Part shown: piece by piece, positions 1 through 58,982 of the stretch | How the letters are laid out: each line of letters begins with the position of its first letter | Position numbering within the stretch: the stretch's first letter is position 1 | Assembly (NCBI GenBank): GCA_044225505.1 | Contig: JBGAIN010000033.1 | Location: forward strand, 1 to 58,982 | Reading direction: 5' to 3' | Origin: Limisphaerales bacterium | Lineage (GTDB): Bacteria; Verrucomicrobiota; Verrucomicrobiia; Limisphaerales; SIBE01 | Length of the DNA: 58,982 bases | Made by a program: the position numbers and the translations under genes | Notes under the pieces: model-generated | The model's input: the letters and a program-made list of their open reading frames with translations, nothing else | Databases searched by the model: none | What the model was told of the DNA's origin: nothing

Positions 1-65
1 GGCTCAAATAATCGTGAGAAACTTTTGCCGAACACCGGACATGCGTATCTGCGGGACTGACCCCT
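1..65 (+). repeat. 233-bp RAYT-derived element, copy 1 (3' part only, cut by window edge)
   Basis: Matches the 3' 65 bp of the copies at 1475-1707 (1 mismatch) and 3147-3379 (2 mismatches); ends in TGCGGGACTGACCCCT. Confidence 0.9.
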
Positions 66-202
66 CCACTGACGCCTCGGACAAGAGCAGGCGCTCCGAA
101 TCAGCGCGGCTCAAGATTACACCACCCAAGCGCTCCGGAAGCCACTGAAAGAATGGCTTGGCCTCTGCGGATGTGTTTGCGACAAACTCAAGTGAAATCC
201 CG

Positions 203-1414
203 ATGAAAGCCATGCAGGTTTGCCGTGATTGGGCTTCGTTATTGATAACTCTTGTAGCGCTAAATCTCTCGTCGCTGTGCGCTCGTGCCGAGGTTCAACC
301 AAAGACCCAGCTTGATGCCGTAAAAAGCGCGATCAGCTCGGATCGGCTTTCAATGCAGCTCAGGGCGGTTCAGAGGCTCGGTTTGACCGCCGTTACGAAT
401 GCGGCCTGGCGGGACTCTTTGGTTGATCTTCTCTGGGAGCAAAAGAGCAGCTTGGTCAATAGCGAGGCTGTGTTTTGGCTAACGCGCCTCGGAACTATTG
501 GGCTCAGGGAGGTGGAGAGGCGAATGATAATGGATGGCAAACTCAATGAGCCGATCCTTGAGAGTGTCTCACAACTGGGAAAAACGGATGAGCGCACAAT
601 CGCTTTCCTTAATGCGAAACTCGAACAGGCCGATTCAGCCCGACTTTTCGGGCCAGAGCTGGAGGTTTGTATCGCCAATCTTGGAGATCGCGTAGCTGAG
701 CATGAAAAATCCCTCATTCAGAGCTTGAGATCCGGGAGTCCACAGACGGAAAAAACTCTGACTTTCCTCGAATACGCGCCTCCCAAATGGGGTGTCTCGA
801 AACAATTTACTGATGTTCTAGTAGCAAATCTCGCAACGAACAACTACAGAGCGGCCATGTCAGCTATGATCTTGGTTCAGCTTGGAGGCTTTGAAGGCTC
901 GATTGCAGAAACAGTTGAGGGGCTTTACAATCAGTCGAAAAGCGACGATTCAAAGCCAGCTTATCGATTGCTCTACGCCATGATCCTTGCCAAGGGCATT
1001 GAGCAGCACCGTGGAAAGTATCTCTCCGCTGCAGCCGAGTTCTTCGGGTCTGAGGATAGTTTTAGCCACACAGTCCAGGCAGCCGCGTATCATGTAATCC
1101 ACCGATTAATGGATGATGAAACAATCAACCGATTCATTAAGATGTCCGAGGAGGAAAATGACAGTGCCGCTCGCGGGGCTATTCGTTGGACAGGAATGTT
1201 GGGCCTTCGAGCCGCCGATGCCGTTCCGCCGCTAATTCGAATTGTCAGATCAAAACGTAACGACGTTATTCGGGAAGCAGCAGCCGTCGCGCTGGGTGCC
1301 GTTGCTCCGGCAAATCGCAGTAATGAGATTAGAGAGCTTCTGTCCCAGGAGAAATCGCGGTCTGTCCGCGATGCTTTGAGCGAGAGCCTTTCGTTGATGC
1401 TGTTAGAACCGTGA
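203..1414 (+). CDS. Secreted HEAT-repeat protein
   Basis: ORF 158..1414; ATG 203 gives a signal-peptide-like N-terminus (LLITLVALNLSSLCARA-E); C-terminal HEAT-like segments (AADAVPPLIRIV, VIREAAAVALG, VRDALSESL). Confidence 0.7.
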   Translation: MKAMQVCRDWASLLITLVALNLSSLCARAEVQPKTQLDAVKSAISSDRLSMQLRAVQRLGLTAVTNAAWRDSLVDLLWEQKSSLVNSEAVFWLTRLGTIGLREVERRMIMDGKLNEPILESVSQLGKTDERTIAFLNAKLEQADSARLFGPELEVCIANLGDRVAEHEKSLIQSLRSGSPQTEKTLTFLEYAPPKWGVSKQFTDVLVANLATNNYRAAMSAMILVQLGGFEGSIAETVEGLYNQSKSDDSKPAYRLLYAMILAKGIEQHRGKYLSAAAEFFGSEDSFSHTVQAAAYHVIHRLMDDETINRFIKMSEEENDSAARGAIRWTGMLGLRAADAVPPLIRIVRSKRNDVIREAAAVALGAVAPANRSNEIRELLSQEKSRSVRDALSESLSLMLLEP

Positions 1415-1474
1415 TGCCACCGCCCTTTTTGCGTAAGAGAGGCGCGGCGCTCAAACCCTCTCCAGCTCCGTCGA

Positions 1475-1707
1475 AAGGGTCAGGCCCGCATAATGCAATA
1501 TAGGTCTTGACGCTTGAGGTAAGGCAGGGGCAAGTTCTTGGCATGGCGAGAAAGCTGAGGCTGCAATATCCGGGAGCGATTTACCGCGGCGCGTCCTTGA
1601 TGATGGGCGCGGCTGGCTACGCCGCCGGATCTGTCCGAGAGTGGCTCAAATAATCGTGAGAAACTTTTGCAGAACACCGGACATGCGTATCTGCGGGACT
1701 GACCCCT
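1475..1707 (+). mobile_element. 233-bp non-autonomous element with 16-bp terminal inverted repeats, RAYT/Y1-transposase deletion derivative, copy 2
   Basis: Ends AAGGGTCAGGCCCGCA ... TGCGGGACTGACCCCT; internal 36-codon ORF 1543-1653 MARKLRLQYPGAIYRGASLMMGAAGYAAGSVREWLK; 9 substitutions vs copy 3. Confidence 0.8.
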
Positions 1708-1762
1708 AATCCACACTCTGCCGGTCAGTTGCTTGTGATGTCGTTAACGTTCAGATTCGGCC

Positions 1763-2545
1763 TTGCGCTTGATTTTGAGGGCTCAAAAGGCGCCGTATCG
1801 CAGAGACGGTCAACGCAATGATCGGCGATTTTCCTTCGAGCTGCGAGTCTTTGGCGTAGGCTACAGAGCCGTGACGCTCTCGATGGCATCGCCGTGTTGT
1901 CCGCCGATCGAACGTTCTCGCCGCCGTCGGCACTGCCGCGCGAATCCAAAATCACTGTACCGGGTTTTTCCAAATGCAATAACAGGCCATCGTTATTACA
2001 ACCCCTCCACGGGACGGTGGCTGAGCAGAGACCCGATTGGGGAACTCGCCGGAGCGTTTAACTCTTCTGGCCAACAACAGGAAAAGAATGCTCTGCCAGT
2101 TATTGTAGTCGCAGGAGGTAATCCCTACTGCTTTGCCCGGAACGCGCCGACAATCCGCTATGATGCCTTCGGGTTGTGGTGTGGTTCAGACGTGCCTGGA
2201 TTGGGATTGGACCCGACTGTGCCAGATCACCCGTTTGGTTTTGATTTCTCCGGCGCATGTGAATCTCACGACAAATGCTATGGAAGGTGCGGTTCAAAGA
2301 AGGGCGACTGCGATAGTAACTTCTACAACGACATGGTAAACAAATGCGTCAGTTACCAGCCGCAGCTCGCCAATCCCGCATTCTGTAAAGCCGTAGCGTC
2401 TCTCTACTATCAAGCGGTTAAGCGACTAGGAGATACGGCTTATGCACAGGGGCAACGTCTTGCCTGCTCTGACCGATGCTTCGTTGTTCCCAAGGACTCT
2501 CCCCCTATCATCTCGCCACCCACTACCATCATCATTCGTGAGTGA
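1763..2545 (+). CDS. Orphan Rhs core tip with C-terminal phospholipase A2-like toxin domain (true start uncertain)
   Basis: GHRYYNPSTGRWLSRDPIGE...NPYCFARNAPTIRYDAFGL (Rhs core end, DxxGL junction at 2162-2176), then a Cys-rich domain with CESHDKCY and CDSNFYNDM...C...YYQAV, typical of bacterial secreted PLA2. Confidence 0.8.
   Translation: MRLILRAQKAPYRRDGQRNDRRFSFELRVFGVGYRAVTLSMASPCCPPIERSRRRRHCRANPKSLYRVFPNAITGHRYYNPSTGRWLSRDPIGELAGAFNSSGQQQEKNALPVIVVAGGNPYCFARNAPTIRYDAFGLWCGSDVPGLGLDPTVPDHPFGFDFSGACESHDKCYGRCGSKKGDCDSNFYNDMVNKCVSYQPQLANPAFCKAVASLYYQAVKRLGDTAYAQGQRLACSDRCFVVPKDSPPIISPPTTIIIRE
1926..2032 (+). repeat. Rhs leader/core-tip repeat, copy A
   Basis: ~105 bp similar to 5052-5159, with a near-identical core AAATCACTGTACCGGGTTTTTCCA-ATGCAATAACAGGCCA. 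Confidence 0.85.
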
Positions 2546-2945
2546 CGATCTCCAGGAAGTGAGCAAAGCGGTAGGCGACGGCTTCCGATTCAGGAAGTTC
2601 GCATTCTGGAGTGGCCTTGCTTTAACTCTTGCTAATGCCGTGTTGATGGCGCGGTCGCCTGAGAATAGGGCTTCCCTGGGCGACTGGTTCGCTGTCCTCC
2701 TCTTTTCGGGTTTGGTTGGATTGCCGTATTTTTTAATCGCGGTCCTGAGACCGATAAGCAAGGTTGCGGGCACAGCGTTGTTGGTCATAACTGTTGCGCT
2801 GACGCTTGCTGCTGTTTGGACCGTTTACTTTCATCCGAGAGGCTCCGCATCCGCACTGGCGCTCATTTTCTACCCGGCTTACGCTGCGATACTTACTGTG
2901 GTGGTCGCTCTAGTTTGTTGGGGGATCAACGTATATCGAAAATAG
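2538..2945 (+). CDS. Small multi-pass membrane protein, candidate immunity protein for the Rhs-PLA2
   Basis: GTG 2538 overlaps the end of the toxin ORF (in frame with ORF 2442..2945); about four hydrophobic helices; position matches a toxin-immunity pair. Confidence 0.65.
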   Translation: MSDDLQEVSKAVGDGFRFRKFAFWSGLALTLANAVLMARSPENRASLGDWFAVLLFSGLVGLPYFLIAVLRPISKVAGTALLVITVALTLAAVWTVYFHPRGSASALALIFYPAYAAILTVVVALVCWGINVYRK

Positions 2946-3108
2946 CGCTCACCCGTAAGGAGACTTTGCTCAGATCATGGAGCGTCCAGGATATTTGATC
3001 AAAGCTCCGTGGCGATTCGCCACTAGCCCCGCGCTGGAGCGTCGGCCCACGTTTGACGAGCGCGTCAAATCGTTTGCCACAACTTGACGCGGGAATTTGA
3101 CATCTGAG

Positions 3109-3134
3109 TCGTCCGTTCATCCGGCGCGAGGCCG
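3109..3134 (+). repeat. 26-bp exact copy of an internal segment of the downstream fic gene
   Basis: TCGTCCGTTCATCCGGCGCGAGGCCG is identical at 3109-3134 and 3971-3996. Confidence 0.9.
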
Positions 3135-3146
3135 GGTGGACGTCGA

Positions 3147-3379
3147 AGGGGTCAGGCCCGCATAATGCGATATAGGTCTTGACGCTTGAGGTAAGGCAGG
3201 GGCAGGTTCTTGGCATGGCGAGAAAGCTGAGACTGCAATATCCGGGAGCGATTTACCACGGCGCGTCCTTGATGATGGGCGCGGCTGGCTACGCCGCCGG
3301 ATGTGTCCGAGAGTGGCACAAATAATCGTGAGAAACTTTTGCCGAACACCGGACATGCGGATCTGCGGGACTGACCCCT
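3147..3379 (+). mobile_element. 233-bp RAYT-derived element, copy 3
   Basis: Ends AGGGGTCAGGCCCGCA ... TGCGGGACTGACCCCT (15/16 inverted match); mini-ORF 3215-3325 MARKLRLQYPGAIYHGASLMMGAAGYAAGCVREWHK. Confidence 0.8.
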
Positions 3380-3406
3380 ACATTGCGGGGTCCCCACGAC
3401 AAGTAA

Positions 3407-3697
3407 ATTCTCCCGTTCTTCAAATGCGCTGGGTTTGATGGTTGCGGACTGTTGTCTGAGTTGCTGAAAGCAATCTTACCGAAGAACGTCACGCCCAGCA
3501 TTGTCCCCTATCCGAATGATACTCCGCACTCGTTCCAAGAGTTGAGTCAGGGAGTGCTTGATGCCGTGTCGGAAGCAACGGCCTACGTGCTAATTGTTGA
3601 ATCCTTCTCCGGGCCTGTCGCGATCCGAATGGCCGCGACGGCACCTGTCCCGCCTTTTGCATTGGTCTTCTGCGCTTCGTTGGTTTCAGGCGACTGA
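3407..3697 (+). pseudogene. Alpha/beta hydrolase N-terminal fragment
   Basis: AGFDGCGLL resembles the oxyanion-loop motif PGxDGTG; ESFSGPVAI resembles the nucleophile elbow; stops after ~95 codons. Confidence 0.55.
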
Positions 3698-3761
3698 AAT
3701 AGCAATGGTGGTTGTTTCATGTCTTGCGTGAACAATGAAATAGTGAAATCCTGCCCCGGGA

Positions 3762-4943
3762 ATGGCCAAGACTTTGGGTAAATTGCATCCCGGCAGGGTC
3801 TCCGGGCGGTGGATCAAAACGCTGGAGGGCTACCGAGCCTTCCATCCCAACCCGTTACCGCCGCTGCTGGATTGGACCCCGACGCTGGCGGCCGCGCTGG
3901 CGGATGCTTCCATGCTCGTGGGCAGACTGGCCGGTGAAGGCCGACGTCTGCCCAATCCTCATGTGCTGATTCGTCCGTTCATCCGGCGCGAGGCCGTGCT
4001 GTCGAGCCGCATCGAAGGCACGCAGACGACTTTGGGCGAATTACTGGCCGCCGAGGCCGGAGCGACCGTCGAGCGCAGCCCGGATGATTTGCGCGAAGTC
4101 GGGAACTACGTGAGGGCGCTGGAACACGGATTGAAACGGTTAGAATCTCTGCCACTCTCGCTGCGGTTGGTACGGGAGTTGCACGATCGCTTAATGGCCG
4201 GAGTGCGTGGCGGACACGCCACCCCCGGAGAGTTCCGCCGGTCGCAGAACTGGATTGGCCGCCCGGGCGAAACACTGGCCCAAGCCAAGTACGTGCCGCC
4301 ACCGCCGGACGTATTAGGAGAGCATTTGTCAGCATGGAAGAAATTCCTTCACGAACGCATGTTGCCGTCCTTGGTGCATGTGGCGCTAGCGCATTACCAG
4401 TTCGAGGCCATTCATCCCTTTCTGGACGGCAACGGGCGCGTCGGGCGGCTGCTGATCACCTTGCAACTTTGCGAGCGGGACATTCTTCCCGCACCGCTGC
4501 TGTATCTCTCCGCGTTCTTCGAGGCAACGCGATCGGACTACTACGCCGGTCTGCGTGCCGTTTCGGAAGACGGCGATTGGGAGGGATGGGTGCAATACTT
4601 CCTGAATGGGATAGCTCGACAGTCGGAGGATGCGTTGAGCCGAGCCGAGCGTCTGAATCAATTGGTTTCGAACTGGCGGGCTGAGCTTTCCGGACAGGCC
4701 GGAACAAAAGTGGCGCTGCGTCTTTTGGATATCGTTGTCGCCAATACTTTCCTTACGCCCCGAGGTGCGGAGGAAAAGCTGGACCTGGCCTACAACACGA
4801 CGATGCGAGCCATCGAACAGTTGGAGAATTTGAAAGTGCTGAAAGAGATCAGCGGAGCGAAGCGTGCTCGAGTCTATTGCGCGAAGGCGATCCTCGATAT
4901 TTTGGAGGAGCCGACGCGCCTGACCCCAAACCAAGGCAGATGA
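3762..4943 (+). CDS. Fic family protein (class II, N-terminal autoinhibitory motif, C-terminal HTH)
   Basis: HPFLDGNGRVGR Fic motif; SSRIEG inhibitory motif. Confidence 0.92.
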   Translation: MAKTLGKLHPGRVSGRWIKTLEGYRAFHPNPLPPLLDWTPTLAAALADASMLVGRLAGEGRRLPNPHVLIRPFIRREAVLSSRIEGTQTTLGELLAAEAGATVERSPDDLREVGNYVRALEHGLKRLESLPLSLRLVRELHDRLMAGVRGGHATPGEFRRSQNWIGRPGETLAQAKYVPPPPDVLGEHLSAWKKFLHERMLPSLVHVALAHYQFEAIHPFLDGNGRVGRLLITLQLCERDILPAPLLYLSAFFEATRSDYYAGLRAVSEDGDWEGWVQYFLNGIARQSEDALSRAERLNQLVSNWRAELSGQAGTKVALRLLDIVVANTFLTPRGAEEKLDLAYNTTMRAIEQLENLKVLKEISGAKRARVYCAKAILDILEEPTRLTPNQGR

Positions 4944-5159
4944 CCATCCCGAAGACGGTCAACGTGACAAGAGCTGCGCCTCACCCAGATCGCTCTGGAT
5001 TTCGACCTTGCTCAGAAAGATATGCACGGTCCATGAAAGGAGGTGCGCTCTGCCGGCATAATCGTGTGAATCGAAAATCACTGTACCGGGTTTTTCCAGA
5101 TGCAATAACAGGCCACCGTTTCTACAACTCCTCCACCGGACGATGGCTATCGTGAGATC
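4940..5159 (+). pseudogene. Dead Rhs leader/core tip, copy B, with no toxin domain
   Basis: KSLYRVFPDAITGHRFYNSSTGRWLS then TGA where copy A has AGA (Arg); similarity is lost right after; ATG 4940 overlaps the fic stop. Confidence 0.7.
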
Positions 5160-5371
5160 AGAAGGACGTTCCAGGAGAGGCTGACTCAGGGTGCCCGCTC
5201 CGGGGCGCTCATCCAGACCAAAAAGGCGAACTGGTGAAAACAGCGGCGTGGTGGCAGGGGCAAATCATGGGAATCGACCAGCGGATCGTCCGCTCGTATT
5301 TTTTGGCTGGCGATGGGAGCGTCTGTCGCAGCCATTGAATGAAAAGCTGCAATGTCGTAGAATGGAAACCT

Positions 5372-5602
5372 GTGCCACTGACACTGGACCAAATCGTCGA
5401 GGAAGCTCGCCACTGGCCGCCGGAAAAGGTGGGTGAGTTGGTCGATCGATTGACTCAGGAGTTTCATTCGTCGGATCCTGGTATCGAAGAGGACTGGCGA
5501 AAAGTAGCACGCCAGCGTTTGGCGCAGATTGAAAATGGGACCGTGCAAGCCGTCGGCGGCGAAGAGGTCTCTGCGCGCATCCGTCGGACTGTGGGGCGGT
5601 GA
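5372..5602 (+). CDS. Putative addiction-module antitoxin (TIGR02574-like)
   Basis: PLTLDQIVEEARHWP...IEEDWRKVARQRLAQIENGTV pattern; GTGA overlap with a toxin remnant. Confidence 0.75.
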   Translation: MPLTLDQIVEEARHWPPEKVGELVDRLTQEFHSSDPGIEEDWRKVARQRLAQIENGTVQAVGGEEVSARIRRTVGR

Positions 5603-5692
5603 AGTCGCGTGCCTTCCATCCGGCTGCGGATGTTGATTATCGCAATGATGCTTATGAAACGCTGGCCCGGCTATTGGAAAGATCGTATCAAA
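5599..5692 (+). pseudogene. ParE/RelE toxin remnant with internal deletion
   Basis: N-terminus VKSRAFHPAAD is joined out of frame to the C-terminal LIIAMMLMKRWPGYWKDRI; the middle of the gene is missing. Confidence 0.7.
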
Positions 5693-5870
5693 AAAGAGAC
5701 ACCTAGCGGTGTTGCCGTTCCTGTCGAGACGATTTTCGGGCTGTAACTGTCATGCTTGGTCTCAGCCGTATTTCGCAAGGGTTCTGTTTAGCGAGGCGGT
5801 GGAACGGAGGCCCGGATGTGCTTGAAACAACCAGAGGGATATAGATGAACAGGTCTGAGGCACTGCCTCG

Positions 5871-6152
5871 CTAGTGTGGTGACCGCTAAGTCCTTGCACT
5901 TTCGCGGCGAGGGTTTTTGCGCGCCCGCAAGGCGCGAGCGAGGCGCATACCCGTCCCGACAGGTCGGGAGAACGAGCGAGGAACGCGGCGGGCGCGCAAA
6001 AGAACCGCCGCCCAAAGGGTTGCGCTGAAAATGGGTCCTGGCTTTGTTGCTCCTCGGTCAGAGAGCGCGGCGGCTATCTTCCGTCGTCGCGCCTCGCCAG
6101 GATCCATTTTGAGCGCAACGAAAGTATAAGGACTTAGCGGTCACCACACTAG
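5871..6152. mobile_element. 282-bp MITE-like element with ~34-bp terminal inverted repeats and CTAG ends
   Basis: 5871-5904 is the reverse complement of 6119-6152 with 2 mismatches; internal hairpins at 5904-5928/5988-6011 and 6019-6042/6096-6119. Confidence 0.85.
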
Positions 6153-6163
6153 AGAGAAGTTCC

Positions 6164-8500
6164 ATGCACGACATCGTTTCCATAGTTGACGCTTCATCGT
6201 TGTTGGCCGCGATTGTTGATTCGACCGACGATGCCATCTTCAGCACGGACCTCGACGGTATCGTGCGGACGTGGAACGCCGCCGCGGAACGCATCTTTGG
6301 CTATTCGGCGGATGAGATGATCGGTTCGCCTCGGAGCCTGGCGCTGCCGGCGAGCCAAATCGGGGAGAAGTCAGGATTCTTAGCGCAGATACACCTGGGA
6401 AAGCAACGAGTCCGAGGTTTTGAATCCATTCTGCAGCGAAAGGACGGAACGTCGTTTCCCGCTTCGCTGACCAGCACGCCCGTTTTAAGTCCATCGGGTC
6501 AGAGTGCGGGGGTCGTGACGATTGTGCGCGATATCACTCCTCAAAAAGAGATGGCAGAGGCCGCTCTGCTGAGTGAGCGCCAGGCCAGTTTGATCGCGGA
6601 CGCGACGCCGGCGTTGATCTCCTATGTGGACTCTCAATTGCGCTATCGATTTGTCAATCGGGAGTATGAAAGGTGGTTCGGGCAACCGCAAGAGCGTCTG
6701 CTCGGGAGGACCCTGTCCGAGGTGCTGGGAGAGCAAACGATGAAACGCTTGCGACCGTTTGTGGACTCGGCTCTGGCAGGGCAGGAAGTCCATTTCGAAA
6801 CGGAAGCTCCCTACCTGGAGGGAGGAACCCGCTGGATTGAGGCGCACTATATCCCGCACCGAGGTGTGGAAGGGAGAGTGGTCGGGTTCTATGTCATGGT
6901 TTCCGATGTCTCGAAACGAAAGCGTGCAGAGGAGGAATTGCGAGAAAGCGAGCGGCGATATCGGGAGTTGGCGGAAGGTGTGGCACTAGATCGGAACAAA
7001 CTGGCCGCGGTGATCGAGAGTATGGCGCATCCGGTCATGATTGCCGATGCGTCCGGCCGATTCCTTTCCATGAATCAGTCGAGTTTGCGGCTGCATAGCA
7101 TTCGTTCGGTGACCGAACTCGAGGCGGGCGTGGGGCGTTTGGCTGAGCGATTCGAAATTCGGGATGCGGACGGGCAGTTGTTGCCTTTGACCGAATGGCC
7201 ATTGAGCCGAGCCGGGCGCGGCGAGCAGGTCGACCAGGAGTTACAAATCTACGATCGAGCGACGGAGCGACGGTGGACGGGCATTTACACAGGAGGGCCC
7301 GTTCGAAATCAGAGCGGCGATGTCGTGGTCATCGTCTTGACCATGCACGACATTACGGAGCGTAAGCGGATGGAGAAAGCCTTGCGGGAAAGTGAGACAC
7401 GTTACCGCACGATTGCCGAGGCTATGCCCCACTTGGTATGGAGCGCGCGTCCGGACGGGACGTTGGAGTATTTCAATCAGAAATGGACGGATTACACAGG
7501 GCTTTCCTACGTGGCGTCGCAAGGCGGGGGCTGGTTCCAGGCGGTGCACTCGGACGATTTGCCGCGGGTGCTAAGGCTTTGGCGTGATGCGCTGCAATCC
7601 GAATCGCCGATGAATTGTGACTATCGCTTGCGCAGTCGTGATGGCACGTTTCGCTGGTTCAAAAGTTGGGGCATCCCGCTGCGCGAGACAGCTGGGCGCG
7701 TGAGCAATTGGTTTGGGGCTTGCACAGATATCGATGACGTCGTGCGCGCCCGTGAGGTGCTAAGCCAGGCACGAGACGAGTTGGAGAAGACAGTTCAGGA
7801 ACGCACCGCAAAGCTGCAGGAGATGATCACCGAATTGGAGACATTCTCTTACAGTATTGCTCACGATATGCGCGCTCCGCTGCGCGCGATGGAGGGTTTC
7901 GCGGGCGCTGTGCTGGAAGACTACGGCGACCGCGTTGGGGCGGAAGGCAAAGACTATCTGCAGCGAATCAAAGCGGCGGCCGCCCGGCAAGATCACTTCA
8001 TTCGCGACGTGTTGAACTATAGCCGGCTGGTTCGGCAGGAATTGGTGTTGGAACGTCTGGATCTGGACGTCATTCTCCGAGACCTCGTCAGGGAATACCC
8101 GAACTTGCAGGTGGCGAAGGAAAGCATCCAGATTGAGCCGCCGCTCGGAACTGTTTGGGGGCATGCGCCTTCTCTCGCGCAGTGCCTCTCGAACCTGTTA
8201 GGAAACGCGCTGAAGTTTGTCGCGCCTGGGACGATCCCGCGTGTTCGAGTTTGGTCCCGACGGCAGGGGCCTAGGACCCGCTTGGTCGTCGAGGACAATG
8301 GCGTTGGCATCAGCGAGGAAAACTACTCGCGAGTGTTCCGGTTGTTCGAACGATTGCATGGCCAGGATGAGTATCCCGGCACGGGAATCGGTCTGGCCGT
8401 AGTGCGTAAGGCGGTCGAACGAATGGGAGGGTCGGTGGGCCTAGAATCGGAGCTGGGGAAGGGGAGCCGATTTTGGTTGGAGCTGCGCGCGTGTCCCTAA
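6164..8500 (+). CDS. Cytoplasmic multi-PAS sensor histidine kinase
   Basis: Four PAS/PAC repeats; H-box FSYSIAHDMRAPL; NLLGNALKF, EDNGVG and GTGIGLA boxes. Confidence 0.92.
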   Translation: MHDIVSIVDASSLLAAIVDSTDDAIFSTDLDGIVRTWNAAAERIFGYSADEMIGSPRSLALPASQIGEKSGFLAQIHLGKQRVRGFESILQRKDGTSFPASLTSTPVLSPSGQSAGVVTIVRDITPQKEMAEAALLSERQASLIADATPALISYVDSQLRYRFVNREYERWFGQPQERLLGRTLSEVLGEQTMKRLRPFVDSALAGQEVHFETEAPYLEGGTRWIEAHYIPHRGVEGRVVGFYVMVSDVSKRKRAEEELRESERRYRELAEGVALDRNKLAAVIESMAHPVMIADASGRFLSMNQSSLRLHSIRSVTELEAGVGRLAERFEIRDADGQLLPLTEWPLSRAGRGEQVDQELQIYDRATERRWTGIYTGGPVRNQSGDVVVIVLTMHDITERKRMEKALRESETRYRTIAEAMPHLVWSARPDGTLEYFNQKWTDYTGLSYVASQGGGWFQAVHSDDLPRVLRLWRDALQSESPMNCDYRLRSRDGTFRWFKSWGIPLRETAGRVSNWFGACTDIDDVVRAREVLSQARDELEKTVQERTAKLQEMITELETFSYSIAHDMRAPLRAMEGFAGAVLEDYGDRVGAEGKDYLQRIKAAAARQDHFIRDVLNYSRLVRQELVLERLDLDVILRDLVREYPNLQVAKESIQIEPPLGTVWGHAPSLAQCLSNLLGNALKFVAPGTIPRVRVWSRRQGPRTRLVVEDNGVGISEENYSRVFRLFERLHGQDEYPGTGIGLAVVRKAVERMGGSVGLESELGKGSRFWLELRACP

Positions 8501-9261
8501 GCTCGAAGCAGTGGTTCGGCACCCGCCGGCCAGGCATCTAAAGGTTCCCAACCCAGGAGTTGCCGGGTCGATTCCAGGTCGAACATCGATTTGTTGATGG
8601 GTCGGCTAGCGGCATAAACCGCCGCAAACCCGGGGCCCAGCGGAGCTTCGACCGCGCTGCGGAAGAAACGGGCGGCGTCGCCAGGACTAAAGTAAAGATT
8701 CGGCCCGCGGTCCGTGGCGGCCAACTCCGCGGCGTGCTCGGGCGTGCGTGGGAACCAGCCGAGCCGAACGGCGATAACGCGCATCTGGTAGTTGCGGGCA
8801 TAGCATTGCCCCGCCATCTCCGCAGCTACTTTTGTGACCGCGTACCAATCGCGTGGCGAATAGGGAGTGTGCACGGGAACGGGCCACGGCCCTTCGAGAA
8901 TCTGCCACCATACAACCTGGCCGGTGCTTGCCAGAACGACGCGCTTCACGCCGTTGAGGCGTGCTGCTTCGAGAACATTGTGAAGGCCGACCAGGTTGTT
9001 CGGGAGCAAGCGGGTTAGGAAATCGTCATCGTCAGGAAATGCCGCGAGGTGAACGATCGCCTCTACACCAGCGGCAGCCCGGTTGAGAATGTCTCGGTAG
9101 CCTAGGTCGCCGACGACGGACTCGCTGACATTGGGGCTAGGCACTCGATCAAACCCGCGCACAAACCAACCGCCGTCCTTCAGACCGGTCACGGCCGCGC
9201 GCCCAATGCTGCCGGCGGAGCCAGTCACGAGCACCTTTCTTTGGAGGACTTGCACCGGCAT
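8497..9261 (-). CDS. NAD-dependent epimerase/dehydratase family (uronate dehydrogenase-like)
   Basis: TGSAGSIG Rossmann motif, HLAA, YAVTK. Confidence 0.85.
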   Translation of the reverse strand: MPVQVLQRKVLVTGSAGSIGRAAVTGLKDGGWFVRGFDRVPSPNVSESVVGDLGYRDILNRAAAGVEAIVHLAAFPDDDDFLTRLLPNNLVGLHNVLEAARLNGVKRVVLASTGQVVWWQILEGPWPVPVHTPYSPRDWYAVTKVAAEMAGQCYARNYQMRVIAVRLGWFPRTPEHAAELAATDRGPNLYFSPGDAARFFRSAVEAPLGPGFAAVYAASRPINKSMFDLESTRQLLGWEPLDAWPAGAEPLLRA

Positions 9262-9389
9262 TGTTTATACTGAACCCCATCTGGGAGCAAGTAGCTCGAG
9301 CGCGAGACTGTTCAAGTACCGAGGTCCGACTCCACCGGGCGATGGAGCCCAGTGAGCGCGGCGGACGTCCGTGGGATCCGAGCACGCCC

Positions 9390-10709
9390 TTAGTTCGCCT
9401 CGATCAGAACGACTGCTCCATCCGCTTTGTTAACGATCTCGAAGGGTTCCAACATGGCAGTGGCGGGCCGCAGGAGCGATTTGCGCACCTCGGGCGAGTT
9501 CTGCAGCAGCTCGAGAAGATAGGCGCTTTTGAGGGAATAGTTCACGTTCTGGGGGACTGCGCCAGTGGCCCAGAGCAAGCGCCAATCGTTCAATCGAAGC
9601 GTGACCAGCCCGATCACATTACCGGACCGATCGAGGAGCGGTCCTCCGGAGTTCCCGGGTTGCACCGGGGCACTCATTTGAAAGTAGCGTGAGTCATCTT
9701 TAATGCCTGCCAGACTATTGATCTCGCCGCGCGTAAGTTTCAGTTCCTTGCCTTGGACACCGACATTGGGATATCCGAGCGCGACGACTGGATCGCCCAG
9801 CTTGGCGGTGCGGCTGTGGCTTACGGCGAGGGCGGGAAACGTTCCCGACACTTTAAGTAAAGCGACATCATTGGTTGAATCGACCTTGACGACCTGGGCG
9901 GGAATTGTGCCTCGCTTGGTCGTTACTTGAATGCGGGTGGCCCCTTCGATGACGTGGTAACAAGTGACCAGGTATCCGGCGGGATCCACAAAAAATCCAG
10001 TGCCGCTCTTGTGCAGTTTCTTAGAGGCCGACGCTTCGGGAGCCGGGCGAAAGGCGATGGCGCGGCGTTGCCCTTCGGAAATCTGCTGAGGGGTCAGCAA
10101 GCGAGTCAAAGACGTTCGGGCGTCGCTGGCCCGCTCGTCGCCCTGTGCGGCTGCGAGGTTGAACCACTTGTAGGCCTCAATTAAGTCGCGGCCAGCGCCT
10201 TGGCCGTCCGTGAGCATGGTGCCGAGGGAGCGCTGGCCGTCACGATCCCCTTGATTCGCCGCCCTTCGGAACCAGCGCACGGATTCCGAAGGGAACTTGC
10301 GCACGCCGATCCCATCGAGGTAGAGCCGCGCAAGGTTTACTTGAGCAGCGGGTAGGCCTTGATTAGCAGCTTTGTTTATCCAGCGGAACGCTTCGGCGTT
10401 ATTGACCGGGAGACCTTGCCCTTTGAGGTAAAGCACTCCGAGATTGGATTGTGCCTCTGCCAGGCCGTTTTCAGCAGCGCGACGCAACCATCGCGCTGCC
10501 TCACCGGCGTGTTGCGGAACCCCCTGTCCCGAATAATAGAGCATGCCGAGCGTCAGTTGGGCCTCGGGATTGCCCATTTCCGCTTGGGACCGAAGATCGT
10601 TAAGCGCGGTTCCGTCGAGGCTTTGCGCGGACGCGAGCCGTGCTGCCGCCAAGTACAGAATCAAAATGCTGAACCAGGCTCTTTGGCCGGCGCTGACAGC
10701 CATACACAC
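9390..10709 (-). CDS. Secreted Sel1-repeat protein with a trypsin-like serine protease domain
   Basis: Signal peptide; Sel1 repeats (AQxxLGxLYxxGxG); catalytic triad TCYHV, NDVALL, GNSGGP. Confidence 0.88.
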   Translation of the reverse strand: MCMAVSAGQRAWFSILILYLAAARLASAQSLDGTALNDLRSQAEMGNPEAQLTLGMLYYSGQGVPQHAGEAARWLRRAAENGLAEAQSNLGVLYLKGQGLPVNNAEAFRWINKAANQGLPAAQVNLARLYLDGIGVRKFPSESVRWFRRAANQGDRDGQRSLGTMLTDGQGAGRDLIEAYKWFNLAAAQGDERASDARTSLTRLLTPQQISEGQRRAIAFRPAPEASASKKLHKSGTGFFVDPAGYLVTCYHVIEGATRIQVTTKRGTIPAQVVKVDSTNDVALLKVSGTFPALAVSHSRTAKLGDPVVALGYPNVGVQGKELKLTRGEINSLAGIKDDSRYFQMSAPVQPGNSGGPLLDRSGNVIGLVTLRLNDWRLLWATGAVPQNVNYSLKSAYLLELLQNSPEVRKSLLRPATAMLEPFEIVNKADGAVVLIEAN

Positions 10710-11059
10710 TAGACCAGGGAAGCAATTGTTCGGCGCAGTTCGTCTCGCGTGAACGGTTTTTGCAGAATGCAGGCGAAATCCGTAGAGAGCCCCGCTGGTT
10801 TGTGCCCGGTTAAGAGGACAACGGGGAGAGTTGGTCTCCGGGTCTTGATCTCGCGCGCGAGTTGGTCGCCCTTCATGCCGGGCATAACGAGATCCGTAAA
10901 GACCACGTCGAACGCCCCAGCCTCGACTTTCTCGAGTGCTTCCGTTCCTCCGGGCGCCGTTTCAACGACGTAACCGCTGTTCCTGAGTAACGCCGTCACA
11001 AGATCACGAACAGCAGGTTCATCATCTACCACCAGCACACGCTTTGGAACATCTGGCAT
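10709..11059 (-). CDS. Single-domain response regulator (receiver)
   Basis: VLVVDDE, FTDLVMPGMKG, LLTG, KPF; start placed at ATG 11059 within ORF 10709..11293. Confidence 0.88.
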   Translation of the reverse strand: MPDVPKRVLVVDDEPAVRDLVTALLRNSGYVVETAPGGTEALEKVEAGAFDVVFTDLVMPGMKGDQLAREIKTRRPTLPVVLLTGHKPAGLSTDFACILQKPFTRDELRRTIASLV

Positions 11060-11370
11060 ACTAGAAAGATTCTGAACTGCATTCTCCGCCTGCGGCGGTG
11101 GTTTTGGTCCCGAGCGGGGGATACCCCAAACTGAGACGCGACACTCTGTAGCCGATCGCCGTCCCTGTTCATTCATGTAAATCAGCCGGGGTGATCTTGC
11201 AAGCTGCAAAGCGTCCTCAGGCGGGGAAGCGGCGCCAGTTTGGAATGCGAGGAGCAATCTTGCGCCGCGTCGTTGATGTCTGATACGGTCCAAGAGTTAT
11301 TGAAAGAGACCGACGCAACGGTGCCTTCGCCTCAAGCCTGGCTTCGGCTCTGGGTGTAGCAGCAAAGACC

Positions 11371-12036
11371 ATGCAACTGAAATACCTGACATTGGATGAC
11401 GCGCTCTACCGATACGCCTGCGCGATGCGAAGTGATACGGCGGATCCGGTGCTGGCGGCCCTACGCGACGAGAATCAGCACTACGGTGAGGACGCCAAGT
11501 GCCAGATTAGTGAGGAACAGGGCTCATTCCTGACTTTATTGGTGGCCGCGGTTGGCGCTAAATCCGCTATCGAAGTTGGCACCTTTACTGGATACAGCTC
11601 GATCTGTATCGCCCGTGGACTTGCCTCGGACGGACGGCTGATCTGTGTCGACCAGAGCGCGGAGTGGACCGCCGTCGCGCGCCGGTACTGGAAGCAGGCT
11701 GGAGTTGAGGCGAAAATCGATCTTCGCGTGGGGCCGGCCATTCCCACCTTGCGCGCCTTGAACGGGGACACGGCTTTTGACTTTGCCTTCATTGACGCGG
11801 CTAAGCCCGAATATGACACTTATTTCGAGTTGTTGCTCCCTCGCGTTCGTGCGAACGGGATCATCGTGCTCGACAATATGCTCTGGGCCGGCCGATTGAC
11901 CGGCAATCTGGAGCAGGACGTTTGCGGACAGGCAATTGACGCCCTCAATCGCAAGCTGGCGAATGATCCCCGGGTGCAGACGGTGCTCTTGCCCTTCGCG
12001 GACGGCATCCAGGTATGCCGCAAGCTCGATCGATGA
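11371..12036 (+). CDS. Class I SAM-dependent O-methyltransferase (caffeoyl-CoA OMT-like)
   Basis: EVGTFTGYS, FIDAAK, LDNMLW. Confidence 0.9.
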   Translation: MQLKYLTLDDALYRYACAMRSDTADPVLAALRDENQHYGEDAKCQISEEQGSFLTLLVAAVGAKSAIEVGTFTGYSSICIARGLASDGRLICVDQSAEWTAVARRYWKQAGVEAKIDLRVGPAIPTLRALNGDTAFDFAFIDAAKPEYDTYFELLLPRVRANGIIVLDNMLWAGRLTGNLEQDVCGQAIDALNRKLANDPRVQTVLLPFADGIQVCRKLDR

Positions 12037-12050
12037 CCTAATCTGCTGGG

Positions 12051-13874
12051 TTACGGCACTGGGTCTGGCCCAATCGCGGCGGATTGGGCGGACGCCTGGT
12101 CTGACGAATGTTGCGCGGGTCGAGGTTCTGACACCGCCATGAACCCGATGAACATCTCTTCAAACGATTGATCTCCCCAATGCACCTCGGAGGCGGGATT
12201 CGGATTGTCCGGATTGTACTTCGAATTATCAAATCCGCCGGTGCATAGGATCCGCGTGCCGGCTGGCAACAGTTTCGGTTCGATAAATCGATACCCATGC
12301 TGCCAGTTGAAGTTGTAACGCGGCACGGAAAGGAGCGTTTCATATTTGCCGTCCGGGTAGAGCGCTTCGTAACGAAACCACGATCCACGCTTGTGCATGT
12401 GCGGGGCGAGTTCATAAACCGTCGTATCTTTGGCCAGATTCAGGATTGCCATCGTCTGGGCATCTGCAGCGTGGGGTGGAATGGAAAACTCAAGATTGGC
12501 CGGGCCTAACATCTGCATCTCGGAGGCGGGCGCTTTCTGATGCAAATAGAGGCCAAGTTCTGTGAGATCCGTGGCTTCCTTGCCATACGGTGTGTAGTGA
12601 AGCTGAAACCTGAGTTTGCAGCCGGCCGGCAGGAACTTGCCTGTGCCTTCAGGATAGAAGGTCGGTTTGGCGCCTGGTGCCCAGCCGATGAGCCATTTGT
12701 CTTCCCACCGTTCGCTACGGGCGTGTCCTTCGGGATACTCCAGATAGACAATAACATGGTGGAGAACCTTGCGGTTGTCCGGTCGGATGACTGCCCCTTT
12801 CAACCAGGCATCGGCCGGGATTGGGCATTCCACAATGTTCGTCACGTAGTCCATCACCCCAGTCGCTTTGATCTCCATCCGGTGCGAGGGCGTTACGATG
12901 TAGTCTGGCCGACCTAGAGGCCAAGCTTCGGGAGCGGTCTGCTGCTGAGCGAGTTCAGCCAAACGATCCGAACCCTCGCCACGGGGAGTGCCCGCGTCGA
13001 TCCATCGAACCAAGGTTCGCATTTCATCGATAGAAAGAGCGCGATCACCCTCGAACCGTCCGTAATGCGGGTCCGCGCTCCACGGCGGCATGCGTTGAGT
13101 CAAGATCTCCTCGCGAATTTGGTCTGAGAACCCCCGAACCTTCGCATAACCCGACATAGCGAAAGGGCCGATGTTGCCGTTGCTGTGGCAAGAGACACAT
13201 TTGCGCTCGAGGATTGGCGCGACGTCTTTGGCGTAGGAAACCGCCTGTCCATCGCGATTGGACTCGTAGTGAACGAGACAGCCGGCGGCCGCTGTGGTGG
13301 CTGTTTCGACCGGTTGACTCTTGAGGAATGCCGACAACGCATTCTCCAAGTAAGGCTGACTCACTTGCGCTTTGACCGATCCTTGAACCGATTGATCATC
13401 GAAGGCGCCCCGATAAAAAATCGTCCAATCTTTCGTGCTGATGGCGATGACCTCGCCGGTGCGTTTCACGCCGAGCGAAGCGGCGACCAACTGGGATTCA
13501 TCACGCAAAATGGGCAGATCAATGCCAAACTCTCGAGCCTCTGCCTGGATGCTCGCGACGTCGTCTTGGGTGTTGGGCGCGAGCAGCCAGAAGCGGACTT
13601 TCGGGAATTTACTGTGCAGCTGTTTTAGTTTGGCGACGTTTTGCCGAACGACTGGACAACCGTTGCCCGAAATCATTAAGACTACGGCGCGCGCGCCATA
13701 GGGGCGGCGCAGTTGGTGGGCCCGGCCGTTTTGGTCGAGCAAAGCGAAATCGCCGACCTCTTGATGTTCAATTGCTTCTGCTGAAAATGTTAAGCACGAC
13801 AAACAGGTGGTTAACAGTGTCGTGAACCAAGCTAGCCCGCGCGTTCCAGAGGGGAACTGGTGTATCCCTTGCAT
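12051..13874 (-). CDS. Secreted redoxin + c-type heme + copper type II monooxygenase-like fusion
   Basis: Signal peptide; redoxin fold (DFALLD, GCPVV, YRGAFDD); CVSCH; HHVI, LHY, PHMH and EEM metal-ligand-like motifs. Confidence 0.75.
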   Translation of the reverse strand: MQGIHQFPSGTRGLAWFTTLLTTCLSCLTFSAEAIEHQEVGDFALLDQNGRAHQLRRPYGARAVVLMISGNGCPVVRQNVAKLKQLHSKFPKVRFWLLAPNTQDDVASIQAEAREFGIDLPILRDESQLVAASLGVKRTGEVIAISTKDWTIFYRGAFDDQSVQGSVKAQVSQPYLENALSAFLKSQPVETATTAAAGCLVHYESNRDGQAVSYAKDVAPILERKCVSCHSNGNIGPFAMSGYAKVRGFSDQIREEILTQRMPPWSADPHYGRFEGDRALSIDEMRTLVRWIDAGTPRGEGSDRLAELAQQQTAPEAWPLGRPDYIVTPSHRMEIKATGVMDYVTNIVECPIPADAWLKGAVIRPDNRKVLHHVIVYLEYPEGHARSERWEDKWLIGWAPGAKPTFYPEGTGKFLPAGCKLRFQLHYTPYGKEATDLTELGLYLHQKAPASEMQMLGPANLEFSIPPHAADAQTMAILNLAKDTTVYELAPHMHKRGSWFRYEALYPDGKYETLLSVPRYNFNWQHGYRFIEPKLLPAGTRILCTGGFDNSKYNPDNPNPASEVHWGDQSFEEMFIGFMAVSEPRPAQHSSDQASAQSAAIGPDPVP

Positions 13875-13975
13875 CGGACTTTCATCAATGGAATCGCCCG
13901 AATTGTCAACGTGATTTCATCGATGCCCGTGGACAATCGTTGTTTGCCCACGAGCAATGGAGGTGACGGCAAAGC

Positions 13976-15556
13976 TTATTTCTTCGCCGCCAGGTCTTTC
14001 TTGGGAAAGAGTGCCGCGGGATCGCCAATCACATGGCCTGGAGCCAGTTCACCCCATCGCGTCGACCTGAGGTCAGAGGGTTTAGCGGCAAGACCGAGTT
14101 GAGAATCGATTCGGGCGGCGGTGCTCGGTAGAAAGGGCCGAATCAAAACGGCCAGGAGCCGGCATGTTTCTGTCAGCGCGTAGAGCACCTGATCGAGCCG
14201 ACCGGCTTGTGCGGGATCTTTGGCAATCTTAAATGGGGCCGTTTGATCGATATACTGGTTAGCGCGAGTGATCAGCGCGTTGATAACCAGCAAGGCTGCC
14301 TGCAATTGATGCGCTCCCAAATGGGTGATCACACTTTGGATGGCTTGCTTGGCGTCGGCTTCCAAATCATTGGAGGTTGGGGGAACGACTCCATTGCGAT
14401 AGCGCTTCAGCATTGAGAGTGACCGGTTGACCAGATTGCCGAGCCCGTTCGCTAACTCTGCCTGGTATCGACCCTGGAAGCCAGCGTCGGTCCAGTTACC
14501 GTCCGCTCCGATATCCAGTTCTCGGGTGACGTAGAACCGGAAAGCATCGACTCCCCATTCTTGGATCACCGCGATGGGATCGATAACATTGCCGAGACTC
14601 TTGCTGATCTTCTGGCCGTCTTTCTGCCAAAATCCGTGGGCGAGGACCTGGCGTGGCAACGGCAGGTTTAGCGCGTGCAAAAAGATAGGCCAATAGATTG
14701 CGTGGAACTTCAGAATATCCTTTCCAATCACATGAATATCCGCGGGCCAGAGCTCGAGCGGCGTGGAGGGAGGAGGTTCCGGTGGTTCCAGGTAAGATCC
14801 AAGGGCCGCCAGGATCACCGGATCACCGAGGGACGCTGGAGCACTGGCGTAGTTTAGCAATGCGTCGAACCAAACGTAGGTCACATACGCTGGGTCAAAG
14901 GGGAGTGGAATGCCCCAGCTCAGGCGAGCCGCGGGACGTGTAATGCAAAGATCCTCGAGGGTATTGTTCTTGAGAAAGCCCAGGACCTCGTTGCGGCGAT
15001 AGTCCGGTGCGACAAACTCGGGATGGGTTTCGATATAGTCAATCAGCCATGCCTGGTCCTGCTTCGTGCGGAAATAGTAATTCTGCTCGGATAGTTCAGT
15101 GATCGGGCCCCAGGAAGGGTCGAAGCTACCGTCCGGCCGTCGATCTCGGTCCGTGAGAAATGTCTCCTCTTTCGCGGAGTAAAATCCTCGGTATTCGGCT
15201 TTGTAGAGTCGGCCTTCAGCATTGAATTTGGACAGGACAGCCTGGACGAATTTCTCGTGCCGACGTTCTGTCGTCCGGATGAAATCGTCGTTGGAGAGGC
15301 TCAGTGTCTTGGTCAGTTGTTTCCAGACGATGGCCAGTTCGTCGCAGTAGGTCTGGGGATCTTTACCCTGGGCAACGGCAGTTTGCTGGACTTTTTGTCC
15401 ATGCTCGTCGAGCCCCGTGAGAAAAAAGACAGGTTCACCCAGAGACCGATGAGCGCGCGCAATCATATCCGTGATGACTTTTTCGTAAGCGTGCCCCAAG
15501 TGAGGCTCGCCATTTACGTAGTCAATGGCCGTTGTGATGTAGAATGCTTTACTCAT
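13976..15556 (-). CDS. metG: Methionine--tRNA ligase
   Basis: FYITTAIDYVNGEPHLGH, YVWFDAL, IGKDI, KISKS. Confidence 0.95.
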   Translation of the reverse strand: MSKAFYITTAIDYVNGEPHLGHAYEKVITDMIARAHRSLGEPVFFLTGLDEHGQKVQQTAVAQGKDPQTYCDELAIVWKQLTKTLSLSNDDFIRTTERRHEKFVQAVLSKFNAEGRLYKAEYRGFYSAKEETFLTDRDRRPDGSFDPSWGPITELSEQNYYFRTKQDQAWLIDYIETHPEFVAPDYRRNEVLGFLKNNTLEDLCITRPAARLSWGIPLPFDPAYVTYVWFDALLNYASAPASLGDPVILAALGSYLEPPEPPPSTPLELWPADIHVIGKDILKFHAIYWPIFLHALNLPLPRQVLAHGFWQKDGQKISKSLGNVIDPIAVIQEWGVDAFRFYVTRELDIGADGNWTDAGFQGRYQAELANGLGNLVNRSLSMLKRYRNGVVPPTSNDLEADAKQAIQSVITHLGAHQLQAALLVINALITRANQYIDQTAPFKIAKDPAQAGRLDQVLYALTETCRLLAVLIRPFLPSTAARIDSQLGLAAKPSDLRSTRWGELAPGHVIGDPAALFPKKDLAAKK

Positions 15557-15646
15557 CGGCGGTAACTGTGGAGGACAGAGCGTGGATTGGCAACAGTTGG
15601 GTAGGATCGACCGGGGCACCAGCCTGCGATGCTCCGGTCCAGAACT

Positions 15647-16660
15647 TCACAGGGCGAACGAGAGTCCGCCGCAAAGTGCGGCAAGGAACCAGATAATCAA
15701 AACCGCTTGGCTTCTGCTCCAGCCGCTGCGAACCAAGCGATGCGATAGGTGGTTAGTATCCCCAATGTAGACGGGACGCCCCGCGCGCCATCGCAGAATC
15801 ACTACCCATGCCAGATCGACTAAGGGCACCGCCAGGATCAGGAGTGGACTCAGGACGGCCAGTGCCTTGGGATTTTGCCGGGAGTAAAAATGCGGCAGAA
15901 TGGCCAAGGTGGCGAGCAGGTAACCGACCAGATGGCTTCCCGCGTCTCCCAAGAAAATGGTTGCCTTGGGAAAGTTGTAAGGGAGAAATCCTGCGAGAGC
16001 TCCGCACGCGGACAAGGCCAGCACGGCTACGAGATAATGGCCATGCAAGCCGGCGGTGAGGGCATAGCATCCCGTCCCGATAACGCCCAACCCAGCGCAG
16101 AGTCCGTTCATGTTGTCCATAAAGTTGAGGGCGTTGGTGAGTGTGACGATCCAGAGGATTGTTACCAGGTAGCTGAATGCGACGTTCGGCACAAAAAGCG
16201 TAATCCGGACCCCGGCGGCGGCAACCACGAAGGAGATGATTAACTGTCCCGCGAGCTTCTTGGCTGGAGCCAATTCGTGCTTGTCATCCCACCATCCCAA
16301 GGCTGTCATGGCAACGGCTCCAAAGAGGAGAGCGGTTAGTTGCCCGCCCCGCCTGGCAAAGCCGTAGCTCAATAGGCCAAAGGTGTCGTGGCCCAGATCT
16401 GCATCGGGAGTCGGCTGGATAGGAAGCTGGCCAGTGAGTGCAATCCAGATTCCTGCGAGCGCAGCCGGCAAAATTAAGCCGCTTAGAACCGCCAAACCGC
16501 CTGCCAAGGCGATGGGTCGATCATGAATCTTGCGTCGTCCTGGATCATCCACAAGTCCGGTGTGGTAAGCCCACCGGCGCCAGAGAGGCATGCCAAGCAG
16601 GCTCACGGCGCAGGCTCCGACGAACGAACCGAGATAGATATTAAGAGGGAACGATAGCAT
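15647..16660 (-). CDS. MraY/WecA family polyprenyl-phosphate HexNAc-1-phosphate transferase
   Basis: DDPGRRKIH, WDDK, NALNFMDNMNGL, FLGDAGS, HLSHRL; multiple TM helices. Confidence 0.9.
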   Translation of the reverse strand: MLSFPLNIYLGSFVGACAVSLLGMPLWRRWAYHTGLVDDPGRRKIHDRPIALAGGLAVLSGLILPAALAGIWIALTGQLPIQPTPDADLGHDTFGLLSYGFARRGGQLTALLFGAVAMTALGWWDDKHELAPAKKLAGQLIISFVVAAAGVRITLFVPNVAFSYLVTILWIVTLTNALNFMDNMNGLCAGLGVIGTGCYALTAGLHGHYLVAVLALSACGALAGFLPYNFPKATIFLGDAGSHLVGYLLATLAILPHFYSRQNPKALAVLSPLLILAVPLVDLAWVVILRWRAGRPVYIGDTNHLSHRLVRSGWSRSQAVLIIWFLAALCGGLSFAL

Positions 16661-16676
16661 GACCTGAAAGCGTCAT

Positions 16677-17852
16677 TTAACGACGCGCGAGCTCGGTCGG
16701 CCGCTGCCGTAAACGTTGATAAAGGGCGTAAATAGCGTCCACCATGACTTCGACGGGAAAACACCCCTGAACGAGCGCTCGGCCACGTTGGCCGAGTCGA
16801 TTCCGCAGCTCCGCGCTTTGCGCGAGGTCGAGCAAACGTTCCGTCAGGCTATGAATGTCGCCCGGTTCAACCAGAAAGCCTGTCTCACCATCGAAACAGA
16901 CTTCACGGGCACCATCGCAATCATACGCAATGACCGGTTTCCCTGCCGCGAGCGACTGGGGCACGACCCTAGGCAGACCTTCGCGCCGGGACAAGTGGAC
17001 AACGATATCCATGATTCCAAGCAAGCTGGGAACGTCGCTGGGAGGGACAAGGCCTGTGAAGATAAAGTGTTCGGCCATCCCGCGGTCGCGCGCGATTGTT
17101 TCGAATCGTTCCCGCCACTCTCCGTCTCCTACGAGAAGGAATTTAACATTCGGATATTTTTGAATGAGGGTGGGTGCGGCGGAGAAGAGGTCGTCGTGGC
17201 CTTTGAGTTTGAACAAACGTGCGATTTTTCCGATGACGAGATCGGTGGGCTGAATGCCAAACCGGGCGCGCTTGGTCGGCGAGTTCGATGCCTGGACGAA
17301 CGGCCCCAGATCAAATCCGCTGAGAATCCGAGTGTACTGAGAAGGAGTGCCAATGCCAGCCGCCAGGTATTGAGTCGTCATCGCATTCGCCACGGTCACA
17401 AAGTGCGTTGTAAATCGACCCGCATGGCGCTCGGCGCTGCGGAAGAGTTGGTTGGCGAGAGCGCTTTGGAACGGTCCAAACGACGGCCCATGAATCGTGT
17501 GCACGATGATCGGGACTTGGGCACGATGTGCTGCGGCGCGACCTAGAATTCCCGCTTTTCCGCTGTGAGTGTGGACAATATCTGGACGCCAATGCCGGAA
17601 AAGAGAGGTCAGTTGGCGACGGGCTAGCCAGTCCTTCCAGGGGTGAAGTGGACGAACCAAACTGGGCAGAATCGTCAGAAGCCTTGGGATGGCGGCGACC
17701 TCTGTTTCGAGGGACCCTTCCGGGCCAAGCGACAATCCAGCGACGAGGTCGACGTGAAGGTGGTGGCGGTTTCTGAGGCCCAGGACCGTCGCAATGGTGT
17801 TCTCTTGCGCGCCGCCCACGATCAGGCGCGTGATGACATGAGCAACGCGCAT
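16677..17852 (-). CDS. Glycosyltransferase family 4
   Basis: HVITRLIVGGAQ, HTHSGKAG, KGHDD, EGLPRVVPQ. Confidence 0.9.
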   Translation of the reverse strand: MRVAHVITRLIVGGAQENTIATVLGLRNRHHLHVDLVAGLSLGPEGSLETEVAAIPRLLTILPSLVRPLHPWKDWLARRQLTSLFRHWRPDIVHTHSGKAGILGRAAAHRAQVPIIVHTIHGPSFGPFQSALANQLFRSAERHAGRFTTHFVTVANAMTTQYLAAGIGTPSQYTRILSGFDLGPFVQASNSPTKRARFGIQPTDLVIGKIARLFKLKGHDDLFSAAPTLIQKYPNVKFLLVGDGEWRERFETIARDRGMAEHFIFTGLVPPSDVPSLLGIMDIVVHLSRREGLPRVVPQSLAAGKPVIAYDCDGAREVCFDGETGFLVEPGDIHSLTERLLDLAQSAELRNRLGQRGRALVQGCFPVEVMVDAIYALYQRLRQRPTELARR

Positions 17853-17858
17853 TCGCGC

Positions 17859-20800
17859 TCAGCGCTTCTTCTGGGGCAAGGATTGCAGTCGAATCTGCAC
17901 GTTCTTTTTCTCTTCAGCGAGTTCTGGGTTCTCGTTCTTAGGAGCGTGTTCCAGATAAAGCGTATAGTACTTTCGTGCTTCGTCTAAATGGTTGCGCTTG
18001 AATGCGATCTCACCCAAACCGTAGTATGCGACGTAGACATAATCCCGAGAGATCAGACGTCGCATCGTATCATAGTCTTTTTCGGCCTTTTCAAGCTGCC
18101 CGACGTGCAGGTAGGCAATAGCCCGGTCTCGGAGCGCATTAGCATTGTTCGGCTGTCGCTTTAAAACATCGCTCAACGATTGGATCGCGGCTTCGTACGA
18201 CTTCGTTTCAATATCGATGACTCCCTTATAGAGGAGTGCTTCTGTGTTCTCAGAATCGACGTTCAGCAGAGCGTCTATGGACGCTTTAGCTTTGGCATAG
18301 TCTTTAGTCTGAATCAGCAGGAAAATCTTATAGAGAAGAGCCTGGGGTTGCTGCGGTGATTTTTGGAGAATGCGATCCACGGCGGCCACCGCTTTTTCGT
18401 TCTCGTTTCTTGTTCGATAAAGCGTTGCCTGGTTAATGTAGGACTGGGCTCTGCTGGGATCGGCACGGATAATCTGTTCCGACAATTCGATCGCGTCATC
18501 AACCCTTCCAGTCTGAGACAATACTTGGAGCAGAGTGTCGAGGATCCCAGGGTATTTCGGATACTTCGCAAATGCGGCGCGCAGGACCTGTTCCGCCGCG
18601 GCCGTGTTTTTGAGTCCAAACTGCGCGGTTGCTTCGATTCGAGCGACCTCAAGCTCCAACTCGATCGGGATCGATTCGCTTTGATGTTGGGACCGGAATT
18701 TTTGAATCTCAGCGAGGGCTTGTTGAGGAAGTTGGGCGCGCGTAAAAACTTCGGCGAGGCCGACTGGGGCCATCAGGTTAGTGGTTTCCAAAGTTCGAAC
18801 CCGGTCGAGCTGGATCGCGGACTGGCGGTAGAGACCTTGCCGGCCGAAGATCTGGCCCAGTTGCAGGCAGAAGTCCGGATGATCAAATGGGCCATTCTCG
18901 ACGAGCATCGGCTCCCAACCCCGATAGGCACCGAACTTATCTTCGACGCTCTTGGCCGTCTCCACTAAGCGCGGGCGACCTGTTCGCATGGAACGGTTGA
19001 ATTCCAGGTTGCTTTCAGCTGGCACATTATTGGTATTGAGATCCGCTGCGATTTGAAAGGCTTTGCCTGCCTCCTCTAATCGCGATTTCGATTCGACGGC
19101 GGGATGGCGCTGCAGGGTCACGGCCCACTGATTCAGCGCGCGCGAATAGTATCGGCTAACGTAATGAGCATCTCGGGAATCGGTCTTAGCACCGGCGGCC
19201 AAGGACCGCAATGTGCCTTCGAGTTGGCCCCAGAAACGTCGGTTGCTCTCCAGTTCGGGGGCAGTCAGGGCTGGAGGGTAAATGTCGTTGGTTGAGTATA
19301 ACTGCAGCCGGTAAACGAGGCCGCTAGGCTGCGAATAAAACGTTTCAAAGTAATAGCCGAAACTCGGGTGCAAGTAATAAATGTCACTGGATCGGCTTAG
19401 CATCGTGATGACCTGGAGCAAACTTCCGTCGTCGATGATCTCGTCCGGCGGTTGGTTGGTGAAGTAGTTGATCCAGCGGTTGGGATAACGCTTGCTCAAT
19501 TCGCGATGGTAATCAGATCCAAGCAATGATCGGGTGTGCACCAGCAAATACTTGTTAAGCGTTCCAGCGTGGCTCAATCCTGCGCTGAGCAGCAGGAGAC
19601 TATAGGGATCGTCGCTCATGACGATGGCTCCCGCAGCAGGGAGGGCCTTGGTTGAGAGCTCGGCAAACTCTCTTAGAACCGGTCCATTCGTCGTGCGGAT
19701 ACTCTTCCAATTGCGCGCCACCAGGGCGATCGGCATGCCAATCAAGGCGAGCCAAACCAGTCCGACCACCAAGCGGTTCAGCAATTGAGATCCGCCAGAA
19801 CGCCGGTGTCGGGATTTGGATCGACTTTCTCCAAACACGAGCAAGAGGTAGCCGCTGAAATACCCGATGGCCAAGGCAGCAAGGTAATAGAACGTTAGAA
19901 AGGGCGGCGCGTAAGGGAGCCGTGAGCCCACCAACCGAGGGCTAAACTGAAAATCCAAAGCGACCACAAGGCAAGCGGCCAAAAAGACGATGTGCACGAC
20001 GCGGAACATGATGTTGGCCAATAACGCTCCCGCTGCACTCGTATCGCCAAAGGTGGAAGGCCAACGGACCCCAATAATCAGAACAGGGACAAGGGATGTG
20101 ACGCAAAGGATTAATGCCCGACTACGCAGGTTGGGCATATCCCATAAAGCCATTTTTTGGGCGGCAATATTCGACCGCAACGCTTGCCAGAAGCTGACGG
20201 TAGGATTGTCCGACACCGCCCAGACCAACGGAAGCAACAAATAGAGAGAAAGACCCAACAGCCCGAACCCCAGCATCTTCAGGAAGAACCGAAATTCGAA
20301 GAAGCTCTTCCCGCGAATCCAGAATACCGCGACCAAGATGCAGGGGAAATAGCCGATCATCGCGAAATTGTTGGTCACGCCGAGACCGTAAACAAAGGAC
20401 ATTCGGGTCAGCCACGATTCCCTTTGGCTAATGCGGAATTCCAAGAGACAGCGCACCACGTAGGCAAAGACCAGCAGATCAAGCGCTTCGTTGGTCGCGG
20501 CTGTGGAATGTTCCCAAAAGGTCAGCTCCAGACCGCAAACGAGCGCCGCCAACACTGGAGGCAGCCAGGCAGTTGGGATACTCAGAAGGGAAAACTCGCT
20601 GCGTTCCCGCAGGCGTTGTTCGTGCGTTCGATCATGCGGCAGCAGCGCGACTGACCGTGCCAAGAGCGCTAAGGAAAAAGCGGAACATACTGCCGTAAAA
20701 AGGTTTAGAAGAAAAGGTTGCCAGGAGCCGGGAAAGAAGCGAAAGGGGTAAGTGACAACGAAGAACAATGGGGTCTGGTAAGGCAACGTCCAGTCCCAGC

Positions 20801-20945
20801 CCGTCACTTTCGAAACGTACGGCAAGCTGTCGAGTGTGACCCATCGATTCAACGTCACCACATAGAGGAGCAAGGCGGCCACAGCAATGCCCCAGGGCAA
20901 GGCCGTCTGGGTCAGACTTAAGCGCGCACGATGATTTTCTTGCAT
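17859..20945 (-). CDS. Polytopic membrane protein (DUF2723/TMEM260-like) with C-terminal TPR repeats
   Basis: About 11 TM segments with FWEHST and LYLLLPL motifs, then many TPR-like repeats; ATG 20945 in ORF 17859..20990. Confidence 0.7.
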   Translation of the reverse strand: MQENHRARLSLTQTALPWGIAVAALLLYVVTLNRWVTLDSLPYVSKVTGWDWTLPYQTPLFFVVTYPFRFFPGSWQPFLLNLFTAVCSAFSLALLARSVALLPHDRTHEQRLRERSEFSLLSIPTAWLPPVLAALVCGLELTFWEHSTAATNEALDLLVFAYVVRCLLEFRISQRESWLTRMSFVYGLGVTNNFAMIGYFPCILVAVFWIRGKSFFEFRFFLKMLGFGLLGLSLYLLLPLVWAVSDNPTVSFWQALRSNIAAQKMALWDMPNLRSRALILCVTSLVPVLIIGVRWPSTFGDTSAAGALLANIMFRVVHIVFLAACLVVALDFQFSPRLVGSRLPYAPPFLTFYYLAALAIGYFSGYLLLVFGESRSKSRHRRSGGSQLLNRLVVGLVWLALIGMPIALVARNWKSIRTTNGPVLREFAELSTKALPAAGAIVMSDDPYSLLLLSAGLSHAGTLNKYLLVHTRSLLGSDYHRELSKRYPNRWINYFTNQPPDEIIDDGSLLQVITMLSRSSDIYYLHPSFGYYFETFYSQPSGLVYRLQLYSTNDIYPPALTAPELESNRRFWGQLEGTLRSLAAGAKTDSRDAHYVSRYYSRALNQWAVTLQRHPAVESKSRLEEAGKAFQIAADLNTNNVPAESNLEFNRSMRTGRPRLVETAKSVEDKFGAYRGWEPMLVENGPFDHPDFCLQLGQIFGRQGLYRQSAIQLDRVRTLETTNLMAPVGLAEVFTRAQLPQQALAEIQKFRSQHQSESIPIELELEVARIEATAQFGLKNTAAAEQVLRAAFAKYPKYPGILDTLLQVLSQTGRVDDAIELSEQIIRADPSRAQSYINQATLYRTRNENEKAVAAVDRILQKSPQQPQALLYKIFLLIQTKDYAKAKASIDALLNVDSENTEALLYKGVIDIETKSYEAAIQSLSDVLKRQPNNANALRDRAIAYLHVGQLEKAEKDYDTMRRLISRDYVYVAYYGLGEIAFKRNHLDEARKYYTLYLEHAPKNENPELAEEKKNVQIRLQSLPQKKR

Positions 20946-21335
20946 ATTGAGGTGGCGGATAGATTGCAGGGTGAAGACGGCTCTTGGCAAGATTGAATAA
21001 ACCCGCCACTAAGCTTCTGATTCCTGACGACCCTGCAGACACAGTCGTTTGCTGCCCGACCTCACGCTGGAGCCCGGCTCCTCGAGGTGGAGGGGGTTTT
21101 CTACGCTGAGGTCGAGCATCCTGCCGCCGAGGGGCTGTTGCGAGTGTTGCTCCACGGTGTCAGCAACCACGAGCAAGCGACTCTGGCCGCTTCCGTTCTG
21201 GGGGCTACCGCTCAACCGGTGGCGGAACCGCGGACGGTGGTTTTGTAGCGTCCTTCGGCCTCGGGCGGTGGGGTTGCCCGATACTCCCGATTCGCCACCG
21301 TTGCTCTGTGCTGAGTTTTCCGATAGGAATAATCC

Positions 21336-22142
21336 ATGAAGAGCGGTTCTTCGTCTGGCTCCTCCTTGTCTTGCGCTTCCGCAATCGGGATTATCCCTGC
21401 GCGATACGCCTCTACTCGGTTTCCTGGCAAGCCACTTGCGCTCATCGACGGCAAGCCATTAATTCAACACGTGGTCGAGCGTTGCCGCCGGGCTCGCAGC
21501 TTGTCCGATGTCATCGTGGCGACCGACGATGTGCGCATTCGCGCGGTGGCGGAGCGGTTTTGCACGGTCGAAATGACCCGGAAAGATCATCCGAGCGGGT
21601 CGGATCGGATTGCGGAGGTGGCCGAGCGGTCGGGTCATGGGTTGATCGTTAATATTCAAGGGGACGAACCGCTGATCGATCCAACGGTGATCGATGCTGT
21701 CGCCACGATCCTGGACCGCTATGAGATAGCAACGGCGGCGTCGCCGCTGCGAGGCCCAGAGGAGTACACGAATGCGAATGTTGTGAAAGTCGTTGTCAGC
21801 CGGGGCGGACGCGCCTTATATTTCTCTCGCCGTACGATACCTTACGTTCGGGACGCCGCCATTGGTTCGGTCGACGAGCAGCTGGCGGCTTTTCCTTTTT
21901 TGAAACACTTAGGCATTTATGGGTATCGACGGGAAACGCTTTTGCGTCTGGTGCGCATGCCGGTGTCTCCTTTGGAGCGCGCGGAGAAACTGGAACAGTT
22001 AAGAGCCCTGGAGAACGATATCGAAATCGGACTCGTGCAAGTCGATTATGACAGTGTGGGAGTCGATCTACCGGACGACGTCGAACGTGTCGAAAGGCTG
22101 CTGCGCGCGAGCCGTCCAGGGACGCCGCTCGAGCCAATCTGA
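21336..22142 (+). CDS. kdsB: 3-deoxy-manno-octulosonate cytidylyltransferase
   Basis: IPARYASTRFPGKPL, NIQGDEP, EKLEQLRALE. Confidence 0.95.
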   Translation: MKSGSSSGSSLSCASAIGIIPARYASTRFPGKPLALIDGKPLIQHVVERCRRARSLSDVIVATDDVRIRAVAERFCTVEMTRKDHPSGSDRIAEVAERSGHGLIVNIQGDEPLIDPTVIDAVATILDRYEIATAASPLRGPEEYTNANVVKVVVSRGGRALYFSRRTIPYVRDAAIGSVDEQLAAFPFLKHLGIYGYRRETLLRLVRMPVSPLERAEKLEQLRALENDIEIGLVQVDYDSVGVDLPDDVERVERLLRASRPGTPLEPI

Positions 22143-23765
<1,623 letters not shown>

Positions 23766-23796
23766 GGCCGAGCGGCTCTGGCGATTTGAGGTTCCC

Positions 23797-25101
23797 GTGA
23801 CCTACGCAGAATCGATCCAGTTCCTCTACGGCCTGAGACTTTTCGGCACAAAACTGGGCTTGGAGAATACGTTGCGCTTGGCCGAGTTGGCGGGAAATCC
23901 CCACCGATCGTCGACGTTTATCCATGTTGCCGGAACGAATGGCAAGGGCTCCACCTGCGCTATGCTGGAGAGTATCCTTCGATCGTCTCGTCGGCGTGTT
24001 GGACTCTTTACTTCGCCTCATCTCGTGTCGTTTCGCGAGCGAATTCAGGTTGATCGTCAATTAATCAGCAAAGAGGAGGTCGTTCGCCTCGTCGCTGAAT
24101 TGGCAGGGTTTCTTCAAACTTTTCCCGCGGCGCACCATCCGACGTTTTTCGAGGTTGTGACAATCCTGGCAATGCGTTACTTCGCTGAGCAGCGGTGTGA
24201 TCTGGTGGTGCTGGAAACCGGACTTGGTGGGCGCCTCGACGCCACAAACATCGTAACACCGTTGGCTAGCGTTATCACGAATGTAGATTTGGACCACGAA
24301 AAATGGTTAGGCAGCTCCGTTGGACAGATCGCGCTCGAAAAGGCGGGGATTATCAAGCCGAGTGTGCCCGTTATCACGGCTGCCACCCATCCTGAGGCCC
24401 TTCGGACGATACGTTACGTCGCCCATGAGCGAGGTGCCCCCTTAACCGAGGTTGCAGCTTCAGATCTGTTGCTGGCACCACTCAGCCAAATCGCACTCCC
24501 CCTCCTTGGGGACCATCAACGCCTCAACGCTGCCTTGGCTGTGAAAACTCTGCGCGTTCTGGAGCCTCAGGTCCAGGTCTCCACCCTCGCCATGATCGAA
24601 GGATTGTCAAAGGTTCAGTGGGCTGGACGCCTGCAGCGTTTGACCTTGCCGGACGGTCGCGTCATCGTTCTGGACGGAGCTCACAATCCCGCCGGGGCTC
24701 GCACGTTGAGAGACGCCTTAGCGCATCATTTTTCTGGGCAGAGCCTTACCTTGATCCTCGGGGTGATGCGGGACAAGGACTGGGAAGCGATGTGCGCTTT
24801 GTTAGCGCCTTGCGCCGAGAGGATTCTCTTGACCCCAGTTCACAGTGAAAGAACGGCTTTGCCAACGGATCTCACTCAGGCTTGCCATCGAATCAATCCA
24901 AGCGCTGTGGCCATCCCGTGTTCCTCTCTCGCCGAAGCATTGGGCAAAGCAACGAGGGACGCCGTCGTCATCGTTACAGGGTCTCTCCACTTGGTCGGCG
25001 AGGCGATGGAACTGCTCGATTTACTCCCAGGAGTCGGGGCCGAGCGGCACTTGAATGAGTGGGACGCTGCGATGCAACGGGGCTCTTCGGCATCGCCATG
25101 A
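23797..25101 (+). CDS. folC: Folylpolyglutamate synthase/dihydrofolate synthase
   Basis: HVAGTNGKGS, ETGLGGRLDATN, DGAHNP. Confidence 0.95.
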   Translation: MTYAESIQFLYGLRLFGTKLGLENTLRLAELAGNPHRSSTFIHVAGTNGKGSTCAMLESILRSSRRRVGLFTSPHLVSFRERIQVDRQLISKEEVVRLVAELAGFLQTFPAAHHPTFFEVVTILAMRYFAEQRCDLVVLETGLGGRLDATNIVTPLASVITNVDLDHEKWLGSSVGQIALEKAGIIKPSVPVITAATHPEALRTIRYVAHERGAPLTEVAASDLLLAPLSQIALPLLGDHQRLNAALAVKTLRVLEPQVQVSTLAMIEGLSKVQWAGRLQRLTLPDGRVIVLDGAHNPAGARTLRDALAHHFSGQSLTLILGVMRDKDWEAMCALLAPCAERILLTPVHSERTALPTDLTQACHRINPSAVAIPCSSLAEALGKATRDAVVIVTGSLHLVGEAMELLDLLPGVGAERHLNEWDAAMQRGSSASP

Positions 25102-25787
25102 CGCCGTTCGCAGAGATCCAGGCCGTAAGCTTTGATGTCGGAGGGACGTTGATCGAACCGTGGCCGTCCGTTGGACATGTCTATGCGACCGTAGCGCTGG
25201 AAGCCGGCTTGCCTAGCCTCGAGCCGGGGTTAATCAACGAGTCTTTTGCCAAAGTGTGGCGCGCCAGAGGAATGTTTGACTATACCCGCGCCAGTTGGTT
25301 TGAGATTGTCCGGGCGGTCTTTTCTGACCTAACTCCAGACGCCGTTGAAGTGGAAGGGTTGTTCAATCGCCTCTACGACCGGTTTGCCGAAGGCTGCGTT
25401 TGGCAGATCTATCCGGAAGTTCATTCCGTGTTGAGCGCTCTGCGGCAACGTGGTATGAAAGTGGCTGCGATCTCGAATTGGGACGAGCGTCTTAGACCAC
25501 TGCTACGCCGGCTGCAGTTGGAGCGGCATTTTGATGTGATCGCCGTTTCGGGCGAGATCGGATTTCACAAACCGGCACCAGAAATCTTCCGTTGGACGTT
25601 GGATGCTTTGGGGTTGGCAGCGCCTCAAGTGCTGCATATTGGCGATACGTTAAACGAAGATGTCCGTGGGGCGCAGGGGGTTGGCATGATGGGCCTCATA
25701 CTTCGCCGAGGAGGGCAGGGGGGCACAAGGGAGGAGGTCCGATCGTTGTCCGAGGTGCTCGAGCGGTTGCCGGACCGTTCCCGCTAG
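25098..25787 (+). CDS. HAD family hydrolase (REG-2-like)
   Basis: FDVGGTL, SNWD, KP, HIGD...D; ATGA overlap with folC. Confidence 0.88.
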   Translation: MTPFAEIQAVSFDVGGTLIEPWPSVGHVYATVALEAGLPSLEPGLINESFAKVWRARGMFDYTRASWFEIVRAVFSDLTPDAVEVEGLFNRLYDRFAEGCVWQIYPEVHSVLSALRQRGMKVAAISNWDERLRPLLRRLQLERHFDVIAVSGEIGFHKPAPEIFRWTLDALGLAAPQVLHIGDTLNEDVRGAQGVGMMGLILRRGGQGGTREEVRSLSEVLERLPDRSR

Positions 25788-25846
25788 CAATGAAATCACC
25801 GGCTGTTAATCGCGAGGCAAGACCCGCTTATACTTAATCGGAAACG

Positions 25847-25876
25847 TTGACGTCGGGAGGCGAAGATCAGTAGATT
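25847..25876 (+). promoter_or_regulatory. Possible sigma-70 promoter upstream of sdhC
   Basis: TTGACG-N18-TAGATT. Confidence 0.3.
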
Positions 25877-25991
25877 GTGGCCCGGACTGTGGGTTCGAGC
25901 GGTATCTTCCTCAACACAGGAGATCAGCATTGGCCCGTCACCTCGCAAGCCACGCGATCAGTGTGTCGGCCAGCCTTAGTCCCGATATAAC

Positions 25992-26678
25992 ATGAAACTC
26001 AGCTTTTTCCGTTCCTCACTCGGGAAAAAGTACGTCATGGCCGTGAGCGGGTTTGCGCTGTTTGTCTTCGCGATCGGCCATATGGTTGGGAACCTCCAGG
26101 TGTTTCTGGGACCTGATCAAATCAACACGTACGGTCATTTCTTGCAGAGTACCCCGGAATTACTTTGGTCAGCCCGACTCGGGTTGCTTGCGATGGTAGG
26201 GCTGCACATGGTTGCTGCCATGAAGGTCTCGGCGGAAAACCGGGCTGCCCGCCCGATTCCGTATGGTCAATACACTCCTGTGGCATCGAGTTTTGCGTCC
26301 CGAACCATGTTAATGAGCGGCCTGATCATCGCGACATTCGTTGTTTACCATCTCCTGCACTACACCGTGCAGGTCAAGGCTATCAACCTTACGGGGCAGG
26401 ATTTCGTGCCGCTGCACGACGCGAAAGGTCGGCATGATATTTACCGAATGATCGTCATTGGTTTTTCGAACGTGTTCGTTTCCGGGTTTTACATTTTAGG
26501 AGTGGGGCTGCTTTGCGTTCATTTAAGCCATGGCGCGAGCAGCATGTTCCAGTCGATGGGTTGGAAATCAGCGCCGATAGGGCCTTGGATCGATCGGTTG
26601 GCCAAACTTGCAGCCGTGGCCCTGTTTTTGGGCTACGCTTCCATTCCCCTGGCGGTGTTAAGCGGCTTCTTGAAGTGA
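25992..26678 (+). CDS. sdhC: Succinate dehydrogenase/fumarate reductase cytochrome b subunit
   Basis: [28 protein letters not shown]; five TM helices; first gene of the operon. Confidence 0.92.
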
Positions 26679-26685
26679 GCGGATC

Positions 26686-28599
26686 ATGAAACTTGACGCA
26701 AAAATCCCTTCCGGCCCGATACAACAGAAATGGGATCGGCATCGTCTTGACATTAAATTGGTCAACCCGGCCAACAAACGGAAGTTCGACGTGATTGTCG
26801 TGGGCTCGGGATTGGCAGGCGCTTCCGCGGCTGCGTCCTTGGGCGAACTAGGGTATAACGTCCAGTGTTTTTGCTTTCAGGATAGTCCTCGGCGAGCCCA
26901 CAGCATCGCGGCCCAGGGGGGAATTAACGCGGCCAAGAATTACCAGAACGACGGGGATAGCATTTACCGGCTTTTTTACGACACGATCAAGGGCGGCGAT
27001 TTCCGCGCACGAGAAGCTAACGTCTACCGCTTAGCTCAGTTGAGCGTCAACATCATCGACCAATGCGTGGCACAGGGCGTTCCGTTTGCTCGAGAGTACG
27101 GCGGCTTGCTTTCTAATCGCTCGTTCGGTGGGGCACAGGTGTCGCGGACGTTCTATGCTCGCGGACAAACTGGTCAGCAACTCTTGTTGGGCGCTTACCA
27201 GGCGCTTTGCCGCCAAATCAGCGCAGGCCAGGTAAAGATGTTTCCTCGGACGGAGATGCTCGACCTGGTCCTGGTTGATGGTCATGCCAAGGGAATAATC
27301 GTGCGCGACCTACTGACCGGGGAGGTAACCTCCCATGCAGCCGACGCGGTCATTTTGGCGACGGGAGGATATTCCAACGTCTTTTATCTTTCTACCAACG
27401 CTCGCGGCTGTAACGTGACTGCCATTTACCGGGCTTACAAGAAAGGCGCGGCGTTTGCTAATCCCTGTTACACTCAAATTCATCCCACGTGTATTCCTGT
27501 CAGCGGCGAGCATCAGTCCAAGCTCACCTTGATGTCGGAGTCTCTGCGCAATGACGGCCGTGTGTGGGCGCCCAAGACCAAAGGCGACAAGCGGCCGCCA
27601 GGGGATATCCCCGAAAACGAGAGGGACTATTACTTGGAACGTAAGTACCCCAGTTACGGCAATCTCGCGCCGCGGGATATTTCATCGCGCGCTGCCAAAG
27701 AGGCTTGCGATGAGGGACGAGGGGTTGGCCCTGGGGGGTTGGGCGTCTACTTGTATTTTAGCGCCGCGATAAAGCGCTTGGGGCGGGAGACGATTGTTGA
27801 GCGTTACGGCAATCTCTTCGATATGTATGAGACGATTACAGGCGAGAACGCGTATGAGGTGCCAATGCGGATCTATCCGGCCCTGCATTATACGATGGGC
27901 GGGCTTTGGGTAGACTATAATCTGATGAGCAACATCCCTGGCCTATTTGTGCTAGGAGAGGCTAATTTTTCTGACCATGGCGCGAATCGGTTAGGTGCGA
28001 GTGCTTTGATGCAAGGCTTGGCAGACGGTTACTTTGTCATTCCTTACACCATTGGACATTATTTCGCTTCAACCAAACCACTCAAACCGTCGACGAGCCA
28101 TCCTGAATTCAAGAAAGCGCAAGCGGACATTCAGGCGCGGACCAAACAGTTGTTGGCGATTCGTGGCAAGCGTACGGCGACTTCGTTGCATCGCGAGCTT
28201 GGTAAGGTGATGTGGGACAAGTGCGGGATGGCACGCAGCGAGGCATCGCTCAAAGAGGCCCTCCAACGGATTCCCGTCCTCCGGGAAGAGTTTTGGAAGA
28301 ATCTGAACGTCACGGGCGGCGACCAGGATTTTAATCAAGCGTTGGAACAAGCCGGGCGAGTGGCTGACTTTATGGAGTTCGCCGAGTTGCTTTGCCTGGA
28401 CGCACTCACACGCCGCGAATCATGTGGCGGGCATTTTCGGACCGAATTTCAAACGCCCGATGGAGAGGCGCTCCGGGATGATGAGCACTTCTCCTTCGTT
28501 TCCGCTTGGGAGTATCAAGGCGGGGATAAGGCACCCGTCCTGCACAAAGAACCGCTGGTCTACGAAGAACTGAAAATGACCCAGCGCAGCTACAAATGA
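26686..28599 (+). CDS. sdhA: Succinate dehydrogenase/fumarate reductase flavoprotein subunit
   Basis: [36 protein letters not shown]. Confidence 0.95.
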
Positions 28600-28714
28600 A
28601 CGGGCTAGCCATGCCAACGTCAACGCAGCGCTCGGCGATCTCCCCAGGCGATGTCGCTTTGGGCCTCAGTGCTCTATGGCGCGCGACCTACGGCTCCCGG
28701 CTTTCGGAAATCTC

Positions 28715-29461
28715 ATGAACCTCACCCTTCGAATTTGGCGGCAAAAGAACACCAATTCGCCCGGTCAATTCGCCGAGTACCAGGCAAAAGGCGTCATCCC
28801 GGACATGTCCTTCCTGGAAATGCTCGACGTGCTCAATGAGGAATTGATCGGTCGCGGCGACGAGCCCATTGCTTTTGATTCCGATTGTCGAGAGGGAATC
28901 TGTGGAATGTGCTCGCTGGTCATTAACGGGATTCCGCATGGCGGTCACCGTGGGACGGCGACGTGCCAGTTGCACATGCGCCACTTCAAAGACGGTGAAA
29001 CGATTACCATTGAGCCTTGGCGAGCTCGTGCTTTTCCGCCCGTCAAAGATCTCGTGGTCGACCGTTCGGCCTTCGACAGAATTGTGCAGGCTGGCGGATT
29101 TGTTTCGGTGTCGACCGGAGGTGCGCCGGACGGTAACGCTTTGCCCATCCCTAAAGATCGACAGGAGCTCTCGATGGATGCGGCTGCTTGCATCGGGTGT
29201 GGCGCGTGCGTGGCGGCTTGTAAGAATGCTTCCGCAATGCTCTTTGTCTCAGCGAAAGCGTCACACCTCGGATTACTCCCTCAAGGGGTCGTCGAGCAGG
29301 ATCGACGCGTTTTAAGCATGGTTCGAACGATGGATGCGGAAGGGTTTGGGAACTGCTCTGTCACCCGGACATGCGAAGCTGTCTGCCCGAAGGAGATCAG
29401 CCTCGACTTTATTGCCCGGTTAAATCGCGACTATCTCAAGGGATGGGCTAAAGAACGTTAA
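28715..29461 (+). CDS. sdhB: Succinate dehydrogenase/fumarate reductase iron-sulfur subunit
   Basis: [21 protein letters not shown]...CEAVCP. Confidence 0.95.
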
Positions 29462-29486
29462 ATCCTGGATCCAGAGCCGTCCGGTG

Positions 29487-29723
29487 TCACTTCGGGACAT
29501 TGTCGGTCTCCAAGGTGTGGATTAGGTCTTTTTCTGCTAGAACCCAGTCCTCCAATGTGAGTGCCCGGTAGGAAAGCCGGTCACGATACAACTCGAACGC
29601 ATGCTGCCGTACTGCCGCTCGGGTTACTCCAGGGGTGAAAGGCGCAGGTTGCTCAATAAACGGTAGCTCCTCTGCACGAGTCAGGTGATTCATAGAGTTC
29701 TCCTTTGACTGAATAAGATCCAT
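29487..29723 (-). CDS. Small protein, DUF2934-like (alternative start 29693)
   Basis: VRQHAFELY...EDWVLAE pattern. Confidence 0.6.
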   Translation of the reverse strand: MDLIQSKENSMNHLTRAEELPFIEQPAPFTPGVTRAAVRQHAFELYRDRLSYRALTLEDWVLAEKDLIHTLETDNVPK

Positions 29724-29910
29724 AACGATAACCCGCTCGGTCGCGGTGAAACGTTAGATCATTAGACAACTCGGGAAGAGCCTTTGTTCACGAACAGTTT
29801 CTGGGCTGTAGGGCAGAACCTATTCCTCGACCGGATCCTCGATCAAGGTCACGCCTTTGGCCTGGACTTTTGCATCAGAACACCTTCAATCGGTTCCAGT
29901 TCGTTGCGCC

Positions 29911-31461
29911 ATGCTCCGCGACCCGCCTTTATTGAGTGTTACCGGTCTTTCTAAGACCTACTCCGCTCCAGTCCTTTGTGACGTAGACTTTGAGCTCAGG
30001 CCGGGAGAAGTCCATGCGCTCGTAGGGGAGAACGGCGCGGGTAAAAGCACTCTGGCGCGGATCCTGGCCGGGTTGGTCCCGCCCACGGCTGGAGAGATGC
30101 GGCTCCGAGACTTACCGTATGTCCCGCGATCCAAGGCGGATGCCGAAAGCCAGGGCATCCGCTTGGTCATGCAGGAACTAAACCTCATCGGAACTCTATC
30201 CATCGCGGAGAATCTTTGCCTGGACCGTTTGCCCAACCGATTCGGATGGATCGATTACCGTCGCCTGAACGAGGCGGTCAGACCGATCATGGAAGCGGTC
30301 GGACTTGGGGATTTAGATCCGAGTTGCTCGGTCGGGATCTTGGGTGTCGGTCAACAGCAACTGGTCGAGATTGCGGCGGGGATTTCTCGGAAGTGCCAGG
30401 TTCTCATTCTGGATGAGCCAACGGCTGCGCTCACCAACCCTGAGATCAATCGACTCTTCGTCCAACTACAAGCCCTCAAGAAGAACGGGGTTGGACTCAT
30501 CTACATCTCGCACCGCTTGGATGAAATCCAGCGTATCGCCGATCGTATCACCGTCCTGCGTGACGGGCGAATCGTCGCGACGAGAGCCGTTTCATCAGTC
30601 AGCACCGAAGCGATTGTGCGCTTAATGGTCGGACGCGATCTTGTCAGTGCGAGCTCACCGCAACAGAGGTCTCTGGGGCCGATCGCTCTTGAGGTGAAGG
30701 GATTGTGCGCTGGCAAAGCCGTGCGCAATGTCGACTTCAACGTCCGCGCTGGGGAAATCCTCGGGTTCGCTGGCCTGATGGGGTCTGGACGAACGGAAAC
30801 GATGCGAGCCATTTTTGGTGCTGATCGGCCGGAGCGGGGCGAGATTTACGTGGGAGGAGCATCGATACCGGCGAGTATTCGATCGCCTCGGGATGCGGTG
30901 CAGCTAGGAATGGCCTTTGTCACGGAGGATCGCAAGGCGCAAGGCCTCCTTTTGCCGCTTTCGATTCGGGAGAACACCACATTGATAAAATTGCCGACGT
31001 TGAGTTGGCGGGGCTGGATCCGCCCTGAGCGAGAAAGAAGCGAAGCCATCCGGTGGGTCGACGCCTTACGGGTCCGTAGTGCCTCGGTGGAGCAGCCGGT
31101 TGTCGAACTGAGTGGCGGGAATCAGCAGAAAGTAGTGATTGCGAAATGGTTAGCACTAGAAAGCAACGTTTTGATCTTTGATGAACCCACGCGCGGCATC
31201 GACGTCGGCGCGAAGTTCGAGATTTACGCTCTTCTAACACAACTTGCTGCAGCGCAGAAGGCTGTAATTATCGTATCGTCCGACTTGAAAGAATTGCTTG
31301 GGCTATGCGATCGCTTGGTCGTGATGTCGGCCGGCGCCGTGGCCGCCACCTTCCTCCGAGGTGATTGGAGCGAAGAGCGAGTTCTAGCAGCGGCGTTCAG
31401 TGGTTATCACCAGTCCGGATCCAACCCGGTCAGACAACTGCAGAAACGTGAGGAGGCCTAA
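29911..31461 (+). CDS. Monosaccharide ABC transporter ATP-binding protein (RbsA-like, two NBDs)
   Basis: GENGAGKS, LDEPT, LSGGNQQK, DEPTRGIDVGAK. Confidence 0.92.
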   Translation: MLRDPPLLSVTGLSKTYSAPVLCDVDFELRPGEVHALVGENGAGKSTLARILAGLVPPTAGEMRLRDLPYVPRSKADAESQGIRLVMQELNLIGTLSIAENLCLDRLPNRFGWIDYRRLNEAVRPIMEAVGLGDLDPSCSVGILGVGQQQLVEIAAGISRKCQVLILDEPTAALTNPEINRLFVQLQALKKNGVGLIYISHRLDEIQRIADRITVLRDGRIVATRAVSSVSTEAIVRLMVGRDLVSASSPQQRSLGPIALEVKGLCAGKAVRNVDFNVRAGEILGFAGLMGSGRTETMRAIFGADRPERGEIYVGGASIPASIRSPRDAVQLGMAFVTEDRKAQGLLLPLSIRENTTLIKLPTLSWRGWIRPERERSEAIRWVDALRVRSASVEQPVVELSGGNQQKVVIAKWLALESNVLIFDEPTRGIDVGAKFEIYALLTQLAAAQKAVIIVSSDLKELLGLCDRLVVMSAGAVAATFLRGDWSEERVLAAAFSGYHQSGSNPVRQLQKREEA

Positions 31462-31772
31462 TGTCGTGCGGTTTGGTCGTTAGATAGATCAATCCGCTCC
31501 CCAGGGAGAATGGCGGGGCCGCACCCTCCTCATTGTGGTTGAACGAAATTTCTTGACGTCAGCCTGCCTTTACACAGCGACGAAAGTGAGTATATTGCTA
31601 GGCGCTTCTGAGACAGGTCCCGACCCCAGACAGATCCAATCCCCGGCGCATTTCGGTTACGGGGAGATATCCCTGGATTGTCTCGTTTACGGCATTTAAG
31701 GGGAGGGAAGGTCGTTCCAGGGCGAGCGTTGAACATAGTCCTAATCCCTGCACGTCTAACGGACGGGCTTAT

Positions 31773-32792
31773 GTGTGCTATCAATTTATGAAAAACAGGA
31801 AGAGACAGGAACACAAGAACGAGAGACTCGATGCTGGATGCTCCGCTCGGGAGGCCGGCCGCAGGGCAATTCTGCCTGAAGCGGAAGTCGGGAATCTTGG
31901 CAAACGGGTGAACCTGCAAGACGACACGGAGTCGAAATGGGTCAAAGCAAACCGTGACGTTGATGCGGCGAGCACCGCTTATACCCTTTATTTGCGAGAG
32001 ATTGGTCAAACGAAGCTGATCAGTCCGCTGGAAGAAGTGGAATTGGCCAAGCGTATCCAAGCTGGCGATGAGGATGCCCGGGAGCTGATGATCCGAGCAA
32101 ACTTGCGGTTGGTGGTGAAGATCGCCCGAGAATATGAGGATTACGGAGTGCCGCTGTTGGATTTGATCAATGAAGGCAACATTGGTCTGATGAAAGCAGT
32201 GGAGCGATTTGATCCGACAAAGGGGGCGAAGCTATCGACCTACGCCGCGTGGTGGATCAAGCAAGCGATTCGACGGGCGTTATCGAATCAATCGAAAACG
32301 ATCCGACTGCCCGTTCATGTTGGTGACAAACTGCTTCACATCCGCCGAGCCTCACTTCGATTGGAGGAAGAGCTAGGACGGGAGCCGACGTTGGAAGAAT
32401 TGGCGAGTGAGATGGATATGGTGCCCGCCCGTTTAGCGGCGTTGAGGAATGCGGCGGTGCCTCCGAGTTCCTTGGATGCGCCGGTGGGAGACAATGATGG
32501 CAAACGGTTTGATGAGTTGGTCGGGGACGAGAAGGCTGATACGCCCTATGCGCAACTCGCTGAGAAGACGCGCACGCATATGTTGTTGGAAATGCTAGAC
32601 ACTTTGCCCGATCGAGAACGGACAATCCTGCGATATAGGTTTGGACTAGTCGGGGATAGTGACATGACTCTCGAAGAAGTTGGCGAGCGCTTTGGGGTGA
32701 CTCGCGAGCGAATTCGCCAGATTCAGAATCTGGCCTTGGAAAAGCTGAGGAAGATGATCGAGAAACGCGAGGCGGTGCAACTTGCCGCCTAG
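31773..32792 (+). CDS. RNA polymerase sigma-70 factor, RpoD/RpoS family without region 1.1 (start uncertain)
   Basis: YLREIG, ANLRLVVKIA, STYAAWWIKQ, TLEEVG...TRERIRQIQ. Confidence 0.92.
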   Translation: MCYQFMKNRKRQEHKNERLDAGCSAREAGRRAILPEAEVGNLGKRVNLQDDTESKWVKANRDVDAASTAYTLYLREIGQTKLISPLEEVELAKRIQAGDEDARELMIRANLRLVVKIAREYEDYGVPLLDLINEGNIGLMKAVERFDPTKGAKLSTYAAWWIKQAIRRALSNQSKTIRLPVHVGDKLLHIRRASLRLEEELGREPTLEELASEMDMVPARLAALRNAAVPPSSLDAPVGDNDGKRFDELVGDEKADTPYAQLAEKTRTHMLLEMLDTLPDRERTILRYRFGLVGDSDMTLEEVGERFGVTRERIRQIQNLALEKLRKMIEKREAVQLAA

Positions 32793-32822
32793 GAAGAAGC
32801 AGCCAATGTGGCCTTGTGTCTA

Positions 32823-32852
32823 GCCCTCTCCCGAAAGACATCGGGAGAGGGC
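32823..32852. terminator. GC-rich hairpin between the convergent sigma and rne genes
   Basis: GCCCTCTCCCGA-AAGACA-TCGGGAGAGGGC, a 12-bp perfect stem; no U-tract. Confidence 0.5.
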
Positions 32853-32876
32853 ATCGGCCGATGCGGCCAGTGAAAA

Positions 32877-34868
32877 CTACCCGCCGACACTCACTAGCTC
32901 TTCATTAGTCGACGCGTTGTAAATCTTAAACTGCTCGGAATGGAAGGCCGGTTCTGACCGGAATGAGAGTTTGCCGAAGTATCGTTTTTCCAACGCAATG
33001 AGAAGTTGTTCGTCTTCAGTGCGGAGCCGTTCGAGCACGGTGGGATTAACGACGATACGGAGCTGAAAATCCGATTCGTCGCGTGGACGTTTCTTTAAGA
33101 TTTCACTGAGCTTCCTCTGGATTTCAACGCTCATGGTGAGAGCACTCTTCACTTTGCCGCGTCCTTTGCAGTAGGGACAATCGTCGTAGACCGCAGCGCG
33201 CACGCTTTCGGAATGGCGCTGACGCGTCATTTCCATCAAACCGAGCTGCGAAATCGGCAGAATGTGCGTTTTAGCTTTATCCCGTCGAAGCCCTTCTTTG
33301 ATGCGCTGATAAACGTTCTGCTGATCTCGTCGGGATTTCATGTCGATGAAATCGAGGACGATTAACCCGCCCATGTTGCGCAGTCGGAGTTGGCGACAGA
33401 TTTCGTCGGCGGCTTCCAAGTTCACCTTCAGAATGGTGGATTCCTGGTCCTTGTTCGAGCTCTTATGGCGGCCGGTGTTGACGTCGATGGCAACCAGCGC
33501 TTCGGTTTCATCGATGACAATGTACCCGCCGCTTTTGAGGTGGACTTGACGGGAGAACGCACTTTCAAGTTGGCGGGAGATGTTGAATCGATCGAAGATT
33601 GGCTGTGAGTCGCTGTAGATCTTGACCTTGGAGGTCGACCTCCGGGAGATGCGGGCGATCATGTCTCGGACGCGATCATACTGTTGAGGCGTGTCGATGA
33701 CGATGCGTTCGACATCTTCGGTTAGGAAGTCGCGCACCGTGCGTTCGATCAGATCGGGTTCCTGAAAGACGCAGGAGGCCGGAGGTTGATGGTTGATCCG
33801 ATCTTGGATCTGCTTCCACTCATCGAGAAGGAGCGCCAGATCACGGACGAAGTAGCGCGCCTGCTGTCCTTCACCGACGGTGCGAATGATCACGCCCATG
33901 CCTTCGGGAATCTTTAAGCTGCGAAGGATCTTCTTCAGCCGTTGGCGTTCTTCGACGTTTTCGATTTTACGGGAGATGCCGCTTTGGTCGGAATTAGGAA
34001 GCAAAACGAGGTATCGTCCCGGGAGCGCGAGGTTCGTGGTGACGCGCGGGCCTTTGGTGCCGATCGGGCCTTTCGTGACCTGGACAACGATATCCGTACC
34101 GGGCGGGTAAAGACGTGGAATGTCTTTTTGAGTGATGCGAGGTTTGTCGCGTCGGCGGTTATCTCGTTCGACAAGCTCAACACCGCTATCAAAACTGGCT
34201 GGGACAATGTCCCAGTAATGGAGGAACGCGTTCTTCTCAAAGCCAATATCGACGAAGGCGGCCTTCAGGCCGTCCTCCAGATTACGGACTTTGCCTTTAA
34301 AGATACTGCCGACCAAACGCTCGTCCGAACTGCGTTCGATCGTGAATTCTTCCAGCTTGCCATCTTCCAGCACCGCTACCCGGGTCTCGAGAGATTCGGC
34401 ATTGATCACCACTTCCTTGTGAATCTTCTTGACCGGCTTGATCAGTTTCTGGACTTTGCGGATCACTTTGGACGCCGCAGATCGGAGCGTGCCGACGATC
34501 CCTTGAGTCGGTTCTTTGATCGGAACCGGTTCAAAAGCCGTATCTCCGTCCGGCCGGGCGGCGGGGGATTCCGGCCGGTGTTCTCGTGCTTCGGGCTTTT
34601 TGGGAGGTTCCGGTTCCTGGACTGGAGCCGGTTCGGGCGCGGGAATCGGTTCGGCGGGAAGGCCTGCCGCGATGTTCTCGGCGCGGTCGATCTCGCGCTG
34701 GTGCCGGACGCGGTCGAAAATCTCTTCAGGCGGGGCCTTATCGGTGAGGGCTTCCGCGCGGGCTTCCGTAGCCGAACGATCGGGGCGAGGCACATGGGCG
34801 GACATGCCTCCGGTCGGGCGGAAGCGCATGCCGCCCCGACGCCGGCTCGAAAAACTTCGTTCACTCAT
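32877..34868 (-). CDS. rne: Rne/Rng family ribonuclease with N-terminal disordered extension
   Basis: AAFVDIG S1 domain, DVNTG, RLRNMGGLIVLDFIDM, CPYCKG. Confidence 0.9.
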   Translation of the reverse strand: MSERSFSSRRRGGMRFRPTGGMSAHVPRPDRSATEARAEALTDKAPPEEIFDRVRHQREIDRAENIAAGLPAEPIPAPEPAPVQEPEPPKKPEAREHRPESPAARPDGDTAFEPVPIKEPTQGIVGTLRSAASKVIRKVQKLIKPVKKIHKEVVINAESLETRVAVLEDGKLEEFTIERSSDERLVGSIFKGKVRNLEDGLKAAFVDIGFEKNAFLHYWDIVPASFDSGVELVERDNRRRDKPRITQKDIPRLYPPGTDIVVQVTKGPIGTKGPRVTTNLALPGRYLVLLPNSDQSGISRKIENVEERQRLKKILRSLKIPEGMGVIIRTVGEGQQARYFVRDLALLLDEWKQIQDRINHQPPASCVFQEPDLIERTVRDFLTEDVERIVIDTPQQYDRVRDMIARISRRSTSKVKIYSDSQPIFDRFNISRQLESAFSRQVHLKSGGYIVIDETEALVAIDVNTGRHKSSNKDQESTILKVNLEAADEICRQLRLRNMGGLIVLDFIDMKSRRDQQNVYQRIKEGLRRDKAKTHILPISQLGLMEMTRQRHSESVRAAVYDDCPYCKGRGKVKSALTMSVEIQRKLSEILKKRPRDESDFQLRIVVNPTVLERLRTEDEQLLIALEKRYFGKLSFRSEPAFHSEQFKIYNASTNEELVSVGG

Positions 34869-34869
34869 A

Positions 34870-36078
34870 TCAATAGGAATCTCGATGGAGATGGATGTTC
34901 TGCAAAAGCCCAGCAGCGATCAACGAGCAGAGCACTGAAGTCCCGCCGTAACTTAGCAGCGGCAGTGGGATACCCGTCACGGGCATTAACCGAATGTTCA
35001 TGCCGATATTAATAAAGACGTGGCTAAAGAGCATGGTGACCACTCCGATCGCAAGGAGCTTACCGAGTCGGTCGCGCGCTTGGCCGGCCACGTGAATCCC
35101 GGTGAACAGGACCACGGTGTAGAGCGCGATTATAATCACGCTCCCCAGAAATCCTTTCTCCTCGGCAATAACGGAGAAAATGAAATCGTTGTGGGCCACG
35201 GCGCGGGGCAGGTAACCCAACGCATTCTGGGTTCCCTGCCGCCAACCCTTTCCCGTCAAACCACCCGAACCAACTGAAATCAGCGCTTGCTCCACGTTGT
35301 AGGATTTCTTCTGCTGCATGGCGTAGCTACGCTGACGCTCCGCGGGGGTGTCGTTGCGCGGGGCAAAGTTTCTACCAAAGTAAACCAGCAATCGGTCGCG
35401 CTGGTAGTCTTCCAAAGGGATCCTTAGATTCGCCGGAGCATAAAGGACGTCCACCAGGATGATCGCCACCAATAGGCTGGTTCCCGTCACGAGCCGACGC
35501 AGGTGGCTAATCGGAACACCCGCAGCGAACATCATGACCAGAGTGATCGGCAGCAGTACCAAAGCAGACCCAAGATCTGGCTCCTTCAAGATCAGCACAA
35601 ATGGAAGCAACGTGAGGCCGAGCGCTTTCAAAAACACACTTGGAAAGCGCAGTTCCTCGGGCGGCCGGCTCAAGAAGTGCCCCTGGACAAGAATACAGGC
35701 TAGCTTGGCAAACTCCGATGGTTGGAAGTTGAAAAAACCCAGATCGATCCAGCGCCGTGCGCCGAAAACTTTCGTGCCAATTTTGGGAATCAGAACGGCG
35801 ATCAAGAGGAAGATCGTCAACCAGTAGATGACGAGAGACCATCGAGCCAGTCGACGGTAGCTAACCAGGCAAATCACCCCTCCTGCCGCGAGTCCCAACC
35901 CATAGAAAACCATCTGCTTGAATGCCGGTTGGCGGTACCACGCATACTGGCGAAACATCTCATTGTTCGCGGTGGCACTATAAATGAAAGCGGCGCCTAT
36001 CATCATTAGCGAGAGAAGTGCCAGCAACATCGGCCATTGGATTGGCGACTCTCGCTCGTTGACTCGATTCTCAAACAT
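34870..36078 (-). CDS. rodA: Rod shape-determining protein RodA
   Basis: GARRWI, QPSEFAK, PDLGSA, HNDFIFS, LSYGG; lies in the mre-mrd operon. Confidence 0.93.
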   Translation of the reverse strand: MFENRVNERESPIQWPMLLALLSLMMIGAAFIYSATANNEMFRQYAWYRQPAFKQMVFYGLGLAAGGVICLVSYRRLARWSLVIYWLTIFLLIAVLIPKIGTKVFGARRWIDLGFFNFQPSEFAKLACILVQGHFLSRPPEELRFPSVFLKALGLTLLPFVLILKEPDLGSALVLLPITLVMMFAAGVPISHLRRLVTGTSLLVAIILVDVLYAPANLRIPLEDYQRDRLLVYFGRNFAPRNDTPAERQRSYAMQQKKSYNVEQALISVGSGGLTGKGWRQGTQNALGYLPRAVAHNDFIFSVIAEEKGFLGSVIIIALYTVVLFTGIHVAGQARDRLGKLLAIGVVTMLFSHVFINIGMNIRLMPVTGIPLPLLSYGGTSVLCSLIAAGLLQNIHLHRDSY

Positions 36079-36084
36079 GGGCTC

Positions 36085-38071
36085 TCAGTTGGCGACTAAA
36101 CTGCCCGAGGTCCCCGCTGGTTGACGTTGTTCTTTCTTCAAGAGCGCCTCATAAATATCGTGAGCGACCGGAGCGCACGTGGCGCTTCCCGAGACCCCTC
36201 CTTCGATCACGACCACGACCGCATAGCGGGGGGAATCAAAGGGCGCATACGAGACAAACCAAGTAATGTACTCTTTCAATTTCCGGCCTTCCATAACCTG
36301 AGCGGTGCCGGTTTTCCCACAAACTTGCATGCCCTCAACCGCGGCCCTGCGGCCTGTCCCGTCCAAACGGCCGGCTGGATCCTTGTGCACCACGTCCAGT
36401 AACATGGCGTGTTGCACAATTTCTAAATTCTTCGGGTTCAAGCGGAGCTGCGTCCGGATCTGACCGCTCGGAAAGCGAATCACGTCGGCGTTCATCCCCG
36501 CCTCCCCGCCTCCTGCACTTCAATTGGCTGACCAGTCGCGGCTCCAGAACTTGGCCGCCGTTGGCGATCGCGGCAGTCATGACAGCCATCTGCAACGGCG
36601 TTACCAGGAGCTCGCCTTGGCCAATGCACAGGTTGGCGGTATCGCCCCCCATCCAACGCGTTCCGTCTCTTTTTACCTTATCGGACGGATCTGGATAGTA
36701 TCCCGCAGCTTCCTGGCGAGTCGTGAACCCGGTCCGACTTCCAAATCCGAAGCGCCGGCCCATCTCGGCGATCCTTTCAAAGCCAATCTGCAATCCTCGA
36801 TCGATGAAGTAACAGTTGCAGGAAAGATAAAACGCCCTGTCAAAGTCATACGTTCCCGGTGGGGCGGTGCAATTCCAGGCGTGTCCCTTGCCGTTGATTT
36901 GGTAAGAGCGTTTGCCTTCAACAATATCGTTTGTGCTCAACGACCCGGCCTCAAGCCCAGCCAAGGCGACGATAATTTTGAATATCGAACCGGGCGGATA
37001 AGTGCCATAGGTCGCTCGATTCAATTGCGGGCGTAGTTCATCATCTGACAATTTGGCCCAATCCTCTTCGGAAACTCGGGCCGTAAACAAATTGGGATCA
37101 AAGCTGGGCACTGACGCCATGGCGAGAACATCCCCATTGCGGCAATCCAGAACGACCGCTGCCCCTCGCGCATCCGGATTTCCATTCCGCAACGCCTTTT
37201 CCGCGGTTCTCTGGAGAGACAAGTCCAGGGTAAGGACAACATTTTGTCCGGGTTGGGGTGGGCTAAGCATTTCTTCGGCTTGCCGATACTGCAAGTTATT
37301 GACCAGGACAGATTTGACACCTGGCCGACCGCGAAGTTGCTGATCGAAGGCTAACTCGACTCCCATCACTCCGGAGAAATCCGGAAGGCGGAATTGAAAC
37401 GAAATCTCGTCATCGTCGGTAGGACTGTTTTCCCGCCGAAGATGTCCGATGAGGTGGGCTGCTGTGTTTGTCCATGGGTACGCGCGAACGGGTTGCACTT
37501 CAAGCGCTAGACTCGGAAGCGCGGTTGATCGTTCCACGAAAAGAGCGACCTGCTGCGGCGTTAAATCACGCATCAGAGGAAATGGTAATGATCGCAAATT
37601 GTCATAGTGGTTCGTGAATTGTTTCAGATCTAATAAGGTCGGTTCGTTGACCATCGAACTCACGTGCAACATGAGGTTGCTGACCACTCGAAATCGCGCG
37701 GTGCTTTGCAAAACTTCGTCCGTTCGTCCGGTCGGTCGCACCTTCGGGTTCGCTTTGCGGAACTCACTCAATACCCGGTTGGTATATTCATAACGGAAAT
37801 AGCGTCGGAACTCCTCCAGGTAAAGGTTGACGTTGTAACTAGGCCGATTGTCAGCCAATGGGATTCCGTTCCGATCCAGGATCTTACCTCGAATGGCAGG
37901 AACACGTATGATGCGCAAGGACTGTTCTTGGAGGTCGGCGCGGTAGCGTTTGGCCGAGATTACCTGGACGTACCATAGTCCTGCCAAAAGCACCGCCATG
38001 CCCGCGGCCACCCCAAGAGACACGCCGCGCAAGCTGCGGTCTCCTTTCTTGATTTGGTCAAAAATGAGCAT
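36085..38071 (-). CDS. mrdA: Penicillin-binding protein 2, split by a frameshift near 36496-36522
   Basis: RGKILDRNG, GSIFK and SCN in ORF 36335..38071; KTGTAQ in ORF 36085..36495. Confidence 0.88.
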
Positions 38072-38074
38072 GCG

Positions 38075-38626
38075 TCACGCGCGGCCGCGCTTGATTTCAC
38101 GATCCGGACGGAATGTGCTCTCTGCGGGGCGTCCGTACGCCAGGGCCTTTTCGACGTGTTCAAACAGCCAGAAGCAAATTGGCGTGAACAGGCCGCCAGC
38201 CGTTGTTAGCACCAACCATTGCCAAAGCGATCCCCAGCCGATCAGCGGACGGTAACCACCTCCCCAAAGCAGCAGCACGGTCAGCAACGGCGAAAGAGCA
38301 CTCGCGCTCGTCCCCAGCAAAAGCCGAGCATACGGTTGATCGCGTAGAATCAGGTCTCGAGTTCCATAGATCGCAAATCCGACCAGGAACAGAGGCAAGA
38401 CGGTGATGCCGAGTGGGTTGCCTGACAAGGTATCAAACCAAAAGCCGCCAAGCACAGAAGTTAGAGTCAACGAGGTCAAATTCAGGTTTAACGCGCAGTA
38501 GACCACAAGGACTGGGAGCACGTCGATCTGAGTATTCAACCAATTGCGGAGCCCGCCAGGGCACGCCTCGACGAAGACGCCGAGGTAAGTGACCAGGAGA
38601 ACGGCAGCCATGTTGAGATAATTCAT
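38075..38626 (-). CDS. mreD: Rod shape-determining protein MreD
   Basis: Small polytopic membrane protein between mreC and mrdA. Confidence 0.8.
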   Translation of the reverse strand: MNYLNMAAVLLVTYLGVFVEACPGGLRNWLNTQIDVLPVLVVYCALNLNLTSLTLTSVLGGFWFDTLSGNPLGITVLPLFLVGFAIYGTRDLILRDQPYARLLLGTSASALSPLLTVLLLWGGGYRPLIGWGSLWQWLVLTTAGGLFTPICFWLFEHVEKALAYGRPAESTFRPDREIKRGRA

Positions 38627-39435
38627 GGGAGCACGACCCATACTTCTTCCAAGTTGTCCAAGTTCGCCCCCAGCTTGACTCTAGCCTCCGCGTAAAGTCC
38701 GTAGCCAACGCTGTTTGTATCGATAATATGCCCAATTAACATGCCTCGCGGATAAATTCCTCCAAGCCCGCTCGTCATGACTCGCTGCCCACTCCGCATG
38801 GCCAAGGGGCGATTGACGTAAGTGAGGTCAACGAGTGAAGAGTCCAGCACTCCACTTGACCCTGAGGAGATGATTCCAAAATCGCGATTGGGCCCATCTT
38901 CAACGACGGCGGCTACTCGACATTCCGGATCCCCAATCAAGGCGACTTGGGATCGGCTCGAACCCACTTGCTTGATCTTACCGACAAGCCCGTCCGGGGT
39001 TAACACGGGGAGGTCCGCCACAACGCCATCGCGTTGCCCAACGTCAATTTGCACGGTGCGCCACCAATTCGCAGGATCGCGAAGTATCACGCGCGCGCTG
39101 CGGAGCTTCCAGGGAGCCTGTTTTTGCCAGTTCAAGGCCTGACGCAGGCGATCATTTTCGCGCCAGATTTCCATGACTTGCATTTCGCGAGAACGGTACT
39201 GGGCGTTTTCACGACGTAGTTGCGCCAATTGGCTGACCAGGGTTCGGCGCGGAATGACAGATCCGCCTGCCTGATCGGTGAGGGCTTGGGCAGAACTGGC
39301 GAGTCCAAAGACGGGTAGGAACAAGGTGCTGAAAGCGAGCTTGGCCTGCGAAGCGGTCTGGCTTGGCAAGTTCAAGAAAACAAGCACCAAGAGCAGCACT
39401 GAGCTCAACGCAATGGAGTGCGGCCGTTTTAGCAT
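38623..39435 (-). CDS. mreC: Rod shape-determining protein MreC
   Basis: ENDRLRQAL coiled coil, GLVGKI, TSGLGGIYPRG. Confidence 0.92.
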   Translation of the reverse strand: MLKRPHSIALSSVLLLVLVFLNLPSQTASQAKLAFSTLFLPVFGLASSAQALTDQAGGSVIPRRTLVSQLAQLRRENAQYRSREMQVMEIWRENDRLRQALNWQKQAPWKLRSARVILRDPANWWRTVQIDVGQRDGVVADLPVLTPDGLVGKIKQVGSSRSQVALIGDPECRVAAVVEDGPNRDFGIISSGSSGVLDSSLVDLTYVNRPLAMRSGQRVMTSGLGGIYPRGMLIGHIIDTNSVGYGLYAEARVKLGANLDNLEEVWVVLP

Positions 39436-39490
39436 TCAGTCACCCGATTTTCACTTTATCTATCGGGCGAACGTGCAGCGGGGATGGCTA

Positions 39491-40519
39491 TCAAGGGCGG
39501 CCCGAATAGGCCACTCGCTTGAGAAACTGAAGCTCTTGCAGGACCCGCCCGGTTCCTTCGGCCACGGCCGTAAGCGGATCATCAGCAATATGTACTGGCA
39601 ATCCAGTCTCTTCGGCTAGGAGACGGTCAATACCACGCAAGAGAGCACCACCCCCTGCCATGACGATACCTCGGTCGACTAAATCCGCCGAGAGTTCAGG
39701 GGGGCACCGCTCCAAGGTGATACGAACCGACTCTAAAATGCTTGTCAGGGGCTCTTTGAGCGCTTCTCGAATCTCTTCCGAGCGAACCGTCAGCGTCTTG
39801 GGTAACCCAGCGCTGAGGTCGCGACCTTTCACTTCCATCGTTAATTCCTGTTCCAATGGGTACGCGGAACCAACGCGGATCTTAATTTCCTCTGCGGTAC
39901 GTTCGCCAATCATTAAATTATAGGCCCGCTTCATGTACGCCACAATCGTCTCGTCAAATTCGTCGCCGCCGACTCGCAGGCTGCGGCTAAAGACAATTCC
40001 GGCCAGGGAGATAATCGCGATCTCGCATGTTCCACCGCCAATGTCCACAATCATGTTCCCGGCTGGCTCGTGCACCGGCAACCCGACTCCAATCGCAGAA
40101 GCCATCGGTTGCTCAATCAAGTAAACTTCACGAGCGCCAGCATGAGTTGCGGAATCCTTCACGGCCCTTTTTTCGACCTCTGTAATCCCAGAGGGGACGG
40201 CCACAACCACACGTGGAGCAATTAACTTGCGGTGATGGATTTTTGGAATGAAGTGCCGCAGCATGGATTCGGTAATCTCGAAGTCGGCAATCACGCCGTC
40301 CTTCATCGGCCGAATGGCAACAATGTTGCCTGTGGTCTGACCCAACATGCGTTTGGCTTCTTCGCCAACGGCAAGGACATTCGTGGTCCCGGCTTCGATG
40401 GCAACTACGGAAGGTTCACGTAGCACAATGCCCTGATCTCGGACGTAAACAAGGGAATTCGCCGTCCCCAAATCGATACCAATATCGTTTGAAAACAGGC
40501 CTTTGAGTTGCGCTAACAT
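39491..40519 (-). CDS. mreB: Rod shape-determining protein MreB
   Basis: IDLGTAN, DIGGGT, GGGALL. Confidence 0.96.
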
Positions 40520-40689
40520 GAAACGTGCCTAAACACGAACCACAGAGTAAGGACGGTGAGACCAGCCGGTCAAGCGCTAAACCGCTTGTCTAAGGTGGCG
40601 CGAGTTACTTGGGGAAGTCCCTCGAAGCGAACAAACTCTGCATCGGCTTCTTTCATGGCAAAAAAGCCTGGCTGCAAAACGCAACAGGG

Positions 40690-40764
<75 letters not shown>

Positions 40765-40947
40765 CTGCGCGCCATTATGTCGCGAAGATCTCCGCGTCTG
40801 TCAAACGGAATGATTGGTGCGAGTTAACGGTTTCATTCAAAACGAAGGCTTGCCTTCTCATTCGGAGGGAACTAAAAAGGATCTTTACACGAGAAAGGTT
40901 AACCCCTAACGTCTGCCAGTTTTTTACGGCAAGCATTTACGGAAGTT

Positions 40948-41205
40948 ATGGAAGTGAAGTCCAGAGTCATCGAAGAATTTCGGGTCCACGAGCGTGATAC
41001 AGGTTCGGCGGATGTACAGATCGCCCTGCTCACCCAGCGAATCAACCAGCTGACGGAGCATCTGCAAAAGAACCTTAAAGATCACAGCTCCCGGCGCGGG
41101 CTATTGAAAATGGTCGGCCAGCGGCGTCGGCTGTTGGATTACTTGCATGTGACCGATACCAATCGGTACCAGACTCTCACCAAGAAGCTCAAGCTTCGCA
41201 AGTAG
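40948..41205 (+). CDS. rpsO: 30S ribosomal protein S15
   Basis: [22 protein letters not shown]. Confidence 0.97.
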
Positions 41206-41331
41206 TCCACGTTCGGTGTTCGGTTTGTGGTTGCTGTTCAGTGGATAGGAGCAGTCATCTGCTTCCCAAAGTGGACGGGCCCCAGAAGACGCGACTGGGA
41301 TCCAGCGTACTGCTAAACTCGCGCTACCAGT

Positions 41332-41404
41332 CCCATTGGCACTGGGAAATTTCATTGAAGACCTGCGCTGCCGGTGTTCAATGAAGTTCCTCTGGGCCAA
41401 TGGG
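41332..41404 (+). promoter_or_regulatory. Long stem-loop in the pnp 5' leader (candidate RNase III processing site)
   Basis: CCCATTGGC..TTCATTGAA pairs with TTCAATGAA..GCCAATGGG; same position as the known rpsO-pnp leader hairpin. Confidence 0.55.
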
Positions 41405-41419
41405 CTTTAGAATTCGGTT

Positions 41420-43616
41420 ATGTCAGAAAAGATTACGTTTCAAGTCGGGGGCAATTCTATCACCATCGAATCGGGGAAGCTCGCCAAACAAGCAGATGGT
41501 GCAGTCACAGTTCAACTTGGAGAAACCATCGTTCTCGTCGCTGCCGTGGCGGCGACCAGCGCGAAACCTGGCCAGGATTTTTTCCCGCTGACGGTAGACT
41601 ACCGCGAGAAAGCGGCTGCGGCTGGGAAATTCCCGGGCGGATACTTCAAACGCGAAGGGCGTCCCACGGAGAAAGAAATCCTTACCAGCCGGGTGATTGA
41701 TCGCCCTGTTCGACCTCTCTTTCCCAAAGGCTGGTTCAACGAAGTTCAAATTCAAAGTGTACTGCTGAGTGCCGATGGCGAGAATGATCCTGATATCCTG
41801 AGCATTATCGGAGCTTCGGCGGCACTTATGGTCAGCGACATCCCTTGGGATGGACCTTTGGGAGCGGTGCGCGTCGGACGATTGAACGGACAATTCGTCG
41901 CCAATCCTACCCATGGGCAAATGCAGGAAAGCGATTTGGATTTGGTTTACGTAGGAAATAGCGCCGACCATGTGATGTTCGAAGGCTCCGCGAAAGAGAT
42001 TACGGAAGCGGACTTCCTAGCGGCTTTGGAATTCGGCCGCCAAGCCTGTCAACCGATCATTGCCGCGCAGAAAGAACTAACGTCGCGCACCGGCAAGAGT
42101 AAACGTGCCATCAAGGTCAATTCCGTGCCGGAAGAGATTCTGCTGGAAGCAAAAGCGTTGGCGGCGGACCGGATCGTTCCGGCACTGTTGACGACTGGAA
42201 AACTGGCCCGCGAATCGGCCGTCACGGAGGTGACGACAGAGATTGCCCAAAAGCTCGTGGCGAAGTTTGGGCCTGAGAAGGTGACCGATAACGTCTTGAA
42301 GGACGCGTTTTATTACATTCAGAAAGAGTCTGTCCGTAAGCTCATTCTCGATAACGGCAAGCGTTTAGATGGTCGTGGTTTTGATGATGTCCGCTCGATT
42401 GTCTCCGAGACCGCCTTGCTGCCGCGCGCTCATGGTTCCGCGTTATTCGCCCGCGGCGAGACCCAAGTGGTCGCCTTGGCGACGCTGGGAACGACTGAGG
42501 AATCCCAAGAGTTTGATTCTTACACAGGGGGCGAGACGCAAAAGCAGTTTATCCTCCACTACAATTTCCCTAACTTCTCCGTTGGTGAGACCGGTCGCAT
42601 TTCAGGGCCAGGACGCCGCGAAATCGGTCACGGCGCGTTAGCCGAGCGATCTTTGGAACCGATGATTCCGCTCCACGAGTTCCCCTATGCGATTCGAGTG
42701 ACGTGCGAAATCATGGAATCGAATGGATCGACTTCCATGGCATCGGTTTGCGGTGGCAGCCTCGCCTTGATGGACGCCGGTGTTCCGATGATTCGTCCTG
42801 TCGCGGGAATCAGTGTTGGCGTTTGCACGGAGTACAATGATCAGCACCAACTTAGCCGATACAAGTTGCTGACCGACATTATCGGTTGGGAAGATGCCTT
42901 TTGTGACATGGACTGCAAGATCGCAGGAACGGAAAAGGGCATCACAGGTTTTCAATTAGATCTCAAACTGAAGGGGTTGCCCCATCAGGTCATGTCAGAA
43001 GCGGTGGAGCGCGCGCGCGTGGCGCGGCTTATGATCCTGGGTGAAATGGCGAAGTCACTTGGAGAGTCTCGCAAGGAAATGAGCAAGTACGCGCCGCGCA
43101 TTCTCACGTTGAAGATCAACCCGGAAAAGATCGGTGCTCTCATCGGGCCTGGCGGGAAGAATATTAAACGGATCGTCGAGGAGTCAGGCTGTGAGATTAA
43201 CATTGAGGACGATGGCTCGGTGAAGATCTACTCGGTATCGGAGGAGGGGATGAAAATTGCCCGTCGTTCGATCGAGGGTCTGACAGCGGAAATCGAGGTT
43301 GGAAAGACCTATCGAGGCAAGGTGGTAACGATCAAAGATTTTGGTGCGTTTGTGGAAGTGTTCCCTGGCAAAGACGGGTTGTGCCACATTAGCGAGCTCG
43401 CCAATTTCCGAGTTAAACAGGGTCGAAGACATCGTCAAGGTAGGCGACGAGATTCTCGTGAAATGCATTGGTATCGATGACAAGGGACGGGTCAAGCTTT
43501 CCCGGCGTGCGGCGATGGAGGACCGGGACCGCGAAATGGCTGGAGCCGGTGCTGCGCCAGCTCCTGCGGTTGGCGTCCCAGCGGAAAGCGATCGTCGGCC
43601 AGCTCGCGAAGGCTGA
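41420..43616 (+). CDS. pnp: Polyribonucleotide nucleotidyltransferase, +1 frameshift near 43420 in the S1 domain
   Basis: [26 protein letters not shown] domain; FRVKQ continues as VEDIVKVG in ORF 43341..43616 if one G of CAGGGTC is removed. Confidence 0.93.
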
Positions 43617-43756
43617 GTATTGCTGGAACTGGCTGAGAGCCTGAAGGGGAGATCCTCTCCTCCACTGCATCCACCGCGCCCGAACTAGCTTCCTGAAAGC
43701 TAGTCCCGGGCTTTTGGGCTTTTGTCGACGATTCGAGACCGACAGCATTATCAGCC

Positions 43757-45103
43757 GTGCTTCAGCAACAAACTTTACGCGAACCGGTTAGTTACGCCGG
43801 CATTGGCCTGCATAGTGGTAACCGGGTCAACATGACCTTTTTGCCCGCGCCAGCGAACAGCGGAATCCGCTTTCGCCGCGTCGACCTGGAAGGCAAACCG
43901 GAGATCGAAGCTCGGATCGAGAATGTCTCCGACACTACCCGCTCGACCACCCTCTGCAAAGGGAACGTCAAGGTCCACACCGTCGAGCATGTATTAGCGA
44001 CGTTAGCTGGGTTCGGGATTGATAATCTCGTGATCGAGCTGGACGCCAACGAGCCTCCGATCGGAGACGGGAGCGCCAAACCGTATTGTCATATGGTCCA
44101 GACGGCTGGGTTGGTGCAGCAGGGGGAGCAGCGGAACTTCTTTCGCGTCGACAGGCCCCTGCAAATCGAGATTGGGGAGACAAGCATGGCGGTATTTCCA
44201 CATGACTGCCTCAAGATCACGTGCACGAGCTCCGATAAACAAGGGCGGTTTACCCAGTACTTTGCTGTCGAAATCACCCCGGAAGCTTGGGAACGCGAGG
44301 TTTCCTCCGCACGGACCTTTTGCTTCTTTGAAGAGATCGAATTCCTCATTAAGAATGGGCTGATCAAAGGGGGCAGTCTGGAGAACGCGGTCGTTATTCG
44401 CGACGACGCTGTCCTAACCAACGAACCGTTGCGTTATCCCGAAGAATTCGTCCGTCACAAGATTCTTGATATTATCGGTGATTTGGCTCTTGTCGGGCGC
44501 CCGTTATGCGCGCACATCGTCGCGGTAAAGCCGAGTCACACGGTCAATTGTGAGCTGGCTCGAAGGCTTTCGGAAGAACGCAAGCCGCTGGTCAGCCCGC
44601 GGACTTTTGCTCCGCCAGCGGGAGCGGGGGCCGGAGCAACGCCCCAACCCACGGGCAAACCCAATCCAAGTGCGACCATCATGGATATCAACGAATTGAT
44701 GAAGATTCTGCCGCACCGCTATCCATTCCTGATGGTGGATCGAGTCACTGGCATTGAAGGCAATACCATCGTTGCGCTCAAAAACGTTACGATTAACGAG
44801 CCGTATTTCCAGGGCCATTTTCCCAATCATCCTATTATGCCCGGGGTTTTACAGCTTGAAGCGATCGCCCAAGTGGCGGGTATTCTCATGCTGAAACAGG
44901 CCGAAAACACCGGCAAAATCGCTTATTTTATGTCTGCCGAATCCGTGAAATGGCGCAAGCCTGTTCGTCCGGGTGATACGCTCATCATCAAAGTGGAGTT
45001 GACTAAGTCTCGCGGCAAGATTGGGAAAGCGCGCGGCGTGTGCTCTGTGAATGGCGATGTGGTCAGCGAAGCGGATGTGGCGTTCATGTTAATGGAAGAA
45101 TGA
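43757..45103 (+). CDS. lpxC-fabZ: Bifunctional LpxC / FabZ
   Basis: GIGLHSG, TVEHVLA and HKILDIIGD, followed by [11 protein letters not shown] and [11 protein letters not shown]. Confidence 0.95.
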
Positions 45104-45885
45104 GCGCACACGGTGCCAAAGTTCATCCTAGCGCCATTGTGCATCCAGGCGCGACGATAGGTTCAGATTGCCAGATCGGGCCTTACTGTGTCATCGGCGA
45201 GCACGTGACGCTCGGGCCGGCATGTCAGCTCCATTCCCACGTCGTGATTGACGGCTATACCGTTTTGGGCCGCGGGAATGAAGTCTTCCCGTTCGCTACC
45301 ATCGGTTTAAAAACGCAAGACCTCAAATGGAAGGGCGGCGTGACACGAACGCAGATCGGTGATTTTAACACCTTCCGCGAGTATGTCACAGTGCACAGTG
45401 CGACCAGTGACGGGGAAACGACGGTGATTGGTTCGCACAACCACATCCTGGCCTACTGTCATCTGGCTCATAATGTCCAGTTGGGAGACCGAATTATCAT
45501 GTCCAATGTGGCAACGCTCGCGGGGCACGTGACGGTCGAAGACCATGCGGTTATCGGCGGGCTGGCCGCCGTGCATCAGTTCTGCCGCATCGGAAAAATG
45601 TCCATTATCGGCGGCTGTTCGAAAGTGGTTCAGGACGTGCCGCCGTTCATGTTGGCGGATGGCAATCCTGCCACAACGCGCACGATCAATAAAGTCGGCC
45701 TGGAGCGGAACGGTGTTTCGGAGGAATCGCAAGCGGCGTTGAAACAAGCCTACCGAATTCTGTTTCGGGAGCGGTTGACAATTTCCAATGCCCTGGCGCG
45801 TTTAGAAGCGGAGCTCAAGCCATTCCCAGAGATCCAGCACTTGATCGCCTTCACGCGCGCGAGCGAGCGAGGCATCAGCAAGTAA
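45100..45885 (+). CDS. lpxA: Acyl-ACP--UDP-GlcNAc O-acyltransferase
   Basis: Hexapeptide repeats, QDLKW, LAGHV, HQFCRIG. Confidence 0.93.
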   Translation: MSAHGAKVHPSAIVHPGATIGSDCQIGPYCVIGEHVTLGPACQLHSHVVIDGYTVLGRGNEVFPFATIGLKTQDLKWKGGVTRTQIGDFNTFREYVTVHSATSDGETTVIGSHNHILAYCHLAHNVQLGDRIIMSNVATLAGHVTVEDHAVIGGLAAVHQFCRIGKMSIIGGCSKVVQDVPPFMLADGNPATTRTINKVGLERNGVSEESQAALKQAYRILFRERLTISNALARLEAELKPFPEIQHLIAFTRASERGISK

Positions 45886-45977
45886 CCTCGCGCGTCGCAC
45901 TCCCAAGCATCCCCTCAGACTGCGCTTCTCCGACCTGCTACGTGGCTTTTTCCCATTTACCTCGCTAAACTCCACAC

Positions 45978-46715
45978 ATGAAGATTGAAATCTGTGTGGA
46001 TTCTGTCGAAGGCGCGATGACAGCGGCTCGCGGCGGTGCTGACCGCGTCGAGTTATGCGACAATCTGATGGAAGGCGGGACGACGCCGAGTGGGGGATGC
46101 ATCAAGCTGGCTCGGGCGAATCTCAGTATTGGTCTGCAAGTCATCATTCGGCCCCGTGGAGGAGATTTTCTCTATAGCGATATTGAGATGGCGGTGATGG
46201 TTGAAGATGTGCGTTTGGCGAAAGCTCTGGGTGCGGACGGCGTTGTGATCGGCTGTCTCACCGCTGACGGGGATGTTGATCAGGCCCGGACGTCCGCTTT
46301 GGCAGAGCTTGCGCGACCGATGAACGTTACCTTTCACCGGGCTTTCGATATGTGCCGAGATCCGCGGAAAGCTCTCGAAACCCTGATCGAACTGGGCATC
46401 GACCGCGTCTTGACCTCTGGCCAGGAAGCTTCCGTGCTGGAGGGCCTGGATCTCATTTGCGACCTCAACAAGCTGGCGGCCGGGCGCATCATTGTGATGC
46501 CTGGGGGTGGATTGACCGCACGCAACGTGCAGAAGATTGTGGAGCGTTCGGGTGTCCGGGAGGTGCACTTAAGCGCTCGTAGCGGCGTGGAGAGCAAGAT
46601 GAACCACCGGAACAGCCGCTGTTTTATGGGGGGAGCACTGCGACCACCCGAGTTCAGTTGGAAAGCCACCGACGAAGCCGCCGTCAAATCCATTGTCGGA
46701 CTGTTCCGCCCTTAG
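45978..46715 (+). CDS. cutC: CutC family protein
   Basis: GADRVELC...GGTTPS, RPRGGDF, TFHRAFD. Confidence 0.92.
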   Translation: MKIEICVDSVEGAMTAARGGADRVELCDNLMEGGTTPSGGCIKLARANLSIGLQVIIRPRGGDFLYSDIEMAVMVEDVRLAKALGADGVVIGCLTADGDVDQARTSALAELARPMNVTFHRAFDMCRDPRKALETLIELGIDRVLTSGQEASVLEGLDLICDLNKLAAGRIIVMPGGGLTARNVQKIVERSGVREVHLSARSGVESKMNHRNSRCFMGGALRPPEFSWKATDEAAVKSIVGLFRP

Positions 46716-46728
46716 TGCGCCCAGTGGG

Positions 46729-48213
46729 TTAGTGCCTGGGGACGGGTGAAGACTTGGGCGTAACCAGGATGTTTCCTTCCAGGTCGCTCCAGGAGCCCCG
46801 GTTCCCGTGGGGTTTCACCGCCAGGTGCTCGAGGTAAAATAGGGTCGGTTCGACGATATGCTGATTGTTGAGAAACGGCTCGGTATACTGAATGGCGCCG
46901 AATTTTGTGCCGCCAATGTGATGCTGTTGTCCGACATGGTTGTTCCAATCCACGCCCTCCGTCAGGAAGCCGTAGGGCCCATAGTGATGCTTGGCGATGG
47001 CGCGCAGAATGGTAAGCCCACGAAGCTCCAGGTCCCGTCGGCGGGCGGGGGATAATTGTCGAGCGTGAGCGGCCGCTTCGAAATAAGCGAGGGCAGCCTC
47101 GGCATTCTCCCACAGGTAGGCCGTATCCCAACTCTTTTCCATGTAGAGCAGGCCCTTGGTCGCAATCCCATTTCGATCTTCATTCATTTGGAACATTTCC
47201 AGACCTGCAAGGCAGGTGTCATAGGCAAATTGTCGGATACGATCATCTCTCAGAACCTCGGCAACTTCCCGCAACGTTCGAAAAGCAACCGAGTAGGCGA
47301 CGTTTTCCTTGGGATCGTAGGTGTCGTGGTTGATGCTGCCGAAAATCCCACCCGCGCGCATGAACACGTCTGCCTTCTCTCGCAACTCAAGGGTATAGTC
47401 GGCCAGATTTCGTCGAGTCAGACCCGCTTGAAGCTGAAGGATAAACAAACCGTCGGCGGAAGATTGCCAGAAAGGATCGTTACCGCCTTCGGGTGATTTC
47501 CGATAGACCTTGCCGTTCTTATCCACTCGGCGCGGATACCAACCATTGGGAACAGGCTCCATTTGATCGTGCAACCACGCCGCACAGCGGGTGGCAATCG
47601 TTCGAAGCCGCGGCGCTCTCGGATCAATGCCAAGTGCGTCTGCCCAAAGTAACAGCTGGTATCCGATCTTGGCCATCGATCCGGGGCAAAACCAGTCCGA
47701 TTGATGCTTGTAATTGAGGCAGTACTTTCCAGTAGTCGTTTCCCGGTAGCCGCGAATAAACCCACTCGGCTCATCGATAAATCCACCGTTCAACACGTGG
47801 TCAAGGATGGAGACTCCTTTGGTTTGCCATTCGGGCGTCCTCAGGAATCGGCCGAGCCGATAGATTTCAAGAGCGCCTCCTGCCGCATTGGCCGCCCAAC
47901 CTGGCCCTTCCAGGTTGCCGAAGTCATGCCAGCCCATCGGTTCACCCTCGGGGTTCACAAAGCTCGAAATGGAGACCAGTTCATTCCGGCCATCCGGACG
48001 AACCGTCCTTTCCAGCGTGAACCGGACCGAGTCGAGGCAAGAGTCAACGATGGTGTAACGGCGGTTCTCCGGTAAGTAAAACGGCTGTTCGCCAGCCGCG
48101 GCGGGAACTGGACGATCCTGGACGGGCATTCGAGCACATCCATTAGTAAGGACGAAAACGGCGAGCCATGCCATCCAATGGCACGGTGGCTGATGGCATC
48201 GGACGAGGTGCAT
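46729..48213 (-). CDS. Hypothetical exported protein or lipoprotein, possibly an alpha/alpha-toroid carbohydrate-acting fold
   Basis: Long ORF; lipobox-like VLTNGC; aromatic-rich helical repeats; family not recognised. Confidence 0.55.
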   Translation of the reverse strand: MHLVRCHQPPCHWMAWLAVFVLTNGCARMPVQDRPVPAAAGEQPFYLPENRRYTIVDSCLDSVRFTLERTVRPDGRNELVSISSFVNPEGEPMGWHDFGNLEGPGWAANAAGGALEIYRLGRFLRTPEWQTKGVSILDHVLNGGFIDEPSGFIRGYRETTTGKYCLNYKHQSDWFCPGSMAKIGYQLLLWADALGIDPRAPRLRTIATRCAAWLHDQMEPVPNGWYPRRVDKNGKVYRKSPEGGNDPFWQSSADGLFILQLQAGLTRRNLADYTLELREKADVFMRAGGIFGSINHDTYDPKENVAYSVAFRTLREVAEVLRDDRIRQFAYDTCLAGLEMFQMNEDRNGIATKGLLYMEKSWDTAYLWENAEAALAYFEAAAHARQLSPARRRDLELRGLTILRAIAKHHYGPYGFLTEGVDWNNHVGQQHHIGGTKFGAIQYTEPFLNNQHIVEPTLFYLEHLAVKPHGNRGSWSDLEGNILVTPKSSPVPRH

Positions 48214-48360
48214 AAGCCCGTGCTAAGGTGGGAAGCCGGCCGTCGTCAATTGAATTACGCGTTAATAATTCTTTTGTTTCCCATGGAATGGGGTTAGTTC
48301 CAAGGCGTCCCAAATGCCGCACACCGTCGATGCCCTTAACAATCGAGTCTCGCCAATGCC

Positions 48361-49470
48361 ATGAACAAGAGTGGACGCGTTAAAGTGGGAATTATCGGTT
48401 CCCAGTTTCAGGCCGATATTCATGCCGAGTCTTTTCGCCTTATGCCTGACGAAGCGGAAGTCGTCGGCGTTGCCTCGCCGACTGCCGGCAATGCCGAGCG
48501 GTTTGCCCACAAGCATCATCTGGCGCGGCATTTTACTGATTATCGGCAAATGCTGGCTGAGCCTGATATCGAGATGGTAACGATTGCGGCCCCCAATCAA
48601 CTCCACGCTGGGATGGTCGTTGACGCGGCGCGCGCGGGGAAGCATATCGTCTGTGAAAAGCCGCTCTGCATGACGCTGGAGGAAGCTGACATCATGATCG
48701 ATATCTGCCGGCAAAAAGGTGTCCTGCTGATGTATGCGGAAGAGCTGTTCTTTACCCCCAAATACGTCAAAGCGAAGCAGATGGCTGACGAGGGCGCGTT
48801 TGGGAGCCTTTACCTGGTGAAACAATCGGAGAAGCATTTCGGACCGCATGCGCCCTGGTTTTGGGATGTCGACCGCTCGGGCGGCGGAGTTTTCATGGAT
48901 ATGGGCTGTCATGGCATTGCTTTTTGTTATTGGTTCCTGGGTCGGCCGGCCATCAAGAGTGTTTTGTGCCACATGGGGACTTACGTGCATAAAGACAAGA
49001 CGCGCGGGGAGGACGATTGCGTCTGCGTTTTAGAGTTTGAAAACGGCGCCAAAGGATTGATTGAAGACAGTTGGGCGCGTCGCGGCGGGATGGAAGACCG
49101 GATTGAGGTTTACGGTGAAGGAGGAATGACCTGCGCTGACTTGCATATGGGGAATGCGCTGCCGACCTACAGCGAGTATGGCTACGGTTATGCCGTGGAA
49201 AAAGCGCCCTCGACTAAAGGGTGGAGTTGGCCAGTGTTCGAAGAGCTCTGGAACTATGGTTTTCCTCAAGAAATGCACCACTTCGCTCGTTGCGTCCGAG
49301 GCAAGGAGCGGCCTCAAGCCACGGGCGAAGATGGCCGGGTTGTCCAGGAAGTCTTGTGTGCGGGCTATCAGTCGGCCGGTTTGGGAGCAAAGGTTCAGCT
49401 GCCGTTTCGTCCCAAGAACGTTGTTCGCCCGATTGATCTATGGTTTAACCCAGTTCGTCAGACGTGCTAA
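48361..49470 (+). CDS. Gfo/Idh/MocA family oxidoreductase
   Basis: VGIIGS, CEKP, GGGVFMDMGCH. Confidence 0.9.
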   Translation: MNKSGRVKVGIIGSQFQADIHAESFRLMPDEAEVVGVASPTAGNAERFAHKHHLARHFTDYRQMLAEPDIEMVTIAAPNQLHAGMVVDAARAGKHIVCEKPLCMTLEEADIMIDICRQKGVLLMYAEELFFTPKYVKAKQMADEGAFGSLYLVKQSEKHFGPHAPWFWDVDRSGGGVFMDMGCHGIAFCYWFLGRPAIKSVLCHMGTYVHKDKTRGEDDCVCVLEFENGAKGLIEDSWARRGGMEDRIEVYGEGGMTCADLHMGNALPTYSEYGYGYAVEKAPSTKGWSWPVFEELWNYGFPQEMHHFARCVRGKERPQATGEDGRVVQEVLCAGYQSAGLGAKVQLPFRPKNVVRPIDLWFNPVRQTC

Positions 49471-49528
49471 GGGTCAGGATGCAGGCAGTCGACTTTTTCC
49501 GAGGGGGCTTTATCGTGTCGATCACGGA

Positions 49529-50899
49529 ATGAGAAAGTCCGATTCACTCCCAGCACGACTCTTAATTGCGGATGATCAGGCCGACGTTCGCGAGGCACTC
49601 TATCTCCTGTTCAAAGGAGAGGGCTACCAAACCGACGTGGTCAATTCTCCAGCGCAAGTGATGCAGGCGCTGCGCGAAAAGGAGTTCGCCCTTCTCTTAA
49701 TGGATTTGAACTACGCGCGCGATACCACATCCGGGCAGGAAGGTCTCGATTTGCTGTCGAGCATCCAATCGATGGACGGCGTTTTGCCTGTCGTCGTGAT
49801 GACGGCATGGGGCAGTGTAGAACTGGCCGTGGAAGCGATGCGCCGAGGAGCGCGTGATTTCGTGCAGAAACCTTGGGATAACGCCCGCTTGCTCACCATC
49901 GTCCGCACTCAGATTGAACTCAGTCAGGCGTTGCGCAAAGGCGCTCGTCTAGAAGCGGAAAACCAGATGTTGCGCGGGCCATCCCGGCCCAATCTGATTG
50001 CCCAGTCGCGTGCCATGCAACCTGTCTTGCAGATCATCGAACGCGTTGGTCCGTCCGACGCCAACGTGCTGATCACGGGCGAAAATGGCACGGGCAAAGG
50101 CGTCATCGCCCAGGCCCTCCATGCGTCATCGACCCGGGCGAGCAAAGCGTTGGTGACCGTGAACACCGGCGGTTTATCGGAAGGCGTCTTTGAGAGCGAA
50201 CTGTTCGGGCATGTCAAAGGCGCGTTCACTGACGCCAAGACGGACCGCGTCGGGCGTTTTGAAATGAGCGATGGCGGCACACTCTTCCTGGACGAAATCG
50301 CCAATGTCCCGCTCAGCCAGCAGCCCAAGCTCCTCCGCGTTCTCGAGACGGGTGATTTTGAGCGCGTCGGATCTTCCAAAACACTGCGGGCCGATGTCCG
50401 AATTATCTCCGCGACTAATGCGAGCTTAAAAAGCGAAGTCGATGCCGGTCGCTTCCGCCAGGATCTGCTCTTTCGATTGAATACGATTGAGATTCATCTT
50501 CCGCCCTTGCGCGAGCGCCGCGAAGACATACCGTTGTTGGCGCGTATTTCCTTGGAACAGCATTGCCAGCGATACCGCAAAAACATTCTTGGTTTTGAAG
50601 ATGCCGCACTCCAGGTGCTGCTGAATCATCCGTGGCCTGGCAATATTCGTGAACTCAATCATGCCGTCGAACGTGGAGTGCTCATGGCTCAGGGCCAACA
50701 GCTCAAACCGAGCGATCTCGGCTTGAATTCGACCGCGTCCGAGGCTCGACCTTTGGAAGAAATGAGCTTGGAAGAGGTGGAGCGGTTCTTGATCAAGAAG
50801 ACCCTGGCTCGCTGTGACGGGAACGCGAGCCGTGCCGCTGAATCGTTGGGCCTCAGCCGCAGCGCGTTTTATCGCCGGCTGGAGAAGTATCGGCTGTGA
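49529..50899 (+). CDS. Sigma-54-dependent response regulator (NtrC family)
   Basis: Receiver IADD...MDLNY; GENGTGK, ESELFGHVKGAFTDA, C-terminal Fis-type HTH; start set at ATG 49529. Confidence 0.92.
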   Translation: MRKSDSLPARLLIADDQADVREALYLLFKGEGYQTDVVNSPAQVMQALREKEFALLLMDLNYARDTTSGQEGLDLLSSIQSMDGVLPVVVMTAWGSVELAVEAMRRGARDFVQKPWDNARLLTIVRTQIELSQALRKGARLEAENQMLRGPSRPNLIAQSRAMQPVLQIIERVGPSDANVLITGENGTGKGVIAQALHASSTRASKALVTVNTGGLSEGVFESELFGHVKGAFTDAKTDRVGRFEMSDGGTLFLDEIANVPLSQQPKLLRVLETGDFERVGSSKTLRADVRIISATNASLKSEVDAGRFRQDLLFRLNTIEIHLPPLRERREDIPLLARISLEQHCQRYRKNILGFEDAALQVLLNHPWPGNIRELNHAVERGVLMAQGQQLKPSDLGLNSTASEARPLEEMSLEEVERFLIKKTLARCDGNASRAAESLGLSRSAFYRRLEKYRL

Positions 50900-50945
50900 A
50901 AGCTTTAGTGTCACCGAAGGTGCGGGGCTCGGCCACCCACGATAT

Positions 50946-52334
50946 GTGAAGCGTCTGAATCACGAGAAGCGTGTTTTCTTCCTGGCCCTGGCCGCCGGCT
51001 TACCTGGGGTACTGGTGGCGCTATTCCTCCTTTGGTCTGGGACTATCGCCCCGTTCGATAGCGCCCGGGACGGCGGCTGGCTCCCAGGCCAGGAAAGCTT
51101 CGAAACACCGCGATCTCATTATGCACTGCGGACGCGATGGATGGTCACCCTAGTGATGTTGGGGTTTTGGGTTGGCGGCGCGTATGCCGTCCGGGCCAAG
51201 GTCCGGTTTCCATTGCAGACCCTTTCCAACTTGCTCGCCGCGATTCGCGAGGGGGATTACTCCATTCGGGCCCGTGGCGCTTCTTACGACGATGCGCTAG
51301 GCGAGGTGTTGGCGGAATTGAATTCGCTCGGGCAAAACTTGCACGAGCAGCGCTTGGGCGCACTCGAGGCCAGTGCTCTGCTTTCCAAAGTCATGTCCGA
51401 GATTGAGGTGGCTGTTTTCACGTTCGATAACGAACAGAAATTGCGGCTGGTCAATCGTTCCGGAGAACGGTTGCTCGCTCAACCGGTCGAACGCTTGCTC
51501 GGTCGTAGCGCTCACGAACTTGGCTTGGCCGATTGTTTGCAGGGCGATACCGCACAGACTGTCCAGGCAGCATTTCCGGGGGGCATGGGGCGCTGGGGTA
51601 TGCGGCGAAGCACGTTCCGCGAACAAGGCGTTCCTCATCAGCTCCTGGTCCTGACCGATTTAAGCCGGACTTTGCGGGAAGAAGAGCGCCAAGCTTGGCA
51701 ACGGTTGCTCCGTGTGCTCGGGCACGAATTAAACAATTCGTTGGCTCCGATTAAGTCGATCGCAGGCAGCCTGGAAACGCTTCTCGGGCGGGAACCTAAA
51801 CCTCTCGATTGGACGGACGACATGAAACGCGGGTTGAACGTGATCTCCAGTCGAACTGGCGCCCTGAACCGTTTCATGGACGCCTATAGCAAACTGGCCC
51901 GCCTTCCCGCGCCCAAGTTGCGACCGGTCGACGTCGCTCCTTGGATGGAACGGGTCGTACGGTTGGAAACTCGCATTCCGGTCGAGTTTCGTCCGGGACC
52001 CCCATTGATTTTGCAGGCTGATGCTGACCAACTCGATCAACTGTTAATCAACCTTTTGCGCAACGCAGCGGATGCCGCCCTTGAAACCCATGGCCATGTC
52101 CAGGTCAGCTGGAGCAAATCGGGCAGCTTTCTGGATGTTCACGTCGAAGACAATGGGCCTGGTCTCTCCAACACCGCCAACCTCTTTGTCCCCTTCTTCA
52201 CGACCAAGCAGGGCGGATCGGGGATTGGATTGGTCTTGTGCCGCCAGATTGCCGAAGCTCATGGCGGCACACTTTCGCTCGAGAATCGAGTGCAGAGTCG
52301 CGGCTGCATTGCGCACTTGCGGTTGCCGCTCTGA
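50946..52334 (+). CDS. Membrane sensor histidine kinase (NtrY-like)
   Basis: Two TM helices, HAMP/PAS-like region, HELNNSL, NLLRNA, PFFTTK..GSGIGL; GTG 50946 within ORF 50814..52334. Confidence 0.9.
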   Translation: MKRLNHEKRVFFLALAAGLPGVLVALFLLWSGTIAPFDSARDGGWLPGQESFETPRSHYALRTRWMVTLVMLGFWVGGAYAVRAKVRFPLQTLSNLLAAIREGDYSIRARGASYDDALGEVLAELNSLGQNLHEQRLGALEASALLSKVMSEIEVAVFTFDNEQKLRLVNRSGERLLAQPVERLLGRSAHELGLADCLQGDTAQTVQAAFPGGMGRWGMRRSTFREQGVPHQLLVLTDLSRTLREEERQAWQRLLRVLGHELNNSLAPIKSIAGSLETLLGREPKPLDWTDDMKRGLNVISSRTGALNRFMDAYSKLARLPAPKLRPVDVAPWMERVVRLETRIPVEFRPGPPLILQADADQLDQLLINLLRNAADAALETHGHVQVSWSKSGSFLDVHVEDNGPGLSNTANLFVPFFTTKQGGSGIGLVLCRQIAEAHGGTLSLENRVQSRGCIAHLRLPL

Positions 52335-52362
52335 ATCGCGTGATCTATTCTAGAATGCCCTT

Positions 52363-53031
52363 ATGATCCGTCGAGATTACCTGCTGCGAATGATCGACCA
52401 ATGCGTCCGTGCGCTCATGCGGAGCCGCGAACTGGCCGACCTGCGGCAGTACGACCTTGCCCAGGGGGAAGTGGACCAGGCATTTCAGAGTCTCCTCGGA
52501 ATGAGCGCCACGGATGCCCTGAAGCTGCCCGAACCGGAATTGACCGCGCTTTTGCTCCAAGGTGAACCACCGTTGGTTCTTCCTCAGAAAAGTCTGCTCT
52601 GTGTCACACTGTTCTACCGGGCCGGTGAACTTGCGGCCGGCCGCGGGGATCTGCCTGGGAGTCAGGCGTTCCACCTCAAAGCGTTGAACTTTAGGCTGCT
52701 CTCTTTATGGCGCGATGCCGATCCACTGGTCCCTGACTACGTGCCCAACTTGGAGGTTTTAATCGGAGCCTTGGACAGCACAACGCTTCCTCCCGAAATC
52801 TCGATTCGCTTGATGCAAGCGTACGAACAATCCGGGCAGTTTGCCAAAGCGGAGGACGTTCTCTTTGACCTGGTCGCCAATTTGCCGCACGAAGGTTCCA
52901 TCGCAGAGTTCGGCCGCCAATTTTATCGGCGTCTCCTCCGACAGTCGGATGACGCCCTCACTCTGGGAAATTTGCCCCGGAACGAAGTGGAACTTGGCTT
53001 GCGTGATCTGGAATCCCGCCAGACGACGTAG
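52363..53031 (+). CDS. Conserved hypothetical protein (DUF6483-like, helical)
   Basis: MIRRDYLLRMI N-terminus; FAKAEDVLF and GNLPRNEV motifs. Confidence 0.65.
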   Translation: MIRRDYLLRMIDQCVRALMRSRELADLRQYDLAQGEVDQAFQSLLGMSATDALKLPEPELTALLLQGEPPLVLPQKSLLCVTLFYRAGELAAGRGDLPGSQAFHLKALNFRLLSLWRDADPLVPDYVPNLEVLIGALDSTTLPPEISIRLMQAYEQSGQFAKAEDVLFDLVANLPHEGSIAEFGRQFYRRLLRQSDDALTLGNLPRNEVELGLRDLESRQTT

Positions 53032-53068
53032 TGTCGCCACGCTAGTGCCGCTCTTCGCCTCCACTCCG

Positions 53069-53158
53069 GGGGCGCGGCTAGGTGCGGAGCACTAGCCGCA
53101 GGTTCGGAAGATCAGCACGGGGCGCGGCTGTATGCCTAGCATCAGCCGCAGGTTTCGG
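53069..53158. repeat. Tandem pair of REP-like palindromes
   Basis: GGGGCGCGGCT-N-AGCCGCAGGTT(T)CGG occurs twice with a 50-bp period; each copy forms a hairpin. Confidence 0.7.
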
Positions 53159-53291
53159 CCTTTTCATCCTACTCGATCTTCGTTCGCGCCGTGGCAGCTC
53201 CGCTCCAGCACCCGCGCACGCCTCTCATGAAAATGGTTGCGCCCAGGGAATTTCCTTTTGACTCCGTCGCTAAGAATGCAAATTTCCTCGC

Positions 53292-54494
53292 ATGCAGTTC
53301 CCTGAGTTTCTTTGGCGCCGAATTTTGCCCTGTGGCCGTGGGTTCGTCTGGACCCGAGTCGTCCATTGGCTGCCTGTGCTTCTGGGAGTGGGCATCGCGA
53401 TGAATCAAGGGGCGGAGCCTTCCGATCGTGCCGCGGTTGCCGTCGAAGCGTTGCGGCGTTTAAAAGGAGTGGATCTGGAAGCAAACCCAGCGTTAAAACG
53501 TGCGGTGGAGACGATCCTGACGTCTGTGAAAGGAACCCCGCAGTTTGTGGAACTGGTTCGTGAGTTTAATGTGAAAGGCCAGGAACCCGCCCTTTTGGAG
53601 TTGGCGTTAAAGCATCCCAGCGATGCCGCGGGTGTGGACGCCCTCCGCTTGCTTCTGGCCAACGGCGGATTGCCTCTCATACAGCAGACGATCGAGAGCG
53701 AGCATGCCGGAGCGATGCTCCAGGTCCTGAGCAATGTCCCCGAGAAAGACTGTGTTCCCTTGCTAAGAACGGTCGCGGCCGACGCGCGACGATCTTTGGA
53801 CCAGCGCAAGACGGCAATCCATGCGTTGGCCCAAACGTTCGAGGGCGCGGAATGGCTTATGACCACCGCCACTGATCCGTCTTTCGCTGGAGACCTGCAA
53901 AGGGCCACAAGTCTGGACTTGCTGGGGGCGCGCTGGCCTGAGATTCGAACCAAAGCAGCCGAGCTTTTTCCAAAGGCAGCCCATGCCGGGACGCTTTTAC
54001 CGGCCGTCGCAGACCTGGTGAAGTTGAGAGGGGACGCGGTTCGGGGCGCTGAGGTGTTCGGGCGTGAAACCGTGGGGTGCATTCACTGCCATCAAGCGGG
54101 CGGTCGCGGAACTGACTTTGGTCCGAACCTTACCGAGATCGGCAGTAAACTTGCGAAAGAAGCGATCTATGACGCCATTCTCGATCCGAGCGCTGGCATT
54201 TCCTTCGGGTATGAACCTTGGGTGGTGGAGTTGCGCAATGGCGACGAAGCGTATGGGTTGCTCGCCAGCGAGACGGCCGATGAGGTGGCGATCAAAGCCC
54301 CAACCGGCATTGTCACTCGCTATCGGAAGAGCGAGATTGTCTCCAAGACCATGCAGAAGATGTCGATTATGCCCGCGGGGCTGGCCGAGACGATGTCGCG
54401 CCGGGACCTCGTCGATCTTATCGAGTATCTCTCTTCTTTGCGCAAGCGCGAGCCCACCGGACACGCTGGATCGGCCAACCTCGAAGGCCGGTAG
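53292..54494 (+). CDS. PVC-type heme-binding c-type cytochrome domain protein (start uncertain)
   Basis: HEAT-like helices, then GDAVRGAEVF...CIHCH...GPNLTEIG...SIMPAGL. Confidence 0.82.
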   Translation: MQFPEFLWRRILPCGRGFVWTRVVHWLPVLLGVGIAMNQGAEPSDRAAVAVEALRRLKGVDLEANPALKRAVETILTSVKGTPQFVELVREFNVKGQEPALLELALKHPSDAAGVDALRLLLANGGLPLIQQTIESEHAGAMLQVLSNVPEKDCVPLLRTVAADARRSLDQRKTAIHALAQTFEGAEWLMTTATDPSFAGDLQRATSLDLLGARWPEIRTKAAELFPKAAHAGTLLPAVADLVKLRGDAVRGAEVFGRETVGCIHCHQAGGRGTDFGPNLTEIGSKLAKEAIYDAILDPSAGISFGYEPWVVELRNGDEAYGLLASETADEVAIKAPTGIVTRYRKSEIVSKTMQKMSIMPAGLAETMSRRDLVDLIEYLSSLRKREPTGHAGSANLEGR

Positions 54495-54572
54495 ATCCAG
54501 CCGGGAGCTTAGAAAAATATTCGTCCGGCCTTACCCCCGGCCGTCTGCCACTTCGCGGAGGTCCACACCCAT

Positions 54573-55205
54573 TCACGCGCGACTCCTGGCGGAATTGTGT
54601 CTCCCTTTCCGGGCTGCCGTCGCTGCCCCTTGCCGTAGCTCCACCGCGTGTTCAAGTCGGAGCGATACGTGTTCGATCAGGTCGAAAAGCTGGGCCTGAA
54701 GATTTTTGCTCAGTTCCATGCTGACGGTAAATGAATCTTCCACTTCGACAGCGAGAAGATGGACACGTTCCGGCACGGGCAAATCCAGCTGGCGGGCCAG
54801 CGCCAAAACCTCTCCGATCCCAAGGAAATGGGGTGCGGCCAAAGCTCGCGAACGCAGGTCACCCAGCGAGATCTCGTGCAGAAAACCTGGCGGCGCTTGC
54901 CTGGTTTGAATCGCGTCGACCACGAAGAGTTCGCCGACTCCAACAATGTAATCGAGAAGGGCCAGCCCCATTTCGGAACTCTCAAGGAAGCTAATCTGGG
55001 GGAAACCGCTAAGTTGCTGGCGAACTCCGCGCACGATCTGCAACCCCACCGCGTCGTCACGGAGAATGTCGTTGCCCAAGCCGAGGAGCAAGATCGTCTG
55101 CGCAGGCGATGCTGGACGGCACGGCGGAGGCGCTTGTGGCGCTGTTGTTAGTTTTGCACGATCTGCCGGACGAGCTGGCGATCGTGGTTGTAAAGGCTCA
55201 CGCAT
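54573..55205 (-). CDS. Hydrogenase maturation protease (start uncertain)
   Basis: LGLGNDILRDDAVG, VVDAI, APH; directly after the large subunit. Confidence 0.85.
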   Translation of the reverse strand: MREPLQPRSPARPADRAKLTTAPQAPPPCRPASPAQTILLLGLGNDILRDDAVGLQIVRGVRQQLSGFPQISFLESSEMGLALLDYIVGVGELFVVDAIQTRQAPPGFLHEISLGDLRSRALAAPHFLGIGEVLALARQLDLPVPERVHLLAVEVEDSFTVSMELSKNLQAQLFDLIEHVSLRLEHAVELRQGAATAARKGRHNSARSRA

Positions 55206-56677
55206 AGCGGCAGGTGGCCGGGCAGGGAGTGCGTTGCGCACCCGAAGCACGGGTCATACGCGCGAAACGCCATCTCCACCATGTTCAACAATCCTTCATT
55301 GACGTGCCCCTTATGAATAAGCCCTTTGGCCGCTTTATCCACGCTCATGGCAATGCGGGCGGCGTTGTTCTGGGTGGCCACAATCAAATTGGCTTTGGTG
55401 ATGAGCCCAGCGGCATCAGTCTCAAAGTGGTGAATGAGCGTGCCCCGCGGGGCTTCCACGATTCCAATTCCGACGGTCGGCTGGGCGATTGGGAGAGTGC
55501 GAATGTCGCGGCTGGTTAGCTCAGGATCGCGCACGAGTTCAACCATCCGCTCAGCAGCGTAGATCATCTCCACCACGCGGGCCCAATGGTTGGCGAGCGT
55601 ATGATGCACTGGGCGCCCTCCCAACTTCTCAAAGAACTCATTGCGGGCGGTCTGGGCGAGAGGAGTGGCCATTCCTTCGGAAGCATTCAGCCGGGCGAGC
55701 GGCGCGACCGCGTAGACGCTGCTCTGGGGGCTTTCGTCAAATCCGTGCCAGCCGAGCGGTTTCAAGTAACAGAACTTCACTTGGCTCCATGCCTCCACGC
55801 GTTCGGCAATGAAATCACAGTAGTTTCTGGCGGGAAATTTGGCGTACTCCTTGCCGCTGGCATCGACCACTCGCAGGAGCCCGTCGTAAAAGTTGACGTG
55901 GTTATGCTCGTCAACGAGCCCCATGTAATAGGTCCGATGGGTATAGGCATCCGACGTGATCAGCTTCAAGTAATCCGGGTTCTTCAAGACAATCTCCTTG
56001 AAGACTTGGAGCGTGAATTGGGCAAAATCGAGGGCTTCTTTCGCCAGAGTCTGGAACCCTGGCAAGTCCTCCGGTTTTAAACCTTTGGAAACCCCTCCGG
56101 GCAAGCCCAGCACCGGATGGATCACTTTGCCCCCGAAATACGCAATCAGTTCGCGCAACCGCCGGCGCATCGAAATCACACGTTTGGCCGTTTCTACCCC
56201 CACTTTCTGCACCACCCCTACAATGTTACGCTCCGCCGCCGGCGCTTGCGGCCCCACGATAAAGTCCGGACCCCCTAGCAGATAGACGTGCAGCGCATGG
56301 TCCTCGAGCATAAAGGCGTTGTAGACTAACTCCCGAATCTTGCGCGCGGGAGAGGTGGGAGGAACTCGATAGAGGTCGTCCAGAGCTTTGGTGGCGGCCA
56401 TGTGATGGGCGGTCGGGCAGACCCCGCAGATGCGACTGGTAATCTGAGGCATGTCCTCAGCCGGCCGCCCGACGCTGAACATTTCGAACCCGCGCAGCTC
56501 CGGGATTTGAAGATACGCGTGCTCTACATCGCCAGCCGGATCGAGCAGGATATCGATCTTGCCGTGGCCTTCCAATCGGGTGATGGGATCGATCGTGACC
56601 CGGCGGCGCAAGGCTTCCGCGGCCACGGTGGCGCGGCTTTGAGCTGGGTTCCAGACGTCTTGGGTGGCGCGGTTCAT
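55148..56677 (-). CDS. mvhA: [NiFe]-hydrogenase large subunit, MvhA-like (group 3c)
   Basis: TRLEGHG, L1 RICGVC, EAPRG, L2 DPCFGCATH with a cleavable C-terminal tail. Confidence 0.88.
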   Translation of the reverse strand: MNRATQDVWNPAQSRATVAAEALRRRVTIDPITRLEGHGKIDILLDPAGDVEHAYLQIPELRGFEMFSVGRPAEDMPQITSRICGVCPTAHHMAATKALDDLYRVPPTSPARKIRELVYNAFMLEDHALHVYLLGGPDFIVGPQAPAAERNIVGVVQKVGVETAKRVISMRRRLRELIAYFGGKVIHPVLGLPGGVSKGLKPEDLPGFQTLAKEALDFAQFTLQVFKEIVLKNPDYLKLITSDAYTHRTYYMGLVDEHNHVNFYDGLLRVVDASGKEYAKFPARNYCDFIAERVEAWSQVKFCYLKPLGWHGFDESPQSSVYAVAPLARLNASEGMATPLAQTARNEFFEKLGGRPVHHTLANHWARVVEMIYAAERMVELVRDPELTSRDIRTLPIAQPTVGIGIVEAPRGTLIHHFETDAAGLITKANLIVATQNNAARIAMSVDKAAKGLIHKGHVNEGLLNMVEMAFRAYDPCFGCATHSLPGHLPLCVSLYNHDRQLVRQIVQN

Positions 56678-57672
56678 GAGGACTCCTTCTCTTCTGGGGT
56701 GATGCGGTCGAGATCAATTCTCCGGCGGAGCAGGCTCTTGGCCAGGCCATAGCGATAAAACGTTCCTACCGGATCCGGAATGCCGCCGAGGATTTTGTCG
56801 ATTTCCTCCTCCTCTTTGGATGCGATGTTGGCGCAGAGCGAAGAAAGAATCTTCGCGCCCTGGTCGCGGACACGGGAAGTGGGACCGAAACAGCCGCTGC
56901 ACGGCATGCCCCCGGCCGGGCAGAGGCCTTCGCACCCGCCGCGCGTGGCTGGCCCCAGGCAAACGACTCCTTGCGCCAGGAAACAGAGCTCCGGATCCAA
57001 AGCGGTGAGGTGCGGCCGTTTGAAAGCGGAGAACCGAACGTCGTTCGGCTTGGTGTTTTTTCGAGCGCACTGTTCGCAGAGCGCCACGTCCGGCGCGAGC
57101 ACTGCGCCTCTTGGTGGAAGCTTGCCCTCGAGGAGGGCTCCGACCGCCGCCTTGGTCCCCTTGGGGGTCGGTGGACATCCTGGGATGTAATAGTCCACCG
57201 GCACCACCTGATCGAGAGCGCGGACCAAATGGCGGAACTCGGGTAGAGTCAACTCATGGCCGTTCTCGCGCGCGTGGGTTTGCGGCCGTGTCTTGGCTTC
57301 ATTAACGACGGTCGGGCTTTTTTCGTAAATGTATTCGAAGAGTTGCTCTCGCTGGAACTGATTGGCCAAACTGGGGATTCCGCCCAGTTGGGCGCAAGCG
57401 CCGTAGGCGATAAGATACTGGCTCTTCCGGCGGAGCAGGCAGGCCATCTCTTCCTGCTCGCTCGTCCGAATGGAGCCGTTGAGCAGCGTGGCTAGAATAG
57501 AGCCGTCGGCCAGTGCTTCTACATCCCGCTTCTTGAAATCCATCGCGACCGGCCAAAACACGATGTCGACCGCTTCAACGACGCCTAAGATATCTTCGGC
57601 TAGATCCACCACGGCCTCTTCACAACCGCCGCACGAGGCGCACCAGTAGAATGCGATTTTGGGTTTAGGCAT
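56674..57672 (-). CDS. mvhG: [NiFe]-hydrogenase small subunit, MvhG-like
   Basis: CASCGGC, YGAC, PGCPP, distal CLGPATRGGC...CP...PCSGC. Confidence 0.88.
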   Translation of the reverse strand: MPKPKIAFYWCASCGGCEEAVVDLAEDILGVVEAVDIVFWPVAMDFKKRDVEALADGSILATLLNGSIRTSEQEEMACLLRRKSQYLIAYGACAQLGGIPSLANQFQREQLFEYIYEKSPTVVNEAKTRPQTHARENGHELTLPEFRHLVRALDQVVPVDYYIPGCPPTPKGTKAAVGALLEGKLPPRGAVLAPDVALCEQCARKNTKPNDVRFSAFKRPHLTALDPELCFLAQGVVCLGPATRGGCEGLCPAGGMPCSGCFGPTSRVRDQGAKILSSLCANIASKEEEEIDKILGGIPDPVGTFYRYGLAKSLLRRRIDLDRITPEEKESS

Positions 57673-58303
57673 GAGTGAGCTCCTCTCTGCTTTCGTTCAC
57701 AGCGTGCTCCAGGGTGGCAACTTCCCGGTCCCATTCCTGAAACCGATTTGGCAGGCCCAGCGGACCCAATTTCACGATCGTCTCCGTCAAATCGTTGATG
57801 ACCGTCCGGACCCGTTCCCCTTCCGAAGCCGAGATCCATTCGAGACGGAGACGCCCTTCCGCAATGCCCAAGTCCCGCAGCATCCGCCGCAACATTCGAA
57901 ACCGGCGCAAGCATTTGTGATTCCCCTCGGCATAATGGCAGTCCCCAAGATGGCAGCCACCCAGCAGGACGCCATCGGCACCTTTGGCAAACGCCTCCAA
58001 GACAAACTGCGGATCCACCCGCCCGGAGCACATCAACCGGATGACGCGGACGTTGGGGGCATACTTTAGGCGCGACACGCCCGCCAGGTCGGCGGCTGTG
58101 TAGGTGCACCAGTTACAGAAGAACCCCACGATACGCGGCTGCCAAGCGCCGGGCACGGTGGTGGGAGGGGTGGGAATGGCGGAAGCTGAGTTGGCGTTCA
58201 TAGCGAGAGGGCGAGAGCGATCGTTCATCTTGGATTCCAAGGTTCTGAGCTTGCTGCTCTCCTGGGAGCTTCGAGTTTGGTCTTTTCCGCTTTGATGTTT
58301 CAA
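57665..58303 (-). CDS. mvhD: Hydrogenase iron-sulfur subunit MvhD (true start may be further downstream)
   Basis: FFCNWCTYTAAD, MCSGRVDP, GCHLGDCHY, WISASEG. Confidence 0.9.
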   Translation of the reverse strand: MKHQSGKDQTRSSQESSKLRTLESKMNDRSRPLAMNANSASAIPTPPTTVPGAWQPRIVGFFCNWCTYTAADLAGVSRLKYAPNVRVIRLMCSGRVDPQFVLEAFAKGADGVLLGGCHLGDCHYAEGNHKCLRRFRMLRRMLRDLGIAEGRLRLEWISASEGERVRTVINDLTETIVKLGPLGLPNRFQEWDREVATLEHAVNESREELTHA

Positions 58304-58332
58304 ATATCGGATGGGCCGCTCGACCGTCTGAG

Positions 58333-58982
58333 TCAGAGCGCCAGCACGCCTTCGATCTCATTGAAAATCTGTTCATCCTCGAACAGGTTCTGGCGAATGG
58401 AACCGCTCGGACACGAAGCCACGCAAGTGCCGCATCCCTTGCACAAGGCCGGGTTGATTTGAGCCTTCGCGGTGTCGGCGTTGAGCGTGATCGCGGTGTA
58501 GGGGCAGAGCGGGAGGCACGATTTGCAACCCGAACACTCCTGTTCGTCGATAAACGCGGTATTCGGTTCCTGCTCGATGTAACCGCGATCGATCAGAACC
58601 ATGGCTTCGGCCGCGGCGGCACCTGCTTGGGCAATGCTGTCGGGAATATCCTTTGGTCCCTGGCAACAGCCGGCAATAAAAACGCCATCGGTAAACGTGC
58701 TGACCGGGGCCAGCTTCGGATGCTTCTCCAAAAACCATCCCTCCGTGCCGCAGCTCATGTTGAACAGCCGGCGCACATCTTGGGCGTCCGCGTGAGGCTC
58801 CATGCCTGCCGCCAGGACGATCATGTCCACCGGGATCCGGCGCACGAATCCAGCCAGCGTGTCTTCCACGCGGATGACCAGCTTCCCTTCTTCTTCAGCA
58901 GCCAGGGCCCAGTCCGTGACTTCCGCCACGCGACCGCGCACGAACTGAATGCCTTCCCGGAGCGATTTGTCGTAGAACTCTT
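58333..58982 (-). CDS. hdrA: Heterodisulfide reductase subunit A-like protein, C-terminal part (continues beyond window)
   Basis: EKHPKLAPV, AGCCQGPKDI, two ferredoxin motifs CSGCKSCLPLCP and CKGCGTCVASCP. Confidence 0.88.
   Translation of the reverse strand, partial: EFYDKSLREGIQFVRGRVAEVTDWALAAEEEGKLVIRVEDTLAGFVRRIPVDMIVLAAGMEPHADAQDVRRLFNMSCGTEGWFLEKHPKLAPVSTFTDGVFIAGCCQGPKDIPDSIAQAGAAAAEAMVLIDRGYIEQEPNTAFIDEQECSGCKSCLPLCPYTAITLNADTAKAQINPALCKGCGTCVASCPSGSIRQNLFEDEQIFNEIEGVLAL

Follow-up and report, generated by a model that had tools for sequence, protein, structure and literature searches.

A 233-bp repeat in an Rhs orphan toxin/immunity array of a verrucomicrobial genome is probably a TIRtron-derived MITE

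The window, by which we mean the whole 58,982-nt stretch of DNA from a Limisphaerales bacterium that was analysed, opens with three copies of a short repeat. We consider it probable that this window covers the distal portion of an array of Rhs orphan toxin/immunity genes, with members of a MITE subfamily lodged in it, and that the 233-bp unit is itself a non-autonomous MITE that arose by internal deletion of a TIRtron, as judged from sequence comparison. The unit had been put forward as a candidate undescribed system; it is instead assigned here to a known transposon type, and an integron-like new cassette system is most likely not what it is.

The three copies (1–65, 1475–1707 and 3147–3379, all on the forward strand) were recovered by a repeat search and alignment, which delimited the two full copies as 1469–1708 and 3141–3380 (96% identity) together with a 65-nt 3′ piece at the contig start. 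This piece (copy 1), which comprises the right inverted repeat of an element of either the short or the full-length type and is cut by the contig start, is 98% identical to positions 175–239 of copy 2 and shows 92–94% identity over 71 nt to the other copies. The arrangement given in the preliminary description was confirmed: the copies share one orientation, copies 2 and 3 align without gaps and differ at 9 of 233 positions (96.1% identity), both are directly preceded by CGTCGA and the gaps between copies measure 1409 and 1439 bp. The inverted repeats said to bound the unit were located at both ends of copies 2 and 3, with the left repeat core (A/G)GGGTCAGGCCCGCA at 1476–1490 and 3148–3162 and the right repeat TCTGCGGGACTGACCCC at 1690–1706 and 3362–3378, and also at 48–64 in copy 1. 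As first reported, no target-site duplication is visible at any full copy.

Each gap contains different cargo, also in agreement with the first account. A HEAT-repeat ORF of 418 residues from a TTG start (158–1414, forward strand; Pfam HEAT_2, 1.2e-08) occupies the first gap; it is unique in the genome, with no paralogue found by tblastn, and its N-terminus is hydrophobic and signal-like (a putative signal peptide, judged by eye only). The second gap begins with a leader (1718–1948, forward strand) that is common to other orphan Rhs modules (92% identity to C140:7295–6979, 89% to C77:6306–6012 and 70–71% to C174) and is missing its first ∼22 nt here, the MITE ending at that point. It is followed on the same strand by a 5′-truncated Rhs fragment (1949–2545) that consists of a core-end motif (KSLYRVFPNAITGHRYYNPSTGRWLSRDPIGE, 1949–2044) and a phospholipase-A2-like toxin tip (Pfam Phospholip_A2_3, 1.8e-10; PLA2G12, 1.4e-10). 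The hydrophobic (membrane) ORF from the ORF list that comes straight after the tip (2442–2945, forward strand) has no Pfam match and is presumed from its position to be the immunity gene. A remnant of the starting motif of the orphan leader (GTCCCCACGACAAGTAA, 3390–3406, forward strand; motif scan, one mismatch) lies 11 nt past copy 3. Further downstream on this strand are a gene for a Fic/DOC family protein (3762–4943; Pfam Fic_N, 4e-26; Fic, 5.5e-19) and a second Rhs core-end fragment (5054–5148; 85% identity to 1928–2022; tblastn, 4.9e-12), which is broken by an in-frame stop codon and after which the array has no further Rhs piece in the window.

According to the portions available of PMC3733652 and PMC6006769, TIRtrons are elements of ∼1 kb in which inverted repeats with a GGGGWSAS core enclose a single RAYT-like Y1/HUH tyrosine transposase gene (TIRYT), and subclass 2.1 has a C-terminal HTH. 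Of such an element, the MITE has kept both terminal repeats, the upstream region and, from the gene itself, the first 14 and the last ∼20 codons. In copy 2, a relic of the region around the transposase start codon (MARKLRLQYPGAIY, 1543–1587, forward strand) is recognizable by homology to a 1,020-bp element, and a relic of the C-terminus extends to a stop codon at 1651–1653 on the same strand. The 1,020-bp element is a decayed full-length copy (C253:120126–121146), the ends of which match the two halves of the unit (90% for positions 11–120 and 81% for positions 117–240) and enclose ∼790 bp of a frameshifted Y1 gene. A sister form of ∼310 bp keeps one additional internal gene piece compared with the 233-bp form. 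The short form (228–233 bp, with a truncated copy of 188 bp on C64) is non-coding, the relic 36-codon frame being broken by indels in C140_b and C245; the mean identity among the ∼9 short copies is 94.7% (range 91–98%).

The same TIRtron architecture is intact in relatives from other Verrucomicrobiota. Among 65 loci in other genomes that encode relatives of the Y1 protein, 30 have an inverted repeat of 14–41 nt spanning 950–1,140 bp around the gene, and most of these repeats start with (A)AGGGGTC(A/G)G. Intact relatives of 311–321 residues, encoded at L081:1589–2554 and L089:2498–3433 between repeats of 36 and 41 nt, match Pfam Y1_Tnp (3.6e-15 and 2.1e-11, respectively) and have REP_Tyr_transpos as their best NCBIfam match. 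The relatives' transposases share a conserved tail, …TTMTLNWIAEELKMGAGTYVSN, a relic of which is kept in the MITE; no Pfam HTH family was detected in them at E ≤ 0.01. Copy 3 and most family members carry the sequence GGGGTCAG, with the GGGGWSAS core, at each end, and the left end of copy 2 has AGGGTCAG instead. The decayed copy on C253 and the intact relatives at L081 and L089 bear out the earlier suggestion that the unit belongs to a Y1/HUH transposase system. A full-length transposase with the same ends, which had been named as something to look for, was found in decayed form, but no intact cognate gene is present in the assembly, in which the closest genes (C163 and C253) are frameshifted. 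A DNA search of 40 relatives gave weak partial matches only (best 74%, in G002), and exact-pattern scans of metagenome contigs for the deletion junction of the short form and for the right end returned no match in either case. Mobilization of the MITE would occur in trans, by a TIRYT.

Genome-wide, the 233-bp form is present in ∼9 copies, and a further ∼26 relatives are longer or fragmentary; these relatives are scattered through ordinary intergenic DNA beside sulfatase, helicase, glycosyltransferase, DUF1501 and sigma-factor genes. In each of the eight contigs with 2–4 copies, all of them point in one direction. The top strand of the element coincides with the G-rich strand in 22 of 25 contigs (p = 1.6e-4); among contigs with |skew| ≥ 0.02, the figure is 18 of 19. 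As controls, 53.6% of long ORFs lie on the G-rich strand and an unrelated MITE is split 11:12 between the strands. Co-orientation within the family is explained by this genome-wide replication-strand bias and not by cassette boundaries: the three copies in the window share one direction since insertion across the whole family is strand-specific relative to replication, as it is for Y1 single-strand transposons. The bias was not seen at TIRtron loci in other genomes (n = 41), which divide 22 versus 19 with GC skew taken from 4-kb flanks, perhaps so short as to be too noisy to inform. An ordinary MITE had been pictured as scattered in random orientation with no enrichment near Rhs genes; the longer forms are indeed scattered, but orientation is biased and the short form is Rhs-enriched. 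A replication-strand bias of this strength, with an internal control, supports single-strand, fork-coupled transposition of a little-studied group of inverted-repeat-flanked Y1 elements. The mobility of TIRtrons is a proposal in the available text of PMC3733652 and PMC6006769, where no test of it is described.

The anticipated enrichment for Rhs/immunity cargo is strong for the 233-bp subfamily, with seven of nine copies lying within 2 kb of Rhs sequence (counted as independent, although the array contigs may derive from no more than one to three loci) versus 1 of 26 longer or fragmentary relatives and 1 of 27 copies of an unrelated MITE. In the arrays, 5′-truncated rhs fragments bearing the core-end motif recur, and variable tips and small ORFs come after each of them; 15 core-end junctions were located (tblastn, E < 1e-9) on C64, C77, C79, C81, C140 and C174, and the toxin tips match PLA2, Ntox44 and Ntox16. 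Orphan modules with an assembled upstream side could be assessed for an adjacent element (n = 11). Two have one within 500 bp upstream, one of which is a long-form remnant, and nine, including all four in C174, have none; therefore, the element does not define cassettes. A unit flanked by two elements in C140 contains an internal Rhs core piece only. Rhs sequence lies beside two of the 65 TIRYT loci in other genomes (L110 and L131, both fragmentary Y1 matches), which is too few to weigh. The TIRtron-derived MITE explanation does not by itself account for the proximity of the short subfamily to Rhs sequence. That one subfamily is almost confined to Rhs orphan arrays, at homology breakpoints, suggests that small repeats add rearrangement capacity to toxin loci.

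The flanks of several copies show such breakpoints. C245 and C219 have the left flank and the element in common and differ in the right flank, an Rhs-core duplicate of 96% identity starts at most 12 nt from the element end in C245 and an Rhs-core piece of 95% identity stops at most 11 nt from an element in C140. Homologous recombination between co-oriented copies could shuffle the array modules and would place homology breakpoints exactly at the element ends. No paralogous empty site was found in the genome, and searches with the flanks in two genomes of the same genus, which are too divergent, gave either no match or 73% identity in coding DNA only. Excised or circular cassettes, which had been envisaged, did not appear: neither a joint that skips an element nor a circle junction is present in the contigs of four runs (X1, X2, X6 and X10), contigs being prone to drop rare forms. 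The mobility of the element is therefore an inference. The conserved left flank TCGAA is a candidate insertion target, and an IS110 gene paralogue has GTCGAA close to where it is abutted by the C245 copy; against TCGAA as the target, relatives in other genomes carry CGAAGGGG inside their repeats.

The element was originally viewed as a possible site of recombination or insertion through which an integron-like array is assembled. A rival reading along these lines makes it a dedicated attC-like site at which a Y1 or tyrosine recombinase captures toxin/immunity cassettes singly. In favour of this are three co-oriented copies that part unrelated cargo of similar size, the Rhs enrichment of the short subfamily and the loss of homology between paralogous places at the element ends, and the left side of the array lies outside the assembly. 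We nevertheless regard this reading as highly unlikely and have set it aside: no integrase or recombinase family is represented among the six ORFs scanned in 1–5,602, the great majority of assessable modules are element-less, the two-element unit of C140 has nothing but an internal piece of Rhs core, sister forms that share its ends are dispersed through intergenic DNA among housekeeping genes and orientation tracks the replication strand throughout the genome. No Y1 gene occurs anywhere in the contig of the window, and neighbouring copies are not each other's nearest kin within the 91–98% range. An artefact or trivial duplication, whether from the collapse or mis-joining of a repeat in a metagenome bin or from tandem segmental duplication of one unit, is extremely unlikely, even though the contig begins inside a copy, several array contigs end at repeats and bin contamination is estimated at 4.7%. 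Unique sequence flanks every copy on either side, no cargo gene has a second copy and each of copies 2 and 3 is closer to a copy on another contig than to its neighbour. Misassembly had been named as a concern; three of the five element/cargo junctions (1474/1475, 3146/3147 and 3379/3380) are bridged, with at least 31 nt on either side, by contig pieces from two public runs (X1 and X2) that may be the source of the assembly, which speaks against it. At junction 65/66 the element side of these pieces amounts to just 30 nt, and none of the listed pieces bridges 1707/1708. Segmental duplication was rejected, since both flanks differ for nearly all copies.

The MITE might also be retained because it is useful, with a transposase promoter at its left end reading through the relic ORF and transcribing promoter-less orphan immunity/toxin modules. 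By reading of the map, all nine short copies have a co-oriented ORF as their nearest downstream neighbour, whereas among the long copies examined most are followed by a convergent gene, its 3′ end towards the element; the element contains no terminator-like site, TTGACA occurs in the relatives' repeats just upstream of the gene and an unrelated MITE is not array-enriched, so that the arrays are not a general repeat dump. The arrays are, however, co-oriented blocks, and the nine copies are therefore not independent; moreover, a simple scan found no sigma-70-like promoter within the element and one nearby site (3137–3166) that straddles the left end of copy 3. We consider promoter donation unlikely as the reason for retention. 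It is similarly doubtful that Rhs orphan arrays have recruited a gutted Y1 transposon as their modular joint, which would supply portable homology and perhaps portable promoters for the swapping, stacking and expression of toxin/immunity modules, pieces of the Rhs core and further conflict genes. If this were so, the element would be a transposon-derived functional analogue of the integron attC/Pc without a dedicated integrase, and the specific array enrichment of the subfamily would be a footprint of selection. Recombination between copies, or promoter donation, is possible. A structured RNA was rejected, as in single-strand folding of both strands only the end repeats pair, in a panhandle (z-scores of −1.64 and −0.33). 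An Rfam scan of 1–6,000 (E ≤ 1) returned one chance-level snoRNA match outside the element, and ORFs overlapping the R2 repeat have no Pfam match.

The TIRtron-derived MITE reading is best seen against the elements it resembles. Like TIRtrons (Di Nocera et al., 2013, PMC3733652; TnpA-Y1 subclass 2.1, Quentin et al., 2018, PMC6006769), the family has, going by the parts available of these papers, a single RAYT-like Y1 gene of ∼310–330 codons, long terminal inverted repeats in which GGGGTCAG fits GGGGWSAS, a total length of ∼1 kb and repeats that occur as single, dimeric or grouped copies. Unlike TIRtrons, the 233-bp unit is a coding-dead deletion derivative with recognizable gene pieces, and two size classes (233 and ∼310 bp) coexist here, one of them concentrated in Rhs arrays; the same parts of PMC3733652 and PMC6006769 describe no deletion derivatives, strand bias or Rhs link. 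REPINs (Bertels & Rainey, 2011, PMC3116915, in the portion available) are likewise short non-autonomous elements that depend on a related, often single-copy Y1 transposase, but are doublets of GTAG-tagged REP hairpins rather than gutted transposase units. REPIN/RAYT was rejected as an identity, there being no GTAG-tagged REP palindromes in the element and a score of 52 bits against the NCBIfam RAYT model NF047646 (cut-off 80). IS200/IS605 elements and their miniature derivatives resemble the element in their Y1/HUH chemistry, in making no target-site duplication and in being oriented relative to the replication fork, but have subterminal hairpins and no terminal inverted repeats (available text of PMC6006769). 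This identity was also rejected, the ends of the element being inverted repeats and the IS200 model NF033573 giving 20.8 bits (cut-off 55).

The host array resembles the orphan toxin/immunity arrays downstream of rhs and cdiA genes, which, in the available part of Poole et al. (2011, PMC3150448), are co-oriented series of 5′-truncated toxin-tip fragments that retain the core-end motif, each with an immunity gene behind it, and are sometimes disrupted by insertion sequences. It differs from the arrays described there in the specific MITE subfamily interspersed in it and in the ∼230-bp leader common to its orphan modules, which is not from the main gene. Bacteroidales rAID arrays also consist of co-oriented small interbacterial-conflict genes parted by conserved intergenic sequence and, in the sections available, have a tyrosine recombinase at the array head and a short conserved motif at every gene (PMC12247911). 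The present array is unlike both these and integron arrays in that no recombinase was found among the ORFs scanned and most of its modules are element-less. Integron cassette arrays have a tyrosine recombinase at the array head and an attC site at every gene. What appeared to be a new cassette system becomes, by these comparisons, a recognizable object, which is probably a TIRtron-derived MITE.

A repeat search and MAFFT alignment locate copies of the repeat unit at 1469–1708 and 3141–3380 (96% identity), and a third copy is represented by its final 65 nt, at the start of the contig. With the boundaries of the preliminary description (1475–1707 and 3147–3379), copies 2 and 3 align without gaps at 96.1% identity (nine differences in 233 positions). 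Both are directly preceded by CGTCGA, the intervals between copies are 1409 and 1439 bp and the unit is bounded by inverted ends, with (A/G)GGGTCAGGCCCGCA as the left and TCTGCGGGACTGACCCC as the right one. The repeat is thus real and has the location given in the preliminary description. Pfam searches bear out the cargo, namely an ORF with HEAT repeats (158–1414) in the first interval and an Rhs core end that carries a phospholipase-A2-like tip (1949–2545), followed by a hydrophobic ORF (2442–2945) in the second. Beyond copy 3 lie a Fic gene (3762–4943; Pfam), a second, broken Rhs core end (5054–5148) and an antitoxin-like ORF (5339–5602). Contig pieces listed for sequencing runs X1 and X2 span three of the five element/cargo junctions, with at least 31 nt on both sides; these may be the source runs of the assembly itself. 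In run X6, from another study, 3382–5670 is covered at a depth of ∼8 with ∼1% differences and the two cargo intervals are patchy at a depth of 2–4 (compared stretch 1–3000), a contrast that hints at cassette content differing between strains, contig depth being a poor measure.

The centre of the unit (ATG GCG AGA AAG CTG AGG CTG CAA TAT CCG GGA GCG ATT TAC) reads as the beginning of the coding sequence of a Y1 transposase. Elsewhere in the assembly, a Y1 gene with frameshifts (C163:31081–31512), which starts MPRKLGLEYPGAIYHVMNRGDRRE, has this DNA in common with the unit. The BLAST search against the whole assembly that the preliminary description had suggested returns three classes of copy: about nine of the 233-bp short form (three on contig C81, two on C140 and one each on C245, C79, C219 and C64), about 26 longer or fragmentary relatives, including 13 complete at 302–314 bp, and one decayed full-length element (C253:120126–121146). 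Positions 11–120 of the unit match the left end of this element at 90% and positions 117–240 its right end at 81%; between the matched ends lies a multiply frameshifted Y1 gene of ∼790 bp, and the ∼310-bp form retains one additional internal piece of the gene, FSGRYKSLRVDGSGSGYL. The 233-bp unit has therefore arisen by internal deletion and retains, besides both ends, 14 codons from the beginning of the gene and ∼20 from its end. The relic frame of 36 codons is disrupted in two copies, so the unit is non-coding. No intact cognate transposase was found anywhere in the assembly; loose ends in three runs, in which a longer transposase-coding stretch is joined to the right half of the element, indicate that a fuller copy may exist unassembled. 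The unit is a MITE derived from a TIRtron, a further member of a described element type within an ordinary Rhs orphan array.

The Rhs core-end peptide has 15 matches in the genome (E < 1e-9; C64, C77, C79, C81, C140 and C174), 12 of them of the orphan type, with toxin tips that include PLA2, Ntox44 and Ntox16. These loci are orphan toxin/immunity arrays such as Poole et al. (2011; PMC3150448) described. Seven of the nine short copies lie within 2 kb of an Rhs match, a territory of 0.8% of the genome, and eight within 4 kb; the same 2-kb territory holds one of the 26 long or fragmentary forms and one of 27 copies of an unrelated MITE. This enrichment is genuine and confined to the short subfamily, but its nominal p of ∼1e-13 exaggerates it, since only a few loci may underlie the array contigs. 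The near-confinement may reflect recombination that spread the short form locally, its acquisition together with modules, or selection as a promoter or homology module; that the short MITE has been co-opted in Rhs arrays we consider improbable. The long forms occupy ordinary intergenic DNA adjoining helicase, sulfatase, glycosyltransferase, DUF1501/DUF1800, sigma-factor and CotH genes, often where convergent genes meet at their 3′ ends.

In seven or more orphan modules, a leader of ∼230 bp (1718–1948; also C140:7295–6979, C77:6306–6012, C174, C64, C149:38625–38738 and C65:13044–13119) lies ahead of the Rhs core-end motif; the three ‘main’ genes lack it. It opens with GTCACCACGACAAGTAA, and near 1790 it can form the perfect hairpin TTTTGAG GG CTCAAAA. 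The initial ∼100 nt of the leader are found also away from Rhs. Repeat R2 (L034:10884–11137, equivalent to C79:60883–61136) consists of two conserved segments 240–400 bp apart, recurs in ∼30 other places, lies directly upstream of ‘main’ Rhs genes on C174, C140 and C79 and is often a few hundred bases from TIRtron or MITE copies (C253, C246, C55, C52, C150 and C147). ORFs overlapping R2 gave no Pfam match.

The preliminary description had taken the unit as a recombination or insertion site that builds an integron-like cassette array, and three units alternating with unrelated cargo invite that reading. It is not supported: among orphan modules with an assembled upstream side, an element lies within 500 bp in only two of 11, one of these being a long-form remnant; C174 carries four orphan modules and no element; the two elements on C140 bound only an internal Rhs core piece; and the ORFs scanned in 1–5,602 included no recombinase. 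The short copies are 90.8–97.8% alike (mean 94.7%) and neighbours are not mutual closest relatives, which speaks against tandem duplication of the unit.

All copies are co-oriented within each of the eight multi-copy contigs. When replication direction was approximated by GC skew, the transposase-sense strand coincided with the G-rich strand in 22 of 25 contigs (p = 1.6e-4); among the 19 contigs with |skew| ≥ 0.02 this held for 18 (p = 7.6e-5). Long ORFs (53.6% on the G-rich strand; 1380/2573) and the unrelated MITE (27 copies, orientation 11:12) served as controls and argue against an artefact. This MITE also occurs at 5867–6156 (∼290 bp, inverted ends of 35–38 nt at 5867–5904 and 6119–6156), where run read depth peaks; its 27 genome copies of at least 150 bp (best 94–97%) show neither Rhs enrichment nor strand bias. 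According to Quentin et al. (2018; PMC6006769), IS200/IS605-family Y1 transposons use the lagging-strand template for both insertion and excision, so a strand bias is expected from Y1 chemistry, the G-rich strand being, we infer, the lagging-strand template. Applied to 41 TIRtron loci from other genomes, with only ∼4 kb of flank, the skew test gave no bias (22:19). Given the genome-wide bias, co-orientation of the three copies in the window needs no cassette logic.

As reported earlier for the window, no target-site duplication was seen, here at any copy. Most left ends have TCGAA or GCGAA before the G-run, which may be either an insertion target or a portion of the repeat itself. Copy 2 is followed on its right by the orphan leader common to C140, C77 and C174, minus the leader's first ∼22 nt, and a remnant of the leader's starting motif lies 11 nt past copy 3. 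C245 and C219 have left flank and element in common and differ in the right flank; on C245 a 96% Rhs core duplicate starts within 12 nt of the element end, and on C140 the end of a 95% Rhs core piece is no more than 11 nt from an element. If co-oriented copies recombined by crossing-over, exactly this mosaic would result, the elements staying intact and homology breaking off at their ends; MITE copies thus probably contribute to rearrangement of Rhs loci. No empty site, excision joint or circle junction was found in the genome, same-genus genomes, run contigs or metagenome contigs. On C219 the left inverted repeat of a short MITE is truncated and holds an IS110-family element (L038:7436–8600; C219:22435–23600), and on C245 an intact short MITE directly adjoins the 3′ portion of this IS110 (L037:7997–8800); beyond it the contigs are 88–100% alike and may be paralogues or two strains within the bin.

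Searches with the C163 protein gathered 65 loci, mainly from Verrucomicrobiota MAGs. An inverted repeat of 14–41 nt spans 950–1,140 bp around the Y1 gene in 30 of them (two pairs being one contig filed under two bins), mostly starting (A)AGGGGTC(A/G)G; the other 35, many of them truncated contigs or fragmentary matches, have no repeat or a different span. The intact Y1 genes of L081 (321 aa) and L089 (311 aa, counted from the ATG) match Pfam Y1_Tnp; in NCBIfam they score best against REP_Tyr_transpos, with 52 bits where the cut-off is 80, and IS200 gives only 20.8 bits. Another Y1 gene (L058; C147:2888–3862), a 247-aa frame within a perfect 17-nt inverted repeat, GGGGTCGGACCTGAGGA, is inserted between an R2 repeat and an Rhs gene, so that a TIRtron of a second type occurs at an Rhs locus. 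In a Verrucomicrobiia MAG (L110:2400–3000), TIRtrons are nested, one within the other's transposase gene, ∼2 kb downstream of an Rhs core end. TIRtrons and their TIRYT genes are named in Di Nocera et al. (2013; PMC3733652), with flanking repeats sharing GGGGWSAS and moderately abundant repeat families; Quentin et al. (2018) equate TIRYT with TnpA-Y1 subclass 2.1, long proteins with a C-terminal HTH. A Y1 gene between such repeats is also the arrangement of the present family, and GGGGTCAG of the unit agrees with GGGGWSAS. Gutted copies with gene relics are described in the available text of neither paper.
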